Below the pieces are notes generated by a model. The model was not told where the DNA came from and made no database searches. It saw only the letters and a program-made list of their open reading frames with translations. Below, piece after piece: positions 1 through 64,000 of a stretch of 64,000 bases of DNA. The stretch is from NCBI GenBank assembly GCA_963665295.1, contig OY762209.1:2784001-2848000 (forward strand), in the 5' to 3' direction. The position numbers and the translations under genes are program-made. Positions within the stretch are counted from its first letter, which is position 1. The number at the start of each line of letters is the position of its first letter. The DNA is from Syntrophorhabdaceae bacterium. GTDB taxonomy: Bacteria; Desulfobacterota; Syntrophorhabdia; Syntrophorhabdales; Syntrophorhabdaceae.

Positions 1-166
1 TGCCACCCGCCCTGTGAGAAGACTCCCTCCCGAGGGCCCACCTCCGGGTGCGCCGGAATTGTGAGATCGGTTTCTCAACGTCCGGCCGAAAGTGTGCTAC
101 ACTATAATATAAAGGTGTTGCGGGTAACGGAATATGAGGTTCATTTAACGCGCGGAAGGTGACGGA

Positions 167-760
167 ATGAGCATAATCATAATCCCTGCAGGTCACATAA
201 TCGGAGAAACACTTCATATTCTCGCACGGGATGCGGGCGCCATACTGGACAAAGCGGCCCGTGTCGGCAAGGGCCTCCCCGACCCCGGCTATGGGCTGAA
301 TAGCAAGAGGGGGCAGTATTCCGCGGAGGCAATACTCTATGAGGTGTTTAAATCGAAAGAACGCGGTCCCCACGAAAGGGTCCTCGGGGTGGTGGACCAC
401 GACCTTTACGTACCGGAGTTCAACTTCGTTTTCGGCATTGCTCTGGGTAACTCGGCGTTGATATCGATGACCCGCCTCAGACCTGAGTTCTACGGGCTTG
501 AGCCTGACCCGCCCCTTTTTCGGAAGAGGCTCCTTACCGAAGCGGTTCATGAGTTGGGCCATACCTATGGAATGGGACATTGCGCGAACCCCTTCTGCGT
601 TATGTTTTTCTCCAATACCCTTAACGACACGGACAGGAAGGGGGTTGACTTCTGCGAGCCCTGCAGACACGCCCTGTCCTCCCGAAAAGAGCCGTCCACC
701 CTCGCTGAGGACGGATGGTTATTCATGAACTCTCCCTTTGCCTTTGCGCCGGCCTCCTGA
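167..760 (+). CDS. Archaemetzincin-family Zn metalloprotease (peptidase M54)
   Basis: EAVHELGHTYGMGHC..PFCVM metzincin motif plus Cys cluster (FCEPC). Confidence 0.9.
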   Translation: MSIIIIPAGHIIGETLHILARDAGAILDKAARVGKGLPDPGYGLNSKRGQYSAEAILYEVFKSKERGPHERVLGVVDHDLYVPEFNFVFGIALGNSALISMTRLRPEFYGLEPDPPLFRKRLLTEAVHELGHTYGMGHCANPFCVMFFSNTLNDTDRKGVDFCEPCRHALSSRKEPSTLAEDGWLFMNSPFAFAPAS

Positions 761-1942
761 GTAGCGGTATTCATACATGTGTTTCTGGAAAGCCTCCACC
801 GTCCTCATGGAGGCACGCAGTCTCTGTCTCTCTGCTTCATCGAGCATATCGGGATTTACATGGACAGCTTCCCGTTCTTCCGCCTCCCTGCACACTGTCT
901 GGGTGAAGAGCCTGAAGTTCATGAAAGAAAGGTAGGCGTCTTCGAGGTCCCTCTCCATCCCTGATGAAATGAGCCCTTCTTCTCTGAGGACGCGAATCCG
1001 GAGGAGGGTGTTCGTCTCCTCGATCCCATGGGAAAGAGAAAAGGCCCTTATACTCGTCACGAGGGGCGTCCATCCTCGGAGGCCCGCATGGAAGGTCCCC
1101 CTGTGGCGGCCCTCCGTCTCCCGCCTGAACCTGCCGAAGAGTCCCAGGGCCGTTTCGAAGAGGATCGCGGAGCGGACGAACCCTTTTATAATGGCTCCGT
1201 TTTTTCTCAGAGCGCCGAAAAGCTCGTTGAGGACGATGCGGGAAAGCCTCTGGTCGCCGCTCACCGGTCGTGCGTCCGCGAAAGCCATGATGTCGGAGGG
1301 CCTCAAAGGGCCTCGCCCGAGGTGCATCGACTCACGTATCTTCTTCTTCCAATCCTCCACCGAGCCCGTCCTTTCACGGGGCGAGAAGGGTCCGGTTGTC
1401 TCGCAGGCTCCCAACCCCACGGCGGAAAGCCTTTCCGCCATCCTTTGGGAGAGCTCCCGGTAATAAGGGGTGGACCGGGTCCTGCGGCCCGGTCCGTTGG
1501 TTCCCCCGGCAGCCTCCGGGGGACGGTTATGTTTGGGCGTCGTTATTTCCGCATCATTGCGGTCATCGTGGACGATGATGTTGATTTGCCTTCCGGCAAG
1601 GGTTTCCTCGCGCCGTCCCGCGGACCCGAGACTCATCCAGGCGTATGGGGCCGGGGGCGGGCCGAAGCCGTCCCGGTCCATCTCGTGCTCGACGACATCG
1701 AGAAGCCTCGTGGTTATCCTGTCTCTCGTGGTGGTGAGGAGCGCATGAATTCCGGGCGCCCCATTGCGTCTCAGGACCAGGTCCCGGGCTTGGCGGAGGG
1801 CCGCGTCATGGTGTCTCTGTAAGGCCTGACAGACATTCATCTTCTCAACGTCCTCCGCAGAGAACCCGGGACCCGGCATCGGCCCTTCACTTGCCGGTAC
1901 GGAGGGCCCGGTTCTCTTCTTCAGCAAAAGAGGCATGGTCAT
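719..1942 (-). CDS. DUF294/DUF294_C nucleotidyltransferase-like protein, no CBS/cNMP domains
   Basis: PAPYAWMSLGSAGRREE, DARPVSGD, LGLFGRF, ETNTLLRI motifs; start set at MTMPLL because the longer ORF overlaps the MFS gene. Confidence 0.75.
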   Translation of the reverse strand: MTMPLLLKKRTGPSVPASEGPMPGPGFSAEDVEKMNVCQALQRHHDAALRQARDLVLRRNGAPGIHALLTTTRDRITTRLLDVVEHEMDRDGFGPPPAPYAWMSLGSAGRREETLAGRQINIIVHDDRNDAEITTPKHNRPPEAAGGTNGPGRRTRSTPYYRELSQRMAERLSAVGLGACETTGPFSPRERTGSVEDWKKKIRESMHLGRGPLRPSDIMAFADARPVSGDQRLSRIVLNELFGALRKNGAIIKGFVRSAILFETALGLFGRFRRETEGRHRGTFHAGLRGWTPLVTSIRAFSLSHGIEETNTLLRIRVLREEGLISSGMERDLEDAYLSFMNFRLFTQTVCREAEEREAVHVNPDMLDEAERQRLRASMRTVEAFQKHMYEYRYSGGRRKGKGRVHE

Positions 1943-1956
1943 TCTCCGAACCGGCG

Positions 1957-3189
1957 TCAGACGGTTTTGAAACCTTTCCGCAGGACCAGTGAACTGAAAG
2001 TGCCGACAAGGGAGACAAGGGCGGACAGAAGAAAGGCATTGGTGAAGGTCCCGGTGGAATCCTTCAGCCATCCGCCCACAAAGGGTCCGAGGGCCTGACC
2101 GATCCCGAAAAAGAGGGTGATGAAGCCGAGCCCGGCCGGTGCGAGCCTTCCTCCCACTGCGTCGCCCGCGGCGGCGGCCATGATCACGGGTACCGCAAAG
2201 GCGGTAATGCCGAAAAGGGCCGCGGAAATATAAAAACCGACACTGCTTTTGGTGAAAGCGAGGATGAAGTAGGAAATGGTGAGGGTCAGGTAGGCAAGCA
2301 TGGAGCCGTACCTTCTTCCTACCACGTCTGAAATGCCTCCCCATACAACCCCGCAGAATATACTGACCATGCCGAGAACGGCAAATATCTGTCCGGCTTT
2401 CGCAGGGGGAATGCCCACCTCTTTGTTAAGGTATGCGATAATGAAGGTGAGGTAGATTATGTAAGAGAACCCGTACATGAGATAGACCATTCCAAGCTTC
2501 CACAGTTCCGCCTCGCCCAACACGTCTCTCCAGACGGCGAACATGGTGGGGGCAGGCGCTGCCTTGGGCTCCTCCCCGCCGTCGAGCATGGGAGCCCCAT
2601 AGGCGGTAAGGCCCTTCTCTCTCGGATTATCCCTCAGAAGCGCATAGCAGAGGAGAGAAAGGAGACATGCGGCGGCGCCCATTACGAACCATGCGTACCT
2701 CCAGCCTTCAACGCCGTAGCGGGAAAGGAAATAGGGGAGAATGATCCCCGCGAGAGAAAGACCTACCCCTATTCCCATAATGACGATCCCGATGGCAAGC
2801 CCCCTCTTCCTGGTGGCAAACCACGCAGCCGGGAGGGCCATGATCGGGACGAAACTTCCTCCGTTGCCGAGGCCCGTGATCAGCCTCGTGGTAAAGGCAT
2901 AGGAAAAGGAATTGGCGAAGCCCGTGAGAAAGATGCTGACCCCCAATATGATGAGAGAAACGAATACGACCTTCCTTACCCCGAAGCGGGCGGCAAGAAA
3001 TCCGCCCACGATAGACAGGACCATGTATCCGATGAAGTTCCCGGTCCCGATGAGACCAAGCTGCGTATAAGAGAAGGAAAGTCCGTCCCTCATGGCAGGA
3101 AGAAGAACAGAATAGGACATCCGGCCAAATCCGTGGGCGAGAAGCACCACAAGGGCCCCTGTAGCAGCGATAATCCAAGCATAATGCAT
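1957..3189 (-). CDS. MFS transporter (YbfB/YjiJ-like)
   Basis: ~12 hydrophobic segments; GFGRMSY and GGISDVVGRR motifs; GGGAGG RBS. Confidence 0.9.
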   Translation of the reverse strand: MHYAWIIAATGALVVLLAHGFGRMSYSVLLPAMRDGLSFSYTQLGLIGTGNFIGYMVLSIVGGFLAARFGVRKVVFVSLIILGVSIFLTGFANSFSYAFTTRLITGLGNGGSFVPIMALPAAWFATRKRGLAIGIVIMGIGVGLSLAGIILPYFLSRYGVEGWRYAWFVMGAAACLLSLLCYALLRDNPREKGLTAYGAPMLDGGEEPKAAPAPTMFAVWRDVLGEAELWKLGMVYLMYGFSYIIYLTFIIAYLNKEVGIPPAKAGQIFAVLGMVSIFCGVVWGGISDVVGRRYGSMLAYLTLTISYFILAFTKSSVGFYISAALFGITAFAVPVIMAAAAGDAVGGRLAPAGLGFITLFFGIGQALGPFVGGWLKDSTGTFTNAFLLSALVSLVGTFSSLVLRKGFKTV

Positions 3190-3307
3190 ACGTGTACCTC
3201 CCTATTGGTTTAATTCCGTATACAAACAATCGGAGTTGAGGCCAATGATAGCACATAGCTTCGACAAGAAAACGACAGGAATATGCTACAAAAATGATAA
3301 CGTCGCA

Positions 3308-3347
3308 CTACCATTGGAATGGTAGGTTTCTGACAAGTAAATGGTAG
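3308..3347. promoter_or_regulatory. Palindromic operator CTACCATT-GG-AATGGTAG plus an extra half-site (LuxR/NarL-type)
   Basis: Perfect 8-2-8 inverted repeat at 3308-3325 and AATGGTAG again at 3340-3347, upstream of the MFS gene. Confidence 0.55.
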
Positions 3348-3357
3348 GTAGGCCCTA

Positions 3358-5400
3358 CTATTGTGGGAAGGAGGACATGAGGTAGGTCCTCAGATTGACC
3401 TTTACACTGTTTAATCCGAGCTTGTTCCTGAGGTGCTGACGATGAAGGTTTATCGCGCTTACCGATACGCCCAGCATATCGGCGATTTCCTTCACTGTCT
3501 TTCCATCCCTTATGAGATGGGCCACCTTTATCTCCGCGGGGGTGAAGTTGATATTGATGGAAGTCATTTGATGCACAAAAGGTGACATGATGTTTTTCAG
3601 ATTTGCCTCGAGCACTCCGAGGTAGGACCGGAGCCGGGCATCCAGCCGGAATTGCTTCAGTTTATCTATGTAGGGGAAGACAAGCTCTTTGGAGTTGTGG
3701 AGGATCTTCTGCTCCAGTTCTTCCCGGTCCATTTCCCTTTGCTGGAGCAATACCCTCAGGGCGGCGTTCGCGTCTTCGAGGGCAAGGGACTTGTTTCTCA
3801 ATTCCTCCTCGTACTCTTTCCGCTTGGTAATATCCCGGATGATCCCCTGGAGTATGGGTTTTCCTTCGAGTTCGATGCAGTTGAGGCTCACCTCGGCGTC
3901 AAATACGGTCCCGTCCGGGCGGCAGTGTTTCCATTCAAAGAACTGTAACCGGCCGCGCATGGCCGCCCTTATCTTCGCGGCGGCTTTCTCGCTCGACTCA
4001 CTCCCGTCAGGCTGCAAAGGAGGCGAAAACGCATAGGGTCTCCGGCCGACGAACTGGCCCTTCGTGCAGCGGAACATCTTGAGGGTCTTGCTGTTGCAGT
4101 CCACGCACCGGTCGTTTCTCATGAGAAAGATCGCGTCGTTCGAGGACTCGAAAAGGGTCCTGTATTTGAGTTCTCCATCTCTGAGCGCCTTTTCCGCTTC
4201 GTTGCGCTCCGTGATGTCTCTCATAAAACCCCACATTTCCTCCGGGTTGCCGTCCTCGTCCCTCTTGAGGTGCGCCCTCACCTCGACAGGGAAGACCACG
4301 CCGTCCTTCCTGATATATTCCTTTTCATAGACGTCGGAGTAACCCCTTTTCATCACCTGCTTCGCCACGATCTTATCCTCGAAGACATGCCACTCGGCGG
4401 GGGTAATGGCGTCGTAGGTCATTTCGGAAAGCTCTTCCCGGCTGTAGCCGACCATGGCCTGAAAGGAGGGGTTCGCCTCGGTGATCTTTCTTTCCATGTT
4501 TACTGCGGCGAACCCGTCACGGAGGTTTTCGAATAACCCATGGTACCTTTTCTCGGAGTTTTTGAGGGCCTCTTCAGTCCTTTTCCGCTCTGTATTATCG
4601 AGAAACGTCCCTATTACGGCAGGCTTTCCCCGGTAGGTGGTGCTGGAGCTATAGACTTCAACGTTCCTGATTTCACCGTTCTTCCTCACTGTTCTGAATT
4701 CGGAATAGAAGGACTGGACCTCCCCCGCGATTCTTCTCTGTATGTATTCCTCCACCGCGGGCCAGTCTTCGGGCAGAACAATATCCCTGGGGCCGAGTTT
4801 GCGGGTGATCTCTTCCGTCGTATATCCCTGTATCTCCGCGAGGCGTGAATTGACATAGAGAAAGACACCGTCCTGAAGGAGATACATGCCGACGGGCGCC
4901 TTTTCCGCCAGGTCTCTGAATTTGTTTTCCGATTCGCGGAGTTGCCCTGTCCTCCTTTCGACTTCCGCTTCCAGGGCATGGGCGTAACCCTCGGTCTCCC
5001 GCTCGTGGAGGAGCTGGAAGTATTCGGTAAACCTCCGAATCGTATAGCTGAGGCAAAGGTTGAGCCCGTCAAGGCGGCCGACGAGCGCATCGCGGTCCAG
5101 GGTCTTCACAAGGAGAGGCATGAGGATGGACCTGTAAAGTTCGAAGGCCTTCTGAACATCGGAGAGAGAAAAGGCCGCCCGGGACCGGACCCTCCCCATC
5201 TTCTTGATAAAGGTATCTATTCTGGAGTGGTCTCCATTCACGAGGACCTCGAAGTTCGCGTCCGCAGCCTCCGACACGGCGGCCGCGACCTCTTCGATGG
5301 GGCGGGCGGCGAAGCAGGGGCTTACCTCTGTGCGCAGCCGCCGCGTCCACTCGTCTACGACGTGGTTTTTATGAAGAATGAGTATTTCCGCGATATCCAA
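3358..5400 (-). CDS. RsbRD_N + 3xPAS + LuxR HTH transcriptional regulator
   Basis: Repeated PAS/PAC units (DITERK-like ends); C-terminal FTPAEIKVAHLIRDGKTVKEIA..HRQHLRNKLGL. Confidence 0.9.
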   Translation of the reverse strand: MDIAEILILHKNHVVDEWTRRLRTEVSPCFAARPIEEVAAAVSEAADANFEVLVNGDHSRIDTFIKKMGRVRSRAAFSLSDVQKAFELYRSILMPLLVKTLDRDALVGRLDGLNLCLSYTIRRFTEYFQLLHERETEGYAHALEAEVERRTGQLRESENKFRDLAEKAPVGMYLLQDGVFLYVNSRLAEIQGYTTEEITRKLGPRDIVLPEDWPAVEEYIQRRIAGEVQSFYSEFRTVRKNGEIRNVEVYSSSTTYRGKPAVIGTFLDNTERKRTEEALKNSEKRYHGLFENLRDGFAAVNMERKITEANPSFQAMVGYSREELSEMTYDAITPAEWHVFEDKIVAKQVMKRGYSDVYEKEYIRKDGVVFPVEVRAHLKRDEDGNPEEMWGFMRDITERNEAEKALRDGELKYRTLFESSNDAIFLMRNDRCVDCNSKTLKMFRCTKGQFVGRRPYAFSPPLQPDGSESSEKAAAKIRAAMRGRLQFFEWKHCRPDGTVFDAEVSLNCIELEGKPILQGIIRDITKRKEYEEELRNKSLALEDANAALRVLLQQREMDREELEQKILHNSKELVFPYIDKLKQFRLDARLRSYLGVLEANLKNIMSPFVHQMTSININFTPAEIKVAHLIRDGKTVKEIADMLGVSVSAINLHRQHLRNKLGLNSVKVNLRTYLMSSFPQ

Positions 5401-5453
5401 ATCAGGGACCTTTCGGGAGTCTTACGTGAAAGAGGGAAGGCAGCCGGGGGACC

Positions 5454-6983
5454 TCATCCGTCGAGGACCTCTCTTACTTTCCTTAAAAGCTGGTGCGGCG
5501 AAAGGGGCTTCGATATGAAATTGAACCCCTTGTCGTTGATACCCTTATTGAGGACAACATCTCGCGTATACCCGCTCATGAAGAGGGTTTTTACGTGGGG
5601 CGACCGGCGCTGGATGACGTCGTACGCCGCTCTTCCGTTCATTTTCGGCATGACGGAATCGAGAACCAGAAGGTCGATATTGTCGTGTTCCCCGTATTTA
5701 CGGACGGCATCGGCGCCGTCCACCGCTTCTATTACGGAGTACCCATGCTGGGTAAGTATACTGCTCATGAGCTGTCTCACATTCTGGTTATCTTCCGCCA
5801 CAAGTATGGTTTCGCTCCCTCTTTTGGCTTCAGGAGGAGGTTCGGTTATCTGTTCGTGGTCCACCGCCGCCGCGGGGAAATAGACGCGGAAGGTGGTCCC
5901 CCGGTTCGGCTTGCTGTATACGTTTATATACCCGTGGTGATGCTTCACGATGCCGTACACGATAGAGAGACCGAGGCCGGTGCCTTTCCCCACCTCCTTG
6001 GTGGTGAAGAAGGGCTCGAAGATCTTCTCCTTTGTCGTGTCGTCCATGCCTGTGCCCGTATCGGACACGGTGATGGAAACATAGTCCCCCGGTGTGCCGT
6101 ATCCGCGAAGATCCGCGGTTTGGCGGTCCAATCTGACAAGGTCTGTTTTCAGGGTCAGGACGCCGCCCGCGGGCATGGCGTCTCTCGCATTTGTGGCGAG
6201 ATTGATGAGCATCTGATGGATCTGGGTCGCATCGCCCATTATCACGGGACCTTGGGGAGCGGTGCGGGTTTCAAGGAAGATATCCTCCGAAAGAAGTCGC
6301 TTCAGCAACACTTTCGTGTCTTCAATAACGTCATTTACCGCGAGAGGGACAAGTGTCATCGGTTGGTGTCTGCTGAAGGCGAGCAAACTTCGCGTAAGGT
6401 CGGCTGCCTTTTGCGAAGAAGAGAGTATATGGTCCACGTAGGTGCACAGAGGATCTCCATCATGCATCTGTCCGCGAAGGAGGGTGCTGTACCCGATCAC
6501 CGCCGTGAGGATATTGTTGAAATCATGTGCGATGCCTCCCGCAAGGGTCCCGATGGCTTCCATTTTCTGGGCCTGATGGAGGTGAGATTCAAGGCGCTTC
6601 CTGTCTGTTACATCCTCCAGGGAAACCACAAACGAATGGGTGTCCATGGGTGTCAACCTCAGGAGACCGTCTATTTTCGAGCCGTCCTTCCGGATGACCT
6701 TCATCTCGTGCCAGCCCCTGCGGTAAAGGATATCACCCAGGGTCCTGTATTCTTCGTCGTTCCCGTACAGCATGCGCGTATTGTGCCCCACGAGTTCGTG
6801 GCAGGCATATCCTGTCATGCGGCAGGCGGACTCACTGACCCATTGGAAGACACGGTTGCGGATCCTGAATATCCCCACCGGGGACGCGGAAAGTATTGCC
6901 TGGAGGAAATTTCTGGAGTCTTCCCTTTCTTCCTGCGCTTTTTTCAACATGGCAATATCAGGGGCAGTGCCGTTAGTTTCCAT
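5454..6983 (-). CDS. PAS hybrid histidine kinase/receiver (CckA-like)
   Basis: [11 protein letters not shown]-box, N/G1/F/G2 boxes, C-terminal receiver; AAGGAGG RBS before METNG. Confidence 0.93.
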
Positions 6984-7196
6984 GGGGCCTCCTTTCGCCG
7001 GCGGCAAGGCCGGACGTGATGTTACCCTCCGAGGTTAAGGAAGAGAAGGTGGACCGATAAAATGCCTACCCGTTTGCCTTGAACAGGGTCCGTCCGCCTT
7101 CGACGCCGCAACCTCTCGCCTGTACTGTGATCTTCCCGCCGGCCCCGTCTGTGTCTGTCCGGACCCCGGCAAGACGTCGATTGTTGGCGGGGGGTT

Positions 7197-7224
7197 CTTC
7201 CCGGACCTGTTACGGTCCGGGAAG
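7197..7224. terminator. 11-bp hairpin (possible terminator or operator)
   Basis: CTTCCCGGACC-TGTTAC-GGTCCGGGAAG. Confidence 0.35.
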
Positions 7225-7507
7225 TAATGGAACGGTTCAATATATAACGTACAGACGTACGGAAGAAGAAGTAAGCGGGCAAATTATAGACAGAAAGAAA
7301 GGTGGTTTTCCATATCAATTAATCACGTACCTAATACCTAGCTACAATAGGCATACATGAAGGGGACGAAATGCCGGTCCTGCCGGTTTATAAGGTTATC
7401 CCTGCAACGTCTGTCTGTACCATGGGCGGGGTTTGACCGTTCCCGGTATGAGGCGGGTTGGTTGCGGAAACGAGGAAAAGGTTTTGAAGGTGGTTGCCGG
7501 GAGGATA

Positions 7508-7585
7508 TGGTCGGGGCGACTGGATTTGAACCAGCGACTTCTTGCTCCCAAAGCAAGCGCGCTAGCCATGCTGCGCCACGCCCCG
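7508..7585 (-). tRNA. tRNA-Pro (anticodon TGG)
   Basis: Reverse complement CGGGGCGTGGCGCAG...CTTGC-TTTGGGA-GCAAG...GGTTCAAATCC...CGCCCCGACCA; encoded CCA. Confidence 0.97.
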
Positions 7586-7651
7586 ATTTGATGAATGTAG
7601 CATATATGTGCCTGTTTTGCAACCGTAATTCCCGAATCGGGAAAGACGGGG

Positions 7652-7984
7652 ATGCGTTTTGGGTTGCAAAGGGCGGTAAATCGTGGAAGACTGATAACCG
7701 TGGACTTTCCTCTCAAAGCGAACCCGCCGGCATCAGGGCGGTACGTACTCCTCGTGGTCATGGCGATGTTGCTTTTCTGTAATGCCGGTTGCGGCAAAGG
7801 CCCTGATGCCGGCCCTCCCGGAGCTCGTGAGGACAGGACCTCGGTGTCGGCAGGCAAATTGTTTCGTGGCGGCTCGACTTCAGGCACATTGTCGGGAGGA
7901 GGAAAAGAAACCGGGGCTGAAGCCGATGACCAGGAGCAGGACGGAGACGGAGAAGAAAGGGACCTCTCATCCGATGAACCTTAG
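7652..7984 (+). CDS. Possible small lipoprotein with acidic tail
   Basis: Hydrophobic stretch followed by NAGC lipobox-like motif; start uncertain. Confidence 0.3.
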   Translation: MRFGLQRAVNRGRLITVDFPLKANPPASGRYVLLVVMAMLLFCNAGCGKGPDAGPPGAREDRTSVSAGKLFRGGSTSGTLSGGGKETGAEADDQEQDGDGEERDLSSDEP

Positions 7985-8089
7985 GGGATTTTACCGCGCC
8001 TTGCCGAACCCGCCCTTGTTTTGCCTGTCTTCAGGGGTTATGAGGCCGGGGACGCTCCGGCTACGGTGGCGCCCGCTTATCGGCGGGCA

Positions 8090-8118
8090 TTGACTTTTGC
8101 CGTGATTCGAGCCACAAT
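8090..8118 (+). promoter_or_regulatory. Sigma70-like promoter of the ahbC operon (predicted leaderless)
   Basis: TTGACT-N17-CACAAT, then 6 nt to ATG 8125; no SD sequence. Confidence 0.55.
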
Positions 8119-8124
8119 ATCGGC

Positions 8125-9306
8125 ATGATTGGAATATCTAAACTCTATTGCGGCGCGGTTGAGGCTTCGGACCCTTTACGCTATAACAGGGACTCCCGGC
8201 AGCTTCCTTCTCATTTACTGCAGTTCTCGAAAGACAAGAAGCCCGTGGTGGTGTGGAACACTACCAAAAGGTGCAACCTCAAATGCGTTCATTGCTACGC
8301 CTTCGCTGAAGGGGAAGGGCAGAGAAAGGGAGAGCTTTCCACGGAGGAAGGGAAACGCCTCCTCGATGACCTCGCCGGGTTCGGCGTCCCTGTGATCCTC
8401 TTTTCCGGCGGCGAGCCTCTGCTCAGGGAGGATTTGCCGGAGCTTATCGATTACGCGGTGAAGAAGGGCATGCGGGCGGTCATCTCGACCAACGGCACCC
8501 TCATCACAGAGGAGAAAGCTCGCATCTTTTCAAAGTTTTCCCTCTCCTATATCGGCGTGAGCCTGGACGGGATAGGCGCGGTGAACGACTCTTTCAGGGG
8601 CGTGGAAGGGGCATATGACAAGGCGATTGCCGGTATAAGGAATGCCAAGAAGGAGGGGATAAAGGTAGGCCTTCGTTTTACCATAAACAAACGAAATTTC
8701 AGAGAGATTCCGGCGGTTTTCGACCTCATCGAGAAAGAAGGGATCGAGCGGGCTTGTTTCTACCACCTCGTATATGCGGGCCGGGGTTCAAAGCTTATAG
8801 AAGAAGACCTCTCCCACGAGGAAACGAGGGAAACAGTCGAATACATTCTCGAGCGAACGAGATATTCCTTTGACAGGGGAAAGCCGATAGAAGTGCTCAC
8901 TGTCGATAATCATGCGGACGGGCCCTTCATTTACCTCAAGCTTCTCGAAGAGGACAGGGAGCGGGCGGAAGAGGTTTATGAGCTTCTCATGATGAACGAG
9001 GGCAATGCCTCCGGCGTGGGGATCGGATGCATCGACGAGGAGGGAAACGTCCATGCGGACCAGTTCTGGAGACACCATTCCTTCGGTAATGTGAGAAGCA
9101 AGCCTTTCAGCCGGATATGGACGGATATGGATGAGCCGCTCATGGCGAAACTGAAACAGAAAAAGCACCACGTAAAGGGAAGATGTTCCCGGTGCCGGTG
9201 GCTCGACATTTGTGCGGGCAACTTCAGGGTAAGAGCCGAGGCGAAGACCGGAGATATATGGGCGGAAGATCCTCAGTGCTACCTCACTGAGGAAGAGATC
9301 GCCTGA
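8125..9306 (+). CDS. ahbC: Radical SAM/SPASM Fe-coproporphyrin III synthase (alternative heme pathway)
   Basis: MIGISKLYCG N-terminus, CNLKCVHC, GNFRVRAE; next to hemB. Confidence 0.92.
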   Translation: MIGISKLYCGAVEASDPLRYNRDSRQLPSHLLQFSKDKKPVVVWNTTKRCNLKCVHCYAFAEGEGQRKGELSTEEGKRLLDDLAGFGVPVILFSGGEPLLREDLPELIDYAVKKGMRAVISTNGTLITEEKARIFSKFSLSYIGVSLDGIGAVNDSFRGVEGAYDKAIAGIRNAKKEGIKVGLRFTINKRNFREIPAVFDLIEKEGIERACFYHLVYAGRGSKLIEEDLSHEETRETVEYILERTRYSFDRGKPIEVLTVDNHADGPFIYLKLLEEDRERAEEVYELLMMNEGNASGVGIGCIDEEGNVHADQFWRHHSFGNVRSKPFSRIWTDMDEPLMAKLKQKKHHVKGRCSRCRWLDICAGNFRVRAEAKTGDIWAEDPQCYLTEEEIA

Positions 9307-9311
9307 GGAGG

Positions 9312-10304
9312 GTGTCCATGCCGTTTCCCGCGCACCGACCGAGAAGACTGAGAAAGAACGAGAAACTGAGGGGTATGATCCGGGAAACGGACATTACTCC
9401 TGAACACCTCGTGTACCCCCTGTTCGTGAAGGAAATGACGCAGGATAAGGTTGCCATACCGTCCATGCCCGGCATCTTCCAATTTTCCGTGGAAGGGCTT
9501 ATGCGGGAAGTGGAAGAGGTGGCAGGGCTCTCCATACCTGCAATCCTTCTTTTTGGTATCCCCGAAAACAAGGACGAAATGGGCAGCGGCGCCTACGATG
9601 AGGGAGGAGTGGTCCAGAGGGCCACCAGGGCGATCAAGAAACTTTTTGGCGATGATATCCTCGTTATCACGGATGTATGCATGTGCGAGTATACGAGCCA
9701 TGGCCATTGCGGCGTGATAAAGGACGGAACCGTCGATAACGACGAGACCCTGAAGCTTCTTTCCCGGAGCGCTCTGTCCCATGCCGCTGCCGGAGCGGAC
9801 ATGGTCGCTCCTTCCGACATGATGGACGGAAGGGTGAGGGCTATCAGGCAGGCCCTTGACGGGGGCGGTTATTCCGATGTCCCCATCATGAGCTATGCGG
9901 CCAAATATGCGTCGAGCCTTTACGGACCCTTCAGGGATGCGGCGGAATCGGCGCCTCAGTACGGCGACCGGCGCGGGTACCAGATGGACCCCCCTAACCA
10001 GAGGGAAGCCCTTCGCGAGATCAGCCTCGACATAGAAGAAGGCGCGGACATTATCATGGTAAAGCCCGCCCTTTTCTACCTCGATGTTCTTTCCATGGCG
10101 AGAAGGGCTTTCGATCTGCCCCTTGCCGCATACTCGGTAAGCGGTGAATACAGTATGATAAAGATCGTTGCGTCAAAAGGGCATCTCGACCTCAGGAGGA
10201 CGGTACTTGAATCCACCCTGAGTATAAGAAGGGCAGGGGCCGACATTGTCATCACATATTTCGCAAAGGACCTCGGAAAATGGTTGAAAGAGAATTCCCT
10301 CTGA
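9312..10304 (+). CDS. hemB: Porphobilinogen synthase
   Basis: DVCMCEYTSHGHCG, APSDMMDGR, IMVKPA. Confidence 0.97.
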   Translation: MSMPFPAHRPRRLRKNEKLRGMIRETDITPEHLVYPLFVKEMTQDKVAIPSMPGIFQFSVEGLMREVEEVAGLSIPAILLFGIPENKDEMGSGAYDEGGVVQRATRAIKKLFGDDILVITDVCMCEYTSHGHCGVIKDGTVDNDETLKLLSRSALSHAAAGADMVAPSDMMDGRVRAIRQALDGGGYSDVPIMSYAAKYASSLYGPFRDAAESAPQYGDRRGYQMDPPNQREALREISLDIEEGADIIMVKPALFYLDVLSMARRAFDLPLAAYSVSGEYSMIKIVASKGHLDLRRTVLESTLSIRRAGADIVITYFAKDLGKWLKENSL

Positions 10305-11287
10305 GGATGGTTGCCTGGGAACTTACCAGGAACTGCAACCTCAGTTGCATACATTGCAGGGCGTCGGCCACGTCGGGCCCTCACGCAGGTGAGTTGACCC
10401 TCCCTGAATGCACGAAGATCCTGGACGAAATCCGGGCTTTTTCCGATCCCACCATCATCCTGACCGGTGGAGAACCCCTTATGCGGGACGATGTTTTCGA
10501 TATAATCGATTACGGCGCCGCAAAAGGACTGAGGATGGTGATAGCGGTCAACGGGACTCTCCTCGACGGGGAAAAGGCGGCAAAACTCAAAGAGTCGGGG
10601 ATCAAGCGGGTCAGCATGAGTCTCGATGGACCGGACAGGGGAACCCACGACAGGTTCAGGGGCGTGACGGGCTCCTTTGACGCCGTGATGAAAGGGGCGG
10701 AGATACTGCGCGCCGCGGCCATGCCTTTCCAGATAAACACCACCGTGACCAGACTGAACGCAGACCGCCTTCACGAAGTATACAGGGTCGTCAAAAGCAT
10801 GGGAGCCGTGGGATGGCATGTCTTTCTCCTTGTACCCGTGGGACGGGGAGAAGGGTTGAAGGGCGAGGAACTGAACACGAGGATGTACGAATCGACCCTC
10901 GAGGACCTCTATGAGATCGAAACGAGAAATGAGATTGAGTTGAAGGTGACCTGTGCGCCTCACTATTACAGGATTGTAAAGGAAAGGGGCGGCGTCCCCA
11001 AAAGCGCGGGCTGCCTCGCGGGGAAGAGCTTCATGTTTATATCCCACAAAGGCGTTGCCCAGCCGTGCGGATATCTCGAAGTCCCTTCGGGGGACGTGAG
11101 AGAATTGGGTGTGAGGAGTGTTTGGCAGAATTCTCCCGTCTTCACGGAACTGAGAACCCTCTCGTCCTACAAAGGCAAATGCGGCGCCTGCAGGTACCTC
11201 AAGATATGCGGCGGCTGCCGGGCCAGGGCCTTTGAGTCCCGCGGCCACATCCTGGAAGAAGAACCATACTGTTCGTATAACGGTTAG
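10280..11287 (+). CDS. ahbD: Radical SAM/SPASM heme b synthase
   Basis: LRMVAWELTRNCNLSCIHC, TCAPHYYR, GCLAG, CGGCRARA. Confidence 0.88.
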   Translation: MVEREFPLRMVAWELTRNCNLSCIHCRASATSGPHAGELTLPECTKILDEIRAFSDPTIILTGGEPLMRDDVFDIIDYGAAKGLRMVIAVNGTLLDGEKAAKLKESGIKRVSMSLDGPDRGTHDRFRGVTGSFDAVMKGAEILRAAAMPFQINTTVTRLNADRLHEVYRVVKSMGAVGWHVFLLVPVGRGEGLKGEELNTRMYESTLEDLYEIETRNEIELKVTCAPHYYRIVKERGGVPKSAGCLAGKSFMFISHKGVAQPCGYLEVPSGDVRELGVRSVWQNSPVFTELRTLSSYKGKCGACRYLKICGGCRARAFESRGHILEEEPYCSYNG

Positions 11288-11496
11288 CCGGCCCGGCAGC
11301 GATGACCCTTCGTTTTTTAGCGTAATTCCCCACCGGCAATTGAATATCGGTAGTGGCCCGGCCACTGCTTCGAATATTTTCCCGGCCCCTGTTCTCCTGG
11401 TATCCGCCGATTGACAAGTATCCCGATAATGCTGATATTAAAACAAAAATAGCTTGCGAGTAGTGAGGAATCGCAGAACTTACAAAGGAGGGTCAC

Positions 11497-11943
11497 ATGC
11501 TCAAACCAACAAAAATACTGGTACCGACGGACTTCTCAGAGTATTCGGACAAGGCATTCCGACAGGCGCTCGACATTGCAAAACAGTATAACGCGAAGGT
11601 ATTTCTCCTTCATGTGATCCATGAAGAGTTCCACCAGTGTGTCGTTGACTATTGCCTTACCGAAGAGCAGATGGACCAGATGAAGAACTCGATGGCGGCG
11701 CGGGTCCAGGAGGAGTTTCAGAAACAGATCGCGAAATTTCCCCAGGCCAAGGAAGTGGACGTGGTTACCGACGTGAAGCAGGGTATCCCTTACGAGGCGA
11801 TCCTGAAGGAAGAAGGCGACAGGGGCATAGACCTTATCGTCATTGCCTCCCTGGGCAGGTCCGGCATTGCGAAATACATTATAGGGAGCGTTGCGAGGAA
11901 CGTACTGAAAGGGGCTAAATGTCCGGTTCTTCTCACAAAATAG
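11497..11943 (+). CDS. Universal stress protein
   Basis: ILVPTDFS, DLIVIASLGRSG..IGSVARNVL..CPVL; AAGGAGG RBS. Confidence 0.93.
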   Translation: MLKPTKILVPTDFSEYSDKAFRQALDIAKQYNAKVFLLHVIHEEFHQCVVDYCLTEEQMDQMKNSMAARVQEEFQKQIAKFPQAKEVDVVTDVKQGIPYEAILKEEGDRGIDLIVIASLGRSGIAKYIIGSVARNVLKGAKCPVLLTK

Positions 11944-12040
11944 CATGACCGACGCCGTGTCCCGGCTCCCTGATGGGGCGGAGACACGGGCTCAAGGGGC
12001 GGGGAGCGCCCCTACACAAATCGAATTGAAGGAGGCTTAT

Positions 12041-12487
12041 ATGTTCAGACCCACGAAAATACTGGTGCCCACGGATTTCTCCGAGTATTCCGACAAGGCG
12101 CTGCAACAGGCGTTCGACATTGCCGGGCAGAACAGCGCCAAGGTCTATGTACTCCATGTTATTCACGAGGAGATGCACCGCTGCTGGGTCGATTACTGTC
12201 TTTCCGACGAGCAGATGGAGCAGTTCAAGGCACAGATGAGGACAGGCGCCCAGGAAGACCTTCAGAAACAGGTCGCTAAATTTCCGGAGGCAAAGGGCCT
12301 TGAAATCACTCTCGATGTCAAGGGCGGCATCCCCGCCGAGGCGATCCTCAAGGAAGAGCAGGAGAAAGGGATCGACCTTATCGTTATCGGCTCCCTGGGC
12401 AGGACGGGCATAGCGAAATACTTTCTGGGGAGTGTAACCCTGAACGTGCTTAAAGGCGCGAAGTGCCCGGTGCTCCTCGCGAAATAG
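12041..12487 (+). CDS. Universal stress protein (tandem paralog)
   Basis: Same motifs and length; GAAGGAGG RBS before ATG 12041. Confidence 0.93.
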   Translation: MFRPTKILVPTDFSEYSDKALQQAFDIAGQNSAKVYVLHVIHEEMHRCWVDYCLSDEQMEQFKAQMRTGAQEDLQKQVAKFPEAKGLEITLDVKGGIPAEAILKEEQEKGIDLIVIGSLGRTGIAKYFLGSVTLNVLKGAKCPVLLAK

Positions 12488-12498
12488 TGGACATGAAG

Positions 12499-12542
12499 GG
12501 TCTCTCCCGCCCCGGTTTGCCGGGAGAGACCGTCACCTTTTA
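12499..12542 (+). terminator. Hairpin after the USP pair (putative terminator)
   Basis: GGTCTCTCCCG...CGGGAGAGACC stem with a short T tract downstream. Confidence 0.5.
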
Positions 12543-12568
12543 ACCGGAGAGCGTTCAGGAGAAGAATA

Positions 12569-14527
12569 TTGAACAGACTTGCGCGGGAAAGATCGGCTTA
12601 CCTTCAGCACGCAAAAGAACAGGCGATCGACTGGTACCCATGGTCGGAGGAAGCTTTCGAAAAGGCGGGGAGAGAGAGCAAACCGGTCTTCTTGAGTTCC
12701 GGCGCTCAATGGTGCCACTGGTGTCACGTCATGGCGCGGGAGAGCTTCGAAGATGAAGAAGTGGCGCGACTCCTCAATGAGCATTTCATATCCATCAAAC
12801 TGGACCGTGACGAAAGGCCTGATGTGGACAGAAGATACCAGCAGGTGACGGCCGTAATGGGGCACGGAGGCGGATGGCCCCTCAGTATCTTTCTTACCCC
12901 GGAGAAGAAGCCTTTTTTTGGAGGCACCTATTTTCCTCCTGAAGCGGGCTTCGGCAGACCCGGATTCAAGGACATACTGAGAACGGTGAGCAGGCTTTAC
13001 AGGGAGAAGAAGGATGAGATAGACGCGTACGGCGCGGAACTGGTGGAGATGCTTAAACCGGGTCCTTCTCCCGCGGGAAAGGCCGACGAGTCGATGGTTC
13101 ATAGCTGCGTGAGGCAGATCCTTGTGGAATACGACGGAAAGTACGGAGGGTTCGGCACGGCTCCGAAATTCCCCATGTCGGGGGCCCTCGAGTTGCTCAT
13201 CAACAGATTTTTTCTCACGAAAGAGGAACGTCTCGGTGACGCCGTGAAAAAGACACTTTTCAACATGGCAAAGGGCGGCATTCACGACCACCTGGGGGGA
13301 GGGTTCCACAGGTATTCCACGGATCAGGAATGGCTTATCCCCCACTTCGAGAAGATGGCGGACGACAATGCGTGGCTTCTCAGGAATTACACCGACGCTT
13401 ATGCGGTGTTCGGAGAACCCCGCTTCAGGGAGGTTGCGGAAGGCATCCTCCATTTTTTCAGAACCGACCTCTCCGACCCGTCAGGGGGGTTCTATGCGAG
13501 CCAGGACGCCGATGTCTCCCCGGAAGACGAGGGGGGATACTTCACATGGACCGACGGGGATTTCAAGGCTGTCCTCGATGAAACCGGGTATGCGGTCCTC
13601 TCCGCCTATTTTCTCCATGGGAAGGGTGCCATGCACCACGATGCGTCGAAGAAGGTGCTCTTTACGGCCTTTCCCGCCGAGGAAATCGCGAAACGCCTCG
13701 GGATGGAGTTGCGGACAGTGGAAGGCATAATAGGGGAGGGGAAAAGAAAACTCCTCGAAGCCCGCCGGAGGCGGCAGAGACCCTTCGTGGACACCGCCTT
13801 ATATACGTCGCTCAACGGGCTTGTCATTTCCGCTTTTCTGAAGGCCTACCGTGCTCTGGGGATCGAAGAGGCAAGAGACTTCGCCCTGGCAAGCATCGAC
13901 CGGATAAGGGCGCTTAATGTTTCGGGCGGCCGTCTGCTCCACTCGGAGGGCGTCGATGCACTGCTCGACGATTATATCTTCTTTTCCGATGCCCTTGTGG
14001 CGGCCTACGAAGTGACGGGCCGCACGGACTATCTCGAACAGGGCAGGATGTTCATGGACGCGTGCATCACGAGGTTCCGGGACGAGTCGGGGAGCGGCTT
14101 TTACGACACCGAGGATGAGGTGATCGGCATGAGGCTCAAGAGTATTGAAGACATGCCCCATCCTTCCGCCAACGCCCTTGCCATACCGGTACTCAACAGG
14201 CTTTCGTTCGCGTGCGGCGATGAAAGGTACCGCACTCTCGCCCGGGAAGCCCTCGACGCCTTTTCGCTGAGGGCGCAGCCGATCGGCCTTCACAGTGCGT
14301 ACTATTTTTGCGCCCTGGACGGGTATTTCAATTTGAGCGAGCTTACCTGCAACCTGTTGCCTGGTTCGGACCTTGCCCGCGGCGCCCTCTCCGTTTTCTG
14401 TCCCTATGAGGCGATCAGGTATGGCGAGGACAGGGGATACATCATTCCTTGCCGTCGGGGCACGTGTTTTGAGCCCGTCACCGGCGTCGAAGCCCTCAAG
14501 GAGTCTCTCACAGGTCGAAGCACCTGA
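12569..14527 (+). CDS. Thioredoxin-domain protein, YyaL/SSP411 (DUF255) family
   Basis: NRLARERSAYLQHA, WCHWCHVMARESF, GGGFHRYSTD..IPHFEKM. Confidence 0.93.
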   Translation: MNRLARERSAYLQHAKEQAIDWYPWSEEAFEKAGRESKPVFLSSGAQWCHWCHVMARESFEDEEVARLLNEHFISIKLDRDERPDVDRRYQQVTAVMGHGGGWPLSIFLTPEKKPFFGGTYFPPEAGFGRPGFKDILRTVSRLYREKKDEIDAYGAELVEMLKPGPSPAGKADESMVHSCVRQILVEYDGKYGGFGTAPKFPMSGALELLINRFFLTKEERLGDAVKKTLFNMAKGGIHDHLGGGFHRYSTDQEWLIPHFEKMADDNAWLLRNYTDAYAVFGEPRFREVAEGILHFFRTDLSDPSGGFYASQDADVSPEDEGGYFTWTDGDFKAVLDETGYAVLSAYFLHGKGAMHHDASKKVLFTAFPAEEIAKRLGMELRTVEGIIGEGKRKLLEARRRRQRPFVDTALYTSLNGLVISAFLKAYRALGIEEARDFALASIDRIRALNVSGGRLLHSEGVDALLDDYIFFSDALVAAYEVTGRTDYLEQGRMFMDACITRFRDESGSGFYDTEDEVIGMRLKSIEDMPHPSANALAIPVLNRLSFACGDERYRTLAREALDAFSLRAQPIGLHSAYYFCALDGYFNLSELTCNLLPGSDLARGALSVFCPYEAIRYGEDRGYIIPCRRGTCFEPVTGVEALKESLTGRST

Positions 14528-14599
14528 TTTTCGTTGACAGAAAGGGTTTTTTATATCAGAATCTTTCCAGATTTGAATAGGTTACACAGGGAGGGTTTT

Positions 14600-15604
14600 G
14601 TGGTAAAGAAGCTCGTTTTCATGGTGTTCCTTTTGATCGTCTATGCGGTCTTCGCAGCATCCCCGGCGGGAGCGAAGATGGTGCTGAAATATGGGCACAC
14701 AGGAGCCCTCAACCAGGCCCGGCACCTGGGAGCCCTTGCGTTTGCCCGATATGTGACCGAAAAGACCGGTGGTGAGATAGAGGTACAGGTGTTCCCCCGG
14801 GGACAACTCGGGGGCGAACGGGCCATGGTGGAACAGGTTCAGGTCGGCACTCTCCAGATGACCACCATATCCGCAGGTGTGCTTGCAAATTTCGTGAGTG
14901 AAGTGGGCGTGATAGAATTGCCCTTTGCATACCCTGACCGGGAGACAGCTTACAGGGTGCTCGACGACAAAGAGGTGGGGGAGGGACTCCGGAAATACTG
15001 CGAACCAAAGGGATTCGTGTTTATCGGCTACACGGAAGATGAATTCAGGGACCTGACAAACTGGAAGGGGCCGGTAACGAGGCCCGAGGACCTGAAAGGT
15101 CTCAGGATAAGGGTTCTCAAGGGACCGCTTTCCATGGATACCTTCAGGACCCTCGGCGCAACCCCCGTTTCACTTCCTATGGAAGAGGTCTACGCCGCCT
15201 TACAGAAACGGACAATCGACGGCCAGGACAATCCGCTTTACACGTCCGTCCGGATGAGGTTCACGGAAGTGAACCCCTATGTGACCATGACGGACCACGT
15301 TTTGACCGAATGTCCTGTAATCCTTAACAAGAAATTCTGGGACGGCCTTTCTGCCCGCCACAAGCATATCCTGAGGGAAGGTGCCGCGATCCAGACCGGC
15401 GTGAACAGGGAAGGCGCCTTGAAGGCCCGCATGGAGGCCCTTGAAAAGGCAAAGGCCGCAAATGTGACGATCACTGTGTTGAACCCCCAGGACAGAGAGT
15501 CCTTCAGGAAGTCGGTCAAACCGGTGTACGACAGGTACCGGGATGTTTTCGGGCCCGAATGGTACGACTTCTTCATGAAGAAGATTGAATACTATCGGAG
15601 ATAG
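14600..15604 (+). CDS. dctP: TRAP transporter substrate-binding protein (DctP family)
   Basis: Signal peptide, QLGGERAM, DLKGLRIRV, EVYAALQ..IDGQDNP; GTG start after GGAGG. Confidence 0.9.
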   Translation: MVKKLVFMVFLLIVYAVFAASPAGAKMVLKYGHTGALNQARHLGALAFARYVTEKTGGEIEVQVFPRGQLGGERAMVEQVQVGTLQMTTISAGVLANFVSEVGVIELPFAYPDRETAYRVLDDKEVGEGLRKYCEPKGFVFIGYTEDEFRDLTNWKGPVTRPEDLKGLRIRVLKGPLSMDTFRTLGATPVSLPMEEVYAALQKRTIDGQDNPLYTSVRMRFTEVNPYVTMTDHVLTECPVILNKKFWDGLSARHKHILREGAAIQTGVNREGALKARMEALEKAKAANVTITVLNPQDRESFRKSVKPVYDRYRDVFGPEWYDFFMKKIEYYRR

Positions 15605-16151
15605 AGCCCGCAGACCCGTCAGACGGACCGGGGACGCCGATGGATTTGATTCCCGCCCGTGCGTCGGCGGTTCCGGCAATTTTCCAGGGGAAAAGATATG
15701 TATTTCTCGGCAGCCCGCGGATGGCCCATCTGCGTCCTGCCCCGTATTTTACGCATCGGCCGGGGCCGACGGGCGAGCAAAACCGGCAATGCCTGCTCAC
15801 TTTACAAATGATGGACTGATAATTATAATAGCTATGTCGGGGTCAGAACCAACGGGTGCCGACCGACGCGAGAAATATGCTTTTTGGGGGGTTGTTATTT
15901 CTGAAGGCAGAGCGAGAGATGCGTGCCGTTTACCGGGATGAAATGTATTGAGAAGGCCTTTGTGCTCCTCGAAAGTCATCGCCCCGGTTCCACGGGGCCC
16001 TTGCCCCTGCTTCCCTTTGCGACGTTGGCTGGGCGGAATTTTCGGACGCCGTGGCCTGCCCGGAGCGCTCTCTTCCCTCTATACGGGCGGAGAAGAAGTT
16101 TTTCCGCCGGAGACGGGACGGAATGGTTACATTAAATGGAGGTGAAAGGGA

Positions 16152-17576
16152 ATGGCAAGGGTCCTGATCATAGACGATGATGAGATAATATCGGAGATGC
16201 TTTCCGACATGGTCTCTATCTGGGGACATGACGCGGCCACCGCCGGAACCCTCGAGGAAGGACTGGAGAAGGTCCGGTCGGACTCCTACGACGTGGTATT
16301 TCTCGACATAAGACTGCCGGACGGCAGCGGTCTCGACATATTGCCGAAGATCCGGGAAGCATCATCATCCCCGGAGATCATTATTATCACAGGTTTCGGT
16401 GATCCTGATGGGGCGGAACTCGCCATAAAGAACGGGGCCTGGGACTACATCGAGAAGTCTTCTTCCATAAAGGAAATGGAACTGCCCTTTGTACGGGCCA
16501 TCCAATACCGACAGGAAAAACGGTCGAAGATGCCCCCGGTGTTGTTGAAACGTGAAAACATTATAGGAAGCTCGCCCCAGATGCAGACTTGCTTTGATTT
16601 TCTGGCGCAAACGGCCAACAGTGAAGCCAACGTGCTTGTTTTCGGAGAGACCGGCACGGGCAAGGAACTTTTCGCAAGGGCTATTCACGACAATAGTTCG
16701 AGAGCGCACAAGAACTTCGTTGTCGTGGATTGCGCATCCTTCCCTGAGACCCTTGTGGAGAGCATAATTTTCGGCCACGAAAAGGGTGCGTTTACCGGGG
16801 CGGACAAGGCGCAAGACGGCTTGATCAAACAGGCCCACGGAGGAACCCTTTTCCTCGACGAAATCGGGGAGCTCCCCCTCTCGATCCAGAAGACCTTCCT
16901 CAGGGTACTTCAGGAACACCGGTTTCGCCCGGTGGGGGGCAAACACGAGATCGAAAGCAATTTCAGACTCATCTCAGCGACAAACAAGGACCTTGCCCTC
17001 ATGGTTTCAAAGGGCAGGTTCCGTGAAGACCTTTTGTTCCGCCTGCGCACCCTCAGTGTCGAATTGCCTCCCCTAAGGACCCACCAGGGGGACATCAAAG
17101 AACTGGCCATCTATTACGTAACAAGGATCTGTGAGCGTTACGGGGTCGGGATAAAGGGTTTTTCCTCGGATTTCCTGGAGGCCCTCATGGCCTACGAATG
17201 GCCGGGGAACGTGCGGGAACTGGTGAATGCCCTTGAAAGGGCAATATCCGCGGCGTTCCATGAGCCCACCCTGTTCCCCAAACACCTTCCCACGGAAATA
17301 AGGGTTCAGGTGGCGCGGGCCTCGGTATTCAAGGAGAACCCGGGACCGGGGAGCGAAGTGAAACCCGTCGATTCCCGTCCGACCCTTGAACCGTTAAGGG
17401 AATACAGGGACGCAGCCATTGCGAAGGCGGAGAAATCCTATCTGGAAGACTTGATACGCCTGACCGCGGGCAATATTAAGGAAGCCTGCCACATGTCGGG
17501 CCTATCGAGGCCACGTTTGTACGCCCTCCTGAAGCAGTATAATATCCGGACAGTAAGACACGAAATAGAAGAGTAG
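16152..17576 (+). CDS. Sigma54-dependent response regulator (NtrC/AtoC family)
   Basis: Receiver, [30 protein letters not shown], Fis HTH. Confidence 0.96.
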
Positions 17577-17649
17577 AGATAATCCCGGCATTCTCCCCCC
17601 TTTTTTCGGCCGGAGAGATGGCGGATCGTCTCATAGGGAAAGACAGAAA

Positions 17650-17688
17650 GTCTTGTGTAACGAGAATTATGTCTTGCATAACAAGACA
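17650..17688. promoter_or_regulatory. Tandem UAS-like sites (GTCTT..AAGAC)
   Basis: GTCTTGTGTAACGAGAA-TTAT-GTCTTGCATAACAAGACA; similar to 44364-44403. Confidence 0.65.
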
Positions 17689-17782
17689 GTGAGCCTTTTC
17701 CTTTATACCATGGATGCCGGGGTTTCCCTGAAAAATGCGCCCTGAAGGCCCTCTCACGGGGTCCTGTTCCCTCCCTTATCTC

Positions 17783-17798
17783 TGGCACATATATTGAA
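17783..17798 (+). promoter_or_regulatory. Sigma54 -24/-12 promoter
   Basis: TGGCAC-N5-TTGAA, 94 nt downstream of the UAS. Confidence 0.65.
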
Positions 17799-17820
17799 TG
17801 TTCTTCCGTGGAACGAAGAC

Positions 17821-18267
17821 ATGTTGACCAAAACCCCTAATGGACTCTGGAGAGAGGAACGGCCCGGCGCAGGAAACAGACTCAACGTCATCCTTTATGT
17901 GCGGGACTCGGATATTCTGAAAGCGATTGAGGAAGCGTTTTCCAGAGTGATACCCGCTGTCCGGATAGAGTTCTGCCGGACTATAGAGACATTTGTGGAG
18001 AGTCTCCGGAAGCTTGCCTACGACCGCACTGTCGCGGTGATTGTAGTTACCGACAGGAGCGACCTCGAGAATATCACTTCACTCCAGCGGTTCTTGCTGA
18101 CCTTACGCACCATACTTGTGCTCCCCGACGGCGATGACCAGATGGTCGCCATGGCGCATAGTCTGAGACCGCGGTTTGTCAGCCACCATGAGGACGATTT
18201 TACGAATGTAGTTGCCGTTTTGAATAAAATGCTCGCTGAACTCAATTCAAAACCACGTATGGAATAA
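17821..18267 (+). CDS. Hypothetical protein, degenerate receiver-like fold
   Basis: Alternating beta/alpha pattern (VILYVRDSD..AVIVV..ILVL..RPRFV); start moved past the sigma54 -12 box. Confidence 0.55.
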   Translation: MLTKTPNGLWREERPGAGNRLNVILYVRDSDILKAIEEAFSRVIPAVRIEFCRTIETFVESLRKLAYDRTVAVIVVTDRSDLENITSLQRFLLTLRTILVLPDGDDQMVAMAHSLRPRFVSHHEDDFTNVVAVLNKMLAELNSKPRME

Positions 18268-18280
18268 GGAGGTTTCGATT

Positions 18281-18562
18281 ATGGATGCTCTTCATCAGGG
18301 ACAAAACGTGCCGGAAACGCAGTGGGTTGTCGATCGAAACAATGGTATGCCGATTCTGGACCGGTCCTCTTACGGTCAGCCGGATGTAAAGCTCATGGAT
18401 AACCTGCATACCATCCTGACCCTTTCCCTGGTATTTTTTGAGAAAATTGTGAAACCCTTCGACGACCGGACCGGTATGTCTCCCTTCAATGAAGACGAAG
18501 GCGACTGCGGGGAGCGTTCGTGGGGCCCATTGAGCAACGCGGAAAGGATCCGGATTACGTGA
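18281..18562 (+). CDS. Small hypothetical protein
   Basis: TAAGGAGG RBS; 13 nt after the upstream gene. Confidence 0.55.
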   Translation: MDALHQGQNVPETQWVVDRNNGMPILDRSSYGQPDVKLMDNLHTILTLSLVFFEKIVKPFDDRTGMSPFNEDEGDCGERSWGPLSNAERIRIT

Positions 18563-18702
18563 GGAAGGCCCTCCTGGCGCCTTTAGCCCGGAGTTGGGGG
18601 AGTCCCGTGGGCCACAGGTTGCCATGTGCGGCCGGGATACCCGGGGAGACGGACCCTGCTTTTTTGATTACACAAGTCGGACAAAACTGAGAAGGAGGAA
18701 GG

Positions 18703-19656
18703 ATGAGCGCACCTCAGACGAGCGAAACCCAATGGAAATACCCCGGAGAAGCAATAGGAAACCGGCTCAGCCGGTGGAGCGGGCGGGAGTTGACGGAGGG
18801 ACGGCAGGGAGGGCTCAAGATGGTTGGCGCGTACACGCCTGCCAATCTTCATCATGTAAAGGAAATGGTGGGTGTAGTTGAATTTGCTTCGGACGTGGCG
18901 CACCACTTCAATAACATTCTGGCTATAGTATCGGGTTACGGAGGCCTCCTGAAGGTAAAGATGTCCAAAGACGACCCCTCCCTGACCTACGTGGAGAAGA
19001 TGCTCGCCTCGTCGCAGAAGGCGCAGGATGTGATCCGCAGCCTTTTCGTGTTTTCGGGAAACGAGCGGATCATATTAAGAGAAATGGACCTGAACAAGGT
19101 AATCAAGCGAGCTACGAGGTTCCTTGAGTCCGGTGAATCCGGGCCGGAGAAGAAGGTGGAAATGAGGCTGGAGCTCCACGAGGGCGAGTTGATCGTTATG
19201 GCCGATGTTGTCCGGATGGAGGAAGTTCTTGCAAATCTGATAGGTAACGCACGGGACGCCATGCCTAGTGGCGGGATAGTGACTTTGCGCACCGAACCGA
19301 TGACTTTGGGCCACGCCGGGAGCGGCGGATCCCGCTTCGCGAGCATCACCGTGACGGATACGGGTTCGGGCATGGATAAAGAAACCAGGGAAAGGATGTT
19401 CGATCCCTTTTTCACCACAAAAGGGCCTGGGAGGAATATCGGACTCGGCCTTTCCAAGGTGTATGGCATCGTGAAGGCCCATTCAGGTGAAATGACCGTT
19501 GAAAGCGCGCCGGGAGAAGGGACTTCGGTAAGGATCCGCGTACCCCTCGTACGAAGCGAGGCCAGGCTCATGGACCCCATACCGCTTCCTGACTCGATTG
19601 TGGCGGGAAGGCTGCACCTTTGCAGCTCATATATAGGTGAGACCATATGTGAGTGA
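18703..19656 (+). CDS. Sensor-less histidine kinase (HisKA + HATPase_c)
   Basis: VAHHFNN H-box, NLIGNARDAM, DTGSGM, FDPFFTTK, GLGLS. Confidence 0.85.
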   Translation: MSAPQTSETQWKYPGEAIGNRLSRWSGRELTEGRQGGLKMVGAYTPANLHHVKEMVGVVEFASDVAHHFNNILAIVSGYGGLLKVKMSKDDPSLTYVEKMLASSQKAQDVIRSLFVFSGNERIILREMDLNKVIKRATRFLESGESGPEKKVEMRLELHEGELIVMADVVRMEEVLANLIGNARDAMPSGGIVTLRTEPMTLGHAGSGGSRFASITVTDTGSGMDKETRERMFDPFFTTKGPGRNIGLGLSKVYGIVKAHSGEMTVESAPGEGTSVRIRVPLVRSEARLMDPIPLPDSIVAGRLHLCSSYIGETICE

Positions 19657-19806
19657 GCCTCCATAGAGAGACGAGATTTTAACTCCCCCTCACCCCTCCC
19701 TTCGGCGCAAGCTCCCCTGTCCCTTGTTCTCCTTGCTCTCCAAGGAGGACATTGGACAGGGGTGGGAGGGGTCCCCCCCCAAAGAATAGGAAGCGGGAGC
19801 GGCTAT

Positions 19807-20151
19807 ATGGTAAAGATCAAAAGGGTTTACGAAAAGCCAAGCGAAGATGACGGCCGGAGGTTCCTGGTTGACAGGCTCTGGCCGCGAGGTCTCACAAAAG
19901 AAGAACTGGGTGCGGTTTTGTGGTTGAAAGACCTCGCTCCAAGCAATGAACTGCGCAGGCAGTTCCATCACGAGCCTGAAAGATGGGAAGAATTCCGAAA
20001 AAGGTATCTTGAGGAATTGGAAGGCAGGAAAGAGCTTGTAAGAAGGATCATTGAGGAAGCAGGGTCCGGGAATGTGACCCTCCTCTATGCGGCAAAGGAT
20101 ACATCCCACAATAATGCAGTGGTGCTCAAGGAGTTTATTTCCTATCTTTGA
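19807..20151 (+). CDS. DUF488 (YeaO-like) protein
   Basis: KIKRVYE..DDGRRFLVDRLWPRG..APSNELR..HNNAVVL. Confidence 0.9.
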   Translation: MVKIKRVYEKPSEDDGRRFLVDRLWPRGLTKEELGAVLWLKDLAPSNELRRQFHHEPERWEEFRKRYLEELEGRKELVRRIIEEAGSGNVTLLYAAKDTSHNNAVVLKEFISYL

Positions 20152-21656
20152 TTGCGCCGCTGTTTCAGCAATCCCGTCGTAATAGCCCCTGCGAGCAGAA
20201 GAAGCATGACGAACACGAAATAGTCGCCGTGACGGACGTAGAATGTGGTCGTGTCCTTGAGGGCGAAGCCGCCGGTCAGAACCGCGGGCTGGAAGATGGC
20301 AGTCTTGCCGCGGACACGCCCCGAAGAGTCTATTATGGCGCTTATTCCCGTATTTGCCGAGCGGAGCACCCACCTGTCAGACTCTATGGCCCTGAATATG
20401 TAAAAGGCGAAGTGTTGATACGGGGCCGAGGTCCGGTCATACCAGGCGTCATTGGTGATGTTGACAAGGACCTGGGCACCTCTTCTCACCTCTTCGTTCG
20501 TAATGCCGGGGAATACGCCTTCATAGCAGATCAGCACGCCTATGTTGCCCATGCCGGTCCGTATGGGCGCAGGCGACTGTCCGGGAAAGAACTCTCCGAT
20601 CTGGACGCTCAGCCTTTCAAGGAAGGGGAGATACGCGCGAAGCGGAGTGTATTCGCCGAAGGGGACGAGATGGGTCTTGCTGTATCCTCCCTCTTCATGG
20701 CCGTGAGGGCCGAGTACATATGCCGAGTTCCTGAATTTGCCCATAGTGTCTCGCGATATGGTGCCGAAAAGGAGGTAGGACCCTGTGAGAGACGGCAGGG
20801 CCCGGATATACCGGCGTACATGTTCCTCCTGGTCGAAGATCAGGGGCATCGCTGTTTCGGGCCACACTACGAGGTTGGAACCCTTCGTCGAGTCCATGGT
20901 GGCCTGATAATAGGTATTGATGATCTTCAATTTGAAGGCTTCGTCCCATTTCATGTCCTGCGTGATATTCCCCTGTACGATAGCGGCCTTCAACGGGCCC
21001 GGTTCCAGGGTACGGAGCTTTATAAATCCATATGTCAGGGAGAGGGCCAGCAATGCGCATATGATGCCTGCATACACGAAAGAGACCCTTTTCCTTTTTA
21101 GGAGCATGAATAACAAACCGTTTACCGCTACTATGAGAAAGGAGATGAAATAAGCGCCTGTAAACGATATGACCTGGATGAAAGGAAGAAAGTTGTATTG
21201 GGAGTGAGAGAGGTAGCTCCACGGAAACCCTGTGAGGAGTGTGCCCCGCAGATATTCGACCAACACCCAGACAGGGGGCGCCGTGATGTAGAAAGGAAGG
21301 GAAAACCTCTTTTCGCAATACGAGACTACAAGGGTGAAACACCCCGTATAGACGGCCATATAGACGACGAGGAGCATAAGTATGAGGAAACTGAGATATA
21401 TGTTGATGCCCCCGTATTTATGCACCGCCACGATGACCCAGTAAAGAAGTCCCAGGAACGAAACGACCCCTGTCACCCATCCCCTGAAGAAGCTTTCCCG
21501 GAGCCCCGCCTTTTCCAGGGAGTAGAAAAGGGGGATGAAGGCAAAGAAGGCAAGAAAAGAGAGGGATACGGGCGGCTGGATAAGGACGAGCAGGACGCCG
21601 GAAAGGATGGCCGGGCTAAAGGGTGATTTCTTTATAGATTGGATGGGATCTGACAT
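20142..21656 (-). CDS. lnt: Apolipoprotein N-acyltransferase
   Basis: TGFPW, WPETA, KTHLVPFGEY, ICYE, NITNDAWY, RSANTGIS. Confidence 0.96.
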   Translation of the reverse strand: MSDPIQSIKKSPFSPAILSGVLLVLIQPPVSLSFLAFFAFIPLFYSLEKAGLRESFFRGWVTGVVSFLGLLYWVIVAVHKYGGINIYLSFLILMLLVVYMAVYTGCFTLVVSYCEKRFSLPFYITAPPVWVLVEYLRGTLLTGFPWSYLSHSQYNFLPFIQVISFTGAYFISFLIVAVNGLLFMLLKRKRVSFVYAGIICALLALSLTYGFIKLRTLEPGPLKAAIVQGNITQDMKWDEAFKLKIINTYYQATMDSTKGSNLVVWPETAMPLIFDQEEHVRRYIRALPSLTGSYLLFGTISRDTMGKFRNSAYVLGPHGHEEGGYSKTHLVPFGEYTPLRAYLPFLERLSVQIGEFFPGQSPAPIRTGMGNIGVLICYEGVFPGITNEEVRRGAQVLVNITNDAWYDRTSAPYQHFAFYIFRAIESDRWVLRSANTGISAIIDSSGRVRGKTAIFQPAVLTGGFALKDTTTFYVRHGDYFVFVMLLLLAGAITTGLLKQRRNQR

Positions 21657-22110
21657 AACCGAGGAGCTTCTTTTCCCTGTACCTCATCCTCCTGCTTTCA
21701 TTACCGCCAAGTTCATGGTCGAAACCGAGTATGTGAAGCAAGCCATGGATAATCAGGGCGAACACCCTCTCGTAGAATGGGATGTCCGCGGATTCGGCCT
21801 CTTCCCGGGCTCTCTCGAGAGAGATTACAATATCACCAATCATTTCACAAGGAAATTCCTGCCTTCCCGCAGACTGGGCGGCGCCTTCTTCGGGTTCGGG
21901 CTCAAGGTACGAGAAGGATATGACATTTGTAGGCCAATCCCTGTCGAAGAACTTCTTGTTCAGCTTCCGTATCTGCCTGTTGTCCACAAAGAGGATGCTG
22001 ACGTCCCTACCCGGTAGCTTTAAAGACGTGAGCAGGTTTTCCGTTATCTTTCGTATTCGCCTTTTGTCCACCTTCAACGATTTTTGGGAATCTTTTATCA
22101 GAGCTGTCAT
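21616..22110 (-). CDS. ybeY: rRNA maturation endoribonuclease
   Basis: PTNVISF, GDIVIS, HGLLHILGFDH. Confidence 0.95.
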   Translation of the reverse strand: MTALIKDSQKSLKVDKRRIRKITENLLTSLKLPGRDVSILFVDNRQIRKLNKKFFDRDWPTNVISFSYLEPEPEEGAAQSAGRQEFPCEMIGDIVISLERAREEAESADIPFYERVFALIIHGLLHILGFDHELGGNESRRMRYREKKLLGYVRSHPIYKEITL

Positions 22111-23722
22111 GGGTTATCCTTTCAGGGTATTGTATCCTGTGGTGGAATGTGCCTATCAGGATCGCGATGAAACTTTTCCGTATGGCATGAAGGTCCTTGA
22201 GGGTGAGTTCACATTCGTCGAGTTGTCCGTCAAGGAAGATGCGCTCTATGATGTTCTGCACGTGGGTCTCAATCCGTTTCGGCGTGGGCTCGTCGAGTAT
22301 TCTTGAGGCTGCCTCCACCGCGTCGGCAAGCATCAATATACCTGCTTCCTTCGTCTGAGGTTTCGGTCCTGCGTACCGGAACTCCTTTTCATCCACGAGG
22401 AAAAGCTTCGGGTCTTCCAGTTCCTTTGCCCTGTTGAAAAAATAACTGACAAGGCTTGTCCCGTGGTGCTGTTGTATCATGTCGGTGATCTTTTGCCCGA
22501 GTTTGTGTCTTTCCGCAAGCTCCATTCCTTCTTTCACGTGGGAGAGGATGATGAGGGCGCTCATATGGGGGGTAAGGGATTTGTGGGCGTCTTCAAAATC
22601 GGTCCTGTTTTCGATGAAATAATGGGGCATCTTGAGTTTCCCTATGTCGTGGTAGTACGCGGACACCCGTGTGAGGAGAGGGTGGGCCCCGATACTCTCC
22701 GCAGCCGCCTTGCCGAGGTTGCCCACGATAATGCTGTGGTGATATGTGCCCGGAGCTTCGAGCATCATGGCTTCAAGGAGAGGGTGCTCCAGGTTCGCGA
22801 GTTCGAGGAGTTTTATGTCCGTCGTGTAGCCAAAGAGATATTCTATGACGGGGAGGAGCCCGAGGGCGATGAAGCTGCTGCCTATGCCGGAGAGGAGAAT
22901 GAGGGCTATCTTGGCCGGGATATTGCCTGAAGGTTCGCCGAGCAGCACATGGTAGAGGACCATTATGAAACCCATGAAGAAGGCGGTGAAGATTCCTGCT
23001 TTGAGTATGGTATTCCTGTCCTCGCATTTGCCGGAGAAATGAGAGGCGAGGATATTCGCGAGAAAGGTATAGAGAAATACCTGCAGGCTGTTCTGGAAGG
23101 CAAACCCCATGGCGATGCCGAAAACAAGGGAGAAGGTGATCGCTGCCTCCGAAAAGAGAACGACCCGCATAATGATCCCGAACAGAAAGATAGGCACCAC
23201 GTAAAAGAGGTCCGCAATGTTATCCCGGGCAAAGTGACCGAAAATAAGGAAAGAACTCTTTACGAAGGCGACGGTGAACACGGTGAGGACAGCGCCGAAA
23301 ATAAGGTCTTTTCGGGACAGGGAGAATTTTTTGATATTCTTCTCTCCGTACTGGTAAATCACCGTTATGGACAAAAAGAGGATCGCGAAGATGGAAAGGA
23401 ACTTCCGTATATCGAGGGCCTCCCCTTTTTCGATCTGTTTCAGGACGGAAAGTATCCGCAGTTGGGAGTCGCTTATCCGTTCCCCCTCCCTCACGATGAT
23501 TTCCCCCTTCTTGATTACCGTGTCGGTGCCGGGGACACGGAACTGCTGGGGAGATTTTACATTTTCTCTTGCAATGTCGCCATCCTGGTACTCGGTGATG
23601 ACGAAGGGATACGTGACGTGGATGATCAGAGTGAGAGACAAGGCAAAGAGCAGGAGAATCAGCACCCTCTTCCAGTCGGGATACGACGGAGGTTTGTCCT
23701 TCTTGTCCTTAACGCCCTGCAT
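22007..23722 (-). CDS. 7TM-HD membrane phosphohydrolase (PgpH-like)
   Basis: Multiple TM helices, APGTYHHS, YYHDIGK, QHHGT, MLADAVEA; phoH-ybeY context. Confidence 0.9.
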   Translation of the reverse strand: MQGVKDKKDKPPSYPDWKRVLILLLFALSLTLIIHVTYPFVITEYQDGDIARENVKSPQQFRVPGTDTVIKKGEIIVREGERISDSQLRILSVLKQIEKGEALDIRKFLSIFAILFLSITVIYQYGEKNIKKFSLSRKDLIFGAVLTVFTVAFVKSSFLIFGHFARDNIADLFYVVPIFLFGIIMRVVLFSEAAITFSLVFGIAMGFAFQNSLQVFLYTFLANILASHFSGKCEDRNTILKAGIFTAFFMGFIMVLYHVLLGEPSGNIPAKIALILLSGIGSSFIALGLLPVIEYLFGYTTDIKLLELANLEHPLLEAMMLEAPGTYHHSIIVGNLGKAAAESIGAHPLLTRVSAYYHDIGKLKMPHYFIENRTDFEDAHKSLTPHMSALIILSHVKEGMELAERHKLGQKITDMIQQHHGTSLVSYFFNRAKELEDPKLFLVDEKEFRYAGPKPQTKEAGILMLADAVEAASRILDEPTPKRIETHVQNIIERIFLDGQLDECELTLKDLHAIRKSFIAILIGTFHHRIQYPERITHDSSDKRFPKIVEGGQKANTKDNGKPAHVFKATG

Positions 23723-24707
23723 TTTTCTTTTCCCCCTCAGTCTGCGCCTTCTTCTCGTAGGCCTTGATAATCTTTTGAACGAGGGGATGTCTGACTATGT
23801 CCGTCCCCGTAAAATTGACGAACTTGATGCCCTTTATCCCTTTGAGGACAGTCTGAATCTCTACGAGGCCGCTCGATCTCTTGTCGGGGAGGTCGATCTG
23901 GGTGACATCGCCCGTAATAACCGTGCGTGACGAGAAACCGAGCCTGGTAAGGAACATCTTCATCTGCTCCGACGCGGTGTTCTGGGCTTCGTCCAATATG
24001 ACGAATGCGTCGTTCAAGGTCCTGCCGCGCATAAAGGCCAGGGGTGCTATCTCGATAACGCCTTTCTCCAGCAGGCGGGAGGCCCTTTCCATATCGACCA
24101 TGTCGTAGAGCGCGTCATAGAGCGGTCTCAGGTAAGGGTTTACCTTGTCATAGAGGGTCCCGGGCAGGTAGCCCAGCTTCTCTCCTGCCTCGATGGCGGG
24201 CCTTGTGAGGATGATTCGCGATACCTCTTTCCTGTAATATGATGAGAGGGCCATGGCCATGGCAAGGTATGTCTTGCCGGTCCCCGCAGGGCCGATGCCG
24301 ATTACCATGTCATGGGTCCTGATGGCCTCCAGGTATGCTTTCTGGTTGCTTGTCTTCGGGGTTATCAGCTTTTTGGAGGGAAATATATAGACCTGGTCCT
24401 TGTAAAGCTCATCTGCGGCGCCGTGGGTGTGGGCGATATAACGCACGGCATGGTCTATATCGGCGGGATTCACGATAAAGCCCTTTTTGATGATGCCCTG
24501 GAGTTCGCCGATAACCTTGTTCGTATTTTCGACTTCCTTCTTCTCTCCGATTATGGTGAGGTGGTTCCCTCTTATGCTTGTCTTGACATTGAAGTACTTC
24601 TTCAGATACTTAATGTTTTCGTCCCGGGGACCAAATAGGTTGCGTGCTACGTTTGTATCATCAAAGGACAGTTTGATGAGCCCTTCTTCATTCCTTCTTT
24701 CTTCCAA
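23709..24707 (-). CDS. phoH: PhoH family ATPase (PhoH/YbeZ)
   Basis: GPAGTGKTYLA, RPAIEAGEKLGYLPG, MRGRTL, LDEAQN. Confidence 0.95.
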   Translation of the reverse strand: MEERRNEEGLIKLSFDDTNVARNLFGPRDENIKYLKKYFNVKTSIRGNHLTIIGEKKEVENTNKVIGELQGIIKKGFIVNPADIDHAVRYIAHTHGAADELYKDQVYIFPSKKLITPKTSNQKAYLEAIRTHDMVIGIGPAGTGKTYLAMAMALSSYYRKEVSRIILTRPAIEAGEKLGYLPGTLYDKVNPYLRPLYDALYDMVDMERASRLLEKGVIEIAPLAFMRGRTLNDAFVILDEAQNTASEQMKMFLTRLGFSSRTVITGDVTQIDLPDKRSSGLVEIQTVLKGIKGIKFVNFTGTDIVRHPLVQKIIKAYEKKAQTEGEKKNAGR

Positions 24708-24856
24708 TAAAAGCCTTGCCGACCTCCTTAGGGGGGATTTTCATTCTGGTAGGATATTATATCATAATATTCAGTTTTGCAAGGGTTATCCCATAGCGTG
24801 GCCCTGGCGCGGGAAACGATTGTAAAACCAAATTATTTCAAGTAGACTATTAACAC

Positions 24857-26101
24857 ATGCGTAAAGTCCTTATCATAGACGATGAAAAGAACATACTCGA
24901 AAGCCTTTCCTCGATCCTCGGTGACGAAGGTTTTCAGGTACTGAAGGCGATCGACGGCCACGAGGGGCTTTCCATATTCGAAAAGGAGAAGCCCGGAGTG
25001 GTGCTTCTCGATATATGGATGCCCGAGATGGACGGACTGCAGGTGTTGAAGTTGATCCGCGAGAAGGACAAAGACGCCGTCGTGATCGTAATGTCGGGAC
25101 ATGGGACCATCTCCACGGCGGTTGAGGCGGTAAAGATGGGCGCCTATGATTTCCTCGAAAAACCTCTTTCCATAGACAAGGTGCTGGAAGTGATAGTGAG
25201 AAGCCTGGCCGGGGAAGCCCAGGAGAAGGGCCCGGTGGAGGATGTGAAAATCCAGATATCGAAGGGTGACAATATCCGCACTCAAAAGACCATAGGTAAG
25301 AGCATCGTCGTCTATGGCATGGGTCTCTTTTCCGGGGTAAAGACGGGTATGATACTGCTTCCCATGCCTGAAGACTCAGGCATCGTCTTTGAACATATCC
25401 CCGATGGCGAGCGTATTCCTGCCTATATCGATTACGTGTACTCCGTGGGCTACTCTTCATCCGTTAAAGGGAAGACCTGCATCGTGAGGACGATCGAGCA
25501 TCTGCTCGCCACGTTCCACATGTACGGTATTACCAATCTTCTCGTAAAGGTGAGCGAGGAGATACCCATTTTCGATGGTTCCGCAATAGAGATATGCAGC
25601 AAGATAGAGGAAGCGGGTGTGGTGGAGCAAAAAGAGGGGGTTGAACCTTTGAGGATTCGGGAAAAGGTGGTCCTCTCAAGCCTGAACGACTCCCAATACC
25701 TCTTTATAGAACCCTCCGACGTGTTCGAGATAGATTACGTCCTGGAACACCCGAAGCCGGTAGGCAGCCAGAGATACCATTTCAAGGGCGGCAAGGCCGC
25801 GTTCCTGAAGGAGGTTGCTCCTGCGAGAACCTTCGGTTCCATCAGGGATTTCGAGCGTCTTGCGAAAATAGGGCAGGGCGGCAGGATCGACAACGTGATG
25901 ACCAATGTGATAATCCTGAGCGATGAAGGAGTGGTAAACACCACGCTACGGTTTCCGGATGAGTTTGTCCGGCACAAGATACTTGATATCATCGGAGACA
26001 CATACCTCCTCAACCGGCCCATTATCGGAAAGATATCGGCCAGGCAGACCGGGCACATCGAAAATATCGCCCTCATGAAGGAACTCAAGAAGCGCTTCTA
26101 G
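24857..26101 (+). CDS. lpxC: Receiver domain fused to UDP-3-O-acyl-GlcNAc deacetylase (REC-LpxC)
   Basis: N-terminal REC (IDDE, LLDIWMP, MSGHG, LEKP); LpxC motifs QKTI, TIEHLL, EIPIFDGSA, APARTFG, DEFVRHKILDIIGD, GHIEN. Confidence 0.92.
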   Translation: MRKVLIIDDEKNILESLSSILGDEGFQVLKAIDGHEGLSIFEKEKPGVVLLDIWMPEMDGLQVLKLIREKDKDAVVIVMSGHGTISTAVEAVKMGAYDFLEKPLSIDKVLEVIVRSLAGEAQEKGPVEDVKIQISKGDNIRTQKTIGKSIVVYGMGLFSGVKTGMILLPMPEDSGIVFEHIPDGERIPAYIDYVYSVGYSSSVKGKTCIVRTIEHLLATFHMYGITNLLVKVSEEIPIFDGSAIEICSKIEEAGVVEQKEGVEPLRIREKVVLSSLNDSQYLFIEPSDVFEIDYVLEHPKPVGSQRYHFKGGKAAFLKEVAPARTFGSIRDFERLAKIGQGGRIDNVMTNVIILSDEGVVNTTLRFPDEFVRHKILDIIGDTYLLNRPIIGKISARQTGHIENIALMKELKKRF

Positions 26102-26113
26102 AAAAGTGGTATA

Positions 26114-26662
26114 TTATGTTCCGGTGTTCTGTTTCTTCGAGAAATAGTGGTGGAACGCGACAATTACGAGGGCATGGTTTATGATGCCCTTGCCGATGAG
26201 GGACATTACCTCGGAAACAGGCAAAAGCTCGACCTCTATATCTTCGTCAGGGTCAAGGTCAATATCGGAAACCTTCTTCACACCTTCCACAAGGTACGTG
26301 TAGCAAGTGTTGTTGAAGATAGCGGGGTTCGGGTTTGTCGACCCGAGGAAGGTGACCTTTTCTCCCCGATAACCCGTTTCTTCGAGAAGTTCGCGCACCG
26401 CGGCGTCCTCGGGGCTCGCTTCCTCCACGAGGCCCCCGGGTATTTCGAGGGTGAGTTCCTTCGACCCGTGCCGCCACTGGCGGATCATGACAATCTCCCC
26501 GTTATCCGTAACGGGGATTACGTTGACCCAGTCGTTGGTGTCTATCACGTAGAAGCGGCCTTCCTTGCTGGTCCTCGGTGACAGAGACCGTTCGCTCTTT
26601 ATCCGGAATATCCTGTAGTCCCGGTCTATCTCAGACTCTATCAGTTCCCATTCTCTCAGCAT
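26114..26662 (-). CDS. NUDIX hydrolase (ADP-ribose pyrophosphatase-like)
   Basis: Nudix box EIPGG..AAVRELLEETGY; RQWRH. Confidence 0.9.
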   Translation of the reverse strand: MLREWELIESEIDRDYRIFRIKSERSLSPRTSKEGRFYVIDTNDWVNVIPVTDNGEIVMIRQWRHGSKELTLEIPGGLVEEASPEDAAVRELLEETGYRGEKVTFLGSTNPNPAIFNNTCYTYLVEGVKKVSDIDLDPDEDIEVELLPVSEVMSLIGKGIINHALVIVAFHHYFSKKQNTGT

Positions 26663-26730
26663 GGCGTGTCCGTGAAGAAAGTACCACAGGATGTCCCGTG
26701 TTTTCAACAGGCCCGTTCTGAAATTTGCGG

Positions 26731-29406
26731 TTATTTCAGGGCCAGCCGCACCTGGGTTGTCTCTCCGTCCTCTTCGCGTTCCATGGTGAACCCCAATTTG
26801 AGGACTATTCGAAGCATCTTGTCGTTTTCCGAGAGCACGGTCCCGTGGATTCCCTCAAGACCCTGGTCCTGGGCCACCCCTATGAGCACGTCCACCAGTT
26901 TGTAACCGAGCCCTTTCCCTTGAAAATTATCATGGACGAGGACGGCGTACTCGGCCTCCCGAAAATCAGGATCGACGATAAGCCTTCCGATGGCCACGAT
27001 CCTTTTCTGCTCGCCTTCCCGGACCTCCGCCACAATAGCCATCTCCCTCTCGTAGTCTATGTTGCAGAACCGGACAAGCATTTCGTGAGAGATATCGCTT
27101 ATCATGGAGAAGAATCTGGTACGCATCGTCTCCGGTTTGAGGGTGGCGAGCATCTCATGCTCCAGGTGTTCATCCTCGGGCTTGATGGGGCGCAGGGTCA
27201 TCTGAGTCCCATCGGGTAATTCGTAGGTCGTTACATACCGGGTAGGGTAGGGCGTTATTACGAGATGGGGGTATGGGGATTCATAGTCCATGGACTCCCT
27301 GTCGATCACTATCCTCGCATCGAGTGAGTACACCCCGCCTTTTGATATGGCAATGGGGTTTATGTCCATTTCCGCGATTTCCGGAAAGTCCACTATGAGG
27401 TTGGAAAAACTTACCAATATCTGTTCAAGCCGTTTCATGTCGGCAGGCGGTCTCCCTCTGAAGCCCTTAAGCATCTTGTATACTTCGGTTTCCTCCATCA
27501 GCCTTCGCGCAAGGGTCTGGTTGAGCGGCGGGAGACCTATGGCCACGTCCTTAAAGACCTCCGTTCCTATGCCGCCCATGCCGAAGAGGATCACCGTTCC
27601 GAAATCCTTATCCTTTTTCGCGCCGAGGATGACTTCGTAGTCTATCTTCGGAATCATCTTCTGGACGGATATCCCTTTTATCGAGGCTTCCGGCGCGTTC
27701 AACTCCACGCTGGTCAGCAGGTGGGCATATTCAGACTTCAGTTGGGCATCCGATTCTATCCCGACCTTCACTCCCCCCACATCACTCTTATGAGATATGT
27801 CGTGGGAAACCACCTTGAGGACCACGGGGTACCCTATTCTTCTCGCCGCAGCCAGCGCGGTTTCCACATCCCGGACCATGTACGGATCGGTTCTCGGTAT
27901 GTCGTAGTTTACCAGAAAATCCTTCGATTCCCCCTCGGTCAGAAGGGTCCTCCCTTCCCTTGCGATTCGCCGGAGAAGAACTTTCAGATGGTTCTTCGAT
28001 GGCGCCTGTTTCACGGTAAGCTCCGTGGGTGTTTCGTAAAGGAGGGTAAGGTTCCTATGGTACCGGTACATGTAGAAGTACGTTTTTACCGCGTCTTCCG
28101 GGGTGTCGTAGGTGGGAATGCTGTTTTGAAGGAACAGGTCTCTCGCTTTCTGCACCGTTTCTCCACCCACGAAGGCGGTGATTACGGGCTTCCGGCAGGT
28201 ACGGGCTATTTCCACGATAGACCCGGCAAGGGTCTCGGCATTGAGGATGGCCTGAGGTCCGTAGATCGCGAGAAGCCCATCAACCTCACGGTCGCGAAGA
28301 CATATCTTGATAGCCGATGCATAGCGTTCGCTGTCCGCGTCTCCCAACACGTCCACGGGGTTTCCCTTGCTCCAGAAGGGTGGAAGAATGGCGTTCAACT
28401 CGCCGATGGTTTCATCGGAAAGCTTTGAAAGCTCTCCATGGAGGTCCATCACCGTATCGGTAGCCATGACGCCGAAACCTCCGGCGTTGGTGACAATGGC
28501 CAGCTTGCGTCCTTTGGGGAGATAATTCGAGTCGAGAACCGAGGCGGCATTGAAGAGATCGGAGAATTCCCTGACACGGATTACACCCGCCCGTTTAAAC
28601 GCGGCGTCATAAACCTGATCGTCGCCCGCCAGGGCGCCCGTGTGGGAAAGGGCCGCCTTTGCGCTCTCCGGAAATCTGCCCGGTTTTACGATAACTATGG
28701 GTTTGGTTCTTGCAAAGCCCCGGGCGGCGCTCATAAACTTTTTTGCATTTCCCACCCCTTCCATGTAGAGCATGATGCTCCTCGTATAACGGTCGCTTCC
28801 GAGGAAGTCGATGAGATCACCGAAATCCATATCGATCATCGACCCGAGGGAGGCGAACATGCTGAAGCCCACGTGGGCCTTTATGGCCCAGTCTAGTATG
28901 GCCCCTCCAAGGGCGCCGCTCTGCGAGATAAATGCGATATTTCCCGGGTCCGGGTTGGCCTTGAGGAAGGACGCGTTCAACCCCGTGTGGGGTCGTATCA
29001 CGCCTATGCAGTTTGGCCCCACAACCCGGATCCCGTATTCCTTTCTTACCGCGAGTATTTTCTCTTCGAGAAGCAGGCCCTCTTTCCCCACCTCCTTGAA
29101 GCCCGACGAGACAATGACGGCCCCTTGTACATCGGCCCGGGCGCATTCCTCGACAAGTTCAGGCACGGTGTTCGCGGGAGTGGCAATAACCGCGAGGTCA
29201 ATGGGTTCCGATATGTCCGCCACACCGGGGTAGCACCTGAGCCCCATAATGCTCTCCTTGCCGGGGTTCACAGGGAATATCCTTCGCTTCCCCGGGGCCG
29301 TAAGGTTTTCGAGGATTGCCCGCCCTACGGACCCTTCCTCCTCGCTCGCGCCGATGAGGGCCACGGTAGCCGGATTGAACATGGCGTTGATGCTGTGTGA
29401 TTTCAT
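26731..29406 (-). CDS. Acetate-CoA ligase-like + GNAT protein lysine acetyltransferase (Pat/PatZ type)
   Basis: GPNCIG, SQSGALG, SHTGALAG, HKSDVGGV, C-terminal GNAT (FQGKGLG); GGAGA RBS. Confidence 0.92.
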   Translation of the reverse strand: MKSHSINAMFNPATVALIGASEEEGSVGRAILENLTAPGKRRIFPVNPGKESIMGLRCYPGVADISEPIDLAVIATPANTVPELVEECARADVQGAVIVSSGFKEVGKEGLLLEEKILAVRKEYGIRVVGPNCIGVIRPHTGLNASFLKANPDPGNIAFISQSGALGGAILDWAIKAHVGFSMFASLGSMIDMDFGDLIDFLGSDRYTRSIMLYMEGVGNAKKFMSAARGFARTKPIVIVKPGRFPESAKAALSHTGALAGDDQVYDAAFKRAGVIRVREFSDLFNAASVLDSNYLPKGRKLAIVTNAGGFGVMATDTVMDLHGELSKLSDETIGELNAILPPFWSKGNPVDVLGDADSERYASAIKICLRDREVDGLLAIYGPQAILNAETLAGSIVEIARTCRKPVITAFVGGETVQKARDLFLQNSIPTYDTPEDAVKTYFYMYRYHRNLTLLYETPTELTVKQAPSKNHLKVLLRRIAREGRTLLTEGESKDFLVNYDIPRTDPYMVRDVETALAAARRIGYPVVLKVVSHDISHKSDVGGVKVGIESDAQLKSEYAHLLTSVELNAPEASIKGISVQKMIPKIDYEVILGAKKDKDFGTVILFGMGGIGTEVFKDVAIGLPPLNQTLARRLMEETEVYKMLKGFRGRPPADMKRLEQILVSFSNLIVDFPEIAEMDINPIAISKGGVYSLDARIVIDRESMDYESPYPHLVITPYPTRYVTTYELPDGTQMTLRPIKPEDEHLEHEMLATLKPETMRTRFFSMISDISHEMLVRFCNIDYEREMAIVAEVREGEQKRIVAIGRLIVDPDFREAEYAVLVHDNFQGKGLGYKLVDVLIGVAQDQGLEGIHGTVLSENDKMLRIVLKLGFTMEREEDGETTQVRLALK

Positions 29407-29697
29407 CTCATTTATTCTCCTCTTCCCACTTCCCTCAAAACCCCGGGGACAGGGCCGGCGGCATGGACGCAACAAGGCGACCCCTCCCGAACAGGTTATT
29501 TGCCGTTAAGTGCGTTGAATTTCATGACGCCCATCTCATGGCCCGCCGTGCGCGACGGGTACAGGCAGGATGTCTACAGCTCGAATGGAAAAGATGGGCC
29601 ATGGGACGCCCGTGCCGGTGTTCATCGTCATTATCTCCGCCCGAATAATTCCGATGCCGATAGGGAAACTGTATGCCGGGATTATGCTGTTTCCCGG

Positions 29698-30036
29698 TCA
29701 GCAGGAAACCATGATCTCTCCGCAACAGACCAGGTCGCACTCACCGGAGCAGGAACAGATCCTTTCCACTACTACAGCCATTCCGCACGACGGACACTCG
29801 AAACGGGCGCCTGCTGCGGTCACGGGTTTTCCGGGGGCTCTTTTCTTGGCTGGGGCAGCCTTCTTTGCGGGCGCCGCTTCTACCGCGGCCGTCCTGCCGG
29901 GGGCAGCCGCCCTTTTCCGGGCGGGCGCGGGCGCACTCTTCCCGGCGGCAACGGTTGCTTTCTTCTGCGGTTCCCTTTTTGACGCGGCTTCAGCTTTGAC
30001 GGTCTTTTCTTTACCTTCCGCCTTCTTCATCGCCAT
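29698..30036 (-). CDS. Lys/Ala/Pro-rich small protein with C-terminal Cys-rich (desulforedoxin-like) motif
   Basis: APAKK repeats; FECPSCGMAVVV..CSC..CDLVCCGEIM. Confidence 0.7.
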   Translation of the reverse strand: MAMKKAEGKEKTVKAEAASKREPQKKATVAAGKSAPAPARKRAAAPGRTAAVEAAPAKKAAPAKKRAPGKPVTAAGARFECPSCGMAVVVERICSCSGECDLVCCGEIMVSC

Positions 30037-30344
30037 GTGTTACCCCCTTTTTGTTTTTTTTGTTTTTGCCGCTTCTATAGTTTAATTCTACAGCAGATGC
30101 ATAATCTGTCAAGGTCATTTTACCTAATAGTATCAGGTAATTCCGTGGACCATCGACGGGTGGCCGGCTACCGGGCGCCCACCGCCTTCGTAGGGCGTCC
30201 GATACTGTCTCCCGGGGGCCGGACTCCTGTAATAGATTGACAAGACCTCCGGAAAAGTAATAATTTTAGGTTGATCCGGGATCGAACGAGGCTCAAGGGC
30301 GGACGAAGGCCCGGAAATAAGGGAGAATCAGGGAATAGGCCGAA

Positions 30345-31730
30345 ATGTCTCCGGAAAGAACGCGTGTGGACCATGGAGTTTTGGGGGCACCCGTCCCTTC
30401 TTTGCCCGGACCACGGCTGACCGTGGGCATCATGGACGGGCGGCGCGAGGTATCGGGTACGCTCAACGGCGGTTTTTCCGTCTTCGGGCCGGGTAACCTG
30501 TCAGGCGGGTTCAGGGCTCACACCTCGGATGGCATGATCGTTCTTGCCGACCGGGACGGCCGGGAGATTGCCCGGGCTCCCCTGGTCAGGCTTGTCGGAC
30601 AGGGGGACGCGACCTTCACGCTCTCCCATGTGACTATCGGGAACCGTTTCCACTGGGAGAGGGCAGAAGATCAGACCTTCCGGGGCGACTTGGTCCTGAA
30701 GCCGCGCATGGACGGGAGTATCACCGTCATCAATGAAATAGCAGTGGAGGAATATCTGGAAAGCGTGATTTCTTCGGAGATGAAAGGCAGCGCGCCCATG
30801 GAATTCCTTAAGGCCCACGCCATCCTTTCCCGCAGTTGGCTCCTTTCGGCCCTTGCCCGGCGAAAGAAGGGCGAGGAGACCAAGGTGATTATCCCTGCGG
30901 GCGGTTCCGGGCCGGGCGAGGTGACGCGCTGGTATGAGCGGGAAGACCATGACCTTTTTGATGTGTGCGCCGATGACCACTGTCAGCGCTACCAGGGTAT
31001 CACGAAGATCATACCCGGGAAAGCCGCGGAGTCCGTCGTGGAAACATGCGGGACCGTGCTTACCTACGGGGGAGAGATTTGCGATGCCCGATACTCCAAG
31101 GCGTGCGGTGGGCTTACGGAAACATTCGAGACCGCCTGGAGTGATACACAGGTTCCCTACCTTGTGAGTATTTCCGATGCGCCTATACGTCATTGCCCGG
31201 TCACCACGGAGGAAGAGGCAGCCCGATGGATCCTCTCGAAGCCTCAGGCCTACTGCAATACGGAGGACGCCTGCATCCTCGAGGATATCCTGCCTGATTT
31301 CGACCGCGAGACAACAGCCTTCTTTCGATGGAAGGTCGAATATGGCCGGGAACAACTGGAAGGGATCATACGGGAGAAATCAGGCATCGACTTAGGGACC
31401 TTGCAAGAAATCACGCCTCTTTTGCGCGGGCCTTCGGGCCGCATTTTCCGGCTGAGGATCACCGGCTCCAAAGAGAGCGTTGTCGTGGGAAAAGAACTCG
31501 AGATCAGGCGCTGGCTCTCCGCGAGCCACCTTTTGAGCAGCGCCTTCATGGTGACCACGGAACGTGGGCCCGGAGGAGAAGTGAGGGGGTTCACTTTCCA
31601 CGGCGCGGGCTGGGGGCATGGGGTAGGGCTTTGCCAGATAGGGGCGGCAGTCATGGCGACCAGGGGTTTCGAGGCAGAGGACATCCTTGGCCATTACTTC
31701 CCCGGAGCGGAGATAAACAAGATATATTGA
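30345..31730 (+). CDS. SpoIID/LytB-domain lytic transglycosylase
   Basis: [52 protein letters not shown]. Confidence 0.92.
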
Positions 31731-31767
31731 AAGGGATTTCCGGCTCCGTGAACAGAGAAGGGCGAAA

Positions 31768-32493
31768 ATGAAGAGACGACGGTTCAAGACAGGTTTTATC
31801 CTTGGGGCAGGACTTGGAATGCGGCTCAGGCCTCTGACGGAGGCATGTCCCAAGCCGTTGCTTCCCGTGGGAGGACGTCCTGTCATTACTTACGCCATGG
31901 ACCATCTCATAGGGGTCGGCGTGGACCGTTTCATTGTGAATACCCACCATTGTCCTCACGTGTACGAAGAGAAATTTCCCACCGGTTCGTGGCGGGGCGT
32001 ACCGGTAATCTTCCGCCGTGAGCCGGTTCTTCTCGACACGGCGGGAGGGTTGAAGAACATCGAGGACCTCCTGGACGACGATGAGGCGATCCTCTGTTAC
32101 AACGGAGATGTGCTGAGCGGAATTTCCCTCAAGAGAATAATAGACGTCCACGAAGAGAGGCGGCCGGAGGCGACATTGGCGCTTCGGAGCAACGGTCCCG
32201 TGTTGAATGTGAATATCAACGAAAGGGGCGAGATATGCGACCTCCGGCATACACTGGGGATCATGGGGGTGGGAAGCTGTCTTTTTACGGGCATCTATGC
32301 GGTGGAGACGTCCTTTCTCAGTGGTCTTGAAGCGGGCAAGGTGGAATCCCTTATCCCTGTATTTGTGAAGCGGATCGTGGAGAAGCCGGGATCCATCATG
32401 GGGGTTGTCGTGGACGAGGGCGGTTGGTATGATATCGGTTCCGTTGAAGAGTACGAAAGTCTGAGGGACGGGAAGGCCGATGGTGTCCTGTGA
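31768..32493 (+). CDS. Sugar-phosphate nucleotidyltransferase (MurU-like)
   Basis: [31 protein letters not shown]; coupled to an AmgK-like kinase. Confidence 0.8.
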
Positions 32494-33484
32494 GGGTATG
32501 ATCCATTTTGCGCGGGAGGCCCTGGGTATCGGGACGGCCGTCCCCATTGCGCACGCGCCCCTCGCGAAGAGAGGTTCCGACCGGTCTTTCTACCGGCTCA
32601 CATGGAACGCCACTGAAACGGCTGTTTTGATCCAATACGACCCGGCGCGGGCGGAGAATGCGTATTATGCGGAGATCGCAGAGTTTCTCCGTGATATCGG
32701 GGTGTCCGTGCCGCGGGTGATCCGTCATGACCCGGTTGACTGCCTGCTCCTCCTGGAAGATATGGGAAACAAGGACCTGTGGTCCTTCAGGGACAGTCCT
32801 TGGGAGGACCGGCTTACGCTTTACCGGAAGACCCTCGTGATCGTGCGCCGGCTTCACTCTTTTTCGGAAGACGATTTCCCTTCGGATCGCGTGAGACTCA
32901 TGGAAGGTTTCGGTCCCGAACTGTACCGCTGGGAAAGGGAATATTTCATGGAGCATTTTGTGGCCGGGGCGTGCGCCATGGAACTTGATCCGGCCCTCCG
33001 TCACGGGCTCGAAACGGAGTTGGTTGCTCTCGCCGACAGGCTTTCGGGCAGCGGGCGATGTCTCGTCCACCGCGACCTGCAGTCACAGAACGTGATGATT
33101 CGCAATAAAGAGCCGTTCCTTATCGATTTTCAGGGTATGCGCTTCGGCAGTCCCTTCTACGACCTCGGCTCTCTGCTCAGCGATCCTTACGTGCATTTTT
33201 CCGATGCCGAGATGGAGGATCTGCTGTTCTTTTATTTCGGGATATCGGACAGGCCCATGGACTGGGACCGGTTCCGCGATCTTTTCTGGGACGCCTCGGC
33301 GGAACGCCTCATGCAGGCTCTCGGCGCCTATGGTTTCCTGGGGCTCAAGAAGGGGCTCACAAACTTTCTTGAATATATTCCCGGGGGACTCCTCAGTCTT
33401 CACCGGGCCGCTTCGCACGCATCATCCCTACCGCACCTCAGGAAAACGGCAGAGGCGTGTCACGCGAAATGGCATTCGAAATAG
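32480..33484 (+). CDS. APH-family phosphotransferase (AmgK-like MurNAc/GlcNAc kinase)
   Basis: [36 protein letters not shown]. Confidence 0.82.
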
Positions 33485-33509
33485 AAATGTGAAAAACCGT
33501 TGTTTTTTT

Positions 33510-34622
33510 TCAGACTATCCTGCTCACCCCGGGGATCTTCCTCACGTAGTGGCTTATAAAGAAGCAGAGCACCAGGGAGACCACCGACAGGAGACAGAAT
33601 TTTGTCATGGGCCGGCTCTGAAGCACGGGCTGCGCCAGATAGGCGGAATAGACTATGATCGGGGCGTGTAAGACAAAGACCATGTATGCGTCCGACGCCA
33701 TCATGCGTGTCAGTCTTCCCTGGAAGTTCCAGTTTCGCCGGAAAATAAAGATGAGGCTTATCAACATTCCCACACAAAGGATGTTTTCAAAGGTTATCCC
33801 CAGGAGGGGACGCAGGCCGGACCCTCCTGTCAGGGACCGCAGAGTCCCGCTCTTCATCGCCGCAAAGGTTATCGCTCCGTACAAGACGAAAGCAAGCGAG
33901 GTGACCGCCACCCACAGTCTTCCCGCGCCGTCGGTCAATTTCAACACCCATCCTTTTCGGAAGGAGACGATGCCAAGGATGTACATAGCCACATACTGCG
34001 CGTAATTGCCCGGCCTGAGGTGAAAGATCTGCCGGCTCGGCGGATAGTGAATCCGGATAAGGTACGTGGCCAATGACAGGGCGCAGATAAAGATCACTAT
34101 GGAGACAGTCCCGGGTATTGCCCCGTCTTCAGTCTTTGGCTGAAGGTAAGGAGGTCCTCCCGGAAGGCGGCAGAGCGCATAGACCACGGAGAAGACGAGC
34201 AAGACTTCCACGAACCAGAGCGGTCCGGGGGCCCAGGCGAAGCAACCGAGGACATACGCCGGGAAAGAGAACCGGCTCCCCAGGGTATCGAAATTGATGG
34301 TGTAGATCATGACAGGCCTGACAAGGCATGCGAAGAACGCGAGAGGGACACCCAGACGAAGAATCCGGTCCTTCATAAAGACCCCCGGACCTTTGTGGTC
34401 GAAGGAACCGGGCGTAAAATACCCGGAGATCATGAAGAAGACGCCCAATATGAAAGCTCTGCCGTAGGCCCCGAAGATGGTGAGCGCGGCCAGAGTCGTC
34501 GGGTCATCGGTGGTCTCGTAGTAATACCATCCGCTTCGAGTCCCGTATGTGAGGCTGAGGTGGAAGAGCACCACATTCGCGGTGAGCACGATCCGGATGT
34601 TGTCCAGGAAATAGAGCCTCAT
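33510..34622 (-). CDS. Membrane acyltransferase family 3 (OpgC/OafA-like)
   Basis: RLYFLDNIR, FFMISGYF, DRILRLGVP, GPLWFV; multiple TM helices. Confidence 0.88.
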   Translation of the reverse strand: MRLYFLDNIRIVLTANVVLFHLSLTYGTRSGWYYYETTDDPTTLAALTIFGAYGRAFILGVFFMISGYFTPGSFDHKGPGVFMKDRILRLGVPLAFFACLVRPVMIYTINFDTLGSRFSFPAYVLGCFAWAPGPLWFVEVLLVFSVVYALCRLPGGPPYLQPKTEDGAIPGTVSIVIFICALSLATYLIRIHYPPSRQIFHLRPGNYAQYVAMYILGIVSFRKGWVLKLTDGAGRLWVAVTSLAFVLYGAITFAAMKSGTLRSLTGGSGLRPLLGITFENILCVGMLISLIFIFRRNWNFQGRLTRMMASDAYMVFVLHAPIIVYSAYLAQPVLQSRPMTKFCLLSVVSLVLCFFISHYVRKIPGVSRIV

Positions 34623-34867
34623 ATCCTGACATTCCCCCTGATTTTATTATCATATGTTTCCTGTAAAGGAAAAGCAATAGTTCTTACCGGCATCCGTCAG
34701 GGGGCAAACGAGGGGGGTTAGCGATGGCGCCGCATTTTTCAATACTGCCCACGGCTGCGAAGTTATGGTTGGGGTTGCCTGCTTCGGGGCCGAAAGGACA
34801 TATCTATTTCAATTCTACCGGCGGTCTTGTCTTCCAAGGTGATTCCCGGCCTTGCCCAAAGCGGATA

Positions 34868-35038
34868 CTACCGCGCATTCATTACGGTGCGAAGGGCCTT
34901 AAAGATCTTGTACCGCTGCATGTCTATCACCGTCTTATCTTCAACGTAACCCGATTTTCTCTCTTCGCGGTGTCTTGACCGGGCGACATAATAAATGGCG
35001 GTCATATCAGGACCGGACTCATTGATGTTCTTCTCCAT
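34868..35038 (-). CDS. Putative leaderless 56-aa small protein
   Basis: Manual translation MEKNINESGPDMTAIYYVARSRHREERKSGYVEDKTVIDMQRYKIFKALRTVMNAR; ATG sits at the predicted TSS. Confidence 0.4.
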   Translation of the reverse strand: MEKNINESGPDMTAIYYVARSRHREERKSGYVEDKTVIDMQRYKIFKALRTVMNAR

Positions 35039-35043
35039 ATTCA

Positions 35044-35090
35044 ACTATAGCACGGGGCCGCCATGAAAAGTGTGACATAGATCACACTTT
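35044..35090 (-). promoter_or_regulatory. CRP/FNR-family box plus extended -10 (class II promoter)
   Basis: AAAGTGTGA-N6-TCACACTTT at 35067-35090; TGcTATAGT on the minus strand with hexamer at 35049-35044. Confidence 0.75.
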
Positions 35091-35213
35091 CGGGATGGAC
35101 ATGACTTCGTCCTCCCTGCAAGCCCGGATGGGGGCGATCGCGGCCCGTTCCCCGGTCAAGACCCGGGTGACCGCCTACCCTCGATCGTACGGCCGGGCAA
35201 CGTGCACAGGGTC

Positions 35214-35747
35214 CTATCCCCCTTCTCTGAACTCCCACTGGCACCAACTGTCGGACGGGTGGGGACCGGGAGGGCAGTATCTGCAGGATACCTCTACCGA
35301 CGGATCGATTATGGAGGCGACGTTGCCGAAACCTGTTTCAAAGGTGGGCCGACATGCGAAAAGGCCCTTTCCGGAGAGAAGCCGCGCCTCCTGGGGAGGG
35401 CACGCGGTAACGGTGAGAAGGGCGGTTTTGCCCTGTTTTTCGATCCGGTACGCGCACTTGGCCGCCCAACTCATGAAATTGATGGTCCTGAGCACTGCGT
35501 CGAGGCCGCCCTTGTCGGGGATGGCGAGGACTTTCTTGATTCGCCGGGCCTCCGCCTTAGAGGACACATTCCACATCTGGATGTCGATCTCGAGTGCCTT
35601 GTCCGTGCCGTATCGATCCTCCACTCCGGAGAACCAGAGTCCGTCGCAGGTGTGCCAGTTCCTCGAATATACCTTTATGAGTTCGATGAGCGTTTCTTTG
35701 GGGAGCCGTTCCAATTCGGCCTGAACCGGGTTATCAGGGTTGTCCAT
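35214..35747 (-). CDS. DUF6125-like hypothetical protein
   Basis: NWHTCDGLWF..E..YG, CPPQEAR, CPPGPHP..WCQWEF; AAGGAGG RBS. Confidence 0.7.
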   Translation of the reverse strand: MDNPDNPVQAELERLPKETLIELIKVYSRNWHTCDGLWFSGVEDRYGTDKALEIDIQMWNVSSKAEARRIKKVLAIPDKGGLDAVLRTINFMSWAAKCAYRIEKQGKTALLTVTACPPQEARLLSGKGLFACRPTFETGFGNVASIIDPSVEVSCRYCPPGPHPSDSWCQWEFREGG

Positions 35748-35900
35748 GTTCCCGAACCTCCTTGTTGTACCGTCTTCTATGCCCCGTGGGGGTGCATCTT
35801 CATAGGTGTTTATAGCACAATTCCGGGAATCGGTATAGGGGGATATCCGTTTCCGCGGTTCCCCGCGGTACTCCGTCGGAAGGGCCTGCTTTGCAGGGGG

Positions 35901-37151
35901 CTAGCCCTGGCTCTTCTCTATCCGTCCTATTTCGTCTTTAAGCCACAAAAGCAATAAAAGCCCGGGCAGGGCGGTGATGGTAGTAATGAAGAAGAAAGGC
36001 GCCCATCCGAGATACTTCACCACGTAGCCGGACGAGGGAGTGATAAAGACCCGTCCCAGGGCTGAGAGGGAGGAAAGAAGGGCGAACTGGGTGGCGCTGT
36101 ACCGTTTGTTGCAGACTGCCATGATAAAGACCATGAAAGCGGCCATGCCCATGCCTCCCGCGACGTTCTCGAAGGCCACGGCAAAGATCATCATGGCGTA
36201 GCTTTTGCCGGTCCAGGCGAGGGCCATAAAGGAAAGGTTGGAGACCATCTGGAGGAGACCGAAGATCATGAGGGACCGGAAGAGACCGAGTTTTGCCATC
36301 ATACCGCCCCCGTACATGGCGCCCACGATGGTGGCGGCAAAGCCGAGTCCTTTGTTGATGGTGCCCACGTCCGTGGCGGTAAACCCCACGCCCCTGAGAA
36401 GAAATGTGGTAGTCATGCTTCCCGCGTAGGCGTCACCCATCTTGTAGAGTATGATGAAGAGCAGGATGATAAGCGAGGTGGGCCGGTAAAAGAAATCCTT
36501 GAGGGGTCCCCACACGGCCTCCTTAAGGCTCCTGGGCGGGATTATCCCGCCATCGGGTTCCCGGCCTACGAAGGTGCCGAGCATGCCGATTATCAAAAGC
36601 CCTGCCATGATGAGGTAGGTGTTTTGCCAGCCTATCCGGTCGGACATGATGAGGGCTATGGCGCCCGCGGTGAGCATGGCGACCCTGTAGCCCACTATGA
36701 AGGTGGCCGACCCGGTTCCGCGCTCCTTCTCGGACAAAATGTCGGTCCGGTACGCATCAACCACGATATCCTGTGAGGCCGACGCGAAGGCGACCATGAT
36801 GGCGAGTATGGCGAGCGCGAGGGGTGCATAGAGGGGAGACGAGAAGGCCATCCACGTGATGCCGAGCATGAGCGCCACCTGGGTGGCGAGCGCCCACCCC
36901 CTCCTCCTTCCGAGCCACGGAGGCACAAACCGGTCCATGAGCGGCGACCAGAAGAATTTGACCGTGTAAGGGATACCTACGAGGGAAAAGATGCCTATGG
37001 TCCGTATGTCCACCCCGGCGATGGTGAGCCAGGCCTGAAGGGTGCCGCTGGTGAGGGGCAGAGGAAGTCCCGAAGAAAAACCGAGGAGAAGCATTACCGC
37101 CGTGTTGCGGTTACAATAAAGTCTCAGGTAGTAAGCGGCCTTTGCGCCCAT
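35901..37151 (-). CDS. ampG: Muropeptide MFS permease
   Basis: LLGFSSGLPL, KFFWSPLMD..GRRRGW, ASASQDIVVDAYR, YSATQFALLSSL. Confidence 0.95.
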   Translation of the reverse strand: MGAKAAYYLRLYCNRNTAVMLLLGFSSGLPLPLTSGTLQAWLTIAGVDIRTIGIFSLVGIPYTVKFFWSPLMDRFVPPWLGRRRGWALATQVALMLGITWMAFSSPLYAPLALAILAIMVAFASASQDIVVDAYRTDILSEKERGTGSATFIVGYRVAMLTAGAIALIMSDRIGWQNTYLIMAGLLIIGMLGTFVGREPDGGIIPPRSLKEAVWGPLKDFFYRPTSLIILLFIILYKMGDAYAGSMTTTFLLRGVGFTATDVGTINKGLGFAATIVGAMYGGGMMAKLGLFRSLMIFGLLQMVSNLSFMALAWTGKSYAMMIFAVAFENVAGGMGMAAFMVFIMAVCNKRYSATQFALLSSLSALGRVFITPSSGYVVKYLGWAPFFFITTITALPGLLLLLWLKDEIGRIEKSQG

Positions 37152-37156
37152 CAGGT

Positions 37157-38482
37157 CTACCGGCCCGGCTTGTCAGGCATGTCGAGTGTCACGGGGAGCC
37201 TGCCCTGGAAGTCCATCTCCCCTGTAATACATCTGAATACGGCGTCCTGGGCTTCCGCGCTTGCGTCGTATGCGGCGATGAGAACGGCGGCCTCCTTGAA
37301 ACGGTTGAGCACATAGGGGCTTCCGAAGGAGACGACGACGGACGGCGTGGTTCCCCGCATGAGTCGCACCACCGATTCCATCTCCTCTTCTCCTGTATTC
37401 GAGGCCCCCCGGAAGGGTTCATCCGTGAAAATGAGGTACATAACGGGCCTTTCATGGGTAGGCAGAGGTTTTCCCACGTGGGATGCCTGTTTTACGTAGA
37501 ACCTGAGGGGAGATGTCCTGAAATATGACGTGTCCCCCGCATACACGAGGGGTATGTTGTCGGAATCCCGTACGGGAAAGAAACGGCCTTTTCCCTTTAC
37601 AAGGGTCACTGCCTTCCCGGCGATCAGACGGGACAGCCTCTCGTTGCGCGGGTAATCGGCCTTCATCTCGCCGACGGAACCTATCATGGATTTGAGCACA
37701 TCGACACGGGCGAGAGAGAATGCTATCCGTTCTTCCGTGATCCTGCCTTCGAGGAGGGCCCGAGCGAGTTCATCGACTACAGCATCGGGGTCTTCAGGGC
37801 CGAGGAGGATATCGACACCGGCTTCCATATATACCGCTACCCCGGGTTCTCGCACGGAGTCACACAAACCGGCTGAGAGTGCGCCGTCATAGGCCACCAC
37901 GGTCATCCCGTCCGGGACACTGTTCCCAGGGCCTTCGCTGAGAGCGAGGAATCCGGAATCGCGGAGTGTTGCGGCAAGTTCTGAAGAAAACCAACGGGTT
38001 TCACCAGGCGAGGGTAAAGCGGTTCCCGGACCGGAGGCCGGGATGCAAGAGGAATGAGAACCATATCCGACCCGGATAAGAGGCATGTTTATCCCGCAGT
38101 CCGCCGCCTCGGCGGCAATGGCGGTGAAAGTCTCCGAAAGGAGATGGAGGTCGCGGGGATCGTTCACATCCATAGCCGCGGCAAACGCCATGGGGGAGGG
38201 AAACCGGGTCGTTTCCCGGATCTGTTCTCCTATTCCCCGTTCCGCGTAAGACGCGATGAAAAGGGGTCTTTCCGCAAGAGACTGAAGCGATCCGATAAAC
38301 GATTGCAGCTCGTCCCTGGCTCCTCCGCGGAGCATGAACCCGGCTATTCCCTTTTTTGCTAAATCGAGAATGTGGTCACGATAAAGAACATCCCCTATCC
38401 GGTCACCGTCCAGTCGGGCAATGACAAGCTGGTAAAGTCTCTTTTCGAGAGTAGCAAAGCCGGAACATACGTTCTGCAACAT
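37157..38482 (-). CDS. Degenerate GH3 beta-N-acetylglucosaminidase-like protein
   Basis: GH3 scaffold (T.FPSPMA, AGVDILL, GRITEERI, FGSPY, GRLPV) without the KHFPGHG/DSH catalytic segment. Confidence 0.7.
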   Translation of the reverse strand: MLQNVCSGFATLEKRLYQLVIARLDGDRIGDVLYRDHILDLAKKGIAGFMLRGGARDELQSFIGSLQSLAERPLFIASYAERGIGEQIRETTRFPSPMAFAAAMDVNDPRDLHLLSETFTAIAAEAADCGINMPLIRVGYGSHSSCIPASGPGTALPSPGETRWFSSELAATLRDSGFLALSEGPGNSVPDGMTVVAYDGALSAGLCDSVREPGVAVYMEAGVDILLGPEDPDAVVDELARALLEGRITEERIAFSLARVDVLKSMIGSVGEMKADYPRNERLSRLIAGKAVTLVKGKGRFFPVRDSDNIPLVYAGDTSYFRTSPLRFYVKQASHVGKPLPTHERPVMYLIFTDEPFRGASNTGEEEMESVVRLMRGTTPSVVVSFGSPYVLNRFKEAAVLIAAYDASAEAQDAVFRCITGEMDFQGRLPVTLDMPDKPGR

Positions 38483-38598
38483 GGGAAGCTTAGTTTACCA
38501 GATAGGAATTCTTTAAGAACAAGAATAGAATAAATTGTTACCCCTGACGAACCTTTCACGCCCACCGCAGGCCCCGCATACGAGGGGCAACGAAGTGA

Positions 38599-38793
38599 TC
38601 ACGCGTGTCTTTTCGACCTCAAGGATTTCAATCTTCTCTTCTGGGCCTCGCGCTGTTTTCTCCGTACCTTTTCGGAGGGTTTTTCGTAGAAGCTTCTCTT
38701 CTTGATTTCTTTAAAAAGCCCTTCCATCTGGAGTTTGCGCTTTAGATCCTTAATTGCTTTTTCAATATTGTCGCCTTGAACCCTTATATCCAA
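38599..38793 (-). CDS. rpsU: 30S ribosomal protein S21
   Basis: IEKAIKDLKRK..EIKKRSFYEKPSEK. Confidence 0.95.
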   Translation of the reverse strand: MDIRVQGDNIEKAIKDLKRKLQMEGLFKEIKKRSFYEKPSEKVRRKQREAQKRRLKSLRSKRHA

Positions 38794-39031
38794 TCTTCTT
38801 ACCCCTTTCTTTTCTTAACCGTCTATCCCGGAAGCAAAACCCCAGAGCTTTTAAAGGCCCTGGGGCGCCATTCACTTTAAAAGTCAAAGTTAAGATAATA
38901 CAAAATGGTGCATAAGTAAAGACCAAAATGAAATCCCGAGCTTGTTGTTGACGTCCCGCCGGTTTTCGTTTCATAATCAGTGGAATATGTGCCGCCGAAT
39001 TACAGGGGCGCGAAGGGAAGGAGGAAGGGGT

Positions 39032-39490
39032 ATGAAATACCAGGTGGGAGGAGTCGGCAAGGTCGTGGTAGCGAGGTTCGAGGACGGGGACGACATCCTG
39101 GCCGGCATTGCCGAGATCGCCAGGAAAGAGGCGATCAGGGCCGCAGTCTTCACTCTTGTGGGCGGCATAACGGACAGCACCATTGTAGTCGGCCCGGAGA
39201 GAGAGGAACCACCACCCGTACCTGTGTGGCGGGAACTGAAGGAGAGCCACGAGGCTGCCGGCATCGGCACGATCTTCTGGCAGGGAGAGGAGCCCAAGGT
39301 CCATATCCACGGCGCCTACGGAAAATGGGACAGCGTCAAGGCGGGCTGTCTCAGAGGCGCTGCCAGGACCTTCCTCGTGATGGAAGCTGTTATAGTGGAA
39401 ATAAAAGGGATTCACGCGGTGAGAGACCTGGACCCCCTATCCCGCATGGTGCTTCTGAAACTGGTTGACCCTCCGGAGAGGGACGGTTAA
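39032..39490 (+). CDS. PPC/DUF296 domain protein
   Basis: VARFEDGDDIL, GIGTI..KVHIHG..GCL; AGGAGG RBS. Confidence 0.88.
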   Translation: MKYQVGGVGKVVVARFEDGDDILAGIAEIARKEAIRAAVFTLVGGITDSTIVVGPEREEPPPVPVWRELKESHEAAGIGTIFWQGEEPKVHIHGAYGKWDSVKAGCLRGAARTFLVMEAVIVEIKGIHAVRDLDPLSRMVLLKLVDPPERDG

Positions 39491-39543
39491 AAACGCGTTC
39501 CCGGCAAGGTAGTGATGCCCCTGCCCTGCCGTGACCACCTCCG

Positions 39544-40008
39544 CTATTCGATTACAAAGTCCCAGACTGTGTCCTCGATCCACAGACAGAAATAACCCCT
39601 GCCTAAAAGGCCCTTGGCTTTTACCACATACAGGTTGTTCCCTTTCTTCTGCACCGTGTATTCTATATTCTTGCCGAAGGCATACCGAGGTTTACCCAGG
39701 GGCCCCGCCTGAAAAAAAAGCAAAGGGTTCAAGGTGAGGACGTCCATGTTGTGGGGACCGTATATCACGAAATACTGCACGTCCTTAAGAAAGAAGCGGG
39801 CCGGATTGTTACTCTCCATGAAGATCAGACCGTTTTCGTCGAAAACCATGTTGGGGGTCAGCCTTTTGAGCCCTCCTGTCGTCTTGAAATATGTCCCGAA
39901 CTCCTTCGGGGTCGGGATTTTGTCCTCCTTCGCGTAAAGAGGCAATGCGAAGAAGAATGCAACGAAAAGGATGATGAGAACTCTGCGAAATATGGTGAAT
40001 GTGTGCAT
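39544..40008 (-). CDS. Hypothetical exported protein
   Basis: Signal peptide ending LPLYA; AGGAGG RBS. Confidence 0.65.
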   Translation of the reverse strand: MHTFTIFRRVLIILFVAFFFALPLYAKEDKIPTPKEFGTYFKTTGGLKRLTPNMVFDENGLIFMESNNPARFFLKDVQYFVIYGPHNMDVLTLNPLLFFQAGPLGKPRYAFGKNIEYTVQKKGNNLYVVKAKGLLGRGYFCLWIEDTVWDFVIE

Positions 40009-40039
40009 CAGTTTTCCTCCTGAATGATCTGTGTCTTGT

Positions 40040-40423
40040 CTATGCCGGGGTTACGATGATCCTTCGTTCTCTTGGCCCGTCGAATTCCATAAAGAATATA
40101 CCTTGCCAGGTCCCCAGCATCATGCGGCCTTCAAAAAACGGTATGGTGACGGAACATCCGACCAGGGCGGCTTTGATATGGGCGTCGGAGTTCCCTTCTC
40201 TGTGCCTGTAAGGAAAATTCTTCGGCGCCAGGCGATCGAGCCCGTCAAGGACGTCCCTTATCACGTCGGGGTCCGCATGCTCGTTAATCATGATACCACA
40301 CGTTGTGTGAGGGGTATAGACATGGACGGTCCTGCATTCCTTCCCTCTGACAAGGGCGGCCACATCGGCGGTAATATCCCTCGCCTCAACGTTGCGCGAG
40401 GTTCTTAGTGTCAGCGTGAGCAT
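40040..40423 (-). CDS. yjbQ: YjbQ/UPF0047 family protein
   Basis: PHTTCGIMINE, EGNSDAHIK, LGTWQGIFFMEFDGPR. Confidence 0.92.
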   Translation of the reverse strand: MLTLTLRTSRNVEARDITADVAALVRGKECRTVHVYTPHTTCGIMINEHADPDVIRDVLDGLDRLAPKNFPYRHREGNSDAHIKAALVGCSVTIPFFEGRMMLGTWQGIFFMEFDGPRERRIIVTPA

Positions 40424-40431
40424 GGCGGCGC

Positions 40432-40818
40432 TTAAAGGGATACCTGCCTCTTCTTGTAGTCTTCCAACGCGGCTTTGACCGCATCTTCCGCAAGGACGGA
40501 GCAATGCATTTTCGCGGGGGGCAATCCTCCCAACGCCTCCGCCACCGCCTCGTTCGACAAGCTCAGCGCTTCGTCGACACTTTTCCCCTTTATCATTTCC
40601 GTGGTCATGCTGCTCGATGCAATGGCTGCTCCGCATCCGAAGGTTTTGAATTTCGCATCCACGATCCTGCCGTCTTCTATCTTCAGATAAAGCCTCATGA
40701 CATCTCCGCACACGGGGTTGCCGACTTCGGCTATGGCGCTCGCGTCTTCGATCTCGCCCATGTTGCGGGGATTCATGAAATGATCCATCACTTTGTCACT
40801 GTAAGGACCCTGCGGCAT
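40432..40818 (-). CDS. iscU: Fe-S cluster scaffold IscU/NifU
   Basis: YSDKVMDHFMNPRN, NPVCGD, KTFGCGAAIA, LPPAKMHCS; AAGGAGG RBS. Confidence 0.95.
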   Translation of the reverse strand: MPQGPYSDKVMDHFMNPRNMGEIEDASAIAEVGNPVCGDVMRLYLKIEDGRIVDAKFKTFGCGAAIASSSMTTEMIKGKSVDEALSLSNEAVAEALGGLPPAKMHCSVLAEDAVKAALEDYKKRQVSL

Positions 40819-40834
40819 CTTAAATATACCTCCT

Positions 40835-41043
40835 TTTTGAGTCTCCTTGAGCCTAGCACAGAGGGGGGACATATCTCTCAATCTTGTCACGATAAGGGCC
40901 GGCGCGGTGAGCACGTGTTCCATCTTTCCCACAATGCCGTCCTTACCGGGACTGAAGGCGATAGACTCATGGCATATCTCTCCGGACACTCCAATGGCCG
41001 CGAGGGCATGGGACGACGCACGGTGGAGACAAACCCTGTTCAT
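40835..41043 (-). pseudogene. iscS: Remnant of a cysteine desulfurase (IscS/NifS) C-terminus
   Basis: SSHALAAIGVSGEICHESIAFSPGK..EHVL..IVTRLRDMSPL resembles the IscS tail; rest of the gene absent. Confidence 0.7.
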
Positions 41044-41211
41044 GGGAAAAATATATCATAATGGCCGGAGGCTTGTATACCCTATTGTCCGTTTACGGAA
41101 GCCGCGGTTGCCCTCGGGGGCCTTGTGAGCTAAGTCATTGTTATCCTTTTTAGTTGACCTGTTTCCCCCTAATTTGGTACAAACATAGGACATTATTTGA
41201 GGAGGAAAGGA

Positions 41212-42351
41212 ATGCAAAAACGATATCTGCTCGCGCCGGGGCCTACCGCAATTCCGCCGGAAGTGTTGTTAAAAATGGCCGAGCCAATCATACACCATAG
41301 AAACCCTCTTTTTGAGACCATAGTGGAAGAAGTGAGGGAGAATCTGAAATATCTCTTCGGCACCAGGAATGAAGTGTTGATTTTCACCTCCTCAGGCACA
41401 GGGGCAATGGAAGGGGCGGTCACCAACATGTTGTCCCCCGGGGACAAGGCTATTGCCGTGACAAGCGGAAAATTCGGGGAGAGGTGGGCAAATATCCTCA
41501 AGGCCTATGGTGTCGGGACGATCGTTATCGATGTGCCGTGGGGAGACATTGTCGACCCCGGGGAGATCGAGAAGGCTCTTAAAGCGCACCCCGACGTGAA
41601 GGCCGTGTATACCCAGGCGACGGACACGTCAACGGGCGCGAAATTTCCTGTACGGGAGATCGCGGCGATTGTAAGGGAGTATCCCCAAACGCTGATGGTG
41701 GTTGACGGCATCACGGGAGTGGGCGTTTTCGAACTGCCCCAGGACGCGTGGAACATCGATATCCTTATAAGCGGCTCCCAGAAAGCCCTCATGCTGCCTC
41801 CGGGCCTCGCCTTTGCCGGGGTGAGCGACAAGGCATGGGAATTTAACAAGACGTCGAAGATGCCCAGGTTCTACTTCGACTGGGCCAAGGAACTGAAGAA
41901 CCTGCAAAAGAACCAGACTAATTTTACACCCGCCATCTCTCTCATAATCGGGCTCCGGGAATCACTCCGGATAATCAGGGAAGAAGGCCTGGAGAACGTA
42001 TACCGGAGGATCGACGTCCTCGCGGAAGCAACCCGGGAAGCGGCAAAAGCGCTTGGTCTCAAAATATTCGCCAGATCCCCGAGTCCCGCGGTTACCGCGA
42101 TTGAGGCCCCGGAGGGTATAGACGGCCAGGAGATCTACAAAACCCTCTGGAAAAAATATGGAGTTACGGGAGCGGGCGGGCAGGATCAGCTAAAAGGCAG
42201 GGTGTTCAGAATCGCCACACTGGGGTATGCGGATAAGTATGACGTTATCACCGCCATATCGGCTCTTGAATTTACCCTCAGGGACCTGGGATATAAATTC
42301 GACATGGGAACAGGCGTGGCCCGGGCCTTGGAGTGTCTGAAGGACCTCTGA
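41212..42351 (+). CDS. Class V PLP aminotransferase (serine-pyruvate/alanine-glyoxylate type)
   Basis: LLAPGPT, SSGTGAME, GKFGERW, SGSQKALMLPPG. Confidence 0.93.
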   Translation: MQKRYLLAPGPTAIPPEVLLKMAEPIIHHRNPLFETIVEEVRENLKYLFGTRNEVLIFTSSGTGAMEGAVTNMLSPGDKAIAVTSGKFGERWANILKAYGVGTIVIDVPWGDIVDPGEIEKALKAHPDVKAVYTQATDTSTGAKFPVREIAAIVREYPQTLMVVDGITGVGVFELPQDAWNIDILISGSQKALMLPPGLAFAGVSDKAWEFNKTSKMPRFYFDWAKELKNLQKNQTNFTPAISLIIGLRESLRIIREEGLENVYRRIDVLAEATREAAKALGLKIFARSPSPAVTAIEAPEGIDGQEIYKTLWKKYGVTGAGGQDQLKGRVFRIATLGYADKYDVITAISALEFTLRDLGYKFDMGTGVARALECLKDL

Positions 42352-42430
42352 GAAACCGGTGGCCTTCAACCGATGTGAAGACGGTCGTGATTTGCGGAAT
42401 AATGGTGCGTAAATTTGAGAGAAGGTAACA

Positions 42431-43078
42431 ATGCCAAAGACTAGAGGCGTGGTTTTTGACTTCGACGGCACCCTCACGGAGTTGACCCTCGACTTCGGAC
42501 ATCTGAAGGAAGCGGTAGTCGATATTGCAAGGCGTTACGTGCCGGAAGAGACCGTACGTCTGCTGGAAGGCCGCTTCATTATAGAAATGATCTATGAAAT
42601 AGAAGCCGGACTCGGGGATAGAGGTTCCGAATTCAAGGAAGAAGCCTTTGAATGCTTAAGGATTCTCGAGGTCGCGGCGTCGAAGGGCAAAGCGGTCTAC
42701 CCCTATGCGAGGGAGGTCCTCACCCGGCTCCGGGAGAAGGGCGCGAGGATAGGGATCGTCACCAGGACTTGCCTGGAGGTAGTGAAGGGCGTTTTCCCCG
42801 ATGTCGATGCATACGCGGAAGCTGTGGTAACCCGTGAGCATCTGAAAGAAGTAAAACCCCACCCCGGCCAGATATTTGCCATATGTGATCTTCTTTCAAT
42901 CCGCCCTGAAGAAGGGATACTCGCAGGCGATCATCCCACGGATGTGGCGGCGGGTATAGCGGCGGGCATGGTTACAGTGGGTCTCCTCTCGGGCAGGACT
43001 ACCAGGAGAGAATTCGAGGCGGCCGGAGCCACCTTCATACTGGATGATATAAGGGGTGTCCTGAACGTGATCAGCTAG
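42431..43078 (+). CDS. HAD phosphatase (phosphoglycolate phosphatase-like)
   Basis: FDFDGTL, KPHP, GDHPTD. Confidence 0.9.
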   Translation: MPKTRGVVFDFDGTLTELTLDFGHLKEAVVDIARRYVPEETVRLLEGRFIIEMIYEIEAGLGDRGSEFKEEAFECLRILEVAASKGKAVYPYAREVLTRLREKGARIGIVTRTCLEVVKGVFPDVDAYAEAVVTREHLKEVKPHPGQIFAICDLLSIRPEEGILAGDHPTDVAAGIAAGMVTVGLLSGRTTRREFEAAGATFILDDIRGVLNVIS

Positions 43079-43117
43079 AAGGCCCCTGTGTCTTGTGTTT
43101 CCCGTGAGCGGATCGTC

Positions 43118-43726
43118 TCAGTCCCTCCCGGGCCGGGAAAGAGGTATTGGCCCTGATCCCGTGAGATCCTCGTTGAGCAGCGGGAGGTATATATGGACGG
43201 TGACACCTTTGCCTGAAGAGGTCTCTATGTTGATGCTCCCGTTGTGTTGTTTTATAATGGCATAAGCCGTGGGCACACCGCGGGCGGAGTCCGTCCATCC
43301 CTTCGTAAAGAGCATGTCTTCAGCCAGATTCCTCTGTTCCTGTTCGTCCATATGTGCGCCAAATCCCGTGACCGAGAAAACGGCGCACCGTCCTCCCGTT
43401 CCGCCCCAGTCGTTGCCTCCGGGTCCGTCGAAGAAACCGGCCAGACCGGTTTCTATCACGACGCTCCCGCTCCCGTTCATGGTTTTCCTTGCGGTTTTTA
43501 TAAGGTCCGTAAACACTTTTCCGATCAGGCTTATGTCGGTCATGACGGAAAGAGTCTGTTCGGCGAGAGTCACCCGGTCTTCGGTGCTGTCGGTCAAATA
43601 CCTGGGAAGCAGTCCCGTGAGGCCCCTCACCAGGTCATTCAGGTTGGTCTTTTTCGGTCTTATTGAAAGGCCCGGGCTGAATCGGGGGATGCGTTTAATC
43701 AGGTCTTCGTCCTCTTGATAGTCCAA
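43118..43726 (-). CDS. Degenerate stand-alone HATPase_c-like protein
   Basis: LNDLV, YAIIKQHNGSINIETSSGKGVTVHIYLP; N/G boxes eroded, no H-box; TTG start after AGGAGG. Confidence 0.6.
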   Translation of the reverse strand: MDYQEDEDLIKRIPRFSPGLSIRPKKTNLNDLVRGLTGLLPRYLTDSTEDRVTLAEQTLSVMTDISLIGKVFTDLIKTARKTMNGSGSVVIETGLAGFFDGPGGNDWGGTGGRCAVFSVTGFGAHMDEQEQRNLAEDMLFTKGWTDSARGVPTAYAIIKQHNGSINIETSSGKGVTVHIYLPLLNEDLTGSGPIPLSRPGRD

Positions 43727-43749
43727 TGTGCACGCCTCCTCGGCAAATA

Positions 43750-44088
43750 TCAAGCTCCGCTTTTCTTTCCCGCCTTCCGTTTTGCGGAGGGTGGACGATC
43801 TTCAACGGACACCCTGATTACGGAGTTGTAGGTACCGAATTTGTTGCCGGATTTTTCGGCGCACTGGGGGTCATCACACCACGAACCGTCCACGATGAAG
43901 CGGTATTCATGACTTCCCGGCAGCAAGTATGCCGCCCGTTGCCACGTGCCGTCGTTTTTCTTGTCGTCCCGCTTGAGAGGCAGCGAAGCGGTATCCCAGT
44001 TATTGAAATCTCCCGCAAGGTTGACCTCTCTGGCCTCCGGTGCGTGGAGTTTGAAAGTTACACGTTTCTTCGTCTTTTTTTCGTCCAT
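43750..44088 (-). CDS. Glycogen-binding CBM48/early-set domain protein
   Basis: VTFKLHAPEAREVNLAGDFNNW..GTW..EYRFIVDGSW..N.FGT.NSV; AAGGAGG RBS. Confidence 0.9.
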   Translation of the reverse strand: MDEKKTKKRVTFKLHAPEAREVNLAGDFNNWDTASLPLKRDDKKNDGTWQRAAYLLPGSHEYRFIVDGSWCDDPQCAEKSGNKFGTYNSVIRVSVEDRPPSAKRKAGKKSGA

Positions 44089-44254
44089 CCTTAATCCTCC
44101 TTTGGTACATAGAATTGCCGAACCGCCCCAAAAAAAGGAGAGGGGCGATACGTCAAAAGGCCGGTCCATGCCGCCGCGACCCGCCATCCTGCTGACCGGG
44201 CTCTGCGTGACCTGACCGGGTGCGTTAGTCCCCTCACGATATGCGATGATACCA

Positions 44255-44270
44255 TGCAAGAAACATGCTA
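44255..44270 (-). promoter_or_regulatory. Sigma54-like promoter with AG in place of GG at -24
   Basis: Minus strand TAGCAT-N5-TTGCA, 93 nt from the UAS. Confidence 0.4.
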
Positions 44271-44363
44271 TATCCGAGCAGGGGCCGGGCACGGAGTTTC
44301 TCTAATGATTTTGGGCTTACCCTTATTCGGGGAGCCGGTACAGTCTTGCAGTATAGTATGAAA

Positions 44364-44403
44364 TGTCTTATTCTACAAGACTATTGTCTTGTAGAATAAG
44401 ACA
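44364..44403. promoter_or_regulatory. Perfect 18-bp inverted repeat / tandem UAS
   Basis: TGTCTTATTCTACAAGAC-TATT-GTCTTGTAGAATAAGACA. Confidence 0.7.
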
Positions 44404-45054
44404 CAATGCAGCACTTGAAAAACCGAAGAGAAAGGCAAGGCGTGAACCACGCTTCACGTGCCGTCGTCCGGGGCCATCAGGCGTAAACCGATATGTTGTT
44501 TCCTTTTCCGGGAATAGTCCGGGTGTTCTTCTCGACGTTCCGATAGGTATTCATGCCGTATGATGCGGGCATCCGAAACTCCCCCTCCTCGTCGAAGGCA
44601 GGCGACCAGTGGTAGGGCGGGGTGTCTGCACGGGTGGAACAGGCTTGACCGGGATTTTTTGTATCTATGATTTCGGGGGCAGGTTGTGGGGAAGCGGCCT
44701 TGCGCGCAATACTCAACCTTACCGACAGGGTATCCCTCAAGCCGGGAAGATTAGATATGACCCGCTCTGCTCTCAAAGCCTTTGCTCCTCGTGCTCCGGT
44801 TCAATGAAGGGAGATGTCACGTCCCCCCTTCATACTAATGGTAGCCGCGATTATGATAATTGTCAAGGGGATTCTTTGTGATTCCGTTAAGTTATTCCAT
44901 ACAGTGGTCACCCGGGGCGGGACATGCGGGCGGAGTGGGCCGGATATTACAAGGGCCCGCGTATGCTCACGACGGGTTCTCGGGGCATACACGGGCCCGA
45001 AGAGGACCGCATCTCATGAATGGGAGGAAACGGTCCCCGGGAAAAAAGTGGATG

Positions 45055-45645
45055 CTACTTCTTTGCAGGCGAGGCGGCCAGGGCGTTTACCGCTTCTTCC
45101 TTCTTTGCCGTCACGTCCTGTTTGATAGCTTTCAACTCGTCGCTCGCTTCCTTGATCTTCGGCCCCTGAAGCTTCTCTTTGGCCGCTGCAAGGTCTGCTT
45201 CCCACTTGGTGATCATCGCCTGTATCTCTTCCCGTTTGGCGGCAAGGGGTTTCTTCTTCGCCGCCCCTTCTACAGCCGCTTTCAGTTCGTCAACGTCCTT
45301 CTGGATGTCCTGAATAGCCTGCTCAGCGTCGGTTTTGACTTTTGTCTTGGCGGCCTCAATACCGGCCATTGCCTGCTGTGCAAGGCCCTCGGCTTCAACG
45401 GCAACCTGTTTGGCTTCCTTGTATTTCTTTGCAGTTACCTGATCCTTGGCCTGCTTCAGGGATTCCTCCGCCTTGGCAAAGAGATCGGGCACATAGGCAG
45501 GAGCTTCCTTCTGTTTTGCATCTTCGATGGCCTTTTCCGCCTTTGCCAGTTCCTCTGTGGGGGGCTTGGAGCATCCCGTGAAGATCAGGACCGATAAGAC
45601 GAGCATCGCTGAGAGAAAAAGGTAAGAACGACATCTGTTAAGCAT
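45055..45645 (-). CDS. Ala/Lys/Glu-rich helical lipoprotein (DUF4398-like)
   Basis: Lipobox FTGC then SKPPTEE..A..YVPD; coiled-coil composition. Confidence 0.8.
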   Translation of the reverse strand: MLNRCRSYLFLSAMLVLSVLIFTGCSKPPTEELAKAEKAIEDAKQKEAPAYVPDLFAKAEESLKQAKDQVTAKKYKEAKQVAVEAEGLAQQAMAGIEAAKTKVKTDAEQAIQDIQKDVDELKAAVEGAAKKKPLAAKREEIQAMITKWEADLAAAKEKLQGPKIKEASDELKAIKQDVTAKKEEAVNALAASPAKK

Positions 45646-45894
45646 TTTGACTACCTCCTGAACCTTTTTTGTGAATATTTTACCATACGGGTCTGGAAAA
45701 GACCACGCAAAACAATGGAGATTGGCTGTGGGGCGCAATGTCCGGGCCTTCATGGACCACGGCGGCGCCCGGACCCCGTTGCCTTTCCCCCTTCCGGGCA
45801 CAGGAAGGTTGCTGCAGAATAAGACTATTTACCGGTAAAGGAACACATTTTTTGTGGTATGATAGTGGGTTGAAAGTTATGAGGGCGGAGGTCT

Positions 45895-47655
45895 GTGGTG
45901 AATGTGGAGTTTGAAGTATTGATGGGAAATCATGCAATCGCGCGCGGTCTCGTTGAAGCGGGTCTTGATCTTGCCGCGGCTTACCCGGGGACTCCGAGTT
46001 CCGAAATCCTTCCCGGAATCGTCAGGTTCGGCAGCCAGGACAGCAGGCGGGTTTACGCGGAGTGGTCCACCAACGAGAGATGTGCCTTCGAAACGGCCTT
46101 CGGGGCTGCCCTTGCCGGCAAACGGGCCGCGTGCATGATGAAGCAGGTAGGTCTCAACGTAGCCTTCCCGTCGCTTCTCAGGGGGAAGAGCAAAACCATA
46201 AAAGGGGCCCTGGTGATTGTCTCCTGTGATGATCCGGGTCCCCAGTCGTCTCAGACGGAGCAGGACACCCGTCTCCTTGCCGCCTTGTTCGGCATACCCG
46301 TATTTGACCCTTCATCACCGAGGGAGGCCGGGGATGTGGCGTACTATGCACTGAAGTATTCTTTTGAACATAAGGTCCCCGTTATCTTAAGGCCGACCCA
46401 CAGGGTAAGTCACGCGAGGGAGGCGGCACCCTTCTATCCGGCGGGAGAGAGGGAAGTTGTCCTCGACGAAGGTGTTCGGGCCGGGAGGGGCCGGAAACTG
46501 GGCATTATCGCCTCGGGCATGAGCTGTTCTCTTGCCTTCGACGTGCTGGCGAGACTCGGCGTCGAGGAGGACGTGTCCTTATATAAGGTGATAAAGGTCT
46601 TTCCCGTTGACCCCCGTCTTGCCCAATTCGCGAACAGCATGGAAAAGGTGCTCGTTATCGAGGAGACCGACGCTGTTCTCGAAGGGTTGGTCGGCAGGGC
46701 CGACGTCCTGGGGCGAAGGAACGGATACATACCCGCCGAAGGCGAACTGACCTATGATGTGGTAAGAGGCGTCATCGAGCGTGTACTTGCGGAAACGGAT
46801 CTGACCGGCGGGAGAAGAGAGAAGTTCGTTCCGGACACGTCCATCAGGGATGCGGTGAGGACGGTCCCTTTTTCCGCGCGGCCGCCGACGTTGTGCGCGG
46901 GATGCTCTCATAGGGCCTCCTTCTATGCAATGAAGCAGGCCTTCCCCGATGCGGTTTTTCCCGGTGATATAGGTTGTTACACCCTCGGCATAGCGCTGGG
47001 CGCTGTGGATACGTGCATAGATATGGGCGGAGGCGTGAACCTTGCCTCCGGCTTCCATGACACCTTTACCCAAGACGGAGCTTTGATCCCCATTATCGCG
47101 TCGGTCGGTGATTCCACTTTTTTTCATGCGTGCCTCCCGCCCCTCTATGACGCGGTCCTGAAGGGTAAGAGATTCATCCTTGTTATTATGGATAACTCGA
47201 CTACCGCCATGACTGGGATGCAGCCCACCCCCCAGACAGGGGTAAGGGCGGACGGGACGTGCGCCCCTCCGATCAGGATCGAGGAAATTGTCCGTAGTTT
47301 TGGCGTTCAGTTTCTGAAAATTCTTGACCCCTACGATGTGCCTTGTATGATCGATACAATGAAAGAGGCATTTTCCTATCTCCAGGGAGCGGCGAAGGGA
47401 CCGGCCGTGATTATCGCCCGGAGAGAATGCCGCCTTCTTTCGCACACAAAAGAGGAACGCGGTTTTGACCCGGCGGTGTTCATTGAGGACTGTACAGGCT
47501 GCAAGACTTGTGTCGACACTTTTGACTGTCCCGGTCTGGCCTTCAATGAGGATGAACAGCGGGTGACCATAGACGACGGGCTGTGCACGCGGTGCGGAAC
47601 ATGCCTCAATGTCTGCCCTGCCCAGGCCGGGGCTGCGGCCGTTGTGCCGGGATAG
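45895..47655 (+). CDS. iorA: Indolepyruvate:ferredoxin oxidoreductase alpha subunit
   Basis: MGNHAIARG, YPGTPSSE, RPPTLCAGCSH, GDIGCYTL, GDSTFFH, two ferredoxin Cys motifs. Confidence 0.9.
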   Translation: MVNVEFEVLMGNHAIARGLVEAGLDLAAAYPGTPSSEILPGIVRFGSQDSRRVYAEWSTNERCAFETAFGAALAGKRAACMMKQVGLNVAFPSLLRGKSKTIKGALVIVSCDDPGPQSSQTEQDTRLLAALFGIPVFDPSSPREAGDVAYYALKYSFEHKVPVILRPTHRVSHAREAAPFYPAGEREVVLDEGVRAGRGRKLGIIASGMSCSLAFDVLARLGVEEDVSLYKVIKVFPVDPRLAQFANSMEKVLVIEETDAVLEGLVGRADVLGRRNGYIPAEGELTYDVVRGVIERVLAETDLTGGRREKFVPDTSIRDAVRTVPFSARPPTLCAGCSHRASFYAMKQAFPDAVFPGDIGCYTLGIALGAVDTCIDMGGGVNLASGFHDTFTQDGALIPIIASVGDSTFFHACLPPLYDAVLKGKRFILVIMDNSTTAMTGMQPTPQTGVRADGTCAPPIRIEEIVRSFGVQFLKILDPYDVPCMIDTMKEAFSYLQGAAKGPAVIIARRECRLLSHTKEERGFDPAVFIEDCTGCKTCVDTFDCPGLAFNEDEQRVTIDDGLCTRCGTCLNVCPAQAGAAAVVPG

Positions 47656-47658
47656 GCC

Positions 47659-48660
47659 GTGAACAGCGAAAAGACGCTTTCCATAGTCATAATCGCAAAG
47701 GACACGAAAGACCTTTTGAAGGACCTCCTCGACTCCATACGGGAGGACGGCTCCCTTGAACCGTTTCTGAACGATATCGTAGTGGTGGACAACGGATCGA
47801 AGGACGGGACCGACGCCATGGTCCGGCAAGACTTCCCCGCCATAAAGGTGTTGCATAATGAGGAGAACAAGGGGTTCGCCGCATCGGCCAATGCGGGCTT
47901 CCGGTCCGTTGCCGGTGATTTTGTGCTCTTTCTCAATTCCGATACCCTTCTCATGGAGGGCGAGGTATTGAAAATGTTGCAGTACATGAGGGAGACCAGC
48001 GATGTGGGGATATGCGGTCCTCAACTCATTTACCCGGACATGCGTCCCCAGCGGTCGTCCGCGGCGATACCTTCCATTCTTCCTGAAATAGTCCCTGCCG
48101 CCATTCTTGAAGTGATATTTTCACGAAAATATCCGGGAAAGCCGAAAGCCGGGAAGGACACTCCGCTCCCGGGCGGCCGCGGCGAGGCGGTCATGGCCCC
48201 GCGCGAGGTCGATTCTCTTATAGGCGCCGCGATCATGGTGAGGAGGAGCGCCATGGAAAAGGCGGGCGGGTTTGACGAGAGGTTCTTCTTCTTCCTCGAA
48301 GAGACGGATCTTTGCATGAAGATAAGGAACGCGGGATTCCGGGTCCTCTGCATGCCCGGCGCAAAGGTGGTCCACCTCCAGGGAAAGACAGTAAGGAAGA
48401 ATTGGGTCAAGGGCAGGATGGAGTACAATATCTCCATGTATAAGTTCATAGGCAAGCACCACTCCCGTGCGTACTACCGGTGCTTTCAGTCGGTAAGGGT
48501 TCTGAAGGTGGCCGCGTTCCTCGTCCTCGCCACGGTGCTGCCCTTTCTTCTTTTGGGGTCGAGGACGAGGCGAACTTACACATATTACCGGAGCCTCATC
48601 AAGTGGCATTGGGACGGGTGTCCCGACGACGCCGGGCTCCGTGTTCGCCCTCCGGGCTGA
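47659..48660 (+). CDS. GT2 glycosyltransferase (WbbL-like)
   Basis: VVDNGSKDGT, NKGFAASAN, LNSD, GGFDERFFFFLEETD. Confidence 0.9.
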   Translation: MNSEKTLSIVIIAKDTKDLLKDLLDSIREDGSLEPFLNDIVVVDNGSKDGTDAMVRQDFPAIKVLHNEENKGFAASANAGFRSVAGDFVLFLNSDTLLMEGEVLKMLQYMRETSDVGICGPQLIYPDMRPQRSSAAIPSILPEIVPAAILEVIFSRKYPGKPKAGKDTPLPGGRGEAVMAPREVDSLIGAAIMVRRSAMEKAGGFDERFFFFLEETDLCMKIRNAGFRVLCMPGAKVVHLQGKTVRKNWVKGRMEYNISMYKFIGKHHSRAYYRCFQSVRVLKVAAFLVLATVLPFLLLGSRTRRTYTYYRSLIKWHWDGCPDDAGLRVRPPG

Positions 48661-49023
48661 AGAAGGCGCGACCGCGCGAGAGCCGGGCACGTGATCGGAT
48701 GGCCTTCCGAAGGGGCTCCCACGCCCCTCTTCACACACCTTATTGTATACAAAACAATCTCATGTTTTACCGGAATTGATCCACAAGTGGGCGATTTACG
48801 GTCATACGGGCCGCAGGCTTATTCAACTTCTTCTTGACAATTGCAGTCAACTTAAAATAATATAAAGCGGGTTTGAAATGTGTTGCACGGAAATAATCGG
48901 GGGGAAAGATTTTTACCGCGCCGGGCCGGAAACATCCGGTTCTTTGGCAATAAATCTCCTTTCATACCAGTGGTAGTGAACCGGGCCGACAGGCTGAAGG
49001 CAGAATACTATAATGAATCGTTG

Positions 49024-49054
49024 GGCTGTTACGACAGCCAGCGGCGGTAGCGCA
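49024..49054 (+). promoter_or_regulatory. JUMPStart/ops element
   Basis: GGCTGT-TACG-ACAGCC hairpin then GGCGGTAGCGCA, just upstream of galE. Confidence 0.8.
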
Positions 49055-49078
49055 TTTATTGACGTTAAGGATGGTTGA

Positions 49079-50056
<978 letters not shown>

Positions 50057-50138
50057 AACGCGGCATCCGGGGCAGTACACGGTTGACAGAGCCTGGGATT
50101 CCTTAGGCGGCAGGCCGATATAAACAAGACCAGGAGGT

Positions 50139-50534
50139 GTGATGAATACCCTCATTTCCTCAAATCGGGACGAAATCCCAAAATCTAACACCGTCCAAAG
50201 ACCTTGGGGCAGTTTCACCACTCTTCACGAAGAAGAGAGATTCAAGATAAAAAAGATAGTGGTGAACCCCGGCGGAAAACTCAGCCTGCAATTTCATAAA
50301 CACCGTTCCGAACATTGGGTTGTGGTGAAGGGAAAGGCGAGGATTACGGTCGGCGACGACGTGAACTGCTACCAGGAGAACGACAGCGTTTACATACCGG
50401 TGTCGGCAAAACACCGGGCAGAGAACTGCGAAGACGGACATCTCGAAATAATAGAAGTTCAGTATGGCGAATACCTTGGGGAAGATGATATAGTGAGAAT
50501 TGAAGACATATACGGGCGAGGCAGTGCCCTATAG
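50139..50534 (+). CDS. Stand-alone type II phosphomannose isomerase C-terminal cupin
   Basis: RPWG, LSLQFHKHRSEHWVVV, EVQYGEYLGEDDIVR. Confidence 0.9.
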   Translation: MMNTLISSNRDEIPKSNTVQRPWGSFTTLHEEERFKIKKIVVNPGGKLSLQFHKHRSEHWVVVKGKARITVGDDVNCYQENDSVYIPVSAKHRAENCEDGHLEIIEVQYGEYLGEDDIVRIEDIYGRGSAL

Positions 50535-50585
50535 CAGATGCAGCCGGTCTGGGACGACGGCGATTACGATTATCGGAGTGGTAAG

Positions 50586-51755
50586 ATGAGTGCGAAAAAA
50601 GCGTTGATTACAGGCATTACCGGACAGGACGGAAGCTATCTGGCGGAGTTTTTGTTGAGCAAGGGTTACGAGGTGCATGGCCTCATCCGGAGGGCGAGTA
50701 CGTTCAATACGGGGCGAATCGATCACATATACTCGGACCCCCATACACCGGACGTACAGTTGTTCCTGCATTATGGCGACCTCTCCGATTCAGGGCAGGT
50801 CATAAACCTCATTTATAACGTACAGCCCGCGGAAGTGTACCATGTGGGCGCCCAGAGCCACGTCAAGGTGAGTTTCGACATGCCCGAGTATACAGGCGAC
50901 GTAACGGGCCTGGGAACGACACGGCTTCTCGACGCAATACGGAGAAGCGGAATAAAGACCAAATTCTACCAGGCGTCCTCTTCGGAGTTGTTCGGCGCTT
51001 CTCCCCCACCGCAGAGCGAAAAGACCCTGTTTTATCCCAGGAGTCCCTACGCGGCGGCGAAATTATACGCCTACTGGATGACCATCAACTACAGGGAAGG
51101 GTATGGCATGTTTGCCTGCAATGGTATCCTCTTTAATCACGAATCCCCGAGAAGGGGAGAGACCTTTGTTACCCGGAAGATAACGAGGGCGGTGGCAAAT
51201 ATCCTTGCCGGCAACCAGCAGAGGCTGTATCTCGGCAACCTGAACGCGAAAAGGGACTGGGGTTTTGCCCCCGAGTACATTGAGATGCAGTGGCTCATGC
51301 TTCAGCAGGAAGAACCGGACGATTATGTGATTGGCACCGGCGACAGCCGGTCTATCAGGGAATTTGTGGATCTTGCCTTCGGCTATGCGGGCGTCGAAAT
51401 CGAATGGCGAGGCACGGGTTCCGATGAGAAAGGGTATATCCGTTCATTGACACCCGATTGTTCGCGTTGCACCCCTCGTCTCCGGACGGGAGATGTCCTC
51501 GTCGAGGTTGATCCCCGTTACTTCCGCCCCACGGAAGTCGATTTCCTGCAGGCCGACATTACAAAGGCCAAAAGCCAATTGAAGTGGCAGCCCCGGACAA
51601 CATTCGAGGACCTCGTGAAGATCATGGTTGACTATGACCTCAAGATGGTGGAGATAGAACCGCCTGGAGAAGGGATAAATACTTGTTTTAACAAGGGTTT
51701 CCATTACACCAACCATGACTTTTCTCTCTACCAGAGGATCAACGAAAGAGGTTGA
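50586..51755 (+). CDS. gmd: GDP-mannose 4,6-dehydratase
   Basis: [42 protein letters not shown]. Confidence 0.97.
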
Positions 51756-51794
51756 ACCCTGACGAGGCGGGCTGTGCGGGTTATACCGCACTAA

Positions 51795-52919
<1,125 letters not shown>

Positions 52920-53030
52920 ACCAACCCTTGTCGGGAGTTGAGCCGGCCATCATGTTGAGCGTCGGCAAAGGGGATGGAAACGGCATCGTCGTGTTGGCCA
53001 TATTGATCTTGTCGGCCGGGAGGTGGTAAG

Positions 53031-53834
53031 GTGGTCTGTAGTGAAATCGACTCAGGCATTGCAATAGTAAAACAACTGAGGAAGGAGATCATCAAGGCGT
53101 CGGCGGATTCCAACGAGGGTCACGTCCCGAGCGCGCTCTCCATCCTGGATATACTATGGGTGTTGTACGACAGGGTATTGAACGTCTATCCCGATCGTCC
53201 CGACCATCCGGACCGCGACCGGTTTATCCTGAGCAAAGGGCATGCGTCCCTTGGCCTTTACGCGGTTCTCGCGGAGAAGGGTTTTTTTGACAAATCGCTT
53301 ATGCGCGGCTTTGGGGCATACGACAGTATCTTGGGGGGTCATCCCGACAGGAACAAGATCCCGGGCGTCGAGGCGTCAACGGGCTCCCTGGGACATGGTT
53401 TCCCCATGAGCGTCGGAGTCGCTCTGGCCCTGAAGATAAAAGGATCATCGTCAAGGGTATATACGGTAATCGGGGACGGGGAGTGCAACGAGGGTACTAT
53501 CTGGGAGGCGGCTCTTCTCGCCCGTCACCAGAGACTGAACAACCTCGCCTGCATAATCGACTACAATCATTCCACCGACAGGGCATTGATGGTGGGAGAT
53601 CTCGCGGGAAAGTTCAAGGAGTTCGGATGGACGACCCGGGAGATAGACGGCCATGACCATGAAGCGATCTACCACGCGTGCCGTGAGGCGTCTCCGGATG
53701 CGCCGTTGGCCGTAATCGCCAATACCACAAAAGGGAAAGGCTGCGGAATGATGGAAAATGATCCCGCCTGGCATCACAGATCGCCCAACAGGGAAGAACT
53801 GGCGGAAATTTTCCGAAGTCTGGGTGAGCAATGA
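53031..53834 (+). CDS. Transketolase N-terminal (TPP-binding) subunit
   Basis: DRDRFILSKGH, STGSLGHG, GDGECNEG. Confidence 0.93.
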   Translation: MVCSEIDSGIAIVKQLRKEIIKASADSNEGHVPSALSILDILWVLYDRVLNVYPDRPDHPDRDRFILSKGHASLGLYAVLAEKGFFDKSLMRGFGAYDSILGGHPDRNKIPGVEASTGSLGHGFPMSVGVALALKIKGSSSRVYTVIGDGECNEGTIWEAALLARHQRLNNLACIIDYNHSTDRALMVGDLAGKFKEFGWTTREIDGHDHEAIYHACREASPDAPLAVIANTTKGKGCGMMENDPAWHHRSPNREELAEIFRSLGEQ

Positions 53835-54712
53835 GAAAACAATTTGTAGAAACAATCGAAGCAGTTTTCGAGAAGGACGGCAGACTGGTCGTCTTGCTTG
53901 GGGATATCGGCGTCTTCGGTTTCAGGCGCGCGTTCCAGAAACATCCCGAGAGGATGTACAATGTAGGCATTCTGGAGCAGGCGACCGTGGGGCTTGCAGC
54001 GGGCCTTTCTTCCGAGGGCTTTATCCCGGTCGTCCACACCATCGCACCGTTTATTGTCGAGAGGAGTCTGGAACAGATCAAGATCGATTTTTGTTACCAG
54101 GGTCTTGGCGGGAACTTTGTGAGTGTAGGTGGCTCCTATGATTATGCGGCCCTTGGCTGCACCCATCATTGCCCGGGAGATGTGGGGATATTCAAGAACG
54201 TGCCGGACATGCAGATTGTCATACCCGGACATCCGGCCGAATTCGATGCCCTCTTTCACGAGGCGTACGCGAACGGGAAACCCACGTATTTCAGGTTAAG
54301 CGAAAAAAGCAACGCCTCGCCGTGCAACCCTGAATTCGGCAGGGCATCGGTGCTGAAACAGGGAAGATCGGCGACCGTACTGGCGGTGGGACCCATTCTC
54401 GACAACGTGCTGTCGGCATGCGCCGATAGAGATGTTACCATTTTGTATTATACTTCGGTGGAGCCCTTCGATATGCAAACCCTCGCGCAAAACTGTCCGT
54501 CGTCAAAGGTACTGCTCTGCGAGCCATACTATTCGGGCGCCCTGGACCATGATATCCTTAAATCGACGAGCCCGAAATGTGTTCGTATAGAGCATGTGGG
54601 AGTTCCCCATGCCTTTTTGAACCATTACGGGAGCGCTCGCGACCAGGACCGCGATATCGGAGTGACCCCGGAAGATATCCGCCTGAAACTGGAGAATCTT
54701 ATAAATGAATAA
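53831..54712 (+). CDS. Transketolase C-terminal subunit
   Basis: NVGILEQ, GCTHH, PTYFRL; ATGA overlap with the N subunit. Confidence 0.92.
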   Translation: MRKQFVETIEAVFEKDGRLVVLLGDIGVFGFRRAFQKHPERMYNVGILEQATVGLAAGLSSEGFIPVVHTIAPFIVERSLEQIKIDFCYQGLGGNFVSVGGSYDYAALGCTHHCPGDVGIFKNVPDMQIVIPGHPAEFDALFHEAYANGKPTYFRLSEKSNASPCNPEFGRASVLKQGRSATVLAVGPILDNVLSACADRDVTILYYTSVEPFDMQTLAQNCPSSKVLLCEPYYSGALDHDILKSTSPKCVRIEHVGVPHAFLNHYGSARDQDRDIGVTPEDIRLKLENLINE

Positions 54713-54893
54713 ACTTGCCGGGATGATACTCGATGATGGGCGTCGTGCTTTTGAAAAGGTCGATCACCGTGCCCTTGAAGGCAAGAGGATCTTGATCACG
54801 GGAGTATCGGGCCTCATTGGGACCCATCTGCTGGCAAGCCTTAATTGCCTGAGGGCAAGAGAAGGCATCCGGTCCAGGTTGCACGGAGGATAG
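54705..54893 (+). pseudogene. Truncated copy of the NAD-dependent epimerase at 59125
   Basis: First ~53 codons identical to 59125..; about 870 nt then missing; ends in the same GGAGGATAG. Confidence 0.88.
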
Positions 54894-54895
54894 AA

Positions 54896-55816
54896 ATGGC
54901 TAAAACACTGATAACGGGTGCGGGCGGCCTTATCGGCTATGCCACAAGAAGCCTCGGGCTTCCCGACATGGTCTATCTGACAAGGAAGGATGCGGATCTT
55001 ACCAATTTCGAGGTAACGAAGGCACTGTTCAACTTGATCAAGCCGGACAAGGTGATACACTTTGCCGCCCAGGTAGGGGGGATCGGCAGCAACATCGTTC
55101 ATTCGGGGGAGTATTTCCGGAACAACATCATGATAAACATAAATGTCCTTGAAGCAGCACGGTTGAGCGGTGTTAAGAAACTGGTCTCCTTCATGTCCAC
55201 ATGCATCTTTCCCGACCAGTGCGAATATCCTCTCAATGAAAGGAATATACATAACGGACCCCCTCACCCTTCAAACTTCGGGTATGCCTATGCGAAAAGG
55301 ATGCTTGAGGTGCAGAGCGCCGCGTACAGGAAGGAATGGGGATGCGACTATATCGTCGTCATCCCCACAAACGTGTATGGCCCCAACGACAATTTCAGCC
55401 TCGAAGACGGTCATGTGGCATCTTCACTGATACACAAATGCTACCTGGCAATGAAGAACGGCACTGACCTCGTGGTCTGGGGAACGGGGAAGCCCTTGAG
55501 GGAGATGGTATACTCAAAGGATATCGCAAAGTTGGCTCTCTGGGCGCTGGAGAACTACGATGAGGACGATCCTATCATATTGTCGACGGGACTCGAAACA
55601 TCAATAATGAGCATCGTGAAAATCATCGTGGAAAAGATGGGGTTCAAGGGCAAAGTAGTATTTGATGAGACAAAGCCGGACGGGCAGTTCAGAAAGCCCT
55701 CCGATACCACAAAATTGAAGAGGTATCTGCCGGAACTCGAATTCACCCCCGTGGAAGAAGGGATGTCGGAAACAGTAGAATGGTTTCTCGCTCACTACCC
55801 GAATGTGAGGATGTGA
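54896..55816 (+). CDS. GDP-fucose synthase-like epimerase/reductase (FX/TSTA3-like), copy 1
   Basis: STCIFPD, HNGPPHPSNFGYAYAKRM, DNFSLEDGHV, DGQFRKP. Confidence 0.9.
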   Translation: MAKTLITGAGGLIGYATRSLGLPDMVYLTRKDADLTNFEVTKALFNLIKPDKVIHFAAQVGGIGSNIVHSGEYFRNNIMININVLEAARLSGVKKLVSFMSTCIFPDQCEYPLNERNIHNGPPHPSNFGYAYAKRMLEVQSAAYRKEWGCDYIVVIPTNVYGPNDNFSLEDGHVASSLIHKCYLAMKNGTDLVVWGTGKPLREMVYSKDIAKLALWALENYDEDDPIILSTGLETSIMSIVKIIVEKMGFKGKVVFDETKPDGQFRKPSDTTKLKRYLPELEFTPVEEGMSETVEWFLAHYPNVRM

Positions 55817-55836
55817 ACGTCATGGCGGGGGAGTGG

Positions 55837-55930
55837 CAGGGCAAGGCGAGGATTCATCAAGCCCGGCTGAGCTGCATGGAGAGTTTTTTTGTCAAAGGAT
55901 GTTCCGTAATTGTCTGGTCCCCTTCCGTAA
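55837..55930 (+). pseudogene. Eroded remnant of the methyltransferase 3' end
   Basis: GKARIHQARLSCMESFFVKGCSVIVWSP vs GKARIHRAQRSYIGSLFIEGYSVIVWSP at the end of 61095..62042. Confidence 0.8.
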
Positions 55931-56292
55931 CCGCCTCATACTTTGCGTCCATTCCCGGTTAAGGTCTATAGCGGGATGCGGTCGCTCCCACGCCCCTCTT
56001 CACACACCTTATTGTATACAAAACAATCTCATGTTTTACCGGAATTGATCCACAAGTGGGCGATTTACGGTCATACGGGCCGCAGGCTTATTCAACTTCT
56101 TCTTGACAATTGCAGTCAACTTAAAATAATATAAAGCGGGTTTGAAATGTGTTGCACGGAAATAATCGGGGGGAAAGATTTTTACCGCGCCGGGCCGGAA
56201 ACATCCGGTTCTTTGGCAATAAATCTCCTTTCATACCAGTGGTAGTGAACCGGGCCGACAGGCTGAAGGCAGAATACTATAATGAATCGTTG

Positions 56293-56323
56293 GGCTGTTA
56301 CGACAGCCAGCGGCGGTAGCGCA
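56293..56323 (+). promoter_or_regulatory. JUMPStart/ops element, copy 2
   Basis: Identical to 49024-49054. Confidence 0.8.
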
Positions 56324-56347
56324 TTTATTGACGTTAAGGATGGTTGA

Positions 56348-57325
<978 letters not shown>

Positions 57326-57450
57326 AACGCGGCATCCGGGGCAGTACACGGTTGACAGAGCCTGGGATTCCTCAGGCGGCTGTGGGTGTTGACCGGATAG
57401 AAAGGGAATTGTGACGGCGGCTTCAGTTCCGTCGGCCGGGAGGTGGTAAG

Positions 57451-58254
57451 GTGGTCTGTAGTGAAATCGACTCAGGCATTGCAATAGTAAAACAACTGAG
57501 GAAGGAGATCATCAAGGCGTCGGCGGATTCCAACGAGGGTCACGTCCCGAGCGCGCTCTCCATCCTGGATATACTATGGGTGTTGTACGACAGGGTATTG
57601 AACGTCTATCCCGATCGTCCCGACCATCCGGACCGCGACCGGTTTATCCTGAGCAAAGGGCATGCGTCCCTTGGCCTTTACGCGGTTCTCGCGGAGAAGG
57701 GTTTTTTTGACAAATCGCTTATGCGCGGCTTTGGGGCATACGACAGTATCTTGGGGGGTCATCCCGACAGGAACAAGATCCCGGGCGTCGAGGCGTCAAC
57801 GGGCTCCCTGGGACATGGTTTCCCCATGAGCGTCGGAGTCGCTCTGGCCCTGAAGATAAAAGGATCATCGTCAAGGGTATATACGGTAATCGGGGACGGG
57901 GAGTGCAACGAGGGTACTATCTGGGAGGCGGCTCTTCTCGCCCGTCACCAGAGACTGAACAACCTCGCCTGCATAATCGACTACAATCATTCCACCGACA
58001 GGGCATTGATGGTGGGAGATCTCGCGGGAAAGTTCAAGGAGTTCGGATGGACGACCCGGGAGATAGACGGCCATGACCATGAAGCGATCTACCACGCGTG
58101 CCGTGAGGCGTCTCCGGATGCGCCGTTGGCCGTAATCGCCAATACCACAAAAGGGAAAGGCTGCGGAATGATGGAAAATGATCCCGCCTGGCATCACAGA
58201 TCGCCCAACAGGGAAGAACTGGCGGAAATTTTCCGAAGTCTGGGTGAGCAATGA
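57451..58254 (+). CDS. Transketolase N-terminal subunit, identical copy
   Basis: Translation identical to 53031..53834. Confidence 0.92.
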   Translation: MVCSEIDSGIAIVKQLRKEIIKASADSNEGHVPSALSILDILWVLYDRVLNVYPDRPDHPDRDRFILSKGHASLGLYAVLAEKGFFDKSLMRGFGAYDSILGGHPDRNKIPGVEASTGSLGHGFPMSVGVALALKIKGSSSRVYTVIGDGECNEGTIWEAALLARHQRLNNLACIIDYNHSTDRALMVGDLAGKFKEFGWTTREIDGHDHEAIYHACREASPDAPLAVIANTTKGKGCGMMENDPAWHHRSPNREELAEIFRSLGEQ

Positions 58255-59132
58255 GAAAACAATTTGTAGAAACAATCGAAGCAGTTTTCGAGAAGGACGG
58301 CAGACTGGTCGTCTTGCTTGGGGATATCGGCGTCTTCGGTTTCAGGCGCGCGTTCCAGAAACATCCCGAGAGGATGTACAATGTAGGCATTCTGGAGCAG
58401 GCGACCGTGGGGCTTGCAGCGGGCCTTTCTTCCGAGGGCTTTATCCCGGTCGTCCACACCATCGCACCGTTTATTGTCGAGAGGAGTCTGGAACAGATCA
58501 AGATCGATTTTTGTTACCAGGGTCTTGGCGGGAACTTTGTGAGTGTAGGTGGCTCCTATGATTATGCGGCCCTTGGCTGCACCCATCATTGCCCGGGAGA
58601 TGTGGGGATATTCAAGAACGTGCCGGACATGCAGATTGTCATACCCGGACATCCGGCCGAATTCGATGCCCTCTTTCACGAGGCGTACGCGAACGGGAAA
58701 CCCACGTATTTCAGGTTAAGCGAAAAAAGCAACGCCTCGCCGTGCAACCCTGAATTCGGCAGGGCATCGGTGCTGAAACAGGGAAGATCGGCGACCGTAC
58801 TGGCGGTGGGACCCATTCTCGACAACGTGCTGTCGGCATGCGCCGATAGAGATGTTACCATTTTGTATTATACTTCGGTGGAGCCCTTCGATATGCAAAC
58901 CCTCGCGCAAAACTGTCCGTCGTCAAAGGTACTGCTCTGCGAGCCATACTATTCGGGCGCCCTGGACCATGATATCCTTAAATCGACGAGCCCGAAATGT
59001 GTTCGTATAGAGCATGTGGGAGTTCCCCATGCCTTTTTGAACCATTACGGGAGCGCTCGCGACCAGGACCGCGATATCGGAGTGACCCCGGAAGATATCC
59101 GCCTGAAACTGGAGAATCTTATAAATGAATAA
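58251..59132 (+). CDS. Transketolase C-terminal subunit, identical copy
   Basis: Translation identical to 53831..54712. Confidence 0.92.
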   Translation: MRKQFVETIEAVFEKDGRLVVLLGDIGVFGFRRAFQKHPERMYNVGILEQATVGLAAGLSSEGFIPVVHTIAPFIVERSLEQIKIDFCYQGLGGNFVSVGGSYDYAALGCTHHCPGDVGIFKNVPDMQIVIPGHPAEFDALFHEAYANGKPTYFRLSEKSNASPCNPEFGRASVLKQGRSATVLAVGPILDNVLSACADRDVTILYYTSVEPFDMQTLAQNCPSSKVLLCEPYYSGALDHDILKSTSPKCVRIEHVGVPHAFLNHYGSARDQDRDIGVTPEDIRLKLENLINE

Positions 59133-60168
59133 ACTTGCCGGGATGATACTCGATGATGGGCGTCGTGCTTTTGAAAAGGTCGATCACCGTGCCCTTGAAG
59201 GCAAGAGGATCTTGATCACGGGAGTATCGGGCCTCATTGGGACCCATCTGCTGGCAAGCCTTAATTGCCTGAGGGCAAGAGAGGATATGTCCTTCAAGAC
59301 ATATGGCGTGGTGAACAGCGACCCGGAAGATTACTTCTATGATATTGCTTCATTTGAAGGATCGGAGATGTTGCAGGGCGATTTAACGGACTGCGATTTT
59401 GTTCGAAGTTTGCCGGAATCGGATTTTATTATCCATGCGGCGGGCTACGGACAACCCGGCAAATTTTTGCAGGATCCCGTAAAGACCATCACCCTGAACA
59501 CGGTCGCCTTGTTGGGGCTTTTTGAAAAGGTCGCGGCCGGCGGCAAGCTGCTGTTTCTGAGCACGAGTGAAGTATATGTCGGCGTGCCCCAACCGCCCTA
59601 CAGGGAAACAGAGATAGGTAATACGAATACGGATCATCCCCGGGCCTGTTACATTGAAGCGAAAAGGTGCGGCGAAGCGATCTGCAATGCGTACAGACAA
59701 AAAGGAATAGAGGCGAAATCCGCAAGGGTGTCCCTCGCTTATGGTCCCGGAACGAGGGAAGGGGACAAAAGGGTAATTAACGAGTTCATACAGAGAGGTC
59801 TGAAGGGAGGGATATCCTTATTGGACCAGGGGTATGCCCGGAGGACGTACTGTTACGTAACCGATGCCACGGAGATCATGTGGAATATCCTGCTCAGAGG
59901 CTCGGATGCGATCTATAACGTGGGTGGCTTGTCCAAGGTTACCATACGGGACCTTGCGCAAAAAATAGGCCATTACCTGGATGTGCCCGTGTCTTTCCCC
60001 GCTGATGTGCCTGGTGGTTTGGCAGGCGCACCGGAGGATGTATACGTGGACATGGCGAAGGTTGAAGGGGAATTCGAAAAGAAGGAATATATTGACCTTG
60101 CAGAAGGTCTGAGACGGACCATAGAATGGCAGAAGGTATTTTATGCTGTTCGTAACACGGGAGGATAG
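59125..60168 (+). CDS. NAD-dependent epimerase/dehydratase (UDP-GlcA decarboxylase-like SDR)
   Basis: TGVSGLIG, STSEVY, CYIEAKR, RTYCYVTD. Confidence 0.88.
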   Translation: MNKLAGMILDDGRRAFEKVDHRALEGKRILITGVSGLIGTHLLASLNCLRAREDMSFKTYGVVNSDPEDYFYDIASFEGSEMLQGDLTDCDFVRSLPESDFIIHAAGYGQPGKFLQDPVKTITLNTVALLGLFEKVAAGGKLLFLSTSEVYVGVPQPPYRETEIGNTNTDHPRACYIEAKRCGEAICNAYRQKGIEAKSARVSLAYGPGTREGDKRVINEFIQRGLKGGISLLDQGYARRTYCYVTDATEIMWNILLRGSDAIYNVGGLSKVTIRDLAQKIGHYLDVPVSFPADVPGGLAGAPEDVYVDMAKVEGEFEKKEYIDLAEGLRRTIEWQKVFYAVRNTGG

Positions 60169-60170
60169 AA

Positions 60171-61091
60171 ATGGCTAAAACACTGGTAACGGGTGCGGGA
60201 GGCCTTATCGGCTACGCCACGAGGGGTCTCGGGCTTTCCGACACGGTTTATCTGACAAAGAAGGATGCAGACCTCACCAATTTTGAAGTAACGAAAGCGG
60301 TGTTCAACTTCATCAAGCCGGACAAGGTGATACATTTTGCGGCCCAGGTTGGGGGAATCGGCAGCAATATGGTGCATTCCGGAGAATATTTCCGGAATAA
60401 CCTCATGATAAATATAAACGTTCTTGAGGCGGCCCGCCTAAGCGGTGTGAAAAAACTTGTTTCTTTCATGTCCACCTGTATTTTTCCTGATCAGTGCGAA
60501 TATCCTCTCAATGAAAGGAATATCCATAAAGGCGCACCTCATCCGTCAAACTTCGGGTATGCCTACGCGAAACGGATGCTCGAAGTTCAGAGCGCTGCCT
60601 ACAGAAAGGAATGGGGATGCGATTATATCGTGGTTATCCCCACAAACGTGTATGGCCCCAACGACAACTTCAGTCTCGAAGACGGCCATGTGGCATCCTC
60701 ACTGATACACAAATGTTATCTCGCCATGAAGAACAATACGGACCTTGTGGTGTGGGGAACGGGGACACCCTTGAGGGAGATGGTATATTCGCAGGATATC
60801 GCAAAGTTGGCGATTTGGGCTTTGGAAAATTACGACGAGGACGATCCGATCATACTGTCGACGGGCCTCGAAACGGCGATAAAGAGCATAGTAGAGATCA
60901 TAGTGAAAACGATGGGCTTTAAGGGTAATGTAATATTTGATGAGACAAAGCCGGACGGGCAGTTCAGGAAGCCGTCGGATACGACAAAGCTGAAGAAATA
61001 CCTGCCGGAATTCAAGTTTACCCCTGTGGAAGAAGGCATTGCCGAAACGGTGCAGTGGTTTCTTTCGAACTACCCGAACGTGAGGATATGA
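60171..61091 (+). CDS. GDP-fucose synthase-like epimerase/reductase (FX/TSTA3-like), copy 2
   Basis: About 31 of 306 residues differ from 54896..55816 (manual count). Confidence 0.9.
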   Translation: MAKTLVTGAGGLIGYATRGLGLSDTVYLTKKDADLTNFEVTKAVFNFIKPDKVIHFAAQVGGIGSNMVHSGEYFRNNLMININVLEAARLSGVKKLVSFMSTCIFPDQCEYPLNERNIHKGAPHPSNFGYAYAKRMLEVQSAAYRKEWGCDYIVVIPTNVYGPNDNFSLEDGHVASSLIHKCYLAMKNNTDLVVWGTGTPLREMVYSQDIAKLAIWALENYDEDDPIILSTGLETAIKSIVEIIVKTMGFKGNVIFDETKPDGQFRKPSDTTKLKKYLPEFKFTPVEEGIAETVQWFLSNYPNVRI

Positions 61092-61094
61092 GCC

Positions 61095-62042
61095 ATGGTT
61101 GATGATTTGAATAACAAACCCGAGAAATCACTTTCCGTCAAGGACTTTGCAGGAGCCTTCGGAGAGGAAATAAGTCCCTTTGTGGCCAAAAGAATCGGCG
61201 AATATGGATTCCGGTACGTCGAATTTACGGACGAGGAAAGGGATGGACTTTTAAAGAGAATAGTCGAGACCCTGCTTGACCCGAATCTCATGCAGTCGGG
61301 CGATCACCGACTCGAACAATGGGAGAAGGGTTGGGGAGAGAACCTGGACCTCATTTTGCAGCGCCCCGAAGATTCCCAATCGATTATTCCCAAATATTTC
61401 AGCAAATATGGTGCAATTCGATGGCGTGAGCGCTTCATTCGCCCTGTTTCCGAGCAGTTCGAATACCGCTCCCTTGCGATTATACAGGACTGGCTTTTCG
61501 ACCGGTACCTCCGGGATGCCGGCGCCATTTACGAGTTTGGCTGCGGAACGGGGTACAATCTGCTCAGGGCCCGCGAATTCAATCCCACGGCGAGCCTGTG
61601 GGGCATGGATTGGGCCACGTCGTCTCAAAAGATCATAGAGGAATTGGCCCGGAACGGCATTGACCCCGATATTCACGGCAAGCGTTTTGATTATTTCAAT
61701 CCCGATGATTCGTTTCAATTGGCTCCGGACGCCGTGGTATACACTGTGGCATCTCTGGAGCAGGTAGGTGCCCGATGGGACAAGTTCGTGGACTATATCC
61801 TCCGGAACCGTCCCAAGCTTTGCATCCATATCGAACCTGTGGGAGAGTTGCTGAATCCCGACAAGTTGATCGATTATCTGTCAATCGAGTACTTCAAAAA
61901 GCGCAACTACCTGCAGGGTTTCCTCAATGGCCTGCGACAACTCGAAAGGGAGGGGAAGGCGCGAATCCATCGCGCTCAGCGCAGCTACATCGGAAGCCTT
62001 TTTATTGAAGGATATTCGGTAATAGTCTGGTCTCCGGTCTGA
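61095..62042 (+). CDS. Class I SAM-dependent methyltransferase
   Basis: IYEFGCGTG, WGMDW motifs. Confidence 0.8.
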   Translation: MVDDLNNKPEKSLSVKDFAGAFGEEISPFVAKRIGEYGFRYVEFTDEERDGLLKRIVETLLDPNLMQSGDHRLEQWEKGWGENLDLILQRPEDSQSIIPKYFSKYGAIRWRERFIRPVSEQFEYRSLAIIQDWLFDRYLRDAGAIYEFGCGTGYNLLRAREFNPTASLWGMDWATSSQKIIEELARNGIDPDIHGKRFDYFNPDDSFQLAPDAVVYTVASLEQVGARWDKFVDYILRNRPKLCIHIEPVGELLNPDKLIDYLSIEYFKKRNYLQGFLNGLRQLEREGKARIHRAQRSYIGSLFIEGYSVIVWSPV

Positions 62043-62428
62043 TGGACCTGTTGACCAAAACAGGAAAGAAGACGCCATCGACTTTGTGTCCATGACGTTA
62101 GAGGCGCCGCAGCAGGAGAGATTCACGAAAAGACCGGTCGTCAAAGAGTTTCGAACCATCAGTTGTGAGCGAGAGTTCAATGGCGACTGCATTTTTCGGC
62201 ATGAAGACCATCATCCGGTCGGCAAAACACGTCTATGTTTTTATAGTCTGGAAATAAGGCATACCGAGCGCCTTTCCGGCAGGGAACCTCCATCGTATTG
62301 TTGATGGTAACTTCGGGTATGCCTGAGGAACTGATAATGATTGCTCCAATTTGTTTTTTCAACACCACAGTTGTCACCAAATCATCAGTTGACTGCGTTG
62401 CTATTGATAAGCCGGGAAGAGGATACCC

Positions 62429-63436
62429 ATGTTAGCCACCATGGTGGTGTCCGGATTCAGGAATAATGGCATATTCGATCTGTCTTCCTCGGACAATCGT
62501 GACAACATCCTTTACCCGTTCTGGCGGTTACGCGAAGAATTCAAGGCGCGGGGAGTTCTTCTCAACACAGGAGACATCAATGCAGGCAAAGAGGTTGGGT
62601 TTGAGATCCATATGGATGTCCAAAAATATAGATCTACCGTTCCCGCATACGTGTTCTTATGGGAAACACCACTGGTCTCTCCTGCCAATGTGTCCGAAAC
62701 ACGCCTTGCCCGATACCGGCGTATCTTTAGCTGGAACGACAGCTTGGTAGACGGCGGTCGATGCAGAAAGTTTTGTCTCCCTGTCACGAACGATTCGGAC
62801 CTTCCTCCGACCTTCGGCTGGGATGGCCGCGATCGGTTTTGCTGCGTCATAGCGGGCAACAAGAGTCTGAAGAAACACGACTCGAGGGATCTGTATTCAA
62901 AGCGGGTCGAGACCATTCGCTGGTTTGAAAGTCATGCGCCGCAGGATTTTGACCTGTACGGCACCGGATGGAATATTCCTCCTGCCCGGCCGGGGTTAAT
63001 CGGCAAGGGATGGTCGAAGATTGCGCCCAAGATATACCGGGGGTTGTCACGCCGGCCGTTTCCTTCCTATCGAGGTCGGGTACAGAGAAAACACGATACC
63101 CTGGTGCAGCACCGTTTTTCTATTTGCTACGAGAATGTGAGTGATCTGCCGGGATACATTACGGAGAAAATATTCGACAGTTTTTTTGCGGGCTGTGTTC
63201 CGGTGTATTGGGGCGCGTCTAACGTGTTTGATTATATTCCCCGGGAGTGCTTCATAGACCGGCGGGAATTCCCGGATCATGAGGGTCTCTATAGTTTCTT
63301 GAAGGCCATGTCCGAAGCGGACTACATCAAATACCAGCGAGCCATTCAGACGTTTCTTGCAAGCCCTTCGGCTGCCCGGTTTTACGGCGAAGCCTTCGCA
63401 TCGAATATTGTGGAAGTTGTCCTCTCGGATTTTTGA
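62429..63436 (+). CDS. GT10 family (alpha-1,3/4-fucosyltransferase-like) glycosyltransferase
   Basis: RFSICYEN...GYITEKIFDSFFAGCVPVYWG. Confidence 0.88.
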   Translation: MLATMVVSGFRNNGIFDLSSSDNRDNILYPFWRLREEFKARGVLLNTGDINAGKEVGFEIHMDVQKYRSTVPAYVFLWETPLVSPANVSETRLARYRRIFSWNDSLVDGGRCRKFCLPVTNDSDLPPTFGWDGRDRFCCVIAGNKSLKKHDSRDLYSKRVETIRWFESHAPQDFDLYGTGWNIPPARPGLIGKGWSKIAPKIYRGLSRRPFPSYRGRVQRKHDTLVQHRFSICYENVSDLPGYITEKIFDSFFAGCVPVYWGASNVFDYIPRECFIDRREFPDHEGLYSFLKAMSEADYIKYQRAIQTFLASPSAARFYGEAFASNIVEVVLSDF

Positions 63437-63438
63437 CC

Positions 63439-64000
63439 TTGACACGTGAATTACTCATATTGCTCGTCGCGAGGGTCCTTCAACTCCTTCTGGCCCTGAT
63501 TACCGTGAGGGCGTCTACCATGCTTTTAACTGTGGAGCAATACGGCATGCTGGCCCTGCTCATGGGTTTTAACGCTCTTTGCGGGCTTTTCCTCGTTAAC
63601 CCTATCGGTACTCATATCCAACGCCACACGCACCAATGGGCGGTGGAAGGGTCATTACTTGCCATGCTGCGGCAGTTCAATGGTTATGTTGTGGGCATCG
63701 CGGGGGTCGCAGTTATTTTGGTGGCATCGTGGGCTTTCGCGCGCGGCGAGGGAACCGTGCATCACAGGTGGCTTGCGGCAATCGCGGTGGGGTGGCTGGT
63801 ATATGCGTTCACATGGAACGGCACCCTTGTATCCATGTTGAATATGGTTGGTTTTCGAGGGGTTTCGGCGAGCGCCGCGGTGATGACCACATTGTTTGCC
63901 CTCGCGGGGTCGGTTATTTTGAGCAGTCGTGTGAGTTCAGCCCTGTATTGGATTGCGGGGCAGGCATTGGGGCTCACCATAATCGCTGTCCCGGCCATGT
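63439..64000 (+). CDS. Wzx-like polysaccharide flippase (partial, runs off the window)
   Basis: TTG start 2 nt after the GT10 stop; MTRELLILLVARVLQLLLAL..LLTVEQYG; hydrophobic. Confidence 0.65.
   Translation, partial: MTRELLILLVARVLQLLLALITVRASTMLLTVEQYGMLALLMGFNALCGLFLVNPIGTHIQRHTHQWAVEGSLLAMLRQFNGYVVGIAGVAVILVASWAFARGEGTVHHRWLAAIAVGWLVYAFTWNGTLVSMLNMVGFRGVSASAAVMTTLFALAGSVILSSRVSSALYWIAGQALGLTIIAVPAM

Follow-up and report, generated by a model that had tools for sequence, protein, structure and literature searches.

What is the receiver domain of a response regulator doing on LpxC, the enzyme that commits the cell to outer-membrane lipid A synthesis? The question is raised by a gene at positions 24857-26101 (forward strand) of the window, i.e., the whole stretch of 64,000 nucleotides from a Syntrophorhabdaceae bacterium that was analyzed here. 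The gene is a single frame of 414 amino acids without any internal stop. Its N-terminal part is an NtrX-type receiver domain (24857-25204, forward strand; aa 1-116), which matches Response_reg PF00072 with residues 4-113 (E 1.3e-30; Pfam). A linker of about aa 117-140 (25205-25276, forward strand), with low pLDDT at residues 120-129, leads over to an LpxC deacetylase domain with a short C-terminus (25277-26098, forward strand; aa 141-414). This domain matches LpxC PF03331 with residues 143-411 (E 3.2e-69, 233.9 bits, profile positions 1-267 of 268; Pfam). The fusion also passes the cut-off of the lpxC model TIGR00325 (192.2 bits vs. 187.25), and its score for the LpxC-FabZ profile NF009667 is far under the cut-off (169.8 vs. 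465). On the forward strand, the receiver part encodes the acidic pair D8/D9 (24878-24883), the phospho-acceptor D52 within LLDIWMP (25010-25012), the switch residue S80 within MSGHG (25094-25096) and K102 within LEKP (25160-25162), which is followed by P103. The enzyme part, on the same strand, encodes E214/H215 (25496-25501), H373-K374-D377 (25973-25987) and G399-H400 (H400 at 26054-26056). E214, H215, H373, K374, D377, D381 and H400 line up with zinc ligands and catalytic residues of the LpxC from P. aeruginosa. The preliminary description of this locus had proposed an uninterrupted 414-aa frame joining a receiver to a complete LpxC with phosphorylation, zinc and catalytic motifs; frame, Pfam and TIGR00325 support this, and all motifs it had named are present.

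The LpxC domain is predicted to be the deacetylase of a lipid A pathway, and lpxA, lpxB, lpxK and a waaA-type gene were all found in the same genome. A PF03331 search of this 5.5-Mb single-contig genome (rated 98% complete) yielded the fusion as the only match. It is the sole lpxC of the genome, a point which the preliminary description had left to be checked. One position deviates from the common LpxC pattern. In place of the histidine that most LpxC carry in the N-terminal GLH motif (H19 of the P. aeruginosa enzyme), the fusion has F158 (25328-25330, forward strand). A phenylalanine is found there in 20 of 73 rows of the same class, and free LpxC keep the histidine in 37 of 38 cases. The GLH histidine lies outside the zinc-ligand set, and its replacement by F158 may lower or retune the activity of LpxC.

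That the fusion is an assembly chimera or a lineage-specific accident is practically out of the question, because it is conserved across relatives. Contigs from all four public runs bridge the linker with zero differing letters; those from two of the runs cover the stretch from end to end, and the assembly of the window may derive from them. A single low-depth contig in one of the four runs jumps from 25057 to 25689 and thereby omits part of the gene. It ends at GATC and GACTC sites, from which we infer a proximity-ligation artefact. A chimeric join, which the preliminary description had named as what could overturn its reading, is thus not borne out by the contigs derived from reads.

The preliminary description had also suggested a search for a conserved architecture, and such an architecture exists. 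Both domains lie in one frame in 37 of the 41 genomes of the same order (36 complete, one truncated where its contig stops), including the cultured Syntrophorhabdus aromaticivorans; of the other four genomes, two contain partial matches at contig ends and two are incomplete (80-84%) and without a match. In an even sample of the phylum, 38 of 161 genomes carry the fusion. For 30 of the 32 phylum-sample fusions outside the order the frame was confirmed on retrieved sequence, and the other two were taken from the search result. Identity to the fusion of the window amounts to 66-83% in Syntrophorhabdus/Syntrophorhabdaceae and to 45-49% in Binatia, and two Bdellovibrionota-labelled genomes are also among the named fusion relatives. 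The counted fusion genomes are kin, so that these counts are not independent. Among 101 sampled genomes from the phylum to which genome G200 (Oligoflexia-labelled) belongs, a search run with no positive control gave zero matches at E 1e-45; that the two fusions at loci L104 and L106 are atypical for this phylum is the most that this sample shows. The copy number of lpxC, determined with the Pfam model in five genomes, was one in four of them. The fifth, G070 (loci L153 and L154), contains both a divergent REC-LpxC and a free lpxC, the latter of which keeps a sigma54 motif and precedes ntrY. No ntrX was found in G070, which is possibly a case of a transferred fusion that displaced ntrX.

Where did the receiver come from? 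In a family profile search its top match was NtrX. It shares 43-58% identity with the receivers of sigma54-type NtrX proteins elsewhere and at best 40% with the closest other receiver in its own genome. A tree of only 122 columns placed the receivers of 29 fusions and 33 NtrX proteins on one side of a branch (SH-aLRT 86) and 25 further receivers encoded by the genome on the other. The NtrX-like character of the receiver, as given in the preliminary description, is in agreement with both results, and sequence comparison places the origin of the fusion receiver in deltaproteobacterial NtrX. A search with an intact NtrX matched 112 of the 123 phylum-sample genomes without a fusion, at E 1e-125 or better. 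A separate NtrX at orthologue level was absent from all 38 fusion genomes of this sample. Three of them yielded hits at about 1e-126, with 44-48% identity, which is the paralogue level and resembles second hits elsewhere. The lack of any orthologue-level NtrX in the 38 fusion genomes indicates that the fusion replaces NtrX, this exclusion being a pattern among related genomes and not a statistical test. As Pfam found neither an AAA+ domain with GAFTGA nor a Fis-type HTH in the fusion of the window, the protein is NtrX-derived, but not an NtrX.

The relatives form a series from a separate lpxC-ntrY-ntrX cluster over REC-decayed AAA-HTH-LpxC and REC-HTH-LpxC to REC-LpxC. In ten long fusions (684-795 aa), receiver and LpxC are separated by an AAA+ domain like that of sigma54 activators. 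It shares 26-37% identity with NtrX, compared to 57-70% among the intact NtrX proteins of the phylum, and none of the ten has GAFTGA. The segment at the linker site comprises 287-344 residues in these ten proteins and the linker 20-344 residues across the family; the short linker in the window sits where the long relatives hold the decayed AAA+ domain and the HTH. Among the best 150 representatives at 50% identity, a census counted 46 REC-LpxC, 15 REC-AAA(-HTH)-LpxC and 2 REC-HTH-LpxC proteins as well as 6 AAA-bearing fragments, and GAFTGA was absent from all 21 AAA-bearing representatives. In one NtrX (L242, genome G098) GAFTGA is kept and both Walker A and Walker B are altered, possibly a separate decay of the ATPase.

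In a quick tree of the LpxC domain, 53 fused proteins lie on one side of a branch and 38 free ones on the other (SH-aLRT 99). After the representatives were added, the 63 fused rows grouped again, with five receiver-less rows inside; within the fused clade of these quick trees the backbone is weak (SH-aLRT 81-95). Four of the five receiver-less rows look like fragments or sequencing errors. The fifth, P0192, a protein encountered on five contigs (the longest with 35.8 kb), may be a true loss of the receiver and is a candidate for a secondary fission, which suggests that the receiver may be dispensable. At two places in the tree long and shortened fusions are sister groups with a support of 100, implying repeated loss of the AAA+ domain. 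The data are consistent with a single origin of the fusion in a tree that is rooted by free LpxC only. Simple read-through was considered as its origin and rejected: in unfused clusters lpxC is located 5′ of ntrY-ntrX, and it lies directly 5′ of ntrY in 29 of 85 phylum-sample genomes with listed positions for both genes. Given this order, the genes had to be rearranged for the fusion to arise, and ntrX could have come to lie beside lpxC if the lpxC-ntrY-ntrX cluster was duplicated in tandem.

If the receiver is still phosphorylated, a kinase should have been kept with it. The preliminary description had noted the lack of an adjacent kinase, and indeed no NtrY-type kinase adjoins the gene; an orphan NtrY-type kinase is encoded about 2 Mb away (G000:746479-748611), with NtrY_N, HAMP, PAS, HisKA (HEIKNPLTP) and HATPase_c domains. 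It scored 609 bits with an NtrY profile, the runner-up 170 bits, and its NtrY-type H-box HEIKNPLTP is the only one among the 33 H-boxes listed for the genome. Downstream of it lies an smpB-like gene, recognized by eye. NtrY is kept in all 38 fusion genomes of the phylum sample (one match each) and in 39 of the 41 genomes of the order. It is located immediately 5′ of the fusion at 29 of 31 Binatia-type loci, as counted with a profile built from such loci themselves. With the kinase of the window's own genome as query, an NtrY-family gene was found directly 5′ of the fusion at 35 distinct loci and also directly 5′ of intact NtrX at 34 loci, with an identical consensus of the H-box helix. At 49 loci with a detached NtrY no receiver was found downstream within flanks of 1.5-3 kb, which were very short in two cases. 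Adjacency and co-retention point to NtrY as the partner of the fusion receiver, and it is highly probable, judging from these gene patterns, that NtrY phosphorylates the receiver at D52. The window itself encodes, at 16152-19656 (forward strand), a response regulator of the sigma54 type, a short histidine kinase of 317 aa without an obvious sensor region and a small ORF resembling a receiver. Kinase and regulator were considered as partners and rejected, the former for not ranking within the top 12 in the search with the NtrY profile, the latter for a receiver that is just 37% identical.

What NtrY and NtrX may have done before the fusion is suggested by work on Desulfovibrio, here taken from the consulted sections of the papers. 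In Desulfovibrio vulgaris, DVU2934 carries the name ntrX, its cognate kinase is DVU2931 and lpxC is the single target that it bound (PMC3333781), and DVU2934 has GAFTGA (PMC4641369). In a kinase mutant of D. alaskensis, lpxC alone was upregulated, with a sigma54 promoter (PMC4045070). In one genome that matched the NtrX query, the gene order is kinase, one further gene, REC-PAS-HD-GYP and ntrX, as in the operon described in these papers and in bioRxiv 2021.11.05.467447. It is name, size, architecture and operon layout, rather than a sequence comparison, that suggest the orthology of DVU2934. The DVU2931/DVU2934 system (Dde_3000/Dde_3003) resembles that of the fusion in its kinase and receiver family and in lpxC as the target step. 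However, the Desulfovibrio NtrX keeps AAA+ (GAFTGA) and HTH and activates a sigma54 promoter, whereas the fusion lacks both domains and has LpxC itself as output. In Rhodobacter sphaeroides, loss of NtrYX raised the lpxC transcript 8.8-fold, according to the sections consulted (PMC7240162). As described there, this system is alike in its NtrY-type kinase, NtrX-type receiver and envelope role; unlike REC-LpxC, its NtrX is a DNA-binding regulator without an enzyme fusion, and the effect on lpxC is indirect.

The promoters fit with such a former connection. When the 350 nt in front of each gene were scanned for a sigma54 -24/-12 motif, 19 of 38 free lpxC genes had one, where shuffled sequence predicts 0.7, compared to one of 83 fusions (1.6 expected), those directly behind ntrY being left out. 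By these motif counts, the fusions have lost the sigma54 promoter motif of lpxC. In front of the gene in the window lies a candidate sigma70-type promoter (TTGTAA-17 nt-TAGACT; 24820-24848, forward strand), which ends 8 nt before the ATG. A sigma70-like pair ending 4-9 nt before the start was counted at 49 of 63 distinct same-class loci and at 16 of 58,015 background ATG/GTG sites, with a pattern drawn by eye from those same sequences; a generic promoter scanner did not list the copy at 24820-24848. No Shine-Dalgarno sequence precedes the ATG at 24857, and the transcript is probably leaderless. GTGT-N8-ACAC inverted repeats were seen 170-260 nt 5′ of free lpxC at loci L160, L217, L222, L243 and L249; they resemble the published DVU2934 site, a resemblance recorded with no control for chance. 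On the other side of the fusion promoter, genes for phoH - 7TM-HD - ybeY - lnt (20142-24707, reverse strand) run divergently, as the preliminary description had stated, although its gene list omitted the 7TM-HD gene. This group is a common neighbor in the fusion family, with no shown membership in the system. Elsewhere in the window, a protein of 914 aa (26731-29475, reverse strand) combines an NDP-forming-type acyl-CoA synthetase with a C-terminal GNAT acetyltransferase; we take it to be of the known Pat/PatZ-like kind.

Does the receiver still have a function? Of 126 distinct fusions, 124 have every residue of the phosphorylation pocket and 119 have the whole catalytic set of LpxC; the remaining two and seven lack the N-terminal and C-terminal columns, respectively, mostly because of truncation. 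In 11 pairs, dN of the receiver was 0.007-0.11 at a dS of 0.04-3.4 and close to that of the LpxC domain, and dN of the linker exceeded that of either domain in 9 of the 11. Such values indicate that the receiver is under purifying selection, as is the LpxC domain. A receiver with a dN as low as that of the enzyme fits poorly with the idea that it is a passenger, or a phosphate sink for NtrY, left over from an accidental fusion which rescued the expression of lpxC, with LpxC being constitutively active. Joining the regulator would indeed release lpxC from needing its own activator, P0192 represents one receiver-less member inside the fused clade, and the decayed AAA+/HTH remnants which persist in many lineages imply that passengers can last. 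Yet 38 of 38 genomes retained receiver and NtrY through the decay and deletion of the AAA+ domain, and an output-less sink gives no reason for keeping the kinase. It is therefore hardly likely that the receiver is without an effect of its own.

The reading that we favor, with a rough probability of 0.5, is that the fusion is a response regulator with LpxC as its output, whose activity is switched allosterically by phosphorylation; a transcriptional NtrY-NtrX-sigma54 circuit would have collapsed into a post-translational one, with the receiver docking on an allosteric surface of LpxC. It builds on the observed architecture and its conservation, the replacement of NtrX, the retention of NtrY, the decayed intermediates and the loss of the sigma54 motif. 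In the ancestor, the membrane kinase NtrY would have acted on NtrX (REC-AAA+-HTH), and NtrX on lpxC from a sigma54 promoter. NtrX would have joined LpxC once, upon which the AAA+ domain would have lost its sigma54-activating motifs and been deleted several times, and the fusion gene would have passed to another promoter with NtrY being retained. In the genome of the window, the orphan NtrY would determine how far D52 is phosphorylated, and an intramolecular contact would let the receiver switch the deacetylase. Phosphorylation would more likely raise than lower the activity of LpxC, because phosphorylated ancestral NtrX appears to raise lpxC expression. That phosphorylation affects the output of LpxC in any way at all appears likely, as far as sequence can tell.

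An effect on half-life instead of activity would be a different outcome of the same phosphorylation. The receiver, set by NtrY, might expose the enzyme to FtsH/LapB or Clp/Lon or hide it from them and so replace a C-terminal degron. Fused LpxC mostly end 16-25 residues (up to 36) past the last GH, the tail of free LpxC measures 23-63 residues past this point in 36 of 37 cases, and the fused enzymes lack the tail that carries the degron in E. coli (PMC11046580, sections consulted). Proteolysis is the chief control of LpxC in E. coli according to the parts of a recent review that were consulted (PMC13333357), and the presence of a LapA/LapB-like protein and three FtsH genes in the genome makes proteolytic control available here. 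The former (L260:301-1674; G000:1371879-1373252) has 457 aa; its N-terminal domain weakly resembles LapA and is joined to TPR repeats and a zinc ribbon of the LapB type, which makes it a possible LapA-LapB fusion. Nevertheless, a search of the genome for a YejM domain found none, and the fusion-specific positions lie within the LpxC domain, away from the termini. We consider control through half-life possible but rather unlikely.

These positions, conserved in fused but not in free LpxC, are S149, V151, T163, G164, H221, K231, Y383 and R387; position 115 of the receiver is R/K in fusions and N/H in NtrX. Such residues could belong to an interface or simply reflect common descent. AlphaFold2 modelled the fusion of the window with a pLDDT of 88.5 and a pTM of 0.88 and a relative with a 58-aa linker with a pTM of 0.81. 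As both pTM values exceed the 0.65-0.7 that would, by our own estimate, be expected for undocked domains, they are a weak hint that receiver and LpxC may be held in a fixed orientation. The model agrees with solved LpxC structures (rmsd about 2 Å, target TM 0.83-0.93), and no chain among solved structures spans receiver and LpxC together. A complex prediction for the separate receiver (1-119) and LpxC domain (138-414) scored 0.02, below the mark of 0.32, and carries no weight either way. A linker that ranges from 20 to 344 residues is as compatible with a loose tether as with a fixed interface. This freedom in length would suit a receiver that is a docking tag, bringing LpxC to the membrane protein NtrY with its HAMP and PAS domains, or a dimerizer, as receivers dimerize upon phosphorylation; in either case location would change and not turnover number. 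Kinase-receiver contacts are, however, usually transient, and simple tethering needs no full pocket, yet the pocket is invariant. Relocation or dimerization in place of an allosteric switch thus seems improbable.

Receivers in cis to a catalytic domain, as in CheB and PleD, are familiar. REC-LpxC is like CheB, PleD/WspR and RpfG-type HD-GYP proteins in this respect, but their outputs are signaling enzymes, whereas LpxC is an essential biosynthetic enzyme and, unlike theirs, the former transcriptional target of the regulator itself. While receiver-enzyme fusions are already known, an essential biosynthetic output that was the target of the regulator sets this one apart. LpxC-FabZ, known from Bacteroidetes, Chlorobi and Verrucomicrobia (PMC3087551, sections consulted), is likewise a two-domain LpxC protein, but its partner is a C-terminal metabolic enzyme and not an N-terminal signaling domain. 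The consulted sections of the same paper name only LpxC-FabZ among LpxC fusions, those of another list lpxC without comment (PMC2650404), and ten supplement files of a survey of two-component domains have no LpxC entry. A literature search for a REC-LpxC fusion or its context, with subscription papers mostly outside its range, found no description.

Direct control of LpxC by bound protein has precedents. In the sections consulted, LapB inhibits LpxC allosterically in E. coli (PDB 8V24; PMC11046580) and MurA stimulates it in P. aeruginosa (PMC13333357). As in the proposed switch, a bound protein sets LpxC activity in both cases; LapB and MurA, however, act in trans and without phosphorylation, whereas the candidate regulator of the fusion is covalently attached. 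The 2026 review (PMC13333357) treats the control of LpxC activity as an emerging paradigm and, in the parts consulted, names LapB and MurA as the sole direct regulators; in a word search of its accessible text, neither fusions nor two-component systems nor response regulators turned up. If the favored reading is true, the attached phospho-switch would be a third mode of direct LpxC control, and lipid A synthesis would have its first enzyme gated by phosphorylation. The fusion would also offer a single-polypeptide model of LpxC allostery, which would be relevant to the design of non-hydroxamate inhibitors.

The signal sensed by NtrY is debated, and the fusion would provide a direct biochemical readout for this kinase. 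In this family, control has probably moved from the lpxC gene to the LpxC enzyme itself. Decayed intermediates persist across several classes, and with such intermediates surviving, the shift from transcriptional to post-translational control becomes testable step by step.
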